From contig NC_067399.1 of assembly GCF_016432865.1 (NCBI RefSeq), positions 374,108,001 to 374,172,000 on the forward strand: a stretch of 64,000 nucleotides of DNA. Direction: 5' to 3'. Below are positions 1-64,000 of the stretch, piece by piece. Source of the stretch: Antechinus flavipes. Taxonomy: Eukaryota. The notes beneath the pieces were generated by a model. That model was not told the origin of the DNA, searched no databases, and worked only from the letters and a program-made list of their open reading frames with translations. The position numbers and the translations under genes were made by a program. Numbering within the stretch: position 1 is the stretch's first letter; each line of letters starts with the position of its first letter.

Positions 1-289
1 ATGGCAGTAGGTAGCAATGAGAAGCCTAAGAGATAAGGGCCAGGGGGGAAAAAGGAAAAGCAAAGAAATAAAAGAAGATCATTAAAGCACATTTTATAAA
101 ATGTAAAGAAAAGAACAGAAGAAAAGCCAGAAAGAATCAGAAAAAAGCACGGTAGCTTTGAAAGTTGCATTTCCAATTTATTAAATTTTTTATGTAGCAT
201 ATGCCAATATGCTATAATATATACAATATGTTTTAAAAGAAAAGCTATCTTTACCTAACAGATTTTCAGTCTCAAGTTCAATTCTCTTT

Positions 290-790
290 TTAAGATAGCT
301 AGGTGGCATGGCAGATATGGTGCCAGGTCTGGAGTAAGCAAGACCTGAGGTTAAATCTCATCTCACATGCTTACTAGTTATGTGACCCTGAGTGAATCCT
401 TTGCTCCCTGTTTGCCTCAGTTTCCTCATCTGTAAAATGGGCATAATAATAGGACTCACCTCTCAAGGTTATTGTGAGGATCAAGTAAGATAGTTGTAAA
501 GCACTTAGTACAGTACCTGAAACATAGGAAGTTCTAGATAAATGTTAACTATAAATACCAGCTAATGAACAGAGCAAGAAACTTGAAGTCAGGAAGTCCA
601 TTTGAATCCTGCTTTAGACTCTTACTAGCTATGTGACCCTGGTCAAGTAACCTAATCTCTTTTGTCTCAGTTTCCTCATCTATAAAATGGGGATAATAAT
701 AGTCGCTACCTACCTATGTTGTTTTGAGGATCAAATAAGTTAACATATATTAAATATTATGCAAATCTTAAAGCATTACATAAATATTAG
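290..790 (+). mobile_element. Two tandem MIR/CORE-SINE copies
   Basis: CORE motif CTCAGTTTCCTCATCTGTAAAATGGG...GTGAGGATCAA occurs twice. Many further MIRs lie across the window (for example about 11395, 19130, 34420, 35950, 59000, 63540). Confidence 0.8.
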
Positions 791-1599
791 ATATCATTAT
801 TGTTTTTCTTTTCTATTATATATGTGCTTATTTTATTTAATGTTTAAGTCAAGAAGCAAAAACCAATGAAAATGTAGGAAATGCATCTAAGGATTCTGGA
901 TTCTCCTCTGTTTTGGAGAATCCTAAAGTTAAGAGTAGATTGTACCTCAGGGATCTAGAGAAGATACTCCTTAGTGAGGGGGTTGCTGTTACTATCTTAG
1001 CAGTCCTTAATCCGCTTGATGGTAGGATCATTTTAATACTAGTGAAACTTATGGTATATCAGGGTTTGTGGGTTGCATACTTCAGCAGCCAGTTAAATCC
1101 TTGTACTATCCAGGAAGATTTCAAAACAATTTACTTGCTGTAGCAAGTGGTTTTGAGGCTGGGGAACAAAAGGCTAGTTCCACTTATATATGGTTTAAAA
1201 AGGAGTATTTAGGTAGGTATCAATTCTGAAAATGGTACTGCTGTACATATGTTGAGTTGGCTGATCTTTGGTGATATGTGCTGTGTAGAATATGTAAATT
1301 AATTGTTAACTAGATGTCCAAGAACCAGGACTATGGCTCAGCTGCTGTGATCTGGGGTTTCTCTATATTCTCCCCTGTATTTATTATTTGGTTTCTGACT
1401 GCTGACTCCTTGGAAGAGACAGAAGCTCGTGTAATATGCCTATTTTCTCTTAGTATTTATATGTAGATGGATTCTTTTATCACTCAATCACATAATTATT
1501 AGAGCCATACATGTTCTATGTCCTAGCCTACTTTAGGTTCTCTGGGTATTTGTTTCCCAAAGCAGAGTAGGAGAGATAAAAAAATACCCTATTCAGGTG

Positions 1600-2032
1600 T
1601 GTGGGAGGGGTGCTAGACTCCCTTTTCCAAATTAATTAATTAGAGACATCTTTAGGTACAAAGAAAAAGCATTTATTTAATTCCTGCAGAGAGAGGTCCA
1701 GACATACACCTGGAAGCTACCCCAACTCCTGCCATGTGCACCTGGAACCTGGCCAGCTTCCATCTTGTCCAAGTCTTAGGAGCAAAAGACCCAAACCTTC
1801 TCATTGGATAGACTAAAAGGATGTAACCATCCTTGACCAATGGTCATCAGTGTTGGCTGCCGGGATCCCACAGGTCACTTCACTTTCTGCAACTTCACTG
1901 ACTTCCTGTATCCCAGGGTTCAAAATTCATCCCTCCAGAGATCATGTGATCCCCTTTCCCCCCAGGGTCCCAGCTCTGGGAACAGTCCCATCTTCCAAGA
2001 TGAAATACTTCATCCAAGCAGTCCCATTCACA
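1600..2032 (-). mobile_element. Solo LTR (ERV-type), copy 1
   Basis: TG...CA termini (TGTGGGA...CCCATTCACA), AATAAA on the minus strand and flanks GGTG/GGTA. Aligns end to end with 21911-22370. Confidence 0.8.
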
Positions 2033-3439
2033 GGTAATTGGCATGAGATGATTAAATCTGATTGTAAATTTCCATTCCTTAATCTCTCTGTTTGTCTGTC
2101 CCTATGGCTCTTTTTGCATCTTTCTCTCTCTGCCTCTGTTTCTTTCTGTGTCTCTCCCTTTCTATCCCTCCTTTCTCTACTCCTCAAATATCCTCCCTGT
2201 CCTCATTAATCACTCTCTGCTTATTTAAATATATATGTAACAAAGTAGATGTGTAACCTGAGAGTATTACAGTGTGTGCCTCTCCAAGTAGATAGGACCA
2301 TGGACAGGGGTAGCTGTCACAGGGCTGAAAATGACATCATCACTTGGTTCTTATCTAGTCTACCTAGAAATATCTAGCTGTACTTACTTGACTACATTCC
2401 TTCTTTTGCATTCCCTTTGTGTAGTTTGTGTGACCTTCACTCAAGGTCAGAATTTAAACTCAGAGTTTAATTATAGATTAGTACAAGTAAAAGCATTAGT
2501 CACATGTATTATAGACCACACATTCTACCCAATTCCCAGAACTAGAGATCATTTCCCTTATTGAGTCTTAACTTAGTTGAAAAAAAAAAACCAGCTAGCT
2601 CTGATAAAAATCCCTGCTTCCAGAGAAGTCTCATTGAATCTTTTTCTTCATGGATTGGACATTGTAAATAGTGAGTGGAAAGCTAAGCTTGTTTAAACAA
2701 TGGTTGACAAAATGTCTTAAGGCTGGTACCCACAACTGGAATCCTGGAGTGCTCTGGTATTCTAGTATTCTGCATTCTCTTTTTGTTGATTAATTTTTGG
2801 GTACTAGGCAGTGCTCATCTCTGTGTCATTTTTATCAGAAGTGATGACTTATCATATCAGGAAATTTTACATTGTTTTACATTGCTTAGAATTGGAGTCT
2901 AACATTTTCTTTTCCTATCTTTTACTTGAATAACTGCTCTCTCCGTCAAGTACAGCTTCATCAATCTAGTCCAAGATATCACTTGACCTGCTCTATTTGC
3001 ATCTAGCTACTATTAGGCAGTAGAGCAACATTCCCTTTTATAGTAGTATAGTAATAACAATTGGCATTTCTATAGTGTTTTACGATTTCCAAACTCTTTG
3101 AATATATTATCTTATTTAATCTTCAAAATGACTTTATGAGATCATTATCATAGATATTATTCCCGTTTTAAATTAGATTAGATTAGAAAGATTAAATCAC
3201 TTGCCCATGATGGTCAGTAGGGTCAATAATGAGACTGAACTGTCTTTCTTTCCTTCAAGCCCAATGTTGTTGTTTTTTTCTCTTTTATACTATGCTGCCT
3301 CTCTGACGCTTTATTTTGACTGCAAATACTTCCCAAGAAACACCCAAATAGTATTCTTCTTGTCCAGTTCCATCCCTCAAAGAACCTTTGCCATAAAACT
3401 GCTCAATTCTTTATTCACTTTCCAAGGTCCTAGTATTTA

Positions 3440-3900
3440 ACATTTAAATTACTTTAAAAAGTTTTATTGATACCTTTTATTTTGACATCAAAATCTTTTC
3501 TAGATATTTCCTTTACAAGTATAACTCATTGTAACCAAGGAAAAATAAATTAGTTAAGCAAAAAACAAACAAAAAGCCAAAACAAACCCCCAAACAAACC
3601 TATACCACAAACAACTAATCTATCAACTCCATTTGACAGCATGTGCAACATTACACACCTGTCTTACTTCTCCAACAAAAGAAAGGAGATGAACTTCCCT
3701 TTGGGGCTAAAATTTTTCATTATAATTACATAATATGGTAGTTTTCTTTTATTGGTCTTTTTTTGTTGCATTGCTAATTGTTGCCTTCACACATTCTTGA
3801 TCACAACAAGTAATCTCTTTGTACAATCTTCCTTCCTTTCACTATATGCAACCTAGTTTCCAATTTCCAAAATGATCAACAACAACTTTAAATATTTTCT
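3440..3900 (-). mobile_element. Old L1 3' end
   Basis: TTATTGATACCTTTTATTTTGACATC head and TATAATTACATAATATGGTAGTTTT...GTTGCCTTCAC antisense L1-like sequence. Confidence 0.5.
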
Positions 3901-5970
3901 GATCCTTTAAAAAGGCATTGGGGAATAGATGGTAGCTGTTCAATTACTCCTCTCTCCTCACTCTCCCCATCCCATCCTGTCCCTGCCTGCCCACTCAGAC
4001 AGGATGCTCAGCTTGACCTCCTTTCATGGTATATCAATTTTTGATTTTATGCCCTCTCCAAAGTACATCTTCTTCTACTTCTTCTTGGAGAGATAGAGAG
4101 GCACATCTATTCCATTTTCATGAGGAATTTCTATTTGTACTGAGGGCAAAATTATTGGAAGGTCTTGAAAGTGCTTTTGGATTTAGTACTGTTTTACACG
4201 TTTTTTCTGGTGTTCCTTTTGACTATACTTTTCAGTACACTGACTGAGCACCTCATTCAACCTTACTCCTCCCTTTGAGATCTCTTTAGGATTCTCTCTT
4301 TCTTTTCATATATATTCCATACCCACTCTTAGATACAGGACTGGATGATGATCTGCTCTTTTTTTAACTTCTAAAATTCATGTTGGAGATTTTCTTATTG
4401 ATCACGTTGGACTTGGGTTACTGTTTCTAGGGAAGGAGGCATCATGAAGAAACATCTCAACCTCACTTCTTGGAGGTTGGTTTGGGCTCAATGCATTGCC
4501 TTAGATTAAAAGAGAAGAGAAATAGTGCTAGAACCTATAGGTCAAGGGTCTCAGATCCTCCAAAAGCAAAACATGGAACCAGGTCCTTTGTCCTAAGTAT
4601 TTGATATGTCCTTTTGACATACTAAGTAATGACCTAATGGTGGCCATTCTACTATGGCTTCTTTAAATGTTCCTCTTTCCTACTTGCCTTTTTGTGTTGC
4701 TGGAGTTACTTTCAAAAAGCTATTAGTTATGTATATCCTGCATTACACTGTGCTCCTTAGGTACTTTCTTAAAAAAAAAAAGCTCAGAGAATGCCTTAAA
4801 AACTCTTAAAATAGATCAGATAAATAGCATATCAAAACCTTATTACCAGTGTCTCATCATTGCTTTTCCAGAGACATGCTTTCTTTGTGTGTCCATGCAC
4901 ATGTGTGTATATATAAGTCTATATCTGTGTATTTATGTATTTGTGTGTCTGTGTCTGGACACTGTGACACATATTCCTAACAGTCCATATTGGAATAGAA
5001 CTAAAGGCATTTCTAGAACACAGCAGCTTTACATTTATCCAAGTTCTTTTTCAGAAATTTTCATTCTCCTGTACCTTCTCCCTGGATCCCCATCTCAAAC
5101 ACTAACTCTCCAGTCTTTTGGACTCTGGGGACACCCAAGTTGAAATGTAAATAGCTATGCTAAGGAGGTGGTACAGGCATGCAGCTGCCCACAGCTGTTA
5201 GTTATATCCACAAATACTCAGGTTATTTAGGCAGTGTCAAAAATGTTGCTTTGATACTGGTGATGGTGTTTGGAATGGTGGTAGGAAATCTGGCTCCTGG
5301 ATGTTTGCAGTGGGATATGTGGAAGATGGTGTGTGGGTTGGTTTCCATGAGTCAGTGAGTTAGCAAAGTGTGTGACTTTGTGATATGGAACTCTGGTAGT
5401 AATTCTAGGCATAAACATAAGAGTGGAGGATATAGAGTCCCAGTAGGCTATGAATAAGTTTTGAATTGTGGAATTTTGGAGACTGACAAAGACTAGCTTG
5501 TTCCTACAGGTGTTTCCTGTCCTGAAACTGTACATCTCTTATCCCAAGTGTCCTCATACTGTGGCAGCAATAACTGGAGAGCAATAGTACAATTCTGAGA
5601 CCCTGGCACTCTGCCCATGGGAAATGAGAATGCAGGTGGGAGAGAGAAAATCATGCTGGCAGGAGCACAAATAGGTTTGCTGGACATGAGAATGAGCTTA
5701 GTATGAATGTGATTGGGCCAGTAATACTATGTGCCTTCCTTTACTACAGCCAGATCAAATTCAACCTCCTAAACAACTAACACTAACTCAGTTAATTAGA
5801 TGTAAGTAGTAAGTACTTCTTTATGCCCTTAATAGGCTAGGGAAAGCAGGAGTTAGCTGTTTGCTTTTGAATCTTGGATTCATGATTATTTTTTCTTTGC
5901 TGACATTCTTAGTATGACACTTATGTTGCTTTAAAGCTGGACACAGAATGTTCATTTATATGATGCTGAA

Positions 5971-6830
5971 GTCAGTCAGTCAGCTATCATGTATTTGGTA
6001 CCTACCGTGTGCCAAACACCATGCTTTGTGGAAACAACAAAAGGCAAAGAACAGTACTTGCTCTCAAAAGCTTTTATAGTCTAAAGTAGGGGAGATAACA
6101 TGAAAAAAAAGCTATTTACAAACAAGATATAGAAAGAATAAATTGGAAGTAAATAACATAGGAAGACATAACTGAGTGGGATAAAGAAAGGCTTCTTGAG
6201 GAAGGTGGGACTTTTGCTAAGACTTGTAGGAAGCTGAAGAAACTGGAAGTAGATATGAAGAGGGACAAAGTTTCAGGAATAAGGGATATATCTAGAGTTG
6301 TAAGATGGAATGTTTTGTGAGAAGACTAGTAAGAGACCAATATCATTGTATCATACATTATTGTGGGACTGGAGGTGTCAAATATAAGAAAACTGGAAAG
6401 TCAGGAAAAGACCAGTTTATAGAGGACTTTAAAAGGCAAACAAAGGATATTTATTATATTTGATCTTAGAGGTAATAGGGAGTCAGTAGAGATTAGTGAA
6501 TAGGAGGCTGATATGGTCAGATTTGCATTTTAGGAAGATTAATTTGACAGCTGGATGGAGGATGGACTGGAGTGGGAGAGAGACTCAAAGTAATAAGAAC
6601 AACCATCAATCTATTGTTATAGTCTAGAAAAGAGGTGACAGAGGCTTGTATCAGAGTGGTAACAGTATCAGAGGAGAAAATAATATGTATCCAAATGTGT
6701 ATTTTAGATTCAGCCTAGATCTGCATATCCATGATTCAGCAAATGAGCCAGTCTTCCATCTCAAAAGAAAGGCTGCATAGTAATAGGCATGAAGAAGCAA
6801 TGTAGTGTAATGGAAATCATTAAAGAGATA
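5971..6830 (-). mobile_element. L2 LINE fragment (continues at about 8180-8500 after the nested L1)
   Basis: Antisense L2 tail AGTCAGTCAGTCAG...TACCTACCGTGTGCCAAACAC followed by purine-rich L2 body. Confidence 0.75.
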
Positions 6831-6834
6831 CATA

Positions 6835-8180
6835 AGAGCAGACTAGTCTAGAATAACATCCAGGAAGATTTTAATTCCTGAAAAAGGAGAGGATTAGTTT
6901 TAGCCAGAGAATCCAGGATCAAACAACTTCTGCCTCTGCTTCCCAGGAGTATGAGAGTAAGTAGACTTTGACTTAAGCACAAGTCTTTAATTCATAAAGA
7001 GGTCAAAGATATGAATAAATAGAAGAAAATGATGAATATAATAAATATCTTAGATTGATCAAAGCCCAAGGGGTAAACTGAGAATAGAAGAGCAATTCAA
7101 TGGTGGGCTGAAGTAGCATTTCAGAAAGAATAATGTTGAGATTACTGGGACTACATCAGAGAAAAGAAATGAGATTTTTAAAAATAGTAGCAACAGGGGG
7201 AAAAGAATGGCAAGGAGAGTAAATATCATAGAAGAGTCAGTGATAAACTATTCCAAGAATTGAACTCTTTGAAAATTATAATGGACCAAACAAAGCAAGA
7301 TCAAATGAGACAGCAGGAAATATTAAAACAAAGTAAAAGGATTTAAAAAAGAAGAAAATGTCAAGAAAATGTCTAGTGTCAAAAATAACTGATCTGGAAA
7401 ACATGTTAAGGAGAAATAATTTAAGGATCATCAGATTATTTGATAATCATGAACAAAAGCATAAATACTATATTTTAAGAAATAAATGAAAATTGCCTAG
7501 AGGACAGTGAATCAGGGCAGAATGAAGTTAGAAACAATTCATCAAGCACCTCCTGAAAGAAATTCTATAAAGAAAACTCCCAGGAATGTCATAGCTAAAA
7601 TCCAGAACTTCTTAGGTCAAAGAAAAAACATTACAATTGTGGTCAGAGGATGGGGGTGTGACAGAGAAAGCATCCAAGTACCAAGGAATCACAGTGAGGA
7701 TCATTTAAGTTTTGTCAGCTTCTGTAATAAAGAAGAGGAGAATTTATAATGTGATATTCTAAGAGGCAAAAACTAAAAACTTACAAACAAGAATTACCAT
7801 TTCTTCAAAACTGAGGATAATCATACATGGAAGAAATATAATTTTAATGAAATGAAGTACTTTCAAACATTCCTGACAAAAAGGCCAGAGCTGGGGATAA
7901 TCTGAAATGAAAACACAGGAGCTAAGAAAAAAATGGGAAGTTATACATCTTTGATCACTTGTAAGGAACTGCAAGAGAATGAATTATTTACATGCTAAGT
8001 GTCTTTTCTTAGTCTTAGATCTTTAAGAATCATAGAGAAACTTACATAAAACAGGAAGATGATCTGGGGATGGTGGTGGTTTGTTTTGCTTTGAAAATCC
8101 TGAGAGAAGAAGAAAATAGGAGGGTAAGAAGATCATACTGGGGAGGAATAGACAGAACTCTTTATCTTATAGACTATAAA
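6835..8180 (+). mobile_element. Old L1/HAL1 ORF1 remnant nested in an L2
   Basis: ORF1-like peptide ETIHQAPPERNSIKKTPRNVIAKIQNF (7507-7749) and an AAAATAACTGATCTGGAAAAC...TTAAGGATCATC motif. L2 sequence lies on both sides. Confidence 0.65.
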
Positions 8181-8689
8181 TACATGCCTTATGGGTATGG
8201 CATGGATGATGAGCCAGCAAGAGAAACTGAGGAGTAGTCAGATTGATAGAAGAACTATGAGAGAATAAAGTCACAAAAATCCAGAGAGGAATGGATATCC
8301 AGGAGAAGGTATTTAATCATGTCAAATGATCAAGAGATCAGGAATGATGAAATTTGAAGAAAGGACATTAGATTTGACACTTAAGAAATAAGTGGTAATT
8401 TTGGAGAGTAGAGTTTACTTTGAGTGATGAAATCAGAAGCTAGACTTATGAAGATAGTAAAAGGAAAAAAAAAGTAGAGGGCAATAAGTCTCAGAAGATA
8501 GCTGTAGTCTAGGACAACTGTAGCTTTCTTGTTCTTGCTTTCTTCATCCTCTACCCCATAATCAAATAGTCACAGCTGATGAGACTGGCAGAAGGACCTG
8601 CTCCATTTGACATACTATAATGTAGAGAAGTAAGGTAAAGCTCAAATAGAAATGAGAGCCACTCAACTGATACATGGGGTATATATTTA

Positions 8690-9070
8690 GCTAGGTGGTG
8701 TCATAATGTACAGAGTGCCAAACCTGGAGACAGGAATTCATCTTCCTGAATTCATGTCTGGTCCAAGGTTTTAAACTCTAAACCCAGTTCTCTTCTCTCA
8801 TGTTCCTGACTTTCTTATTTCTGTGGAAGGTCCAGGGTCTTAACCCTGGGGTCACTCTCATCCTTGTTTCTCCCTCATCACTCACATTGAATCAATTATT
8901 TATCTGTGGGATCCTAGGTTAACTCTAGCTTAACCACATTTGCCTCAGTTCTTCATTTGTAAAATGAGCTGGAGAAGAAAATGGCAGACCATTCCAGTAT
9001 CTTTGCCAAGGAAACTCCAAAAAAGGGTTATAGAATCAAATAGGATTAAACAATAAACAACCACAAACTG
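8690..9070 (+). mobile_element. Mar1-like CORE-SINE interrupted by a 140-bp insert
   Basis: GCTAGGTGG head and TGAGCTGGAGAAGAAAATGGCAGACCATTCCAGTATCTTTGCCAAG tail, with an insert at 8763-8902. Confidence 0.8.
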
Positions 9071-10245
9071 ATTATTATAATGTATTGACATATTAACATT
9101 AATATGTTCTATTCTTTTATTAATTATTTCCCAATTACATGTTAATCTAGTCCCTCATGCTATGTATCTAGAGGGAGAACTTGGTAATTGGTAGAGAAAA
9201 AGGATAAAGAGGATAAGAGAGAGTTAGCTTGATGCCCCTGCTGAAAATAGAGACAGACATTTGGAAGAAGGATTGTAATAGCCACATAACCCTTCTGAAG
9301 ATCTGTAGCATGTTATGGCCTTTAAGAACTCCCAATCCCAGAGAACTTTTAAAGGTACAAAGCACTTCCTTATGACCTTATGAGGTAAGTAGTATAGAAT
9401 GATTATTTAGGCAAGATGAAAATGAGAAAAGCAATTAAATGACTTGTAGCCAAGGTTTTAAACTCTAAACCCAGTTATCTTCTCTCCAAACCTCTCATAT
9501 TTCTGACTTGCTTATTTCTGTAGAAGGCCCAGGGTCTTAACCTTGGGGTCGTTCCCATCCTTGTCTCTCCCTCATCACTCACATTGAATCAATTATTTAG
9601 AAATGTTGATCCTATGCTCATAAGGTCTTTTTCTTTTTTTTTTTATTGTTATAGTTTTTTATTTACAAGACATATGCATGGGTGATTTCTCAGCACTGAC
9701 AATTGCAAAACCTTTTCACAAGGTCTTTTTCATCTGTCCCCTTCTTTTTACCTACTATCATAGTATACTCCCCTTTCCAATCCATCTCCTATCCAGTTGT
9801 CAAGTTGATGGCACTAAAATACAGAGTTAACCTTTGTTTTCCTCTAAAGAAGTTTAAGAAACTCCTTTTGTCTCTGGGATCAAATGCGAATTCTTCTGTA
9901 TTTAAAGCTCTACCTCCAACCTACCTTCTGGCTGATTGCATGCTTCTCTCCTTCACACTCTGTTGGCTAAATGAGCCTACCTGCTATTCCTTATCATTGG
10001 CACAGGTTGTCTTGCAGCCTTGGAATATGTATCTTCCTCACTTGTACCTTTTCAGAGTCCTGACTTCTTTCAAGGTTTGATTCAAAGGTTGCTTGCTAGA
10101 GGAAGCCTTTTCCAACCTTCCAATTTTTAGTATTACCTACACCCTCTCACTCCCACCAGAAATTACTTTGTATATATTTTTTGTATTTACCTTTTTTCCC
10201 CCCATTCATATTTTCCCTCCCTGTTTTGCTTTTTTAAAAAATCTA

Positions 10246-11361
10246 CAGTCAACCCTCAATATTCCCATGTACAACTTTCAGATCTTGAAGCATTTGGGTA
10301 ATTTTATTAATGACCTAATTTTGACTTTTGACTTGGCAACTCTGCACATTTGTGGCTATGCACAGTAAAAAAAAATGAGAGTCACAATGCATATAACTGT
10401 GTAGTGGCTAGTATACTATTAGATACGTCCCTGGTCTTGTTCACCCTCTCATTGTAAAGAGATTCCTGTGCATTCATTGCATGTTTTCACAGTCTGCCTT
10501 TCAAACCAAAGTTTTATGTTATAATATGCCTGCAAAGTATAGTATAAGTCCTTTGGGCTCTAAGCCTAAGTATGCAAAATCATTTATGTGTCTAAGTGAG
10601 AAAATAAAAGAGTTAGATAAACTTCATATTAGAATGTCTGCAGCCACTGTTGACCACAAATTTGGTGTTAACGAGTTAAGGATTTACTGTATCCACAAAA
10701 AGGAGGAAAGCAATCATAAAAGTGTTCATGAATCCACCAGCTGTGAAGGACAGACTATTGGAGGTGATGGTGAGACCTCATCAGTCTTGGCATTTTTTGA
10801 CAGAAGTCTCATCAACCTTTCCTTTGAATTTCAGAGGGTGATCAAGGTAGAAAGGTTGATAGCAAGCAGTAAACAATACAGTACAATGTCCTTACATTAC
10901 CATCTATCTGACATAGTGGAAGATGCAATTCATGTTAAAAAAAAATCTTGGTTTTAAATTTTTTCTTTGCTGTATAGTATTTATGGTACTGTCCATTTCA
11001 TGTGTTATGAAAAGTGGATATTGTTTGAAATAATTTTTTTGAAATATTAGCACAAAAGGTTACAGAATTCTAGGAAAATTGTTCCTAAAACTGTTTTGCA
11101 TGTTACCAATTTTATTTTGTGTACTGCATTTTATGGGTTATTTAATGGTTAAGCTATTAGGAAAACTGCATATCATCAGAATTAATGTTTTGTTATAAAG
11201 AATTGTATGCAGAAAAGCATATTTTCAGTGATCTCTAGTGAAATATTGCAGTTTTTAGTGGTCCTAGGAACCTAGTCCCCCACTTCCCTTAGGTTCAATG
11301 CATCAACATTTGTATTTTTTACTTTTGTATCATTTTTACCTAGAAAGTTGAAGATTACCTA
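10246..11361 (+). mobile_element. Old, internally deleted Tigger-type (pogo) DNA transposon
   Basis: TA-CAGTCAACCCTC Tigger-like terminus at 10244-10257. The ORF at 10481-10957 contains SPLGSKPKYAKSFMCLSEKIKELDKL...AATVDHKFGVNELRIYCIHKKE, resembling the Tigger N-terminal HTH. A degenerate right TIR (about 12/18 match) lies near 11343-11361. Confidence 0.7.
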
Positions 11362-13569
11362 TATTTGCTTTTTTGGTTATTTATTTTGCCTGTTTGCTGG
11401 TGGTGGATAGTATTGGACCTGGAGCCAGGAAGACCTGAATTCAAATCTGGCTTCAGAAAATTATAGCTTTGTGGCTATGGGCAAATCACTCTATTTCTGT
11501 TATCCTTACTTTCCTAATCTGAAAAATGGATTTAATAACATCAGGGTTATTGTGAAGATCAAATAAAATAATATTTATGAAATCTTTAGTAGTACAGTGT
11601 TTGGTACATATTAGGCACTAAATAAATGCTTATTCTCTTTACCCTTCTCCCCAACTCCTGCACCTGGAATAGTGTCTGTCATATAAAGAAGGCACATGAT
11701 AAATACTCGTTGGTTCATTCTATCATTCTGTTTAGTAATTTGCTCTTTTAAAAAAGATTCTTTAAAAACTTCTAAATATGAATGAAAAGTTCCTTTAGTG
11801 TCATAATGGTGTTTTAAAATTTTATTTAAAACAAGGTGAGAATGATTTTTTATTTTTTCTATTGTGTAGAATCTCTTTGACTTACTAGAATCCAGCCCCT
11901 CCCTATCTAACCATCTCTTCACTGACGCTTCAAGGTGGACATGTTCTCTGAACATGCTGAGCTCTTTTTTGCCTGTGAACATTTGCTCAGAACATTTGCC
12001 TGTGAACATTCTAGCTTACCTAGAATGCTCTACATTTTTTCCTCTACCTATCCCAGTCTGTATCCATTTTAATTTGTCCAATTCAAATACAACCTTCTCC
12101 AAGAAACCTTCCTTTAACTATTTCAGTGCAAGATAATCTTTCCTTTGTTTGAAATCAATTATTATTTATCATATAGCTAAATCAGAGTTGACCCTTAATA
12201 ATTTATTGTTGTAGAAGGATTCCTAAAGGAATTCCTGAATAACTTTGTCACAGGGTTCATATAGTTATTAGCTATTTCCACTTGCATAAATCTTACCTTT
12301 ATCTCTCCTGTAAACTTCTTGAGAGCAGGGAACTATGTGAAATACCTATGTTGACTCCCCAATGGCTCTTGTCTGCAGTAGTTGCCCAGTTAATACTTGA
12401 TGAATTGAATTGGGTAACTTTGTTTCAATTCAGAATGATCCGTTCATTTATTCATTATTACAATCATCATTACATCTGTAATATCTGAGTTTTTTCATCC
12501 AGTAAATACTTAACACTAACTACACTATTAAAAATAATAAAAATTATATACTTAATAAACATCCACAAACACGAATATTTCAATATTCTAAGGATAGAAA
12601 AGATGATTTATATGAAACTGACCTATTACAATGCAATTTTGAAAAATTAAGTGTATATTACATTTAACATGTCAACAATAAAATTGTCCTTTTTAGCTTT
12701 TTCTCTTATGATTTTTTTTCTCTATTCTGTTCTCTTCTGTATATTTAAAAAAATGCTCCATGGCTATTTAAAAAAATAATTCACATATCTATAGAGCTTT
12801 AAGGTTCTCAAAACTTTTCTCCTCAACAATCCTATATGGGAAAGATATGAAAATTATCATCTTCATTTTATCGAATAGGAAACTGAGGCCTAGAAAGAAG
12901 AAATGAGTTGAAATTGAAACTGGGAGGCCTACAGAATTCTTCTGATTTTAAGCCTGGAGCACTTTTCATTCTGACATTCAGCTTGGTAATTATGATGGTC
13001 CAAATTCTGCTTAGATTTGAAACAATTACTCAGTCATGAATACTCCAATTAAGGGAGAGTATAGAGAGTGAAACAATGGATGGGTGGAACTTTCTTTAAG
13101 TGAAAGTGTCAGAATGAAAAATGGCAATTTAAAATTACATCTAAATGTTCCCTCTGTTCTAAGAGAATGGGGCTTAATGGCAGTTGTAAGTTGAAATTTA
13201 ACCAGGAAATAAGAGAAATATTCAAAGTAGGCTTCAACACTCCTTTCCTTAATCTTATATTCTCAAATAGAATTAAATATTGAGGGAGATATAATTTTCA
13301 ACTTTGGTGTGAATCACCATACTTTGCTATTTTCTGCCCTGTATACTAAATATGGCTTCTGTTAAGCAATCTATTCAATTTTGCATATGGAGATATTAAC
13401 TCAAAAGTCCCTAAATGTTAAGTGTAAACTTTAAACACGTTTATTATATTTAGAGCACTAGTTACTTGGGGTTGGAATTCTTTAACTTTTTTGTTGTTGT
13501 TCCAAGTCTCCTCTTCCTTTCCCTTACTCGATCCCATACTATGACTTTTTTCCTTTCTTGATGCAATAG

Positions 13570-13634
13570 AAACCTCTGAAAATCTCTGATGAAAAAGGAG
13601 TAACAAAAACGATGTAGAAGATGGATCAAGACAG
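13570..13634 (+). other. Candidate 65-nt exon (UTR or first coding, ATGGATCAAGACAG)
   Basis: Polypyrimidine tract plus AATAG acceptor and a consensus CAG/GTAAGT donor. All three frames contain stops before an AAGATGG start context. Confidence 0.3.
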
Positions 13635-13934
13635 GTAAGTAAGAAACTTCTTCCTTTTATTCTCCTTCAGTTATATCCTCTTCATGATCTCATTTGGAGT
13701 TTTCTTGGCAAAGATACTAGAGTGGTTTGCTCTTTCTTTCTCCAACTCATTTTACAGATGAGGAAACTGAGGCAAACAGTGACTTGCCCAGGGTCACATA
13801 GCAATGATTGAGAATTGAACTTATGTTTTCCTTACTCCAGGCTCAGTGACCTATCCACTATATCTCCTAGCTGCCTTCTTTATATGCTTTGTTGATTAAA
13901 ACAAGTTACTCTCTTCATTCTGTCTTTCTTTTTG

Positions 13935-13935
<1 letters not shown>

Positions 13936-14011
<76 letters not shown>

Positions 14012-14015
14012 TCAT
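13936..14015. repeat. Compound (CT)n(CA)n microsatellite
   Basis: Seen directly. Confidence 0.95.
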
Positions 14016-14668
14016 TCTCTCTCTTTCTCTTTCTGTGCTTCTTTGTTTCTCTCTTTATCTTTCCTTTTCCTTCTTCCTTCCCCTCCCTTTTTTCTCCTCC
14101 CCTTAATATCTTTCTGTATCTCTGTCTGTCTTTTCCTCTGGATCCTAGTTCCTTTATCTATAAAATGAAGAAACTAGAAATGTCTACCAGGTACACTTCC
14201 TGCATATTACACACATTAGGTACCTACATGCTTCATAGGGTTCTAAGGAAAGTGCTTGGTAAACTTGAAAGAGCTGCAGAAATGGGAGTCATGATTACTA
14301 ATAATTCACAGAAATGTTGACTTTATTATTGATAAATGGAAAAGAACACCAGAGAAAATCTGAGGTAGAATTCTGACTTTACTTTTATTACTTGTATAAC
14401 CTAGGATAAGATACTTAATTTTTCTCAGCCTCAGTTCCACATTTTTAAGCTAAGGGAGACTAGGACTAGGTTCTGGATTCTTGTCTAGCTCTGATCCATA
14501 AATCAAAAGTTAGCTCTTGACCCAAATGAACTGGGTTCAAACATGAAGTTTTCTCATTAACCATGGTTTATTTTATTCTCACCAAAAGAATCTGTGGTAA
14601 CCTTTGTATTTGTTTCACTTGTAGCTCTCCTCAAAGGTATTCAGTTATTCTGAAAGAATTAAACTAAT

Positions 14669-16896
14669 GGGGAGGATTCTGGGAAGATGGTGGAGTAGAT
14701 TGGCAAATTTCAAGCTCTCCCAATTTTCCCCACAAATAGAACAAATTTGTACCTCAGGGTGAACATAGAGAGTTGAAAAATCAAGAAGACCTGGGGCAGA
14801 ACAAGGGTCTTCCTGATATAATCCAAAGAGATCTGAAGTAGTACCCCTGGCCCAGGATTAACCTGTCTGAAGTGCAAATACTTCTAGACTAGTTCCACAG
14901 AAATAGTCAATTATGCTTGAGGTATCATCCCTTTTAACCCCCTTAGAGTTTATATTAATATCTCTTATTCAAAAAAATGAATTGACCAAGCAGAAAGAAC
15001 CCTATCGTTGAAATATATTATGGAAACAGGGAAGACCAGGATTCATCTTCAGAGGAAGACACTTTATAAAAAAGCTTCTCCCTCAAAGAGTAATATGAAT
15101 TACTCTTCATTTCCTGTCCATAGAGAATTTATAGAACTCAAAAAAGAATTCAAAAATAAAAAAAATTGGGGAAAAAATAAAGAAAAAAATTAAAATCATC
15201 CTTGAAAAACAAGAAGATTATGAAAAAAAGTTAACCAATTAGAAGAGAAGATACAGAGTTCCAAAGATGAAAATAATGCTTTGAAGATTAGAATTGGGCA
15301 AGGGAAAGCCAGTGAAGTTATTAGAGACCAAAAAATAACAAGACATTATAAAGAATGAAAAAATAGAACAGAAAGTGAAACACCTTATAACGTATCTGGA
15401 GAACAGAGCAAGATGAAAAAAATATAAAAATAATTGGACGGCCAGAAATTTGTGACCAAAAAGAGAGCCTTGTCATATTAATGCAGTAAATAATCCTAGA
15501 AAATTGTTCTGGAGTGATAAAACATGAGGGGAAAATAGAAATAGAAAAAGTCCACCAATTACCACCTCAAAGAGATCCTTTGTAGAAAACACATAGGAAT
15601 ATTATTGCAAATTTCGAAACCACCAAATCAAAGAGAAAATTTTGCAAGAAACAAGAAAAAACAATTTGAATATACTGGAGCTACAATTAAAATTGTACAA
15701 GACTTATCAGAAGCTAATATAAAAGCCTGCAGGTCCTGGAATCATATCTACTGACAATCAATAGAACTAGGCTTGCAGCCAAAAATATCATATCCAGCAA
15801 AATTATCTATAATTTTGAATGAGGGAAAATGGACATTCAATGAACTTGAAGATTTTCAGGACTTTGTATCAACCAAACCCAAACTTAGCACATTTAACAT
15901 AGAAGAGCCAATATCAAAGAGCAATTTTAAGGAATTCAACATGGACAAATTGTTTGTGTTTTTTCTACATGGGAAATGTAATTATGGGAGGAAGAGAGGT
16001 AAGTATACAAAATATACAAAATGTATACTTTATGTTTAAAATTTACATCAAAATAAGGTAAGCTCAAAAGAAAGGTTAGCAGAATAAAAGTAAAAATAGC
16101 AATCATGTTATACAAAAGAGGTGCAGAGGAAGAATAGACACAGAGGTATTAGAGGCGGGGAGGAGGGCTCATAGTTCTGAAAATCTATTAACATTGGGAA
16201 TGGGTTCAATAGGCAATACTACACATATACCATGAAAAAGGATATAGCATTCTCCAAATTTATAAAGAAACAAAAAGAGAGGGACAGGTAAATAGGGAAG
16301 CAAAGGGTGAGGAAAGAAGACAAGGGAGGGATCTCTGAATGGGAGGAGGTTAAGTAATAGTAAATCAAGTTATGGAGCAGAATTTAATGAAAGAATCAGC
16401 AAGGATAGGAAAAATTTGTGTATGTGGGGTATGTGTGTATCAATGTGTGTATGTATGTATGTATATATCTATATATGCATAAATAAATATATCTCTTCTT
16501 AACTATAGCCTGTTTTGGGACGGGGTGGGGGGGATGAAAGGGAGATATGTCTGTATGTGTGTGTATGTATTAGCTACATATGTATATATAAATATATCCT
16601 TTCTTAATTTGGGGTGAGGGGGTTGAAAGGGGGAGGAAAAGAACAAAGTAAACAAGGTACATAGCAGAGAACAAAAGAACAATTTACAAGGAAGTAAAGA
16701 AAAGATGGACACTCAATATAATTTCTTTTACTAATATATATACTTTCTTAAATTGGTATTTGTTGTTATTTATTTTGAATCCTCCTTGATGTTCTGCTTG
16801 GCACATGACATGTTTTGTTTTATATTGCTTTTCTGTTTTTCTTTTTGTTTATTCTGTTTCTTCAAATGAAATAAATTTGAAAATTTGAAAAAAAAA
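14669..16896 (+). mobile_element. HAL1 (half-L1): 5' end, decayed ORF1, long 3' UTR and poly(A), with no ORF2
   Basis: L1-type 5' start GGGGAGGATTCTGGGAAGATGG and ORF1 remnant from ATG 14977, including QPKISYPAKLSIILNEGKWTFNELEDFQDF. AATAAA at 16870 and an A-tail to 16896. No endonuclease or RT motifs seen between ORF1 and the tail. Confidence 0.75.
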
Positions 16897-17569
16897 GAGT
16901 TTATGACTTATATGTGAATAAACTGTTTTGGTGGGGCTTGGACCTCTATTTCTAAAAAAAAGAACTAGACTAGCAAGTCATAATACTTTATCAAAATACA
17001 TGGAAAGAACAGAGAAGAACTAGTACTCTAGGCTGGCTAGCAAGACAACATCTATAATTCATTTTCATGGTGAGACCTATTTCCTTTCTCTCTATTCCCT
17101 ATTTGGTTAATTACACAAGTAACCCACAAAACATAATAATGTTTTAATAATGCTGGCCATTTGCCCAGCTAACTTGAGTCCCAAGGTTGGTGCCATGTCA
17201 GCTGTTCTCCAGAATGTGTACTCTCTTCCTTCCTCTCACTACAGTGTCTGCTACCATTATTCTCGCTCCTGGCCACTGTTCCTTGTACATACTGTCATTT
17301 TCTGCATGGTACTGCAGGCCTAGCTTGGCTCTAGAAGTCCAAGCTAGTCATAGAGTAGTTATTCTTTTCACTGATTGATGCCAGTTAACCTACATTTCTC
17401 ATTGCTGACATCGTCTTAGTCCCTCTATTTCCAGCAATCTCTTCTCTGAACTTATTGTGTTAGGCATCCTTGTTCCTGTGATTTCATCAGAAAAGATGCT
17501 CTGGGCTCTATGGAATGGCTCAGATTCTTATAGCACATGCCTGTCATATGACATCCTAGAGCTTTGTGA

Positions 17570-17810
17570 ATGTAAAGTTTCTTCCAGTTTCAGAATTTCA
17601 TAGTCTTTTATTCTAAGGTTCCTTCCAGTTCTGACATTCCGTGTTCTCCGATACTATGTCTCCTTCTAACTCTGACAGTGTGCGTTCTAGGATTCCAAGG
17701 TTCTTTCCAGATCTGACATTTTGTGTGTTGTGATTCTAAGGCCCTTTCCAGATCTAACAGTCTATGTTCTGTGAATCTAAGGTCCCTTCCAGTTCTGACA
17801 TTCTATGAGA
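17570..17810 (+). repeat. 41-bp tandem array (6 units) of a MIR3/L3-tail-like motif
   Basis: Units TTCTAAGGTYCCTTCCAGYTCTGACATTCTRTGTTCTRTGA start at 17570, 17611, 17652, 17693, 17734 and 17775. Confidence 0.85.
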
Positions 17811-20166
17811 GTATTTTTGTGTTCCAGTCTGTTTATAACAGGTCATTTGTGCTGGAAGCAATTAGGTATTCTGTGTGTGTTTTCCCTTCTCATACTCAGT
17901 TCAAACTAAACTCCATGATGGGCAGTTTTTTATTTTTTTTCAAGGCTTGGTCCTTGGCATTGGGTTAAGGGAAACAGCCCAGGAAAATGTAATAGACATA
18001 AGCCTGAAAAGCAGCCTTCACACTTTGAGATTTCCAATTGCAATTACTTTCTGTTTTCTCAAAGCCTAGCAGTATGGTGACCTTTGAGGCTGCCCATCCT
18101 GTGATGGCTAGCCTGAGAGATGAAGTGTGTACATACCCTGATGGTGGGCGTGGCTGGGACTACTCACCAAGAAGACTGAGTGTCTTGTTACTCTTGTTTT
18201 TTCCGTTGTTCATAACTTTGACATTCTACTTTGGCTAAAATTTGTCATGTTGTGTCAGAGTCCAAAGATGATTTTTTTTCTCTTTTCAATTTTAGTTAAA
18301 AAAAATCCTGTAGTTGCTACTAAGTTATGACTATTAAGAAAACACTAGATTCCTATTAAAAATGAAGCTTTGATTTTTAAAAAAAGTTTTATATGTTTTC
18401 AAGTAACTCAAAACAGATGAACAAACCCACTTAGCATGAAAGTTGTCCCCAGTGAAGAACTTCTACTTGGACAAATTAGAGGGAATCTATGCTTTGGAAG
18501 TGAAGGCATTAGCAGGGCTCTCACTAGGCAGGGAAAAGATGCCAGGCCAAGGTGTGAAGACTCATCAAGGGAGAGGAATAAAAGGTGCCAAATCCTGTAG
18601 GAAAAAAAATAATTTGGTTTCCCTGAGAGTCTGTCCATAAAAGCCCCTGGTTACTAATATTGGAAGGGGAAAAAAAAGAGATTTTGAAAGTGTTTTTCTT
18701 TTTCTGCATGTAATGCACCCATTGTAGGTGTGGGTTGATTGAAGGCCTTGGACACAACTAAGCACCTAAGCAAATTGAAATCATTTGGTCATTTCTCATA
18801 GGTGAAGCTATTCAGAAGGCTCCAATGATATATTATGTGAGAGCCTAAAGGAAGAGAGAAAGCATGTCTTAGCTTAAGAATTGGTGCATAACTGCATTTG
18901 GACTCCTATCCCTGTCATTGACTATTGTAGTGTCACATTCCTGACACTAATTAGCTTTATGATCAAGGTTTAATTTTTTAAGCTTTCAGGGTCTGGTACT
19001 TCATTTGTGAAATGGAGATCATGTGTACAATATTTGTCTCACAGGGTTGTTGCTAGGTGTAAATGAGACATTATGGGAAAAGTGATTTATAGACTTTAAA
19101 GTGCTATGTAATCCCAGCTGTGTTATCATTGCTATTGTTATGGCAAGGTGGACAAGTGGATATAGCATCAGATTAGGAAGTACAAACTCTGGAGTCTGAG
19201 TCCAAATTCAATTTTAAATACTTACTAGCTGTATGATGCTGGGCAATTCATTTAACTTCTGCCTCAGTTTCCTTAACTGAGTAAATTGGGAATAAAAATA
19301 GAACCCATCTCATAGGTTATTGTGAAGATCAAATGAGCCAACATATGTTAGCACAGTACCTGGCATATAACAGGCACTTAATAAATACTTGTGTTTCCTT
19401 CCCTCTTCTATTTATTATTATGTAATTGAAAAATTAAAAATACTTACAATTCAAGGGCCAAGTATCCAAAAATGAGCTCATGACATGATGGAAAGAGCTC
19501 TGACCTTAACATCTGGGAAACTGGGCTTTGTATCCTGGTTCCTGTTCACTACCCATCTGAATCTCAGTTTCTTTCATTGTTAGATGAGAAAATGATATTT
19601 GCAGTACCTACTTCCCACTACTATTGTAAGGAAAAGAAAATCATACAAACCATAAAGTGGTATAGGAATTGAAATCATTACTATGAAGGCCCTTTTGCCT
19701 CCCTTCTAATTAAAGTGAAGAAATTTCCCTCTAAAGAGGGAAGATAGCTTGGGACAGGTTGCCCATATCTGCAGTCTGCCTTGAGGAATGCAGATGCAAA
19801 ATGGGGAAAGGAAGGGAAATTCTTTCTAGGAGTCATTTGACTAAAGAACTACTTTATTAAGAGGGGTACTTGTTAGGAATATAGCAGTTCAAGTAGAGGG
19901 TGAGGATGATTTTGAATTTCATTCTGGATATTCACTTCATTTCTCTTTCTAGCAATAAAAGATCATATTTCTCCTACTCTTGAAAGTTTACAAAATTTCT
20001 TTCTCATAACACTAGGAAGTATCAGAGCTGGGATTCAAACCCAGCCCTTTATTTCTGGTGTAGTGGTCTTTCCACTAGGCCATCAAGTCCAATTTGCAAG
20101 AAAATTCTATAGGAATTAAGAGTAGGGAAGTAGGGAAGTAGGAAAGTAAAACACAAATCCATATTT

Positions 20167-20317
20167 CTTTTTCTTTTTGCTGAGGAGACAATTGGGGTTA
20201 CATGACTTACCCAGGGTCACACAGTTAGGAAGTGTTAAATGTCTGAGGCCAAATTTGAACTCAGGTCCTCTTGACTTTAGGACTGGTGGTCTATCCACTT
20301 TGCCACCTAGCTGCCCC
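20167..20317 (-). mobile_element. WSINE1-like short CORE-SINE with 12-bp TSD
   Basis: Reverse complement GGGGCAGCTAGGTGGC...TCAGACATTTAACAC...CCCCAATTG...A-tail. AAATCCATATTT at 20155-20166 and 20318-20329. Confidence 0.9.
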
Positions 20318-21399
20318 AAATCCATATTTATTAAATGAGTTTTTCCCTTCTTTGTTTTGCAAGTACAAGCATAGAGTTAGCTTAAAAGATGAGATGAAAG
20401 TAAGCCAACTAAGAAGAGTTAAGGGGCTTTTGCACATGCTTAGAATCATGTTGGCGAGGTCAGCCCAAAGAGGAGTTGCCCTTTCAATGCGCCAGGGAAT
20501 GAAGTGGATCATTTTGTTGGACATTTATTGCTCTCTGGCTTGGTTTCTTCTCCAGCACTCTCCTCCCTTTATTCTTTTGGAGAAGATATTCAGGCTCAGG
20601 CTACATGGGGGGAAAAATAGATTGCAAACTTTTATGGTCTCCTTGGCCAGAGACATTTACATTGTTTCAAAGCACAAGAGACTTCCAGATAGGAGAATGG
20701 CTGCATCCTGTCCCATTTTCACTTCAGAGTGATCTAAAAATTAATACCAGTTTGAACAGACTAAAAGAATCCAAAGAGAAACTTATGTAAGTTTCTTCAT
20801 CCAGCTCAGGATTGAATAACAAGATGACCAGACTGTGCGGACAGTGGAAGAGGTGTATTACTGAAGAGCCATAGGAAAATAGGTCTGGAAGCCCCTAACT
20901 CAGGAGAACCTGGATAGTAGTAACATGAACAGAAAAAACTCTTTGAGAGTCGACTCCTTAAGTAATCTCACTGGGAAAATCAATAGTTATCCCGTAGACC
21001 TAGTAGTGCCCTCTTGAAGGGGAAGGAAAAACAGCCCAGAGAAATAGAAGAGGCAGTGGCAAAACCTGGAAAACCCCAGGAAGGGTGATAAACCAGGTTG
21101 TGCTCTGAATAGGGGAATCCTAAAGGATACAAAAAAGACAGACTTCTGATCATGAAATGGGGAGGAGAACAACAGACCTTGGCAGAATCTAGACTAGGGA
21201 GTCATAGGGGGCACAATCTTGATATGGTAGGCAGCATACTATGTTATACAGCCCCAGATGATACAAGAGAGACAATGCCCTTAGGCCTCAAGGGGAACAG
21301 AAGATTACCAAGTTCAGGGATAATCAACCACTGAGTTTGACAGGGTACATGGAAATTTATCCCTATTTAGATCTCTAGTGAAGGGAAGAGGAAGTCAGA

Positions 21400-23290
21400 A
21401 GTAAAAAAGTGAGGAGAAGATCAAAAAAAGTCCTTACCATCCTTGGCAGGAAGAGATAGAATCTAGTCCTAGTTTTAAATTTCAGATCAAGAATTGAGGC
21501 TAGAGATAAGATTAAAGAAGAAGATACTGAAAACTATGAAGAAATAGAATGAGTCAAGGACTACCTAAGAGGAAAATCCAGAAGACAATAATATTTAATA
21601 ATTACCAGAAGAGTCTCAGAAAATAGAATGGCTTGGCCGCAAGACTTGTACAAATTCCTGAAATTTTTTTTTAAAGTCAGAGAGAGATTATAAATAAAAT
21701 GAAAATTAAGGAAAAAAGACATTGAAGGAGAATTGTGTCTTCCAGAAAGTGGCAAACTTTATTCAAGAAATAAACTCCCTGAAGATTAAAGTGCATCAAA
21801 CAGAAATGGATGACTCACACAAGAAATATTAGAATAAAATTAAAAATTGGCAAAATAAAAGAAAATGTAAGATATATGGCATAAAAAACAATGCATCTGG
21901 AAAAGAGGTATGTGGGATGAGTGCTAGATCCCCTTTCCCAAATTAACTAATTAAAGACATCTTCAGGTACACAGAGAAAGCATTTATTTAGTCCCTGTAG
22001 GGAGAGACCCAAGCACACCTAGGAAGCATCTCAATTCCCACCATGTGTTTATGGAACCTGACCAGCAGGAAGTGGGAACACCTGGTTAAATAGCAAAAGA
22101 CCCAAGGTTTTTTATTGGATAGACTAAAAGGAAGTAACCATCCTTGACTAATGATCACCAATGTTGTCTGCGTCCTGTAGGTCCCATCATATCCTGTAAC
22201 TTCCTGTCACTGACTTGCGTCTGACCTTTACTGATGTAGGCCAAGAGATCATGTGACTTCCTGCAACCTGAGGCCCAAGACCTCATCTTCTGACTCTGGG
22301 AATAGAGATCATGTGACTTAGGCCTAGTCTCATAAACTGAGAAAATCTCACCCAATCAGTCCCATTCACAGGTCAAAGAGAGAATCAAAAGTCATTGGAC
22401 TACCTGGAGACTATAACCAAAGAAAGAACCTGGATACTGTAATTCAAGAAATCATAAATAAAAACTCCCCAACCTCTAAGAATCAGAGGACAAAGTAAAA
22501 ATAGCAGGATTATATATCAGTTGCCTTTTAGAAGAAACCCTCAAAATGAAAATTCCCAGGAAAGTCATAACTGAAATCTCGAGTTTCCAAAAAATAAAGA
22601 AAACTTGCTGGAAGTAGACAGATTGAAGGAATTCAAGTACAAAGGAACCACAATCAGGATCATACAAGATTTAGAAGCTATTATCATTAAGCAGGTAAGA
22701 TCTCAAGATACAATATTCCAAAAGGCCAAGAATAAAAGTTTATAGTCAAAAGTTAAGTATTCTCCATGACTGAGTATAGTTTTGAAAAGAGGGAAAGGGG
22801 AATTTTAATGGAATAGTGACTTTTTAAGAATTGCTGATAAAAAGATCATAGCACGCATGAGGAAAATAAAAAGCAAATATACTTCAGCATTTGGAATAAT
22901 TTAAATGATGATGAAATGTTTACATTCTAATAGATGAAAAAAGATATATTCCTTCAAAATCCTAATGTCTTAGAGGAAGTTAAATAAGACAGATGGCTGG
23001 GGGCTTGATTGTTTCTATTTTGATGATCCTAGAAGAAAACATGAAAAGGTTGGGAAAAGGGAATGTATAAGGAAGAAAGAAGAAAGGGTAATAGCATGTC
23101 AACATTATTGGGATGAAGTAGATGAAGATTATACAAACATAGAAGGTGTTCACTTCCATCAGAATAAGGCAAAGAAGAGTTGAGCAGGCATATATATATA
23201 TAAAGAGTTTGGTGTAAAATTACATTAAACTTAAGTCATAAGCAAAATAATAATGGTGTTTTGTAAAGAGGAGAAGAAAAGGGAGGAAAG
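21400..23290 (+). mobile_element. Old L1/HAL1 ORF1 remnant interrupted by a solo LTR
   Basis: ORF1-like motifs (ATTGGACTACCTGGA, AAAATTCCCAGGAAAGTCATAACTGAAA, GGAACCACAATCAGGATCATACAAGATTTAG) followed by A/G-rich downstream sequence. Confidence 0.65.
21911..22370 (-). mobile_element. Solo LTR (same family), copy 2, inserted in an L1 ORF1 remnant
   Basis: TGTGGGA...CCCATTCACA termini with flanks GGTA/GGTC. The L1 ORF1 sequence CTGGAAAAGAGGT / CAAAGAGAGAAT...ATTGGACTACCT resumes across it. Confidence 0.85.
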
Positions 23291-23304
23291 AAAGAAAAAG
23301 GAAG

Positions 23305-23545
23305 CATTTGTATTGTTCAGTTATTTTTCAATGGTGTCCAAATCTTTGTGATCTCATTTGGGTTCTCTTGGCAAAAATACTGGAATGGCTTGATATTTCC
23401 TTTTCCAGCTCATGTGACAAACTGAGACAAACTGGGTTAAGTGGGTTGCCCAGTGTCACACAGCTAGTTAAGTGTCTGAGGCTAGATTTCAACTTGGGAA
23501 GATGAGTCTTCCTGATTCCAACCCCAGTGCACCACCTATCTGCCT
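23305..23545 (-). mobile_element. Mar1-like SINE
   Basis: TCTTGGCAAAAATACTGGAATGG...GTGTCTGAGGCTAGATTTCAAC antisense. Similar copies at about 13680-13875, 24690-24920, 45820-46085 and 63880-64000 (minus) and 39940-40160, 60750-60965 (plus). Confidence 0.8.
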
Positions 23546-23629
23546 TCTCTTTAATTAAAGAATACTGGTATTAAGCACAGTCTTTATACTTTACTACCTT
23601 CTTCTTTGTAATGAGGAGATGGTGTTTTT

Positions 23630-23990
23630 TCCTTTATTCTTTAAGAGGATCATGACATCAGGGAGGTTAATGCCATGACATGCAAGTGAATTGGATTTAA
23701 GTGAGAGATAGCTGCCTCACTCTCTCCTCTGGAGCCATCCAAATTCAGTGGCCAAATATAGACCAAGACAACTGGAAATGGACCCGGATGCAGTGGAACA
23801 CTTTGGTCTTGTTAAGCTAAAATCTTTAACAGCTCTCACTTAGACTGAGTTGATAAGGCTAGATAAGATTTGAGGCAAAGAATGGCCTCTATAACCTAGT
23901 AAGAAGAAAAAATATCAGTCTGAGAGGGATAGATCCTCAGAGTTTCTGGCCAAAAAAGAAATATTTCCTATTTACATTCATCCTGAGCCA
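23630..23990 (+). mobile_element. Marsupial-specific interspersed repeat (MdoRep1/WALLSI-like; family name uncertain)
   Basis: CATGACATCAGGGAGG...GCAAGTGAATTGGATTTAAGTGAG...GGATGCAGTGG...GAGGCAAAGAATGGCCTC, recalled from marsupial repeat consensus. Confidence 0.55.
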
Positions 23991-24980
23991 AGAAGTAAAA
24001 ACTTCTTGAACTAATGCTTAACCTGCACTTAGCACCTCATCTCCTCTGCCCACCATATGTGCCTAGCAGCAAGGTTGCACAAGTCAGCCCATGGACTTAT
24101 AATAGAACTCAGTCCCCAGTATTATGGAGATCCAATATAAAGGAAATTTGTTCAGGCTGCAATAGTGTATGGGAACATTCTATGTCATAGCAGAAATCTG
24201 CAGGAGAGTGGAGGAATAGAAAGAAGAGAGCAATATTCTGTGTCCAGTTTTACGAAAGAACTAAACTCTTCAAATGAGACTATGAGAATTTCTCCTCGGA
24301 TGAGATCCTAAAACCTCCATCTTGGTTGAGCTGAATTATCTTGCTCCCAATGGGAGGGCTCCTTCATTCTGTATTGTCTCATACATAGCTTTTCTGATTT
24401 CTGTTTTGCTATGATAGGGATGTTCATTGTGGATTGGTAGAATCGGGGAAGGGGTCAAACCTTGGAGATAGAGCTTGGGCTTCTCCTTCCTCCCAAATGA
24501 CAAAATAATCAGAATTTAAACTTAATCACATTCCCTAGAACACTAATATTTAAGGGAGTAAAGATAGACATGAGAACTTTTGATGCCAACTAGATCAGAA
24601 ATCCTGATTATGATTCTACAATAAAAATTTATGATGAGTTAGGAAAAAAAGTTTTATTTCAGTCTGGAGAGAAAAAAATTAAACATGATTGTTCAGTTGT
24701 GTCTGATTTTTCAAGATTCCTTTTGGAGTTTTCTTGACAAAGATACTGGAGTGGTTTGTTATTTCCTTCTTTAACTCATTTTACAGATGAAACTGAGGCA
24801 AATAGGGTTACGTGACTTATCTAGAGTTACAAACTAATCTATGTCTGTGACTAGATTTGAACTCAGGAACAGGAGTCCTCCTGATTTAAGCCTATCTACT
24901 ATACTATCTAACTGCTCAAGCGATAATTGATAATAGTTAAATATCAGCAAAAAAGATACCAAACTATATTTGTGCACTTC

Positions 24981-25635
24981 TTTTCTTTTTTTTTACTTAG
25001 AGATTTTTAATTAATTATTTTTATTTTGCAATAATATTTTATTTTTTATAAATACATGAAAAGATGATTTTCAACATTTATTTTTGTAAAACTTTGTGTT
25101 GAAAATTTTTCTCCCTCTCTCCCTTAACTCTCCCCTCCCTAGGACAACAAGCAATTTGTTATAGATTAAATACATGCTATCACTTTAAACACATTACCAT
25201 ATTTGTCACCTTGTACAATAAAAATCAGACCAAAAGGAAAAAGTCACAAGAGTGAAAAAGCTAATAAAACAAACAAACAAAAAGGTGAAATTACTATGCT
25301 TTGATCCATATTCAATCTCTGTAGTTCTCTCTCTGGCTGCAGATGGCATTTACCAACTTTATGCCATCCCAATTTAGAATTGCCTTGAATCACCCTATTG
25401 TTGAGAAGAGCCAAGTCCATCACAGTTCATCATCATATAATATTGTTACTATGTGCAGTGTTTTGGTTCTGTTCACTTCCCTTAGCATCAGTTCATTTAA
25501 GTCTTCTGAAATCAGCCTGCTCATGATTTCTTGTATATATTCCATTATATCCATAAATCACAATTTATTCAGTCATTCCCCAACTGATGGGCATCCACTC
25601 AATTTCCAGTTCCTTGTCACTACAAAAATAACAAT
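24981..25635 (-). mobile_element. Older marsupial L1 3' end
   Basis: T-rich head with antisense motifs CTTAGCATCAGTTCATTTAAGTC and CCCCAACTGATGGGCATCC. Confidence 0.8.
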
Positions 25636-25945
25636 ATACTTTTAAAAAACCACTCCATTTTTTTTGGGAATCTTCTTTTCTTTAAGATATCTTGACAATT
25701 TATCCTTCAATAATTTTAAAATTATGATATCTCACTCAGATTTATTCCATATATATTTAGGGTTTAAGCCATTTCCACCAATTTAATATTCTTGAGTGTT
25801 GCTTCTCTTTAAAAAGTTTTATGTTTTTTTTTTGTTAATACCAGTCACAACTTCTTTCAATTGCTCCTTACCCATAGAACCCACTTTTCTAACAAATCAA
25901 CCTTTAGAATTAAAGGGAACTTGGAAGATATTTAGAACAGTGATT

Positions 25946-26675
25946 TTTTTTTTGATTTTTAAAAAAATTATAACTTTTTATTGACAGAGCCCATGCCTGG
26001 GTAATCTTTTACAACATCTTTTTCCCCTCCCTTCCTCCACCCCCTCCCCTAGATGGCAAGCAGTCCTATATGTCACAGTATATCCTAGATACAATATATG
26101 TGTGCAGAACTGAACAGTTCTTTTGTTGCACAGGAAGAATTGGATTCAGAAGGTAAAAATAACCCAGGAAGAAAAACCAAAATGCAGTTTACATTCATTT
26201 CCCAGTGTTCTTTCTTTGGGTATAGCTGCTTCTGTCCATCATTTATCAATTGAAACTGAATTAGGTCTCTTTGTCAAGGAAATCCACTTCCATCAGAATA
26301 CATCCTCATATAGTATCGTTGTTGAAGTATATAATGATCTCCTGGTTCTGCTCATTTCACTTAGCATCAGTTCCTGTAAGTCTCTCCAGGCCTCTCTGTA
26401 TTCCTCCTGCTGGTCATTTCTTACAGAACAATAATATTCCATAACATTCATATACCACAATTTACTCAACCATTCTCCAATTGATGGGCATCATTCATTT
26501 TCCAGTTTCTGGCCACTACAAACAGGGCTGCAACAAACATTTTGGCACATACAGGTCCCTTTCCCTTCTCTTTGGGGTATAAATCCAGTAGTAGCACTGC
26601 TGGATCAAAGGGTATGCACAGTTTGATAACTTTTTGGGCATAATTCCAGATTGCTCTCCAGAATGGTTGGATTCG
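25946..26675 (-). mobile_element. Young 5'-truncated L1 3' end with 13-bp TSD
   Basis: Reverse complement matches the 3' end of the 46191-47800 L1. TAGAACAGTGATT occurs at 25933-25945 and 26676-26688. Confidence 0.92.
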
Positions 26676-26680
26676 TAGAA

Positions 26681-26912
26681 CAGTGATTCTTAACTCAGTT
26701 TTGTGGTAGGAACCTTTTGACAGTCTGGTGAAACTTATGGATCCCTTCTCAGAATAACATTTTCAAATGCACAAAATAAAAAAACATAGTATTACTAAGG
26801 AAATTAATTACACCGAAACAATGAATAATTTTTCCCATCTAATTTCACAGAACCCCTGAAATCTCCTCATGAACTCTATAGGAGTTTGTGGAGTTCAGGT
26901 TAAGAGCTTCTG
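26681..26912 (+). mobile_element. Non-autonomous hAT-Charlie (MER-type) element
   Basis: CAGTGATTCTTAAC...GTTAAGAGCTTCTG imperfect TIRs, internal CAGTCTGGTGAAACTTATGGATCCCTTCTCAGAATAA, and nTnTAGAn-like flanks. Confidence 0.75.
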
Positions 26913-28939
26913 GTGTAGAGAGCCAAGCAGGTAGGGAAATAAAAGGATATATTTGGACATCAGAAGGCAGACCAAAAAAAAAAAAAAAAAAAAAAAGATG
27001 AGCAATTAGATGCAATTAGATAATTGGGATAATTTAATTTTTTCTAGATTGGCTTCTGTTACCTTTTGTTCATATTAGGAAATGACAAGAATGTACTAAT
27101 TGCCAATCAAAAACAACTGAATAGCTAATATCACTCTATCAGGAGGAAAGGGAATTCCACCACAAATAAATTAAGCTTCTGATTAGGATCTCTTAGGACC
27201 TGAGCCCCTATTGCAGTGAACACAGTTGGAAAAGGCAATTTGTCAGAGTAGTTAGCTGAAAAAGCTATCCAAAAGAAGTTTCATTTTTATCTACTTCTGG
27301 ATTTTTGTTAGTTTTGGTTAATGCCAAAAAGCACCTATGTATGCATGAAGTTCAAGCTAGTCTTTTCCTTAGGTGAAATTATTGGAAGACTTTAATTTTA
27401 CTTCCCAGATTATGAGGGGAAATAAGATTTCCCTTTGAAATTGTATAAAAAGTGCTTCCAGGAAGAAATAAAGAAGATAAAGTGAATGAAGAGTCAAAGG
27501 AGTAATTTTACCTATTCTGAGAGGTTGGGGAACAGAGGAAGGTAACATAAAGAAGAACTGGGAAACAACTATGAGGGCTGTTCCAATTTATTGAAACAGT
27601 TTGGAGACTAAAAGGAGGCTTCACAAAAGAATCAGATCAGCTTGTAAATGTTTAAAACAGCTATCCATATCTGTCAGTTCTTTCTATTTCCTAGGATGTA
27701 ATACACTGGGTCTTTATAAGCAACAAAAGAAAAGGATTTAAAAAGCTACCTGAACATTGGAAGTAAAGAGACAGAGGGAATAAAAGAAAGATACAACTAA
27801 GTTTGCAAATGACAAGGTTTCAATGACACTTCCACATTAGTGCAGTACCAATAGTTCTGTCAACTGGTGTAGCCTATACTTTAGAGCAACCCAGGCCTCT
27901 GTTTTACTGTCAAGAAAGGAAACAATCAGTTGCTTCAAGTAACTGGGGAGAGGGGCATGAATTTTAGAAGGAGGTATCAAAGTCTAGTTTAGCTAAATCT
28001 GATTGATTTCTCAAATCATGTTTCAGAAAGAGAAGCATTAGGGACTGAATTAAAGGAAAGGACTTGTATGTATAGGAATTGGAAGTGGACCTTGGATTTC
28101 AGTGGTAACTGAGCTCCCAAATGAGGGAACTTCCTCTACCAATGTATCTTGATACCTTATGTACAACTTCTAGAAATAGTTTCCTGGCATTCTGAAAGTT
28201 AAAGGTCACGTAATCGGAAGTAAGACTTTAAAGTCAGGTGTATTTAGATCTGCTCAATGTCCATTGTGCCATGGTGCATGAAAGTTTCCAGAAAAGGAGT
28301 GATGTTAGAAAAAAAAATAGTGTTTCTAGCACAGGCAATCTATTTCAAGGGAGTTTGGGTCTTAAAAATTAATGTTGGTTTTTTTTTTTTTTGGTTTAAA
28401 TTTATCTAGTATTTTATTTTTCCTCAGTTACATGTAAAAACAATTTTTAACATTTGTTTTTAGAACTTTGAGTTCTAGATGCTTTCCCTTCCTCCTTTCT
28501 CACCCTCCTCTCAACTGAGAATGCAAGCAATTTAATAAAGGTTATATATATATAGTTATGCAAAACTGTTGCTTTTTTAAAAAAGATTATCACTGATGCT
28601 ACAAATCAGATTTAGTCTCCTATGCCTTTTATTAGAATCAATGTTTTCTGACCCAAAAGTAAAGAGAAGAAAAATTGGTAGTAAGTATTGGAGTAAATAC
28701 TGGTAAAAATACTAGTATTCTAATAAGAGAAATTGTTTGTAAAAGACTGATATGGCTATAGGGGAAAACAAATGATTAAATAAATTTTTTAAAAAAGATT
28801 TTTATAGACAAGTAAAAGAGTCTTGTAAAAATAATATCAGAAGTACTGAAGCATGTATTATTTGAGGCTAGGTGAACAACCAACTAGCTGAAGCTAGATG
28901 AACACAAACAACGAAGGGTTAGTTTTGTTTTGATATTCT

Positions 28940-29330
28940 TTTTTCATGCTTTTTGGGGGAGCAATAAGAGGACCAAGGAGGGAATAGGAGTGTTTCTCAG
29001 GGGAGGGTTGGGTAATGATAACAGAAGATGGTGAGAAAGCAACTTTTGTTTTCTCTTCCAAAAAGAATGATTTTTGGGTAGGTATAAGGAAAAAGCAAAA
29101 ATAATCATGTAGTTGAAGCTCAAGCAAAGAGAAGAAATGGTTCTATTGCTTTACTGCTGCTCTGAATGAATTTACCAGGCTCAGATGAACTGCATCCAAG
29201 CATACTTAAAAAAAAACAGCTTTGCTGTGATCTCTTAGTCTCTATTGGAACTTTTTGAAAGATTGGAGACTAAGGAAGGTGACACAGGACTCCTTCAGGA
29301 GAGAAAATGCCTTGATTTTGAAATGTCATC
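28940..29330 (+). mobile_element. CR1/L3 LINE ORF2 fragment (next RT segment at about 33620-33760)
   Basis: CCAGGCTCAGATGAACTGCATCCAAG (PGPDELHP-like). Later GATTCATCAAAAACAAGATATG...CATTTCCTTTTTGGACAGG (GFxKNRSC...ISFFDR-like). Confidence 0.6.
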
Positions 29331-30186
29331 CCTATCCAAGGACCTTCTCATTTTCTCTCTGTAGTTAATTACTTTAGTCTCCTTCTCTCAAAGAGAATAT
29401 AGCTATATTGTCCTTTCCTGATTCTAGGGAATACCCTAGAGGGGTGATAGGATGGCATTTTTTCCAAAGCTGTTGGTTTTTGCCCCACTTTTTATGTTGT
29501 TCCCCTCATTTTTAGCTGAGCATACTTACTGTCCCATTTTCATTTAGTTAATGAAGTATCACTTACTTTTTATGAAGGGATTTTTACTTTACAGATAAAG
29601 CAAGATATACAACCTCTACCCCCAATTCATGGGGGAGCATGTCCCCCATACTACCTTTAACTCTGTGGAGAGGTTGCTCAGAATTAATAAAATTTTTCTA
29701 TACTGTTATATTTCCAGAATTCACTTTTAAATTCTGCATAGAAATTCATCTAGTGCTTCTCAAATATCACTGGCTTGAGTCTTTTTTGTTTGTTTTTTTC
29801 CCTTGGGACCTTGGGCTACAAATCCCAGCATGGACTCTACTCTGAGACCCCAGTTAGTGTGCTTATCATGATCTTTTGAAACTCATAAAGTCATAGCTAT
29901 ACCCAATATCCATCTAAAAGCAGGAAAGAATGGATCCTGCAGAGAGGAAACCTGAAATCTGCAGCAGGACTATGGGCTCTATGCTCCTAGCCCCAGGTAA
30001 GAGAGGAACACTGATTTCAATGGCTTTTAGCAACTACCGTGTTTCCCCGATAATAAGACACTGTCTTATTAATTTTTTGGACAGAAAAAAAACCACCAGA
30101 GGGCTTATTTTCAGGGGAGGGCTTATTTTAATGAACATTGACAGCAATTTTAATAAACAGGTAAATGTGAACAAAAAAAAGTACCT

Positions 30187-30897
30187 TTATTCAATAATGA
30201 TCACGTCATCTTCTTCAACAACATCGTTGTAAGTGTCCATACCCTGAATTCCATCCTGGATGTCTTGCGCCTCTATTTCCTTCAGAAGAAGTGGACCCAA
30301 TCTGTCATGTCCAGCAATATAGCTCTCTTTAAATGAACATGTCTTGTCCAGGTAACCTGCTTGTAGTGCCTTGGCGACACAGCTGTCAGTAATTTTATCC
30401 CATGACTTCTTCACCCAAGTCATGACTTCTTGCAGACAGGGCTTCACAAAGTTTCCACGCTGATTTCTTTCCATTCTATTTTCAATGTAGTCATTGACTT
30501 CCATGCGCAAATGGTCCTTGAATGGCTTGTTTATTGCAATATCAAGGGTCTGGAGATAGGCAGTCATTCCTGCAGGAATCATTACTTGATCTATTCTCTC
30601 TGCAAGGAAGTTCTTCATTTCTTTAGCACTGTGAGTGCTGGCTGAATCCCAGATTATCAGACCTCTTTGGTTACCTCGCATTACAAGTGGCAGCATTAAA
30701 TCAACCCACTTTCTTATAACGGCTTGTGTATACCAGGCTTTTTCAGTTTCAAGAACGTAAATGCCTGATACACGTTCAGTCTTATCTTTCTTGCCCTTAC
30801 TGATGATTAGAAGTGTGGCTTTCTTTCCATCCAAACGAATTGCCAAAACACAGGTGACCTGTGCACTTTCATAGCCAGTGGTGGGAATGTAGATTGA
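30187..30897 (-). pseudogene. Transposase C-terminal half (DDE_1-type catalytic domain)
   Basis: The frame continues SIYIPTTGYESAQVTCVLAIRLDGKK...IIWDSASTH...IPAGMTAYLQTLDIAINKPFKDHLR and ends in an acidic tail and stop at 30187. The second and third Asp are 34 residues apart. It joins the N-terminal ORF if one base near 30898 is removed. Confidence 0.9.
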
Positions 30898-31483
30898 CAG
30901 TTGCACCCTTGTGATGAATTGTTGTTTGAGATCCTTGTCCCATAAACACTGCAGTTTCATCCATAGCAATCATATTGCAGGTTTGGTACTTGGAAATGTC
31001 GATCCTATCAATAAAGGACTTGAATGCAAGTGCACGTTTAATAACTTCAGCATCTTCCAGCTTAAACAGTGTTGTTGATCTTCTTAGGGACAGTTCATAC
31101 CGTTGAAGGAAACCGTCCAACCAGTGTTGTGATGCTTTGAATCCTTCTGAGACCATTTCAAACTCTGGTGCCATTGAAAGGGCAAATGCTTGAATATCAG
31201 CCCTGCGCACAACCAAGGCCTTTGCTCTCCTGTCAGCAATCCATTCACCAATGAGAATCTCCAAGTCAGGATATAAGGGTTGCTGACCTGATCCAGACCT
31301 GTGCTTTTGCCCTTTTCCCTCATCCACCTGTTGATTGAGGTTATTATAATTTGCTCTCCATTTTCTGACCATTCGAAGATCCAAAAGTTTTTCTTTGCAG
31401 AAAACTGCAAGATTCTTGCCATGTGACTCTTCTACAATTGTTTTCTTGTACTCAACAGTATAGCTCTTCCTTTTTGTACTCAT
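30869..31483 (-). pseudogene. Transposase N-terminal half: Brinker-like DNA-binding motif, CENP-B-type HTH and first catalytic Asp (MDET)
   Basis: ORF MSTKRKSYTVEYKKTIVEE...LRMVRKWR...LYPDLEILIGEWIADRRAKALVVRRADIQAFA...FKASQHWLDGFLQRYELSLRRST...IAMDETAVF matches the pogo/POGK-type domain layout. The frame is lost after HKGAT (about 30898). Confidence 0.9.
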
Positions 31484-31564
31484 GTCTGGGGGTCAAAACA
31501 GGATAATAAAATTATGACCATCAGTCCTTTTCACTCTATCATGCCCCTCAATAATGTTTTAACC

Positions 31565-31645
31565 CCATCATGCTCCCTGAGTGCTCCTTCTATCCTCCAT
31601 CATGCCCCCTGAGTTCTTCTTTTATCCTCCATCATGCCCCCTCAC
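31565..31645. repeat. 32-bp minisatellite (about 2.5 copies) in the transposon 5' region
   Basis: CCATCATGCYCCCT recurs at 31565, 31597 and 31629, an exact 32-bp period. Confidence 0.8.
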
Positions 31646-34600
31646 TCCCGCTTACATACCGGGTTTTTATGTTGTCCTGCCTCAGCTCTCCTCCACGGCA
31701 CTGCTCTCAATGATGCCAGCAAGCAAATCACTGGGGAAGAACAGGATGACGCGCTCACTGCTGCAGCTCTGATTGGATGCAGCTCGGAGCGTGGCATGCG
31801 TTTCACCCGGGGTGGGAGGGGGGATGGTGCATACAGAGGGTACTGTAATGTAGTGTGTAGCGCAGGGGATCACCTTCACTACAGTTGCAATCTCAATAGG
31901 GTTTATTTTTGGGGGAGGGCTTATTTTAGAGGAATCTTACACAGTAAGGGGAGGGCTTATTTTCAGGATAGGTCTTATTATCGGGGAAACACGGTAATCC
32001 TTTTTCACCAATGGTAGAAAGTCCACAAAGAACCTCTACCAAGACATTGTCCCTGCCTGAATAGTGCCTTTAATTTTTTTCTCTACTGAATGCAATATTC
32101 AGCATAGAATCAATAGTTGAGTAGAAAATATATCAAGGAATACAAGGAAAAACATATAAAATAACAATATTTATTTTGTTATGCTCTATCACTCCTCTTG
32201 AGGCTCAGAAGACCCTCAATCCATAGAATCAGTCTAGACCCAGAAATTCTAGGAAATACACAATTTAAGTTTGTTCTAGTGCATTTTTGAATATACCTTA
32301 GTCCCAACTACCCAGCCAATCAAAAAGGCTCTTTTTTTTACTTTGTGTTTAGTATTTTAGAACCCAGTGGCTGAATGTTCATATTCTAAAGTCCATATGA
32401 GTATTTAATTAACTAGCACTTTGTAAATGCTCATAATGACTGAGCTCACTGGCCAATCCTAATTATGTCTTTTTGGTTTATTTTCCTCTACCCCCAAATG
32501 GAATGTAATTCTAAGTGAATCTCCAAAATAAAACGTAAGTTCATGTTCACATTTCTCCAAAGATAGGTAATAGGGTCTCCAGCTCTGAGTCAGGGTACCA
32601 ATATGAGCAAATGGGCATGAGACAGTCTTTATTACACTCACTTCAGAAAATGTATAAGATGTGACAAACTCATATGGTCCTATAACTAAAGTAGAAATGA
32701 GAAGCATTCAAATAGTCCATTACCTTCTACCTCTACCTGAAGGCAAAAACCCTTTGGGGACTGCCTAACAAGCACTCCCCCTTCTATCTTCCACCTACAC
32801 TGCAACTCATGCTAATATCATGGAGGGTTGACAAGGTCTGGATCTACTGGATCTCCATGTTGTTGCTCCAATTTTCCATCTGCAGAGACAATGTTAGTGG
32901 ACCTCTTCATTCTCTAAGGAGCACATTGTTGAAGGAGTCTTTTTCCTCCATTATCTCTTACTGGAACTCCAATATCTCTTTGAACTCTTAATCTTGATAA
33001 CTTAGCATTACCCATGAAACAATCCACAAGACTAGGAAAGCCCATTTCCAGGGATGGACTGTTCCATCAATAAATGCTCAGAAAGTAAAACTTTTAAGAA
33101 GAAGGTGGTGATTAGGAACTGTAGCTCCAGATACTTCCCTTTAAGCTTCATTATGTGCTGCTCTTGCAAGTCACCATTTTCCTTTCAGAGTTAAGAGAGG
33201 AGAAATCCCTTTATGTTCCCCTATTTGGTCAAGTCTGAAAATCTAAGGGAAAGAAAATAGACAAAAGGTATCTGTTTCATAGCTTGCTTTTGCAGACCCT
33301 AGGAAAAAGACGACTCTTGAGAAAAGTCTGTCTGTCCTTACTTTCAATCACCAATCAACTTGGAGGCAACCCTGGTTCCTGGGAATCAGAGGGGTCTCTG
33401 TGTTCACTCAACAAGTCCCACTTTATGAGAGATATCTTACTAATAAAAACCACTCTATAATCTCATCAAGTTGATTAGAGGTTTGTCTATGAAATTAATC
33501 TGGATCTCTCTGGATCAACATTTCCTAAAGAAAAAAAAAGGAAAAAGAAATCTCCATTTCTCCCCAAATTCCAGAATATAGTATTAAATGTATGTTTTTT
33601 TGAACATTTAGACAAGAAAAAAGTAAATACAAAGGGCTCACACAGATTCATCAAAAACAAGATATGTTAGACTAGCCGCATTTCCTTTTTGGACAGGTAA
33701 CTAAATTTTTAGTTCACAATAATGCTACATACATAGGATTATAGTATCATAGATTTAGAGCTTAAAGAGAACATAAAAAACATCTAGTACAATCCCCTCA
33801 TTTTACATATGAGAACTTGAAAACTAAAAAAAAAAAATGACTAAGAGACTTGTTTAGAATAACACAGCCAGTATGTGTCAAATTTGAGGCCAGGTCTTTC
33901 TGACTCTGAAGATAACTGTTCATGTACTATGCTACATTTATATTCTTAAAAAAGTGTTTAATTGAGTGTTTAATCATGCTATGATCCTATTAACTTTAAA
34001 AGGTAGGAAGATATGGACATCCATTGACCCTGGTAGCAGTGTCCATTTGAGCCATTTGCTCTAATGTCCAGAGCAGCCCTGACTTATGGAAACAGGTACA
34101 TTGTGAACTAAGAGACGTATTGAGAACAAACTAGACACATGGAAGAAAGAGGCTCAGGACTCAACAAGGGCATGATTTTCAGAATCTAGCAGAGAATTAC
34201 AGCCAACAGAAACAATGAGGTCTCCATGAAAGTACAAAAAGACTTCCAGAAATCAGAAACTTTTAGTTTAACCTTTGATCATATGTATTAAATTTTGAGC
34301 CCACCCAACCCAGGAACTTTGTGTGTCTAAGGAAAAAGTTTACCCCTCATTTTTACTATACTTCTAAGACAACTTCACTATATCATTTCAATAAATACCC
34401 TTTGCTATAAATGAGCTAAGATGCCACTTTGGATAGAGTACTAGGTTTGGAGTCAGGGAAATCAGAGTTCAAATCTAGCCTCGGGCATTTAATAGATATA
34501 TGCTTTTGGATAAATCATTTAACCTCTAAGTTTTGTGAACTGCAAAATTGGAATAATGAAAGCACCTATTTTCCAGGGTTGAGGTAAGAAACAAAATGAG

Positions 34601-34664
34601 ATAATATTTGTAAAATGCTTTGTTTTTTAATGCCTGAAACAGAATGCTACTTTTAAAACTAATT

Positions 34665-34777
34665 GCAGGAGGACTTGAGTTCAGATGTGACCTCAGACAC
34701 TTAACACGTCTTAGCTGTGTGATCCTGGGCAAGTCACTTAACCTCAATTGCCTCAGCAAAAAAAAAAAAAAAAAAAA
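34665..34777 (+). mobile_element. 5'-truncated WSINE1-like SINE with long poly(A)
   Basis: CAGGAGGACTTGAGTTC...CTCAGACACTTAACACG...CTCAATTGCCTCAGC followed by A19. Confidence 0.85.
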
Positions 34778-36974
34778 GTAATATATACAAAAAGCTAATT
34801 GTATACACTGTCTGATTGAAATGGGAAGCACACCAAATGGGGCTCATGAGCAACAATATTAAAATCTGTAGTGTTTTGCAGTTAGTTAGAAAACCCTGAG
34901 GGAATTCTTTCTACCACTGACTACCTAGCCTGCAATTTCATTGACACCTAGAAGAATGAGCCTGAGTGGTGAGGGTTGCGGGTGGTCCTGCGGCTATCAG
35001 GATAATAATAGCACCTACCTTACATGGTTGTAACAATCAAATTAGATGATATTTATAAAGCAGTTAACACATTCTTCCTAGTGCTATCCAAAAGCTTATA
35101 AAGGAGTTTTGAATGGAGTATTCATTTAGGTACAGGTTGCAATAGGTGCCCCTTGAGTTTCCTTCAAACTCTGAAATTCTATGATTTTGTTATCCTACTT
35201 ACTTATTTTATTGATGCAGAATCAAAGACCCAGAGAATGTAAGAACTGTGTCTCTAATCTAAGTCCTTCAAAGCTAGTGCTTTCTTTTACTATATCCATA
35301 GTCTCAGTCGATTGTCAGTGATTATCTACTCGGAATAAGCTCCTTTCTATGTTATATCATGCTTAATAAATGGTCAATCCAACTTTGTCAATAAGATCTC
35401 TAGCAAATGGGAACACACTATGTTTCTTTTTTTATTTTTTAAATTTGATTTTATTGTGTTCTTAGGTCCAAATTTCCCATTCTCACCTCTTTTCTATCCT
35501 ACTACTGAGAAATTAAGAAAAATAAAATCCACTCCAAATATGCCTAGTCAAACAAAACAAATTCTCACATTGGTCATGTTCACAAAACAAAACAAAAAAT
35601 AAGCCTCAATCTGCATTCTGAGTCTATTACCTTTCTATTTAGAAGCATGAGGCATGTTTCATTGTGAGTCATATGGAATTGAACTCATATCTTTTGGAAC
35701 AATGCAATCTACTTTTCAGTAACTCCAATTGTCAGAAAGTTTTTTTCCATGTACAAAACCAAAATCTGCAACTATTATCCACTGCTCCTATTTCTGTTTT
35801 CTGAGGCCAAGTAGACACTCCCAATATGTAAGTGTGAAAGCTGGAATTTGAAATTCAGTTGCTTAACTCCTAATCATAAATGTAGCACTTTTTAAGAATT
35901 ATGCTTCTCCCTAGAATGTGTATTGAGGGATAGATAAATTCCTGGATCTTAAGCAGCTTGGGATACACTAGATAGAGAAGTAGGACTAAAGTCAGGATAC
36001 ATCTGAGTTCAAATCTGGCCTCAGATACTTGTAAACTATGTGACTCAGTTTCCTTAATTATTAAGTGGAATTATTAATAGCATCTGTTTCCCTGGATTGT
36101 TGTGAAGATCAAATGAGAATGGTAGTAAATTGTTACACGAACCTTAAAGTACTCTATAAATGCAATTATTCTGCAGGATTAAAGTAAGAATTCCAAATAT
36201 GGTAATAATAATTATGGTAAGAGTAAAAATTTTTTTTTAGATATTTGGGGTCTAGAACAAGAGAGAGTAGAGTGATCAGAGGAATTAGATTCTTAATTTA
36301 TCAGAGGCAATAGAATAATTTAACTTCATGCTTCTTAATTTCATTAAAGGAAAACATGTTCCACTGAAATAAAATTTGAGAGAGTTGTCAATATTCCCAA
36401 TCAGACCACTCAGGTAGTTCTCCAGCATTGCTAAGCTTTAAAAATAGCATTTCCCTGCCTCCTTCCCACTAGGCCAGCATAGTGGTGAAGAATGTTGATT
36501 TGACTTATTTTACTACTGCTAAGGATTCTGGGGAGGGGAGGTTGGAGGAAGGGGGGGCCAGGAAACCAATTGTGTGGTCACTCTGTAGATCCAAATATGA
36601 CTTGAGAGACCAGTGAAAGTTGTCAGTATTCAGATTTGGACGGCTTTTGTCCCAATGGATGTCATAATCACCATCCTGATCAAAACAGTAGAACTTGTGA
36701 TTCAGGGAGAATCATTTATTTTTTTTAAGAGAGTGTTTTACATTGTATCATAGTTAGCAATTAAATTTTAAAAAATCACTTTATAGCATTCTTTTTTCTT
36801 TCAAGGAACTTTCACACTCAGTGTTTACTTTTGATAATCTCCGGGGGAAAGAAACATCAGGAAAGACTATGCAAAAGGTATGAATCTAAAGTTACCTTCT
36901 AGTTCTAGTTTTTGTTTCCTATTATAAAGGGTTTCCTATCTTTAACATTGTATCTTTGTTTTAAAGTCTTCTTG

Positions 36975-37100
36975 GGGAAGCTAAATGGTATAGTGTGATA
37001 GAACTTCAATCCTGGAATTAGAAGGACCTGAGTTTAAATATGACCTCAGACATTTAACACTTACTAACTATGTTACCCTAGACAAGTTATTTAACCCCAA
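36975..37100 (+). mobile_element. WSINE1-like SINE
   Basis: GGGGAAGCTAAATGG...GACCTCAGACATTTAACACTTAC...TTAACCCCAACTGCCTTGCCAAAAAG. Confidence 0.75.
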
Positions 37101-37496
37101 CTGCCTTGCCAAAAAGAAGTCTCCTCCAGCTCTGAGATTATTTTATTCGATCCAAGGGGTCATACCTCTCAGAGACCACCTACTCCACCCCCTCACTTGT
37201 TGGATGAGGAAAAATGAGCCCAAGGAGGTTGTGATTTGTTTAAGATCACACTCATAAAAGCATCGAAGACAGGATTTGGACCTGGTGCTTAGATCATAGA
37301 TCTAGTGTTAGAAAGAGAGGTGGAAAGAGTAGGAGAGCTTGGAGCTTAGAGGCCATTGAATCAAATCCCCTAATTTTATAGATGAAGAAACTGAAGCTGC
37401 GATTTACCCAAAATTTACCAAGGTAGTGAGACAGGTAGAACTTGAACTTAATTAACCCAATGCTCTTTTCATGTTGCCTCTACTCTATGAGTCAAT

Positions 37497-38025
37497 NNNN
37501 NNNNNNNNNNNNNNNNNNNNNNNNNNNNNNNNNNNNNNNNNNNNNNNNNNNNNNNNNNNNNNNNNNNNNNNNNNNNNNNNNNNNNNNNNNNNNNNNNNNN
37601 NNNNNNNNNNNNNNNNNNNNNNNNNNNNNNNNNNNNNNNNNNNNNNNNNNNNNNNNNNNNNNNNNNNNNNNNNNNNNNNNNNNNNNNNNNNNNNNNNNNN
37701 NNNNNNNNNNNNNNNNNNNNNNNNNNNNNNNNNNNNNNNNNNNNNNNNNNNNNNNNNNNNNNNNNNNNNNNNNNNNNNNNNNNNNNNNNNNNNNNNNNNN
37801 NNNNNNNNNNNNNNNNNNNNNNNGAGGAGAAAAGAGAAGGAGAAAAGAGAGAGGGAGAGGAGAGAGCAGAGAGANNNNNNNNNNNNNNNNNNNNNNNNNN
37901 NNNNNNNNNNNNNNNNNNNNNNNNNNNNNNNNNNNNNNNNNNNNNNNNNNNNNNNNNNNNNNNNNNNNNNNNNNNNNNNNNNNNNNNNNNNNNNNNNNNN
38001 NNNNNNNNNNNNNNNNNNNNNNNNN
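37497..38025. other. Assembly gaps (N 37497-37823 and 37875-38025) around a GA-rich island; further gaps at 50740-50895, 53597-53735 and 54307-54465
   Basis: Runs of N. ORFs spanning them are artefacts. Confidence 1.
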
Positions 38026-40809
38026 CTGCTCACTGATATAAATGAGTCATTGAGTCATTAGAATGGTTGGGTAAAAGGTGAAGAAATGGAAGGAAGGGAA
38101 GAGAGAATTGAGGGGGCTGAAACTTGCTTGTAAAATATGTTCTCAAGGAGCCAGACTGAGTCATTAGTACTCAATTCATATTTGCCCTAGGAATCCCAAA
38201 TCTTAAAATTCCCCCACCCGCAGCTGTATCTCCAGCTCTGTCCAAAGGACATGATACATCCTGTTTCCTGAGTGACTCACCAAGTCCTAGCCCTAGAGGT
38301 TTGGGGGGGACCTGTGAGACATCCTTTCAGCACAGGCCTTAGCCGTGCGGGTGGATGACTCCAAGTACAAGGTACCAAGCCAATTGGTGACCCTACAGTC
38401 CTATGAAAAAAAGGTCAAAGCACAGGGTGTCTGCATCAATCCCCAATTTTTCATGAGGAGATAATTAAAGGAAATCAAGAGGGAAATTACCCTGTGTCCA
38501 AACACACTCAGAAATTGAAGGGGGGGGGGACCAAAATCCTAGCACATTGTGTAGTTTGCCAAGAAATTAACATTTGATTTTGGAGCTTGGAGAACTTGAT
38601 GCTTTGCACAGAGAGGCATGAAAACCATTCGTCAGTCCCTTTCTCTCCCCATCCTTGAATCTCCATTGCTTAAGTCTCTGGCCTCTTATTTCAACCTGCT
38701 GCCAAATATTGGGAAACCCGCCTCAGTTTTGGATTGATCTCCATTGCCTTTGATCGCCAAATGGATTCTTTCTGCACCTTTCCCCAAGTTCTCTTCGAGG
38801 ATCTAGGGGCCAATGGACAAACCAGAGCCAAATCCCATGTAGGATTCAAAACCGCTATTCTGCAATCTTGCGGAAAATCGGGTATTATTAAACAACTTGA
38901 ATTTCTGGGACACTCATTTTCTCAGATTTTTGCTGTCTGCGCTTCCTCACTCCCAACCTTGCTGGGTTGTGAAATGATTGGGTTTCCTAAGTTTTTGGCT
39001 CTACTGGCTCCATAAAAAATTGCCTCTCACTGAACTTTTTGGTCTATTCTCTGTGGTTTCTCATCTTCTGTTTCCATTAGGAATTTTCCTAAAGAAAGAG
39101 ACATTTAAGTCCCATTGTACTGAACAGTTGGGGGGGGTCTTAGTAATGGATTTGGGTTTTCTTAAAAATGACACAAATTTGAGGGAGAGGGGCTAGTTCT
39201 GTTCAAATGCTGACAAGTTAGTCTATATAATGGGAAAACCACTGGATTTGGAATCAGAGTAACTGAATTCATAACCTGTCTCTGCTACTTACTCCCTATG
39301 TTATTTGGACAAATTTCTTATTCTCTCTGAGCCTCAGTTTTCCAATTTGTCAAAGGAGGAAAGTTAGGATAGATAATATCAAAGGAATTTATAACTCTAG
39401 TTTCCTGCTTCAGTTTCTTTATCTGCTAAATGAGGGATTTGTGCTAGATGAGAGCTAGCAATTCTTTCCAGCTCTGAATCCTATGAATTCCTATGAATGG
39501 AAGAGTCTCTTCTCAGATACATTTATTCTATCTCTTGCATTAGTTCCTTCACCTGGCAGAAATCCTAATTCATATTCTTATCACCTGAAAAGGGTAATAG
39601 TGAATTTGAGAGGTTCAAGGATCCTGGTTCAAATCATAGATTTTATTCTTAACTGGATACGTTGTTTCTATTTGGGCCTCAGTTTCCTCATTTATTATAC
39701 AAGGGGGTTGGAATTCTAAGGTCCCTTTCAGCTTTGCTTAAATTAATAAAAATGCTTTATTTAAAAATTTTAACTTCAAATTAAATGAAAAAATTTAAAA
39801 ATATTTTATTTTGAAAAATACTATAGTTGTTTTCAGAAAATTGCTTCTCCCAACTCTCTTTTAACGAAACCAAAAAATGCATTGAATTTGTAGTGATGGT
39901 GATATAAATAGTATTGTACATTCATAATATCAGAAAGGCAGGGAGGTGGCTTAGTGGATAAAGTACTACACCTGGAGTCAGAAAGACTTGAATTCAAATC
40001 TAGCCTCAGATACTTACTAGCTGTGTGATTGTGGACAAACCATTTAATCTTGTTTGCCTTAATCCACTGAAGAAAGAAAGAGCAAACCATTTCAGATCTT
40101 TGCCAAGATAGCGCTCTATGGGGATCATAAAGAGTCAGATATGACTCAACAACAACAAATTATTAGAAAAACTCCATAGCATTTCCCTTTTGCACTCACT
40201 ATCTTATTTTCATAGTTATTTGTATAATTGTTCTACTTGCTTCTCTCCCTCCTCCATTAAACTATATATCAAAATTTTCAATCAAATAATTTCACTTGTC
40301 TTTTGAATCCCCAGTACCTAGCACAAGATTTTGCATTTACAATGTTTACTGAATGGTTGCTGAATTTAATTTATTTATTTAATTTATTATTCTCCTAACA
40401 GGTCTCCTTACCTCTAGGTTGTTTTTCTGTCTCTCCATCTCTCGATTTCTCTTCTACCTTGGTCTGGCTCCCCAATTCATCCATGATTATACATTACAAT
40501 GCCCCATAGAATTAAAATATAGACTTCTGGATGATCAAAGAATCAGAATAAGCATGGTACAAGATTGGGTCCTTTCTTCCAGCAAGGTCAAAGAATGTCA
40601 TATTTAAAGTTGCTTTATAGATGACCAGAGTCAACTCTGAGTGTGGTGATTCCCCTGCTTGTGCAGGTGTTTACCTGACTAAGATAAAGTCTCAACTTTT
40701 ATTTTAAAAAATTTTAATAATAGCTTTTTATTTTCAAAATATAAGCAAAGATAGCTTTCAACACTCACCTCTGCAAAACCCTGTGTTCCAAAATTTTCTC
40801 CTTCCCTTC

Positions 40810-41270
40810 CTCCCAATTTTGTTCCCCCAGAAAGTCCAAATTCTTTAACCTGGCATACAAGACCCGCTATAATCTGACCCTAATCAACCCTTTTAATCTT
40901 TTTGACACTGCTTCTATTCATGTAACTTACTTCCACCATCTTGGATGATTCACTGTTCTCTGAATACACTCAACACTTTTTATCCTCCAGACTTTATGCA
41001 TAGGCAACTCCCTTTTGTCTAGAATTCTTTTTTCTCATATTCTTTGCCAATTGCAGTCTTATCCTTCTTCAAGGGCCCAGCTCACAGGCTACTCCTTCTG
41101 TGAAATACTACTGCTTTGGGGCTAAAGTCCCATTGCTGGTGATTTTCTCTCTCCTTTGAAGTCTTATTGCACTGTTGATCCCTCTTCTCTTTCTGACTCA
41201 GCATGTACCTTATTAGGCCTTATTATTAGTTGTCATTTCCTCTTTTGAAGGGTCAATTCCTTATAGACAG
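40810..41270 (+). mobile_element. L2 3' fragment
   Basis: CCTTCTTCAAGGGCCCAGCTCACAGGCTACTCC and related L2 3' motifs. Confidence 0.65.
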
Positions 41271-42179
41271 GCATTTATCTTTTTGTCTCTTGCCTAGGAG
41301 ATGAGAAAGCAATTTAATCCAGTGATAAGACTTCTAAAATTGAAGATTGAAGGCCTGAGTTTCCTTTCTGGCTCTGCCTCTGCTATTTAGGGCCTAACTA
41401 GGAAGACTGGGGTATGGCCTGCTATTTAGCGCCTAATAGTAAAAGGTACTTGGTATATTAGTAGGCACTATATAAATGCTTAGTACCTTCCCTCCCTATT
41501 TGTTATTTGTGTGATGGTGGGTCAACACTTCTCTTTTGGCTTCACTTTTCTCACCTATAAAACAAGGAGTTTAGACAAAATGATCTCTAAATCCCATCTA
41601 GCTTCAAACTATAGTTCTGAACACTTCACAAGGAATAGAAAAACTTTGTAAATCTTTAAGAACTAGAAAAAAATGAGTTTATTAGGTTAGTAGGAATTAA
41701 TTTCTTCTTTTCTATGGAGAATGAATATCCTTTAGCCTCATAGAGTCCCCCATAGAGAGGGGTGGTGGGGCCTCCTGTACTATATGCAGTAGGTAGGGGC
41801 TTCTGAATCTCCCATGTTCTTGACTTTCCTGAGATCAGGGAAGGCTACCACTGGAGGGGGGTAGGTTTAGGATTAGGGAGGAGATGGGGGGAAAAGGGTT
41901 GAATTTGAATTCTCTTACTTCCATTTTCAGGCTGCTCCCTAAGCTATGAAAATACTGGGTTATTCCCAACCAGCTGCTGGGCACCAGCCTCTGGCTGAGT
42001 TAATTGTGAATTTTTAAGAAGTCTTGACTTGTTGATGATAAGTTGCCAATAGCAGCCAACTTAGAGTAAATGAGAACAAATGAGGTTTTCATAGCTGATT
42101 CTCTGTTCCTTATTGCTTTCAAATACAAGATGGAAGCATAGAAAAAGAGACCCCCTTGAATCATATCTTGTCCAGAGCC

Positions 42180-42520
42180 AAGGGGAATAATGACAGAGTC
42201 ATAGGCTAGAATATTACAGCGGGCCTAAAAGAGTTTATGCCTGGAAAAAGGGAGGTAATCCTTTTGTCATCTTTTGCCATGGTCAGACCACATGTGGAGA
42301 ATTTCATGTCTAGTTCTAGGCATTGCATTTGAAAAAGGAGATAAATAAGGGGGAGGACATTCAGAAGAGGCTGACCAGGATGGTGATAGAAGTAGAATTA
42401 ATGCTATATGAAGACTGAGTAAAAGAACTAAAGGTGCTTATCTGGAGAAAAAAAGACTTGGGTGGGTGGTGGGAGTATGGGGATGAGACTAGCTCTTTTC
42501 AAATATTTGAGAGGCCACTG
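42180..42520 (+). mobile_element. CR1/L3 3' fragment
   Basis: GGTCAGACCACATGTGGAG...CAGAAGAGGCTGACCAGGATGG...TTCAAATATTTGAGAGGC. Confidence 0.7.
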
Positions 42521-42610
42521 TTTCCATATAGTTCATGGTCCAAGGGAACAGAAAAGTGTCATGTGGTGTCATGAAAAGAGATCTGGTTTCAAATTCTAGC
42601 ACTGCCATTT

Positions 42611-43273
42611 TTTTATTGTAGTAAGTTTATTTATTTTTTTAACACACATTGCTTTATGAATCATGCTGGGACAGAAAATTCAGAATAAAAGGGAAAAACC
42701 ATGGGAGAGATTTAAAAAACACAGAAAAAAGAGGTGAACATAGCCTGTATTGATTTACATTCAGTCTCCTTAGATCTTTTTCTGGATACAGATGGCATTG
42801 TCTGTCCAAAGTCTATGATGATGACTGAACTATGAGAAGAATCAAGCCTTTCATAGTTGATCATTGAACATTCTTGATCATTGTGTACAATGTCTTCCTG
42901 GTTCTGCTTGTTTTGCTCAGCATCAGTTCATGTAAATCATTCCAGGTCTTTCTATAATCAGGTTGTTCATCATTTTTTATAGAAAAATAACATTTCATTA
43001 CCTTCACATATCACAGCTTGTTCAGTCATTCCCCAATTGATGGGTATCCACTTCTTTGCTACCACAAAAAGAGCTGCTACAAACATTTTTGCACAGGTGG
43101 GTCCTTTTACCTCCTTTATGATTTCCTTGGGCTACAGACCCAGTAATGGCACTGCAGGGTCAAAGGTATGCACAGTTTTATAGCCCTTTGGGCATAGTTG
43201 CAAATTGCTCACCAGAATGGTTGAATTATTTCACAAGTTCACCAGCAACACATTAGTGTGCCAGTTTTCCCAC
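42611..43273 (-). mobile_element. Truncated L1 3' end with 15-bp TSD, inserted in a MIR
   Basis: Antisense L1 3' motifs (CAGCATCAGTTCATGTAAATC, CCCCAATTGATGGG). CTAGCACTGCCATTT at 42596-42610 and CTAACACTGCCATTT at 43274-43288. MIR halves lie on each side. Confidence 0.88.
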
Positions 43274-44499
43274 CTAACACTGCCATTTAATACTTGATGG
43301 CAAGCCACCTCATTTCTCTGGACCTCAGTTTCCTAATTTGTAAAATCAAAGGGTTGGAGAAGTTTTCTTCTAAATCTGTGATCCTGTGCTCCCATTGGAT
43401 GGGAATTGCACTAAAGTTTTCAGCTCATTGTAAGGAAATCTTTTCTAATGCTAAGAGCTGTTCAGAAGAGGGAAGTTTTACCTCACAGTTTCCTGTCACT
43501 AAAGGTCATTAGGTGGGCCTTAATGTGGACGATCTCATACTGGGGACACTATATAGGATATTCTTGACCATAATTGGACTTGATGCCCTCTGAGGTCCCT
43601 TCCAACTCTGAGGTTCTGAGATGCTGTCCTTGGAGTGAGAGAGGCAGCTCTGAATGGATGCTACTTTGGAAGTGATGGCGTCTCCCTAGGATAGGTTTTT
43701 AAGTAGAGGCTGGATGATAACCTGTTAAGGATGCTGCAGAAAGGATTTGTGACTAAGCAATTCATTTTTCCTCCAAGAGAGTAGCTTCCTTCTCTGAAAA
43801 ATGAGGCATTGGGCTAGATGAGCTCTAAGATGCTTTCAGTTCCTAAATTCTTGAAGAGAATTTAGACTCAGAGTTGTTCAGAACTGGAAGGGGTCTCAGA
43901 CACCATCTGATCCAAGCTTTCATTTTATAGAGGAAGAAATTTGAAATCCACAATGGGAAAGTGACTTGCTTTACCCTGAGTTAGTGAGTTAGTGACAAAA
44001 CCAGGTGTTTGACATCCCAGAACAGTTATGTGCTTTATCAAGTACCCCCACTCTCCTGACCAGTAACCAATTCCTCTCACTATCTCTGTCCACCTTCACT
44101 GATACTTTTTACTGTCCCAGTTTAGTCCCACAATGTTCAAAATCTTGTTCTATGTCCCCTTTTTGTGGGTTTGTATAAAGTAACTTCGTTTTCTCCTTTG
44201 TTTAGAGGAGCTAAGGCCTGGGAGGGCTTGGGGAATGGGGTGGGATGAGAACAAGAGGGACCTCTCCAGGCTCAGTGGGTGGCTCTGTACTCTAAGCTGG
44301 GATTCCAGGGTTACAATTGCCTGCCTTGGGGAAGGAGATTTTACTGAGACTTAGCCAGGTGTCAGAATGCATTACATGTGAAGTCCTTTGGCAGCAGCAG
44401 GGAGGAGCACACGCCCCCAGGGAAAGGAACCATTCCAGCCGGTTTGTCAAAGAAATTACATCAAGCATGCCTGATTGGTAAAGAATGCAGAAATGTATA

Positions 44500-45185
44500 T
44501 ATATCCCTCTTTTTTGCGTAATTGTTTATATATTAAAAATGTTTTTTGGTTATTCTGAACTTGACAAACACCTGAAACATGATCATTGTGTTATACAAAG
44601 AAGAACAGAAAAAGAGGATTGTATATGAAACCAAGAAAATTACATATTTTTAAAATTATAAATTAAAAGTTAATTCCAAAGATGTGCTACTTGTCTTTGT
44701 GTCCTTCAGAAATCCTTTTGCTTTTATTCTCCCTATGTATTTGTATATATTTCATTGGCACTTTTTTCCTACTTGTGTTCACAATGTTCTTTCCCATCAT
44801 CCCCTCCCCCATTTTGACTTTTCCTTATTCAAATATTCTTCCTTTTAATAAATAAAATTTGTAAACAAATTCACTTATTGACAGCGTCTGTAAATATATC
44901 TCATTCTACACCACTGGACCATCACCTACCTGTTGTTCTTGGTTCTCTGGAAGCATGCATTGATCAGTTCTTAAATCTTTCAAAGTTGTTTTTTCTCCAT
45001 AAGATAGTCATTGTATAAATTGTTCTCTTGGTTCTGCTGACTTCACCCTGCATCGTCATGTGATACTTTCAAGGTTTTTTTCTTTCATCATTTTTTAGCT
45101 TAATAATATTACATTATCCACATACTATAATGTTGATTACCAGAATTCACCAGAGTTAATTCCTTAGTTGATGGGCATCTTCTTA
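44500..45185 (-). mobile_element. Old L1 3' fragment
   Basis: TTGTTCTCTTGGTTCTGCTGACTTCACCCTGCATC and CCTTAGTTGATGGGCATC antisense L1 motifs. Confidence 0.65.
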
Positions 45186-45189
45186 ATGA

Positions 45190-45665
45190 AGGCATTCTTA
45201 TTGCTGAAGGTGGGAAGGGAGAATCTGGAAGGAAGTCAGGGAATCCAGGAAGAGTTGAAAATGTAAAATATACCAAGCTGGTGAATGACTATTGAAAAAA
45301 CATAGAGACCAAGTACCATGTGTGAGGAATAATAAGAAGGCCAGTGTTGCTGTATCATAGAGAATGTTAAGGGGAATAAAGTCTAAGAAAACTAAGAATG
45401 TTGGAAGGGGGATGGTTTTAAATACTGTACAGAGGATTTTATATTTTATCCTGGAGATAATAGTGAACCAAAATAGCTTATTGAATATGGGTGGGAGGTG
45501 TGTGACATGATTAGATCTGAATTTCAGAAAAATTGCTTTGGCAGCTGAATGTAAGATAGATTGGAGTAGAAAGATATGGGGCAGGGAAATCAAGTAGAAA
45601 GCAGTTTCAATAGTCTAGGTATAAAGTAAGGAGAGCCTATATCAGGGTGGCAGTTGTGTAGCTGG
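45190..45665 (-). mobile_element. L2 fragment
   Basis: Purine-rich antisense L2 motifs (AGGCCAGTGTTGCTG, GATCTGAATTTCAGAAAAATTGCTTTGGCAGC). Confidence 0.7.
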
Positions 45666-46190
45666 AAAGATGAGGATAGATACTATATCTTCACTTATTT
45701 TTTCTGGCTCCTTTGGCTTCTTTCAAGATTCAGCGGTTATTTCAGCTTCTGAAACAAGCCTTTCCTGGTTCCCTCTACAGCTAATCTCTCTGATATTCTC
45801 TCCCATTTATACTATTGATCTTAGGGGTGTTGTTCAGTCATTTTCAGTCTCTCTCATTCTTCATAACCACCTTTGTGGTTTTCTTGACAAAGATACGGGA
45901 GAGATTTGCCATTTCTTTCTCTACCTCATTTTTTCAAATGAGGAAACGGAGGCAAATAGGTTTAAGTGATTTGCCTAGGGTCACAGAATTCGAAAGTATC
46001 TGAGGCCAGATGTGAACTTTTAAAGATAAGTCTGTCTGACTTTAGGACTGTTGCTCTATCTATTGCACCAGCCAGTTGCCCTGAGCTTATAATACAAAGT
46101 TCTTTTCAAATTATTTCCTCTATTGGACTGTGAACACTTTGGAATCAAGAGTTTGTATCCTGAGTACTTAGTGCCTGGTATCTGCTTTAT

Positions 46191-47800
46191 AGCTGTACCA
46201 GATCTAAAATTATATTATAAAGCAGCAGTTACTAAAACCATCTGGTATTGGCTAAGAAATAGACTAGTTGATCAATGGAATAGGTTAGGTTCAAAGGACA
46301 AAACAGCCAATAATTTTAATAATATAGTGTTTGACAAACCCAAAGACACCAGTTTCTGGGATAAGAATGCATTATTTGACAAAAATTGCTGGGAAAATTG
46401 GAAATCAGTATGGCAGAAACTAGGCATTGACCCACACTTAACACCGTACACCAAGGTAAGGTCAAAATGGGTTCATGATCTAGGCATAAAGAATGAGATG
46501 ATAAATAAATTGGAAGAGCAGAGGATAATTTACCTCTCAGACCTGTGGAAGAGGGAGGAATTTATGACCAAAGAAGAACTAGAGATCACTATTGATCACA
46601 AAATAGAAAATTTTGATTATATCAAATTGATATACAAACAAACAAATGCAAACAAGATTAGAAGGGAAACAATAAACTGGGAAAACATTTTTACAATCAA
46701 AGGTTCTGATAAAGGCCTCATTTCCAAAATATATAGAGAATTAACTCTAATCTATAAGAAGTCAAACCATTCTCCAATTGATAAATGGTCAAAGGATATG
46801 AACAGACAATTCTCAGAAGAAGAAATTGAAACTATTTATAGACATATGAAAATATGCTCCAAATCATTATTAATCAGAGAAATGCAAATTAAGACAATTC
46901 TGAGATACCACTACACACCTGTCAGATTGGCTAGAATGACAGGGAAAGATAATGGGGAATGTTGGAGGGGATGTGGGAAAACAGGGACACTGATACATTG
47001 TTGGTGGAATTGTGAACACATCCAGCCCTTCTGGAGAGAAATTTGGAACTATGCTCAAAAAGTTATCAAACTGTGCATACCCTTTGATCCAGCAGTGTTT
47101 CTACTGGGCTTATACCCCAAAGAGATACTAAAGAAAGGAAAGGGACCTGTATGTGCCAAAATGTTTGTGGCAGCCCTGTTTGTAGTGGTTAGAAGCTGGA
47201 AAATGAAAGGATGTCCATCAATTGGAGAATGGTTGAGTAAATTGTGGTATATGAACGTCATGGAATATTATTGTTCTGTAAGGAATGACCAGCAGGATGA
47301 ATACAGAGAGGACTGGCGAGACTTACATGAACTGATGCTGAGTGAAATGAGCAGAACCAGGAGATCATTATATACCTCAACAACAATACTGTTTGAGGAT
47401 GTATTCTGATGGAAGTGGACTTCTTCGATAAAGAGAGCCTTAATTGATCAAAGATGGACAGAAGCAGCTACACCCAGAGAAAGAACACTGGGAAATGAAT
47501 ATAAACTGCTTGCATTTTTGTTTTTCTTCCCGGGTTATTTATACCTTCTGAATTCAATTCTCCCTGTGCAACAAGAGAACTGTTCGGTTCTGCACACATA
47601 TATTGTATCTAGGATATACTGCAACCCATTCAACATGTAAAGGACTCTTGCCATCTGGGGGAAGGGGTGGAGGGAGGGAGGGGAAAAATCAGAACAGAAG
47701 TGAATGCAAAGGATAATGCTGTAAAAAATACCCTGGCATGCGTTCTATCAATAAAAAGTTATTAAAAAATTAAAAAAAAGAAAGAAAACACACACACTCA
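46191..47800 (+). mobile_element. Young 5'-truncated L1 (ORF2 C-terminus, 3' UTR, poly(A))
   Basis: AVPDLKLYYKAAVTKTIWYW...CWRGCGKTGTLIHCWWNC (CCHC)...stop at 47409, then a G-rich 3' UTR tract, AATAAA at 47750 and an A-rich tail. The start codon at 46123 lies in flanking sequence and is spurious. No convincing TSD found. Confidence 0.95.
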
Positions 47801-48499
47801 AAAAAAAAATACTGGTTAGCTAAATGATCATGTAGTCTTGTGATTCCTGTATTATTACCATTGAGTTGAAGGATATGAATAAAAACTACTATTGGAAAGG
47901 GAGCTAGGAATTCAGTGTATTAGAAGGAAGCCAAATCAAAATGAGTAACTAAAGATGGAAAGAATGACAAAGGAAAAGTTTAAGATGGAAACAAACTTGT
48001 TAATTATGGAGAAGGCATTGCAAAAAGCACAGTGGAAGGTATGTATATATAGATTTGTCATGAGACATTTACCATGGTAGGATTAAGAAGGATAGTAATG
48101 AAGTAGTAGACTATTGAGATTGGTAATAGGGTTTATACTAATTTGGAGAATTGAGGAAGGAGTCCAGGAATAGTGTCAATATCTGAAGAGAGCCATATTA
48201 TTAGACTGTTCAAGGCTGTCCTTCCTTGAGGTCCACTTTCATAACTGATGGCAATGTAAAGCAAGGCCTCATAATAGGCAGGAACAAGTGCAAGTATAAC
48301 CTGGAGTGTCTGGACAGGAGTTTTAAGTAGGTCAAGTCTAAGAAAAGCTTCCAGAAGGGGTCAGAGTAGGTGATTTAAATTGGGCAAAAGCAAAGTTTCT
48401 TGAAAAGGTCCTTTGGTATAACGGTCCAGAAGCCTGGATCCAGGGCTTCCTTGGTGTTTTTCATCATTTGGCAATGGGCACACCACAACTGTGAACCAT

Positions 48500-49000
48500 C
48501 TATTCAATTATTTAGATATTTATTTCTATAAATAATATTTTGTAGTTGTGTTAATATACTTTATATCTTGATAAGTGAACCTTTAAATATTCTATATATT
48601 TTGTGATAATTTTGCATGAAATTTTTTTATTCCTTACAGCTGGGTCATTTTGGTAATATAGAGAAAAACTGATGATCTATGGAGGTTACTTTATATCCTG
48701 CTACTTTGTTGAAGTTGTTATTTGTTTCAATTAATTGTTAGTTAAATCTCTAGGGTTTTTAAAGTAGATCTCATAATATTATTTAAAAAAAATTATAAGC
48801 TTGTTTCTTCTTAGCCTTTTATTATTGCTATTTCTAATATTTCTAGCATTAGATCACTAATGTTGGTGATAATGGATGTCTTTTCACTTGATCTTAATGA
48901 GAAGGCTTCTCGAATTTTTCCATTATACATCTTTGTTTTAGATAGTTACAGCTTTCTATATTAAGGGAAGGTCTGCTTATTTTTATACTTTTAAATAAAA
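48500..49000 (-). mobile_element. Old L1 ORF2 fragment (antisense)
   Basis: TATATCCTGCTACTTTGTTGAAG...CTAGGGTTTTTAAAGTAGATC, typical antisense L1 ORF2. Confidence 0.65.
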
Positions 49001-49520
49001 AAAAGGAATAATATTATGTGGAGACTTTTATAAACTGATGAATAGGGAAAGGAGTAGGACTAGGAAAATGATTTATATAGTTAAAATAGCACCATAAGTA
49101 AAAATAGCTTTTAAATCTGTAAGAACTAAGATCAATATATGACCATGATTCTAAAGAAATAATGATGAAATATCTTATCCCACTCTTGACAAAGGGGTGA
49201 TGGATTTTTATAGTCAATAGACCTATACCCAATGAAGGAATTTTTTTTTTGGCTTATGAAAATTATTTTATACAAAGCATTTATTTTTTCCCCAGTGGGA
49301 GTGACGGTAGGATGGAGATAATATTATTATTAATTAAAAAGAAAATTAAAAAAATAAAGAGATGGGTAGAGAGTTACAGATGTGGAATATTTCATGTACT
49401 TTCAGATGAAATTACTATATTGTCAGCTTTGCTTAATTATTTTACTTAGTTACATATCAGTACTCATACTATGAAGTTAGTGATGTAAAAACAAAACATG
49501 TCAACTCCCCCTCCCCAAAT
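49000..49520 (+). mobile_element. Old L1 3' fragment (sense)
   Basis: GACCATGATTCTAAAGAAATAATGATGAAATAT...GAGTTACAGATGTGGAATATTTCATGTAC marsupial L1 3' motifs. Confidence 0.55.
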
Positions 49521-49729
49521 ATTTAAAAAGACAAAATCGAAATTGTGCTGCATTTTTATCAAAAGCTTTTTTTTGAAATAATTGATAAAATGAGTTTTTT
49601 GTTGTTATTATGATATATTAAGTCTGTTATTAGGCCAATTCTCTTAGTTTTTAACCTTTAAATATGTTTCTGTAGCTTCTTTATTAGTATTTTATTAAAT
49701 ATTTTTGTGTTAAAATTCATTACAGACAT

Positions 49730-49897
49730 TGTTAGGAGTCCTTAAATTGGGATCAATAAATTTGTTTTTTTTTCCTTGTTTCCTTTGTAATCTTACATAT
49801 TTTGTTAAGTTTTTAAAAACATTTTTTCTGAGGAAGAGACACTAGATTTCACTAGACTTCTAAAGAAGTCCATGAAACAAGGTTAAGATCTAGGCTC
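49730..49897 (-). mobile_element. Degenerate second copy of the same hAT-Charlie MITE
   Basis: TTTTCTGAGGAAGAG...TTCACTAGACTTCTAAAGAAGTCCATG...GGTTAAGA resembles the reverse complement of 26681-26912. Confidence 0.55.
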
Positions 49898-50599
49898 TAG
49901 ATCTAATGTTTTTTTTTTTTTTCTTTCCTTTTTTCGTTTCCTGGTTTATTTGTTGAGCTCATGTTCATATCATAGAAAAAATTGCCCTGTTCCACCCTTG
50001 TGCTATTTATGTAACATTAGAATTGCTTGCCTTTTTCAAAAAGTTAATCTGTAAATCCATTCATTCCTTTTTTTTTCATTTCAGAAATTTTTTATTTAAT
50101 TCATTTTTCTGAAATTGGGTTACTTAACTGTTTTGTTTTTTATTCTATTAATCTGGATATTATATATGTATACAAATTATACTATGTAATAATCAACTGT
50201 GATGGACCTGGTTCTTCTCAATAATGCAGCAATTTGAGACAATTCCAATAGACTTGGGGTAGAAAATGCCACATAGAGAGAGAACTATGGAGCCTGAATA
50301 TGGATCAAAACACAGTATTTTTACTTTTGTTGTTGTTGTTTGATGTTTTTTTTCTTTCTTTGTGTTTTTTCCTCTTCAGATTTTTCTTGCACAATATGAC
50401 AAATGTGGAAATATTTAAAAGAATTTTGTAGAGTTCTCAGGCAAAAATTCACTAATCAGAGAAAGGGGTGTAAGAATGAAAGCATTTCAAGGATGAGAAA
50501 GCTGCTAGTTCAGAAACAGAAAGATCTGGAGAGTTAGAAGTGTCAACAGAGATGTATACAAAGTAGTATACAAAGTTTATTTCATTTATCAGTTTTGTT

Positions 50600-51420
50600 A
50601 ACATCTAATTAAGCAAAATAATTTCTTTTAGTAATATTCTTTATGTCTTTTTATTTAATTTAAAAAATTTTTTTGATACTGGCAAATTGGTTTCCATATC
50701 TTCTCTTTTTAAATCAGATTATCTAACATTTTACACATGNNNNNNNNNNNNNNNNNNNNNNNNNNNNNNNNNNNNNNNNNNNNNNNNNNNNNNNNNNNNN
50801 NNNNNNNNNNNNNNNNNNNNNNNNNNNNNNNNNNNNNNNNNNNNNNNNNNNNNNNNNNNNNNNNNNNNNNNNNNNNNNNNNNNNNNNNNNNNNNNCCAAA
50901 TATTCAAAAATCTTCATGGTCAAGCAATTTTCCCTGATACTCTGCTTGTAATTGTGATTATTCTCTTCCAGGTTTCCACTTTGGTAGTCTTTGGAGTCAT
51001 GATACCTCTTTATTACATTTGGTCTTTATTCTGCTTTAATTGTTGATTTGTGACCTTTTGTTAAATTTCTCCTTCTCCTGCTTTTGTATAAAAAGTTAAG
51101 ATCCTGTTTCCTTTTGACTTTAATGTCCTGGATTCCTGCTGCTGATTTTTACTTTTTCAGGTATATCTGGGTTCTGAATACTGACAGGATTCAGGCCCTC
51201 CTGCATCATCCAAATACAAAATAATGTGGTCTTCAGAGCTCTCTGGGCATTTGAGACACTTGTCAAGTCCTAGCTGTGGGGCTTACTGGTTTGAGGATGC
51301 CAGCTCTTAGATCATTGTCAATGGTTAGATTTACTAGACTGTTGTGAGGTCGAGCCAATGTTCTCACCAAGAACTTTCTCACCAACATTATTTCTTCCTG
51401 TCCCTAGATAAAAGAGTACT
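50600..51420 (-). mobile_element. Old L1/HAL1 5' and ORF1 N-terminal fragment
   Basis: Reverse complement of 50900-51010 resembles 21540-21660 (GACTACC...GGAAA...CCAGAAG...AATTAC). Confidence 0.45.
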
Positions 51421-51499
51421 AAAGAGCTCAGGTGACCTTGAAGCAATTCACATCTGTGTTGACAAGCTTCTGGCCTATTTATCTGTGCTTCTGGTGGAA

Positions 51500-51605
51500 G
51501 AGAAGGAAGGAAATTAGGAAGGAAGGAAGTTGGAAAGGAAGGGAAGAAGGAAAGAAGGGAGGGGAAAAGGAAGGAAGAAAAGGAGGGAGGAAGGAAGGAA
51601 AGAAA
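51500..51605. repeat. GGAA-rich purine simple repeat
   Basis: Seen directly. Confidence 0.9.
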
Positions 51606-52536
51606 AACGGAAACACATTTTGGGTAATATACTTACTATAAAACAAAGAATATTTTCAATTTGTGAGTGTTATCTTAAAAAGTGAGTGAATTTCTACAAC
51701 TAATTTATTAGAAAAAAAGTTTTTCTAATTAACATTATCTAATTCATGTTGAATTTGTATTTAAGATTTTTTCTTTTAATTATTTTGTTTCTATATTTTT
51801 GTGGTTCATGCAGTTTTAAATTTATTGTTATATTTTTCTCTCAAAACAGCATCAATATAAATTTCTACATTTTTATGAAAGATTAACATTTATTACTACT
51901 GTTCATGTGTAGAATTCATTGATTTAAGTGTTTTTTTTGTCCTGTGTGTCAGTTAGAATTGTACTTTTACATTCATTTACTTCCTTTTTTGTTTAGAAAA
52001 ATTTTCAGAAGTCATCTGTTGATTCAACATAATTTGAGCACTCCAGAAGCAAAATAAATATGGTTAAAAAAAAAAAGAAGTGTTTATGTACCAAGTACTT
52101 TACAAATATTATTTCCTTTGATCCTTACAGTAATCCTGAGACATAGATGTTATTCTTATCCACATTTTATAGTAAAGGAAATCGAGTCAGACAGGGATTA
52201 AATGGCTTGCCCAGAGTCACACATCTAGTATGTGTTTTGAGGTCAGATTTCAACACTGGTCTTTCTGACTATAGGTCCAGTTCTTTTTTCTGCTGGAGAT
52301 GAGACCTCTTTTCCAATGCTTGCCAGCTTCTAGCTATATTTTTGTGTAGTTGTCAGCTTGGATAAAGGTACTTCTTATAGTTTCTCTTTATATTTTTTTG
52401 ATCATTATTTGGTCTAGTGTTCTTTTTATAACTTTGCTGGAATATATATGTACCTCAATTTCTCTCTATTCATACAATCTTTATTTGAAATATATTTTAT
52501 ATTTTTCAAAACTTTCTTTGAAAATATAGTAAACTT

Positions 52537-52670
52537 GGGGCAGATAGATGGCAGAGTGAATAGAGGTCAGGAGAAACTGAGTTCAAATCTAGCCTCTGAT
52601 ACTAAATACGTCCTAGCTGTGTGACCCTGGACAAGTCACTTAACCCCAATTGCCACAGGGGGGGAAAAAG
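52537..52670 (+). mobile_element. WSINE1-like SINE
   Basis: GGGGCAGATAGATGGC...GTGTGACCCTGGACAAGTCACTTAACCCCAATTGCC. Confidence 0.75.
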
Positions 52671-53479
52671 TAGGAAACTAATATAAAACTGAGAGCCAGA
52701 AAGGCTAAACTGTAGGCATGGCTCTACTAATGATGGAACATTTGATTTTTAGGAAAGTCCTTTAATTTCTATAGCTCTCAGTTTTTTTCCTGATAAGATA
52801 GGGACAAGATGTTATCATTTTAGAGTTTAGAATGATCTTCAGGGAGAATCTGCTTTAGAGAAACTGATCCAAACTCCACTTTGATGTAAGAGTAAAAAAG
52901 AGGATATCCTCTCATTTTATCCTCTCAAGGAAAAGAGTATCCCTGAGAGGGAAAGGAATGTTTTCCAAGATAACAAAACCTTTTGGTGTCAGTCTGGAAC
53001 TAGAACCAAAATGTTCTATTCTGTTGCCACTTGCAAGGAACAATCTCAAGAATGATCAAACCTGAGAGATGTTCAAACAGCCTTGATGGTGTGGTGGAAA
53101 GGACTAGGCAAGGACTTAGAAGTTATAGAATCAAAGGATTTAGAGATTATAAGGAATCTTGGAGAAAATCAACTTTTCATTTTATTAGCAAGTTGAAACT
53201 CAGAAATTCAGTCAGATAATAAGGAAACAGGCCTGGAAAACAGATCCTTTGGATCCAAATTGGGACTTGCACATCATAAAGATCTTGGGCTGATCTTAAT
53301 CTCATTAGCTGTATGAACATGGGCAGGTTCCTTCTGCTTTATGAGCTATGGTTTTACTCATCTATGACAGAAGACATTTGGATTAGATTATCTTTAAGAG
53401 TTCATTCTTCCTTCCTTCCTTTCTTCTTTTTCTTCCATCTTTTTTCTTTTTCTTTCCTTCCTTTTTTCCTTCTTTGCAA

Positions 53480-53815
53480 GCAAGCAAACAAGCAATAACA
53501 ACAAAAAGGTGCAAATCCAATGCTTTGATCCATATTTACTCTCCATAGTTCTCTCTCTGGATGGGGATGGCATTTTCCACCACAAGTCTATTGGAANNNN
53601 NNNNNNNNNNNNNNNNNNNNNNNNNNNNNNNNNNNNNNNNNNNNNNNNNNNNNNNNNNNNNNNNNNNNNNNNNNNNNNNNNNNNNNNNNNNNNNNNNNNN
53701 NNNNNNNNNNNNNNNNNNNNNNNNNNNNNNNNNNNGAACATCACATAATCTTGTTGTTACTATGCACAATGTTTTCTTGGTTCTAGCTCACTTCATTTAG
53801 CATCAGTTCATGCAA
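53480..53815 (-). mobile_element. L1 3' fragment spanning an N gap
   Basis: TGCTTTGATCCATATTTACTCTCCATAGTTCTCTCTCTGGATGGGGATGGCATT...TTTAGCATCAGTTCATG. Confidence 0.75.
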
Positions 53816-53817
53816 AT

Positions 53818-54306
53818 CTTTTAAGACCTCTATCAGTTTTGACATTCAATACTTGATTCTAAGGTTCCTTCAGTGCTGATGCTCTGGGTCTTGTGTTCTA
53901 GGGTTCCCTCCCCCAGCTCTGATATTCTGTATTCTATGTTCTAAGGCCCTTCCCAGTTCTGTCATCATTCTGTGTTCTATGTTTTAAGTTTTTCTCCATC
54001 TCTGATATTCTGTGTTTTAAGGTTCCTTCAGTTCTGACATTCTACATTCTATGTTCTAAGGCTCCCTCCACTCTGATATTCTGTATTCTATGTTTTAAAG
54101 CCCTCTCCAAATCTGTCATTCTGTTTTCTATGGCTCCTTCAGCCCTAACATTCTACATTTTATGTTCTAAGGTTCCTTCCAGCTCTGATATTCTGTGTTC
54201 TATATTCTAAGGCCCTCTCTAAATCTTTCCTTCTGTGTTCTATGATCTAGGCTTTTTCCAGCTCTGATATTTTGTGATCTATGTTCTAAGATCTCTTTCA
54301 GTCCTC
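53818..54306 (+). repeat. About 39-40-bp tandem array (12 or more units) of the same motif, running into an N gap
   Basis: TTCTAAGG-type units start at about 53857, 53896, 53939, 53982, 54015, 54054, 54093, 54165, 54205, 54246 and 54284. Confidence 0.9.
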
Positions 54307-56599
54307 NNNNNNNNNNNNNNNNNNNNNNNNNNNNNNNNNNNNNNNNNNNNNNNNNNNNNNNNNNNNNNNNNNNNNNNNNNNNNNNNNNNNNNNNNNNNNN
54401 NNNNNNNNNNNNNNNNNNNNNNNNNNNNNNNNNNNNNNNNNNNNNNNNNNNNNNNNNNNNNNNNNCCTTCTGCCTTTGTAGAGTGAAAGGAAAAAAAGAG
54501 GTTCACATAACATTTAAACCACCTATAACCATTAAGTTAATTGTTTTGGTGCTCTCAATCATAGGACCACAGATTAGAGCTAGAAGCCATTTTAGAGAAT
54601 ATCTGGTCTATCTAGTCCTTAAAGTTACCTAGGCTAACTCATAACAAAAAAGAAACCCTCTCTATGTTGGCTTCAACATCTTAATCATACAGATGAAGAA
54701 ACTGAAGTCCAGGAAAGTGATGAATTACTCAAGATCATAAAAGCACTAAAAATCAAAAACAGAATTGAACCCAGGCCCTCTGATGACCAAGGACATAATA
54801 ATAACATAATATTTCTTATCTAATTTAGCTAGGGCATAAAGTTATATGAAAATGCATCATGAGATAAGGTAGGGTGGCAATAAATTGTAGAGGACTTTGG
54901 ATGATCAGGAGTCAATAGGGAGCTGCTGAAAATTTGGGGATGATGTACTATATATTCTATTAATAATGAAGATTATTCAAATATTGGAAGGGATAGGATG
55001 TCTCAATAATACACTTTTTCTGGACAATAGGATGATCAAGACAGAAAGGGGACCATCTAGCATGATGAACTCATATTACAGATGAAAAAACTGATGCTCA
55101 TGTATATTATTTGGAATGCCTCAGGTTTCAAGAATAATAAGTGGCAGAACTGAGGTTTTTTAAATTGAAGGCTATTTGCATTGAATTACATTCTGCTTCC
55201 TTTTTGAGAGGTAGCTTGGATGTGGATTTATAGACCTAGATAATCTTGTTACCTGGGAAATACAAATGAAGAAAGAGTTGTCCACCAGGCTAATGGTTTT
55301 CCCCATTTAAAAAATAACATACCTTTCCTTGCCTGGGTGATAACTCTAATAGTGATAACTGGTCTCTGACATTCCCCAAAGAGATAGGAGCCAGTGTAGA
55401 GGCTGCTTATGCTGAGAATTAGGTTCCATGAAGAGGACCTGAGCAGCTTATAAGAGGCATGCTTGAAAATTTCTAACATTGCCCTATCTGGGCCCAAATT
55501 TGATTTTCTGCTTAATGATACTTTAAGCAATTCCAAGCCTTAGTCTGAATTTTCCCTTTTTTGTTATTTTGTTGCTTTTCCCTTAACTGGTTCCAATTTC
55601 TCCACATCTGTCAGAAAACAAGACCAGAGTGAATACCACACTGTTAAGAAAAAAAAAAGTACTTTACTGGTTCCAGAGTCAGTAAGTAGAAATATTTATT
55701 CTTCAATATTTCAAGTCTTCATCCTGGGTAATACACACAAGTGTTAGATTTCTTTTTAACAAAATCAATAACAGTACCATATTGGAGGCTCATTCCGAAC
55801 TTGTGGTCTAGTCTGATGCCACTGTCTTTTTTTGATCTATTTGTGCCTGGCCATCTCTCATTTGGGCATGGGACAAAATTGAGTTCAAGTCTTGGTGTGA
55901 CTCTGCAGTGTGACTGTAGGCAAAGTCCCTTTATCTTTCTGCCACAAACTCCTCCTCTACTTAGATTAAATCACCTCTCAATTCCTTACTGACATTCTCT
56001 AGATCATTTCCCTTCTCAGACTTGTTTTTATAGCTACAAATCATAGAGTTGGATTAGACATTTTCTAGATGCTTTCCCGTGCTAATATTCTAAGTTTTAT
56101 TATGTTTTCATTCCTTTTGGACTTTAAATAATTTGGTAAAATTTTACTTAGTGCCTTCTTTTTCAAACAATCTGCTCTGGGCTTTGGGGATCGAAAGATT
56201 AAAGACATTATCCTTTCTGCCTTTCAGGAGGTCATAAGGCATTGGGGATTAGGGGTGGGTTCAGCATGTAAACCAATAGGTATGATCCAAGACAGAATAT
56301 GGGGGGTGTGGCTGGGGAGAGTGTTGATGTGCAGAAGAAAGACTCAAAGTGCTCTGGCCATATTAGAAGAAGTAGGGTCAGAGTGGACTTCACAAAGGAC
56401 AAGGTGACACTTGAATTTGACTTTGAAAAAGAAAGGGATCAAGAGTTTGTTATATGTTAAAGTGAATCTACTCTGAAATTTACAAAGCTCAGTAGTAATG
56501 TTATCTTATTTGAGCCTCACAACAATCTTGAGAGGTAGGTACTATTATTATCCCTGTTTTGTTGAAAGTGCTTCATTATTGGCCAGGTGTCTCTCCTTC

Positions 56600-57000
56600 C
56601 CTGCAACTTTCTAGTCTTCTTCCACCTTAATCCTGCCACATACTCTTCAGGGATCTTTTTCTGTTCATCCAATAAGACTTTCCTCCATATCCAGACACTC
56701 AGCATTTTCATTGGCTGTCCTTCCCCACCTTCCATGCCTGGAATACTCTCCCTCTTCATCTATGCTTCCTGTTTTCCTTTAAGTCTCAGCTAAAATCTCA
56801 GCTTTTTTCATCCATTTTCCTTCTGTGATCATTTTCATTTTTATCTAGATGGTACATGACTTGTTTGTACATAGTTATTGGTATGTTAATTCTCTCAATT
56901 AGACTGTGAGATCCATAAGAGCAAGGACTGACTTTTACCTTTCTTTGTATTTCCAGTTTAGAGCAGTGCCTGGAATAGAGGAAGTATCTGTACATGTACT
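56600..57000 (+). mobile_element. L2 3' fragment
   Basis: CATGCCTGGAATACTCTCCC...AGACTGTGAGATCCATAAGAGCAAGGAC...AGCAGTGCCTGG. Confidence 0.7.
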
Positions 57001-58614
57001 TAGACTAGACTGACTGAGATGGGGAAATAGGCTGAGACGTTAAGCATCTGAGGTGGGATTTGAATTTGGATCTTCCTGGCTTCAAGCACTCTTACAAGTT
57101 GCATAAGAGACACAATGTGCAGATGAGCAGAGGTGGGATTGAGACTCACAGTTTCTCCAATGTGCCTAGATCACTCTGAAATTTTTTCCAAGTATTTTTT
57201 TTTTAACTTCACCTTATCACGAAGCTCTGCAAAAAAGCTTTCAATTCTAGCCAAAACATGGAGTCTTGCCAGAACCAAGATATTGTTCCTTGTAAAATAT
57301 CACTTGCTGTGTGCCTTGGAATCTCTCCTATGACATTGTGTTGGGCAGTGGTTGTGTTTGGACTCCTTGTATGGGCAAGTAATATCAGCCTACTCTCTTT
57401 GTGGGGGCTATTGTGTAGGACAGAAGCAAATTTTGATCCAGCAGGAGAAAAATGAAAGATTCCTGAGATTTAAGTATAATGTGTTTGTCTATTACTGTGT
57501 ATGTGGTGGGTTTCTGTATGTGCGCAGCTATGTTGTTCAAGAACGTTTACACAACATCCAAGTTTGATAATTTCTCGGAATGTTAACAACACTGTAGCAT
57601 CTTTGAAAACTTGGACCTTTTAAAGTTCCAGCCCCACCCTTCCCAGTGTTTATGGGCCCATCTGAGCTATGTTTTCTTCCCCTAACTTGTTTCCTTTAAA
57701 AAAAAAAAAAACCCAACAAAAACAATAAAAACATGTGGAAGTCAGCTAGGTTAGGAGGCTCCGTCCCTATCTCTCTTCCTGGCATTGAGTACAGCCTTTT
57801 TCTTCCACTAATCCTGTCTTCTCCTCTCTAATCTTATCCTATTTTCTTCTCTGTCCAGCCCCCTTACCTCTCTGCAATCCCCTAAAGCTGCACAGGCTAT
57901 GAGCCCCAGGAGGACATGAGAAGACTCGGATACACAATTTGCTCTTCTCCCTTGGCCTTGGGCCCTGGGTCCTGGCCCAGCTCAATCTCCACAGCTTTGG
58001 CTGACTCCAAATGCACTTTGCTACCACAACCCTTGATATAGAACCAGTGAAAGCCAAAAAAGCAATTTTATTTTTAGACTATCTACTCCACATCCCTAGA
58101 GGAATATATATGCACTTGTATTTATTAGAAGACTCAGCCCATAGGAAATTTTAAAAGATTTTTTCTCTTTTTAAAAAAAATTATTATTATTTTTCCCATA
58201 GGAAATTTACAATGTAAGCAAGGAAGGACATTTTGGGGGGTTGTTGAAAGACAAAAACAGCCATTTCTTCAAAAGGTTTTTTTCTGAAATTTTCAGATTG
58301 ATTGACCTCTTTGCTTGCTCCCATCTGTCCCCATCATACACTATTACCCCTAAACATCCCCTGAGTATGTAGCTCCCTCTTCACCCCTTTAAGAGTCTTT
58401 GAGTCATTGGTGTTAGTCCTTTCTCCATCTACTAAAATACCAACCCATACACAAATGGGTAAGGCTAAGAAAAATCAATCTTCTAGTAATCAATTTTCTT
58501 TCTAGTGCCAAGCCTCTCTATACTTACCTTGGTTAGTTCTTGGAAAACAGATGCCCAATCTGCCATGGAACTGGAGCCTTTCAAGCTTCATAGGTTTGTC
58601 AGAAATTGAGTTCG

Positions 58615-58850
58615 GAAAGTTCTTTTGCCCTGGGCAGATCACATCTAGAGAATTGTGTTCAGTTCTGGGAGCCCCAATTTAGGAAGGATTATTGATGAGC
58701 TAGAAAATGGCTACCAGAAAGATAAAGAGCCCAGATTTCATGTCCTATGGGATCCATGAAAGTAACAGGATATTTAGCCTAGAAAAGAGAGGGCTCAAGG
58801 GGGTATGAATGTATTTGAAAGAATTTCAAGTATTTGAAAGTTATCCATAT
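58615..58850 (+). mobile_element. CR1/L3 3' fragment
   Basis: CAGATCACATCTAGAGAATTGTGTTCAGTTCTGGG...TTTAGCCTAGAAAAGAGA. Confidence 0.7.
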
Positions 58851-61343
58851 GGAAAATGCTTTTTATAATATAATATAACAATAAAAAATATTTTTAAAAA
58901 AGAAAAAAAGAAAAGGAATCCAATCTGTTTTGTTTGACCAAAAAAGGAAGCACCAGGAGCAGTTGGTATAAATTGCAAAAAGGTAAGGGGCAGGGAATAC
59001 TGGACTATGCCTAGAATCAGGAAGTCCTATGCTTTCTGGCCATGTGATCCTGGGCAACTCACCTCACCTCGTCTGCCTCAGTTTCTTCATCTGTAAAACT
59101 GATGTTAATAATAGCACCCATCTCATAGGGTTGTTTGTTGTGAAGTTCAAATGAGATAATATTTGTAAAAGATTTTGTAAATTTTAAAGTGTATAGAAAT
59201 GTTAGTTGTTGTTGTTGCTATTATTATAAGGGAAAACTTCCTTATCATTGGGACTATCCAAAAGAGGAATGGGTTTTCTGTTACTCTAAAGCTTCAAACA
59301 GAGGTGGGATGGCCACTTGGCATTGTAATTCAGACTCATTTTCAGGCATGGATTGGGCTAAATGATCTCTTAGATTCCTTTTAGTTCTAAAATTCTCTGA
59401 TTCTGAAGGTTCCTCTGACTCAGTCTTTGCAGAGCCAGGATCATCATTATGCTAGAGGCATCAAGTCTGGACACCAGTGGTGTCTAAGACCTCATGCCAT
59501 AATTTTGGTTTCTATACCAACAAAATCACAAATTGAACAAAAGAAATAAACAAAGCCATATTTGAGAGGTAGCAATGAAATGGTATATGTTGTCTTAATT
59601 TTATAAATAGGAAAATTGAGGACACGTCATTAATTATCCTAGTTGGTTGATCATAGAGGTAGGAGGAGAAATTTGAGGGGATTTAGCTCAAGGAGCTCTT
59701 ATTTCTGACATTTATCAATTGTGTGGCTTTAGGCAAAGCATGCTCCCCTTCTATCAGTGTCCTCTTCTATAAATTTAGAATAATTATCCATATCACTCTT
59801 CTCACTGGCTAATAATGAAGCAAACTACTTTTATAAAGGCAGCTTTCATAACTGTAACTTACCACAACACCCTTCTCTTTGGAAATGTGATTTCTGATTT
59901 CATAATCTCTGCATTTCTAGGGTAGAGAGAATTAAAATTTTAATTTAAAAATATATTTTGGGGCCTTTTGATCACTGGAGAATAAATGGACTTTTATATA
60001 GCAATAATTATATGACATTCCTTGCCTCAGCAGGATTTGAAAAAAAAGGTTTATGGGTTGTTGTTTTTTTCTTAAAAAGAATATCATTTATTCATTCAAT
60101 CCTCATTCACTCAGAACCTTATATATGTCTAGCCCTGCTCTATATACCAAGGGAGATTCAAAGTTGTTCTCAAGCAGAGTAAAGTCTAGCACCTGAGATA
60201 AAACAAACTAAAACAGAATGAAGATCACTATTTACTACCTATGTGAAAGAACCAGTTACTTCATTTTTCTGGGACTCAATTTATTCATTACGAAATCAAA
60301 GATTTAGTTCCTTCCAAGTCTAAATTCAGTTTAATCAGTGTGTAGATAAATATAACAGCAACAATAATAATTAGTACTTAAAAGTTTGTAAAGTGCTTTG
60401 GGCATGTTATTTCATTTGATTTTCAAATGCTATTTTTTATCTGATTTTACAGATGATGAAACTGAGGCAGATTGCGATTCAGTGACTAGACAAGGGTCAC
60501 TCTGCTAATGTTTGAAGCAAAATTTAAATTTGGGACCTCTCCACTCCGCTCTAGAATTCTTTCCCTTGTGCTACCTAGCTTCTAGCATTTATGTTTCTCA
60601 AGTTATTAAAGTCTAAAGTAGCATTAAGACTTTTGGGATACCCTGTTTTAGATAAACTAGTTATATTACAGATGAGGAAGAATGTAAGGCAGTGCACGTC
60701 ACATTAATAATAATAATGACAGCACTTACATAGCATATTAAGGTTTTCAAGGGCAAATAGATGGCACAGTAGTTGGGGCACAAGACTGGAAGACCTGAGT
60801 TCAAATGTGATCTCAGACACTTATTAGCTCTGTAACCCTATTTGCCTTCATTTCCTTGTCTATAAAATGAGCTGGAGGAGGAAATAGCAAACCACTGCAG
60901 TATCTTTGCCAAGAAAAACCCAAATGAGGTCATAAAGAGTTTGAAACAACTTCATAACAACAAGATTTGCTAATCTTGTTTATCATCTCATTTGGTCCTA
61001 TCATTGATAGGTAATAATTATAACCTACTGGTAAGCACAGAGAGAAGGTATCATAGAGGCTATAGCTTGACCATAAATAGATCTATGATCAGCCAACTAG
61101 AGAATGGGAAGATAGGCCATATTTTCTCCATCTCTCAGCTTTCTATTCATTACTTCCAGAGCACAATATTTCTATTGTGCTCTCTCCTTCTGGTGGACTC
61201 CCCTATGGCTAATTCCCTTAGGAAAATTGCAGTCTTACCCAATTTAGACACCTGCAGCAACCCATCAGGTGAAATTCCTTGCCTCCCTTACCTTTCCTCT
61301 CCCTCTACTTCCCCTTCCCCGCTCCCATTCCCTCTTCAACCAG

Positions 61344-61373
61344 TCACAAGTTCAGAGCTAGGGGCACCGGCTG
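61344..61373 (+). CDS. Candidate 30-nt frame-preserving microexon (xTSSELGAPAx) of an unidentified host gene
   Basis: An upstream polypyrimidine tract of about 60 nt ending CAACCAG, donor CTG/GTGAGT, and an open phase-1 symmetric frame. No transcript evidence available. Confidence 0.35.
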
Positions 61374-61419
61374 GTGAGTAAACCTCTTTAATATCACCCC
61401 TTCCCCCAATCAACCTTCC

Positions 61420-61850
61420 CTTATTCATCTTGATGAGTAGACCTTTTCCCCCAAACTCTCCCTTCTTTCAAATCTCCTAGTTCTGTTGAGGAGATTGCCA
61501 TCCTTCTAATTATCCAGTCTTGTAATTTTGCCAATATCCTAGATGCTTCATTCTCCCTTAGTCCACATATAAAATCAGTTTCCAAATCTTGCAATTTTTA
61601 CCTTCACAACATCTCTTGTATATGCTCTCTGACCACTCACTCAGCCATCAGCAGGTTCTCATCACCTCTAGACATTCAACTTCTCAATTAATCTCTGCCT
61701 CAAATCTCTGTTCTCATTTCAATTCATTCTCTACTCAGCTGCCAGTAATTTTCTTAAAACTCAGATTTGATCATGTCACTTACTTGTACAGTAAACTTCA
61801 GTGACCCTTTATTACCTTCAGAAGTAAATATCATTTTACCTTTGTTTCAT
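61420..61850 (+). mobile_element. L2 fragment
   Basis: TTCCCCCAAACTCTCCCTTC...GATTTGATCATGTCAC...GTGACCCTTTATTACCTTCAG, sense L2. Confidence 0.7.
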
Positions 61851-62649
61851 CCTTTTAAAACTTCTTTTTTGCATGCAAATTTTAAAGGATACATAATTTT
61901 TGGTATATTAGATGTATATAATTTAAAAATAAGTATATATGAGGATATGTGTTCAGTTTTTAAAAATTAATGTCATAAAAGTGTGCAAGAATTTGATTTT
62001 AAAGGCTGTCATAGAAGAGTTAGGGTTGTTTTATCTGGTTTGGAGGGCAAAACCAGGAGTAGGGGAGAAAAGTTGAAGAGAGAGATTTTTGTTTCATATA
62101 AGAAAAAGATTTCTAACAGCAAGAATTGTCCAACAGCAGAATGGACTGCTTCCATAAGTTAAGAATTCATTGTCACCACCAGTGTTAAAGTAAAACATTT
62201 CCCAATCTTCCTTGATCTTAATGCCTCCTCTCTCAGATTACCCCAATTTATCCTGTCTATACCTTGTTTGCATATAATTTTTTTTTTACACATTGTGCTA
62301 TTTTTGCCTTACTTTGTATTCCTAGCACTGATTACAAGGCTTGGTACATTGTAGGACTTATTAATTGCCTATTGACTTGACCTGACCTTAAGGTATTAGA
62401 GGAAAATCTGAATGATTACTATCTGACAGTAGATTCTTGCCTAAGTGGTAGATTCAAATTCAAACTGAGAAAACATTTGTTAAGTGTCATCTGTCTGCAG
62501 AATACTGTGACATGCTAAGGGACATGCAAAGTTTTAATTGCCTTTATGCAACTCATAGCATTATAGGGTGTGTATCATATATGCAGAATCCTGGAATTTT
62601 AGAATTCAAGGGGAACTCGGAAGCCATCTAGTGTAATTTGGCTTTAAAA

Positions 62650-63080
62650 AAGAATCCTCATTGTCAAAAGATTATCTAAGACTATCAAGAATGGGAATCC
62701 ATAACTATTGCTGGTCATGTATATATGGGACTTGGTTTTTTCCTTCTGTCTCTGATCTCCCTGCAGGACGTGCCTAGCTGCAGAATTGTGGGTCAAAAAG
62801 TATTCAATAATTTTTCTCATATAATTCTAAGTTGCTTTCCAGACTCATTGGACTAGTTTACCTCTCTACCAACAGTCTTTTAGTGTGTGACTTTCAGCAG
62901 TCCCTGCAAATATCTTTCCAAATCTGCTATTTTATGGACTATTTCCATTTTATTTGCTCATCTTTGCCAATTACTTTGAATTTTTTTAATTATCAGCAAT
63001 TTGGAATAGTATTATATGGTTGGCAATAGATTGATTTATCCTTTGGAAAACTGTATTTTTTCTCTAGAGGTAGGTAGGAA
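62650..63080 (-). mobile_element. Old L1 ORF2-end fragment
   Basis: GCAGAATTGTGGGTCAAAAAGTAT...TTGCTTTCCAGA...CTACCAACAG resembles the antisense L1 ORF2 terminus. Confidence 0.6.
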
Positions 63081-64000
63081 ATAGGGAATGTAAAAATTTC
63101 TTAATGCAAAATATGTCCTGCCTCAGTCTCTCCCTTTTGTTAGAAAGTAAACTTCATGAGGGCAGGGATTGTTTCATTCTTTGTTATTATATCCCCAGTG
63201 TCCAGCATAGTATATGGCACATAGTTGGTACTTAATAAATATATGTTGATTGATAGCTTTATTTTGGAGGTGGAGTCAGGAAGACTTAAAATCAAATCCT
63301 GCTCATATTGCTGGGTGAATCTGGGAAAACCTCTTCTATCTGTAAAATGAGGTTTCTTCCCCTTCTAAATCTATGATCCTATCATATGTCTGATTAATTT
63401 TCTAATGTTTTGTTTTGATCACATTCCTTGCTTACTGAAAAACCTTCAGTGGCCCTTCATTGTATTCCAAAAATAGCTTAAAGCCTTGATTCTAATCAGT
63501 TATAGAAATAAAAGGGTGGGTGAGTTATAAGAAAGAAATAAACCTTATTAGGCATCTACTATGTGCTGATCACTGTGCTAAGTGTCTCATTTGATTCTCA
63601 CAACTATTCTGGGAGATAGACAATATTGTTATTCTCATTTTGCAGTTGAGGAAACTTAGGCAGATAGCTGTTAAATGACTTGCTCATGATCACACAGCTA
63701 GTAAGCATTTCCAGTGCTCTATCCATTGCACCACCTAACTGCCTCAGTTATGTATATAGTATAATACCTCTGGACTTGGAGTCAGAGAACCTGAATTTGA
63801 ATCCCATCTAGGTCTTCTGGGTCATTTGACCCTTTTGAGGTTAAAAATCCCTGCCCAGTAGACTTCACACGATCATTTGTTGTTGTTGTTCTGCCACTTT
63901 CAGTTATGCTTGACTCTTAGTAACCCCATTTGGGATTTTCTTGGCAGATACTGGAATGATTTGCCATTTCCTTTTCCAGGTCATTTTACAGATGGGAAAT

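Follow-up and report, generated by a model that had tools for sequence, protein, structure and literature searches.

Is the well-preserved DNA transposon in this window (the whole stretch of 64,000 nt of antechinus DNA that was analysed) a recent horizontal invader, as an earlier note on the sequence proposed, or does it have another history? In most mammals, DNA transposons are regarded as long extinct, and the exceptions (bats, some rodents and primates, opossum and dasyurids) provide the chief evidence for a reshaping of mammalian genomes by horizontal transfer. The answer depends on what the element is, how old this copy is and where its family came from.

Structure of the element and its surroundings

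The element is a near-full-length copy of a DNA transposon, 1,958 bp long, at window positions 30037-31994. As the earlier note had it, the TIRs are identical and the TA duplication is intact: a perfect 25-nt inverted repeat (TA plus the 23-nt TIR) lies at 30035-30059 and 31972-31996, and the TIR 23-mer occurs nowhere else in the window, against 0 occurrences expected by chance. The features are as follows.

30035..30036, no strand: left TA target-site duplication; in contigs of runs X1 and X3 the host flank meets the element at precisely this point
30037..30059, plus strand: TIR at the gene's 3' end, 23 nt, starting CCGTG, 100% complementary to 31972-31994
30062..30129, plus strand: subterminal repeats, namely, at 30062, a motif resembling the TIR and, at 30101-30111 and 30119-30129, exact copies of GGGCTTATTTT; the motif is kept in bat and lizard elements
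30187..30898, minus strand: transposase C-terminal piece, 236 codons plus stop, with the DDE_1 core (second D 30646-30648, third D 30541-30543, 34 residues between)
30899, minus strand: extra frame-shifting base, missing from most other family copies
30900..31483, minus strand: transposase N-terminal piece, 194 codons from the ATG at 31483, with a weak HTH_Tnp_1-like first HTH (residues 4-54), HTH_Tnp_Tc5 (residues 71-134) and the first catalytic D (30959-30961)
31484..31971, minus strand: 5' non-coding region; it contains 2.4 copies of a 32-nt tandem repeat (31565-31642) and, at 31899, 31917 and 31953, three subterminal motifs of the GGGCTTATTTT type
31972..31994, minus strand: TIR at the gene's 5' end, 23 nt, forming an identical pair with 30037-30059 when inverted
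31995..31996, no strand: right TA target-site duplication; an X1 contig passes from 31972 into the right flank

The GGGCTTATTTT subterminal repeats are probably additional transposase binding sites. Among other copies of the family, the loose-end consensus likewise ends in TA on the left side, and relative to L001, a contig representing the family majority, the 5' non-coding region differs in length by indels of 26 and 11 nt. The contrast drawn earlier between a CpG-rich element and a CpG-poor window was confirmed: the observed/expected ratio of the element is 0.34 and that of the remaining window 0.07, a 5-fold difference that makes the element the window's CpG maximum, and the TIRs keep all four of their CpGs. 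The element is indeed far younger than the surrounding repeats. The two other transposons named in the earlier note, a Tigger at 10246 and a hAT at 26681, could not be recovered, there being no Pfam match on long ORFs, no clear TIRs and no match to the family profile at either. Nine further long ORFs examined in the window matched no Pfam family; the profile of the element's own family revealed no second pogo-like remnant in the window, a search of which for a paralogous empty site of the insertion gave none, and which has no long direct repeats.

The transposase gene lies on the minus strand and, as had been reconstructed in the earlier note, has 431 codons with no in-frame stop; it is in two open pieces split by one extra base at 30899. 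This base is left out in 1715 of 2058 units of read-contig depth in X1, 1813 of 1902 in X3 and 429 of 429 in X8, and it is also missing from L001 and L002. The broken gene was read as two separate pieces, with no consensus and no repaired frame, runs of N were kept as they stand, and P0001, a natural intact relative of 432 aa with 93% protein identity to the element's transposase, served as the intact comparator. P0001 is of the DD35D type, and its D175, D279 and D315 are invariant in 32 relatives. The domain layout proposed earlier was borne out for HTH_Tnp_Tc5 (E 2e-11) and DDE_1 (E 3e-18); its Brinker-like DNA-binding domain (BrkDBD) was detected by Pfam neither in the transposase nor in P0001, even at E 10, but was detected in 5 of the 32 aligned relatives. 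Pfam found no KRAB, SCAN or ZNF domain in the transposase.

Assignment to the Passer family

Sequence likeness places the element in the Passer family of the pogo superfamily (RepeatMasker class TcMar-Tc2), within the PasserB group, bearing out the earlier view of it as a Passer-type pogo transposon of the family behind POGK. The family has been described by Gao et al. 2020 (PMC7386202) and Wang et al. 2023 (PMC9976928), and both POGK and POGZ derive from it (PMC7386202). Passer elements are defined by an ORF of 400-500 aa with HTH_Tnp_Tc5, alone or together with BrkDBD, plus DDE_1. The element has the TA duplication and a single 431-codon ORF with HTH_Tnp_Tc5 and DDE_1, and its TIR is short (23 nt, below 30), perfect and starts with CCGTG, in keeping with the Passer start CCGTR.

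Placement within the family was by TIR, DNA and protein likeness to listed PasserB elements, the tree described below having taken in only transposase relatives. The TIR is identical at 22 of 23 positions to that of Crpo-PasserB from Crocodylus porosus and at about 19 of 23 to that of Hero-PasserB from the leech Helobdella robusta (both in Table S1, PMC7386202), and Helobdella proteins are 70-75% identical to the element's transposase. The subterminal motif and TA duplication are the same, the coding DNA is recognisably homologous, and the transposase is of similar size (about 431-437 aa), with only HTH_Tnp_Tc5 and DDE_1 detectable and DD35D in the family majority. The element and some 70% of the copies in the two closest organisms have a spacing of 34 residues, whereas P0001 (D279-D315) is DD35D; one DD34D Passer is also contained in Table S1 (PMC7386202).

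A Tigger label was considered and rejected. Tiggers combine CENP-B_N with HTH_Tnp_Tc5, have CAGT TIRs and encode transposases of about 540-600 aa in mammals, whereas the TIR here begins with CCGTG, CENP-B_N gave no match even at E 10 and the protein has 431-432 aa. Metatherian Tiggers are 2,245-2,379 bp long and encode 541-546 aa (PMC9219625).

Copy number and subfamilies

The family is very high-copy and consists mostly of internally deleted derivatives. Summed contig depth reaches 1e5-1e6 over the element's ends and 1e4 over its middle, compared with about 30 in the flanks, and many internal-deletion joints are present among the contigs. Summed depth is not a copy count, and the "thousands" of copies referred to here are an order of magnitude only. 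The family is listed in at least nine organisms, and deletion derivatives of many kinds occur in at least four organisms examined.

A TTC codon at 30593 is carried by about 30% of the depth in X1 and X3 and by about 100% of that in X8 and X10. The element does not have it and is thus a member of a one-codon-shorter subfamily, which is common in none but the two closest organisms; to judge from the study layout, these are probably Antechinus flavipes and A. stuartii. We consider it quite improbable that this 34-residue subfamily is still mobile in living antechinuses. If it were, no earlier case of a cut-and-paste transposon active in a marsupial would be known; as of Gilbert et al. 2013 (PMC3621081), none had been reported. 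The sequences L001 and L002, both Logan contigs assembled from a repeat, may be majority paths rather than single genomic copies, and for this reason the intact 432-aa ORF that they carry is no proof of an intact genomic copy.

Age and fixation of the copy

Relative to the family majority, the element differs at 43 of 1,595 positions (2.70%; 2.0% outside CpG). Ten of the 43 differences are CpG decay, and the element has 20 CpGs compared with 31 in L001. At 0.44, the pN/pS ratio between the two suggests that some of the 2.7% reflects subfamily divergence rather than post-insertion decay. At the locus itself, both junctions are spanned by contigs of X1 and the left one also by a contig of X3, in which about 1,025 nt show 8 differences; the identical insertion is thus present in a closely related sister species. 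In runs X8 and X10 the flanks are only patchily covered and no bridging contig is listed.

The 2.7% divergence, the high copy number of the family and an insertion shared with a sister species together give an insertion age of roughly 6-8 My, perhaps more. Absolute dates are uncertain, within 6-20 My, because a flank divergence of 0.8% between the two closest organisms is less than would be expected from a split 5.9 My ago at a rate of 3.21e-9. Perfect TIRs at such an age are only mildly lucky (probability about 0.1) and are therefore undiagnostic of recency. Of the checks on recency proposed in the earlier note, copy divergence and a search for the empty orthologous site, both went against a young insertion, the latter because the site is occupied in a second, closely related species.

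Relatives and the origin of the family

The host distribution is patchy. Named hosts include bats, squamates, frogs, poeciliid fish, slow loris and sugar glider, and, among invertebrates and others, a spider, a mite, a leech, whipworms, an octopus and a microsporidian. The transposase tree is star-like, its core clade a polytomy, and it is at odds with host phylogeny: Pipistrellus pairs with Xenopus (100/96), the two bats stand apart and Trichuris suis falls inside the tetrapod clade. The element's dS to Rhinolophus is 0.39 and to Zootoca 0.43, and the lizard and bat elements are separated by a dS of 0.26; dN/dS is 0.23-0.29. For host genes, the published median dS between human and opossum is about 1. 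In Petaurus breviceps, the sugar glider, a fragment is identical at 48 of 48 residues, the comparison covering those 48 only; dasyurids and diprotodontians split about 60 My ago. The non-coding ends of the marsupial, bat and lizard elements can be aligned, and the element's first 100 nt at the gene's 5' non-coding side are about 83% identical to those of the bat element.

On the patchy hosts, the conflict between tree and host phylogeny and a dS of only 0.39-0.43 to bat and lizard, we conclude that the family probably entered Australian marsupials by horizontal transfer. No donor with more than 82% protein identity appeared among the relatives found, the closest non-marsupial ones being 79-82% identical, so that of the two signs of transfer anticipated earlier, patchy hosts and high cross-phylum identity, the former was seen and the latter was not. 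A scan of viral contigs for a vector with the TIR and the family profile gave no TIR match and 27 pattern matches that are unconfirmed. A literature search for a bat family named Myotis_Tc2 gave nothing usable.

Weighing the explanations

The observations are very probably explained by a fixed, inactivated, near-full-length PasserB copy whose family was horizontally acquired and amplified in dasyurids, the copy having since decayed. By analogy with the family, the transposase of about 432 aa would bind the 23-nt TIRs and the subterminal repeats through two N-terminal HTH domains, and its D-D-D triad would cut and rejoin DNA, with insertion at TA duplicating that dinucleotide. Horizontal entry into Australian marsupials, most probably, would have been followed several My ago by amplification in dasyurids, where the copies would number thousands and mostly be non-autonomous derivatives with internal deletions, moved in trans. 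Prolonged activity may have given rise to the subfamily one codon short (34 versus 35 residues between the last catalytic D residues), a member of which, the present element, would have inserted before the split of the two closest species. Decay after insertion would then account for the one frameshift, about 2-2.7% substitutions and the loss of a third of the CpGs.

That the family arrived within the last ~1 My and that the copy is fresh and nearly active has only a slender chance of being true. The perfect TIRs with their four CpGs, the intact TA duplication, the absence of a stop, the CpG excess over background and a natural intact relative as close as P0001 all speak for it, but the copy lies 2.7% from the family majority with 10 CpGs lost, it shares a junction with a second species, it belongs to a very high-copy family whose deletion derivatives are of many kinds and are spread over at least four organisms examined and nine listed, and perfect TIRs are not exceptional at the estimated age. 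The earlier reading as a recent horizontal invader is therefore well supported in its horizontal part and overstated in "recent". Somewhat less remote, although still unlikely, is a Passer lineage inherited vertically from a therian or amniote ancestor and continuously active: the dN/dS among marsupial, bat and lizard elements indicates long purifying selection on the transposase, a dS of 0.39-0.43 is not small, and POGK and POGZ show Passer to have been present early in vertebrates (PMC7386202). However, the bats stand apart in the tree, one of them forming a pair with a frog, and a whipworm lies within the tetrapods; lizard-bat dS is below marsupial-bat dS, opposite to host distances; the diprotodontian copy is identical over its 48 residues; and no older, diverged layer of the family was seen at a likeness of at least 90%, a weak test. 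A domesticated, POGK-like host gene can practically be dismissed. Several relatives are named "pogo transposable element with KRAB domain" by NCBI, but this locus is bounded by TIRs and TA, multi-copy, broken in frame and free of KRAB, SCAN and ZNF domains, and its catalytic triad is an intact DDD compared with DN35D in POGK (PMC7386202).

Significance

If horizontal acquisition, amplification and subsequent decay are the true history, this is the third horizontally acquired family in dasyurids, from a superfamily unlike that of OC1 and hAT-1_MEu, and an independent data point on the permeability of the isolated Australian fauna. The mammalian hosts reported in 2020 were Chiroptera and Afrotheria (PMC7386202), to which Monotremata, Rodentia, Insectivora and Cetartiodactyla were added in 2023 (PMC9976928). 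Marsupials, absent from both host lists, are a host lineage new to this known kind of element and fill that gap. Presence or absence of insertions and subfamily markers such as the TTC codon could serve dasyurid phylogeny. Passer transposases native to fish show high activity in human cells (PMC9976928), so that intact copies occurring naturally in mammals may be of interest for tool building. The locus itself is ordinary, one decayed copy among thousands.

Comparison with known systems

Compared with the crocodile and leech PasserB elements, for which 2-17 copies are listed, the family here numbers thousands, mostly deletion derivatives, and the element's subfamily has 34 rather than 35 residues between the last two D residues. 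The closest non-marsupial counterparts found are elements of Rhinolophus ferrumequinum (L003 35736-37823) and Zootoca vivipara (L004), which share the TA duplication and the subterminal repeats and match the TIR at 20 of 23 positions, with protein identities of 82% and 79% and coding nucleotide identities of 87% and 85%, respectively. Given their dS, neither is the direct donor. The PasserB-like Rhinolophus element, at 2,088 bp as against 1,958 bp in antechinus, has been annotated as part of a gene model, "R3H domain containing 1"; Passer surveys record only a different, PasserC element from Rhinolophus (PMC7386202, PMC9976928).

POGK and POGZ share the HTH_Tnp_Tc5 and DDE_1 core with 35-residue spacing, but they are single-copy, syntenic, without TIRs and fused to KRAB or zinc fingers, POGK being DN35D (PMC7386202), whereas the element is a bounded, multi-copy, broken transposon. 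The nearest parallels in history are OC1_Das and hAT-1_MEu, whose horizontal entry into dasyurids and other Australian marsupials has been shown (PMC3621081, PMC4408412). These families arrived from outside and multiplied in a burst among dasyurids about 10-20 My ago (PMC3621081, PMC4408412), MITE-like deletion derivatives far outnumber their autonomous copies, and hAT-1_MEu is also found in more than one Australian order. They differ in being hAT elements with 8-bp duplications, whereas the present element is of the pogo/Tc2 type with a TA duplication, and in that OC1 is at least 95% identical across continents, while no foreign relative so close was found for the antechinus Passer family.

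Structure of the element and its transposase gene

The Passer-type element is bounded by a perfect inverted repeat of 25 nt, consisting of the TA duplication and a 23-nt terminal inverted repeat (TIR) that begins CCGTG, and 1,958 bp are enclosed by these repeats. The TIR 23-mer has no further occurrence in the window, against a chance expectation of none. The transposase frame comprises 194 codons followed by 236 codons and a stop, 431 in total with no in-frame stop, and its two pieces were kept separate in all analyses.

Features of the element
30035-31996: bounds of the 25-nt inverted repeat
31483 (ATG) to 30187-30189 (stop), minus strand: transposase reading frame, interrupted by one extra base at 30899
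First transposase piece, residues 71-134, minus strand: HTH_Tnp_Tc5 (Pfam, E 2e-11)
Second transposase piece, minus strand: DDE_1 (Pfam, E 3e-18)
30959-30961, 30646-30648 and 30541-30543, minus strand: three catalytic aspartates, all present

Five copies of GGGCTTATTTT lie each within ~130 nt of an element end, and the 5' non-coding part carries a 32-nt tandem repeat. The element is also the CpG maximum of the window (observed/expected 0.34 versus 0.07 in the rest). The perfect TIRs, intact TA duplication, stop-free frame with a single frameshift and CpG-depleted surroundings described in the earlier note are thus all borne out. Outside the element, the window has a GC content of 36%, and its CpG depletion is extreme even among mammals.

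Two further claims of that note fared less well. A Brinker-like domain is not detected by Pfam in the element's protein, even at E 10; it is detected in 5 of 32 aligned relatives, and the N-terminal helix-turn-helix is therefore a homologue of a Brinker-like one. For the 'Tigger' and 'hAT' relics reported elsewhere in the window, Pfam on the long reading frames, a look for TIRs and a profile of the Passer-type family gave no confirmation. Also in the window is a 428-aa open reading frame (46123-47409, plus strand) in which Pfam finds nothing at a threshold of E 0.001; judged by eye, it resembles the C-terminal third of L1 ORF2, Cys/His-rich tail included, which suggests the 3' part of a fairly young L1. 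Five runs of N, 932 bases together, occupy 37497-37823, 37875-38025, 50740-50895, 53597-53735 and 54307-54465.

Abundance and deletion derivatives

In sequencing runs from at least nine coded organisms, 27-72% of the words sampled from the element and its flanks are present. Mapping four of the runs, from organisms A, B, E and G, onto window 29037-32994 gave summed contig depths, which are not equal to copy numbers.

Summed contig depth
Flanks: ~30
Element ends (30037 to ~30880; ~31545 to 31994): 1e5-1e6
Element middle: ~1e4

Many contig joints skip 630-1,590 internal bases. All that follows is a family with copies in the thousands, in which full-length elements are far outnumbered by internally deleted derivatives of ~0.4, 0.5, 1.0 and 1.3 kb. 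In the RepeatModeler table published for Antechinus stuartii, 3,098 TcMar-Tc2 pieces cover 1.75 Mb and plausibly belong to this family. Within the X15-X20 set of runs, 27% of the words are found in very small, putatively RNA runs of 20-88 million letters, and 7-9% in three metatranscriptomes, which could reflect transcription of the family or its presence in other sample types.

The copies are not uniform. A TTC codon after 30593, missing in the window copy, is present in ~30% of the depth in organisms A and B and ~100% in E and G; the one-codon-shorter form therefore spread once the A+B lineage had separated from E and G, at a time when transposition of the family was still going on. A T>A change at 30766 was observed solely in organism G and in two Logan contigs, L001 and L002, and both markers could help dasyurid phylogeny.

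Age of the window copy

L001 and L002 come from two runs, are mutually identical and both encode P0001, an intact 432-aa transposase. Where mapped reads make the window copy the odd one out, they nearly always carry the majority letter. Over 1,595 aligned bases, 43 substitutions (2.70%) separate the window copy from L001; 35 are transitions, and 10 change CpG to TpG or CpA on the side of the window copy. This copy has 20 CpGs versus 31 in L001, and outside CpG the divergence is 2.0%. The frameshift base at 30899 is missing in most other copies in the mapped runs and is therefore private to this one. In itself the locus is unremarkable, a decayed copy of the family.

At the marsupial neutral rate of 3.21e-9 per year (Gilbert et al., PMC3621081), a divergence of 2.0-2.7% corresponds to about 6-8 My, and at the slower rate of 1.37e-9 used for antechinus demography it would be 15-20 My. 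The pN/pS of 0.44 between the window copy and L001 points to some of the 2.7% being divergence between subfamilies instead of decay. An independent constraint comes from the flanks. The coded studies, one of 2021 with two samples of organism A plus organisms C and D and one of 2020 on organism B, are arranged like those of Tian et al. 2021 and Brandies et al. 2020. Organism A, which we infer to be A. flavipes, differs from the flanks by 2 per kb, and its contigs bridge both element junctions. A contig of organism B, on the same reasoning A. stuartii, has the identical left-flank/TIR junction base and 8 differences in ~1,025 nt. The insertion is therefore older than the A-B split, placed at 5.9 Ma provided that B is A. 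stuartii, although at the faster rate more than the observed 0.8% of flank divergence would be expected after 5.9 My, which leaves the absolute ages soft. The probability that TIRs of such an age are still perfect, all four CpGs included, is ~0.1; this is lucky, and is no evidence of extreme youth.

Probable horizontal origin of the family

The earlier note had proposed a recent horizontal invader. 'Recent' was overstated, given the 2.70% divergence and the insertion shared with organism B, but a horizontal origin of the family is well supported by the patchiness of its hosts, by phylogeny, by dS and by a fragment in Petaurus. The hosts named for close relatives are strikingly scattered.

Protein identity to the element
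Rhinolophus: 82%
Zootoca: 79%
Pipistrellus: 75%
Ranitomeya and Xenopus: 74%
Crotalus: 72%

The named hosts also include tegu, Hyla, Poecilia, slow loris, Stegodyphus, a mite, Helobdella, Trichuris, Octopus and a microsporidian. A maximum-likelihood tree of 41 proteins has a star-like clade in which the two bats are apart, Xenopus is the partner of Pipistrellus (100/96), the marsupial sequence groups weakly with Zootoca, and Trichuris suis is placed among tetrapods. The Rhinolophus ferrumequinum element (L003 35736-37823) is 2,088 bp long and TA-flanked, and its TIR agrees with ours at 20 of 23 bases; like the Zootoca element, it has subterminal repeats in common with our element, to which the non-coding ends of both can be aligned.

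Human and opossum have a median dS of ~1. The element values lie well below this, at 0.39 (element-bat), 0.43 (element-lizard) and 0.26 (lizard-bat), in the reverse order of the host distances and with dN/dS of 0.23-0.29. Within a gene model of the sugar glider (Petaurus breviceps) lies a fragment that agrees with P0001 at 48/48 aligned residues. Dasyuromorphia and Diprotodontia split ~60 My ago, and such identity is very unlikely if the copies have been apart since then.

Searches of viral contigs with the TIR and the family profile, and of the protein relatives, found neither a viral carrier nor a close donor. The whipworms T. suis and T. trichiura, gut parasites of mammals, have sequences inside the tetrapod clade (P0043/P0059/P0064 set), and the microsporidian Enteropsectra breve carries a fragment of the family; parasites are candidate carriers, or the sequences may be host-DNA contamination.

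Family copies are also read into host gene models (L003 36368-37621; P0071, P0073, P0095, P0108, P0045), such as Rhinolophus 'R3H domain containing 1', Pipistrellus 'DnaJC17', Zootoca 'ashwin', Petaurus 'calpain-13' and Stegodyphus 'cysteine dioxygenase', probably as annotation artefacts of unmasked transposons. Squamate models (P0072, P0099, P0102, P0103, P0129) fuse the HTH_Tnp_Tc5 part to KRAB or SCAN, among them Anolis 'zinc finger protein 777-like', Pantherophis 'ZNF197-like' and one of Erythrolamprus; these may be lineage-specific host-transposase genes echoing the birth of POGK, or annotation chimeras.

Relation to known Passer elements

The assignment to a Passer-type pogo family appears right. 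As defined by Gao et al. 2020 (PMC7386202), Passer elements have a TA duplication, short TIRs, DDE_1 and HTH_Tnp_Tc5 domains with an optional BrkDBD, and DD35D catalytic spacing, and gave rise to POGK and POGZ. Relatives of the element's protein have 430-440 aa and the same two domains, and several have been named automatically by NCBI as 'pogo transposable element with KRAB domain'. The aspartates of P0001 (D175, D279, D315) give DD35D, all three columns being invariant in 32 relatives; one codon is missing between the last two in the window copy, leaving 34 residues. Tigger identity is excluded by the TIR, the lack of a CENP-B_N domain and the size.

Among the elements in Table S1 of PMC7386202, Crpo-PasserB of Crocodylus porosus (431 aa, DD35D) matches the TIR at 22 of 23 bases, and its first few hundred printed bases are visibly homologous to the window from 30035. 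Hero-PasserB of Helobdella robusta matches at ~19 of 23, and Helobdella proteins are 70-75% identical to that of the element. C. elegans Tc2 is classed there as PasserC, in agreement with the RepeatMasker class TcMar-Tc2.

Mammalian Passer was confined to Chiroptera and Afrotheria in Gao et al. 2020 (PMC7386202), to which a survey of 391 species added Monotremata, Rodentia, Insectivora and Cetartiodactyla (Wang et al. 2023, PMC9976928); Sarcophilus, Antechinus and 'marsupial' are absent from the supplementary files searched. In the main Tasmanian-devil repeat study, OC1 and hAT-1_MEu are the sole DNA transposons treated as transferred, and pogo, Tigger and mariner go unmentioned. Marsupials therefore seem to be an unreported host lineage of a known Passer family, one that automatic repeat libraries almost certainly already include. 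It perhaps entered the Australian orders in parallel; for OC1 and hAT-1_MEu, both of them hAT elements, horizontal origin and entry into these orders have already been demonstrated (PMC3621081, PMC4408412).
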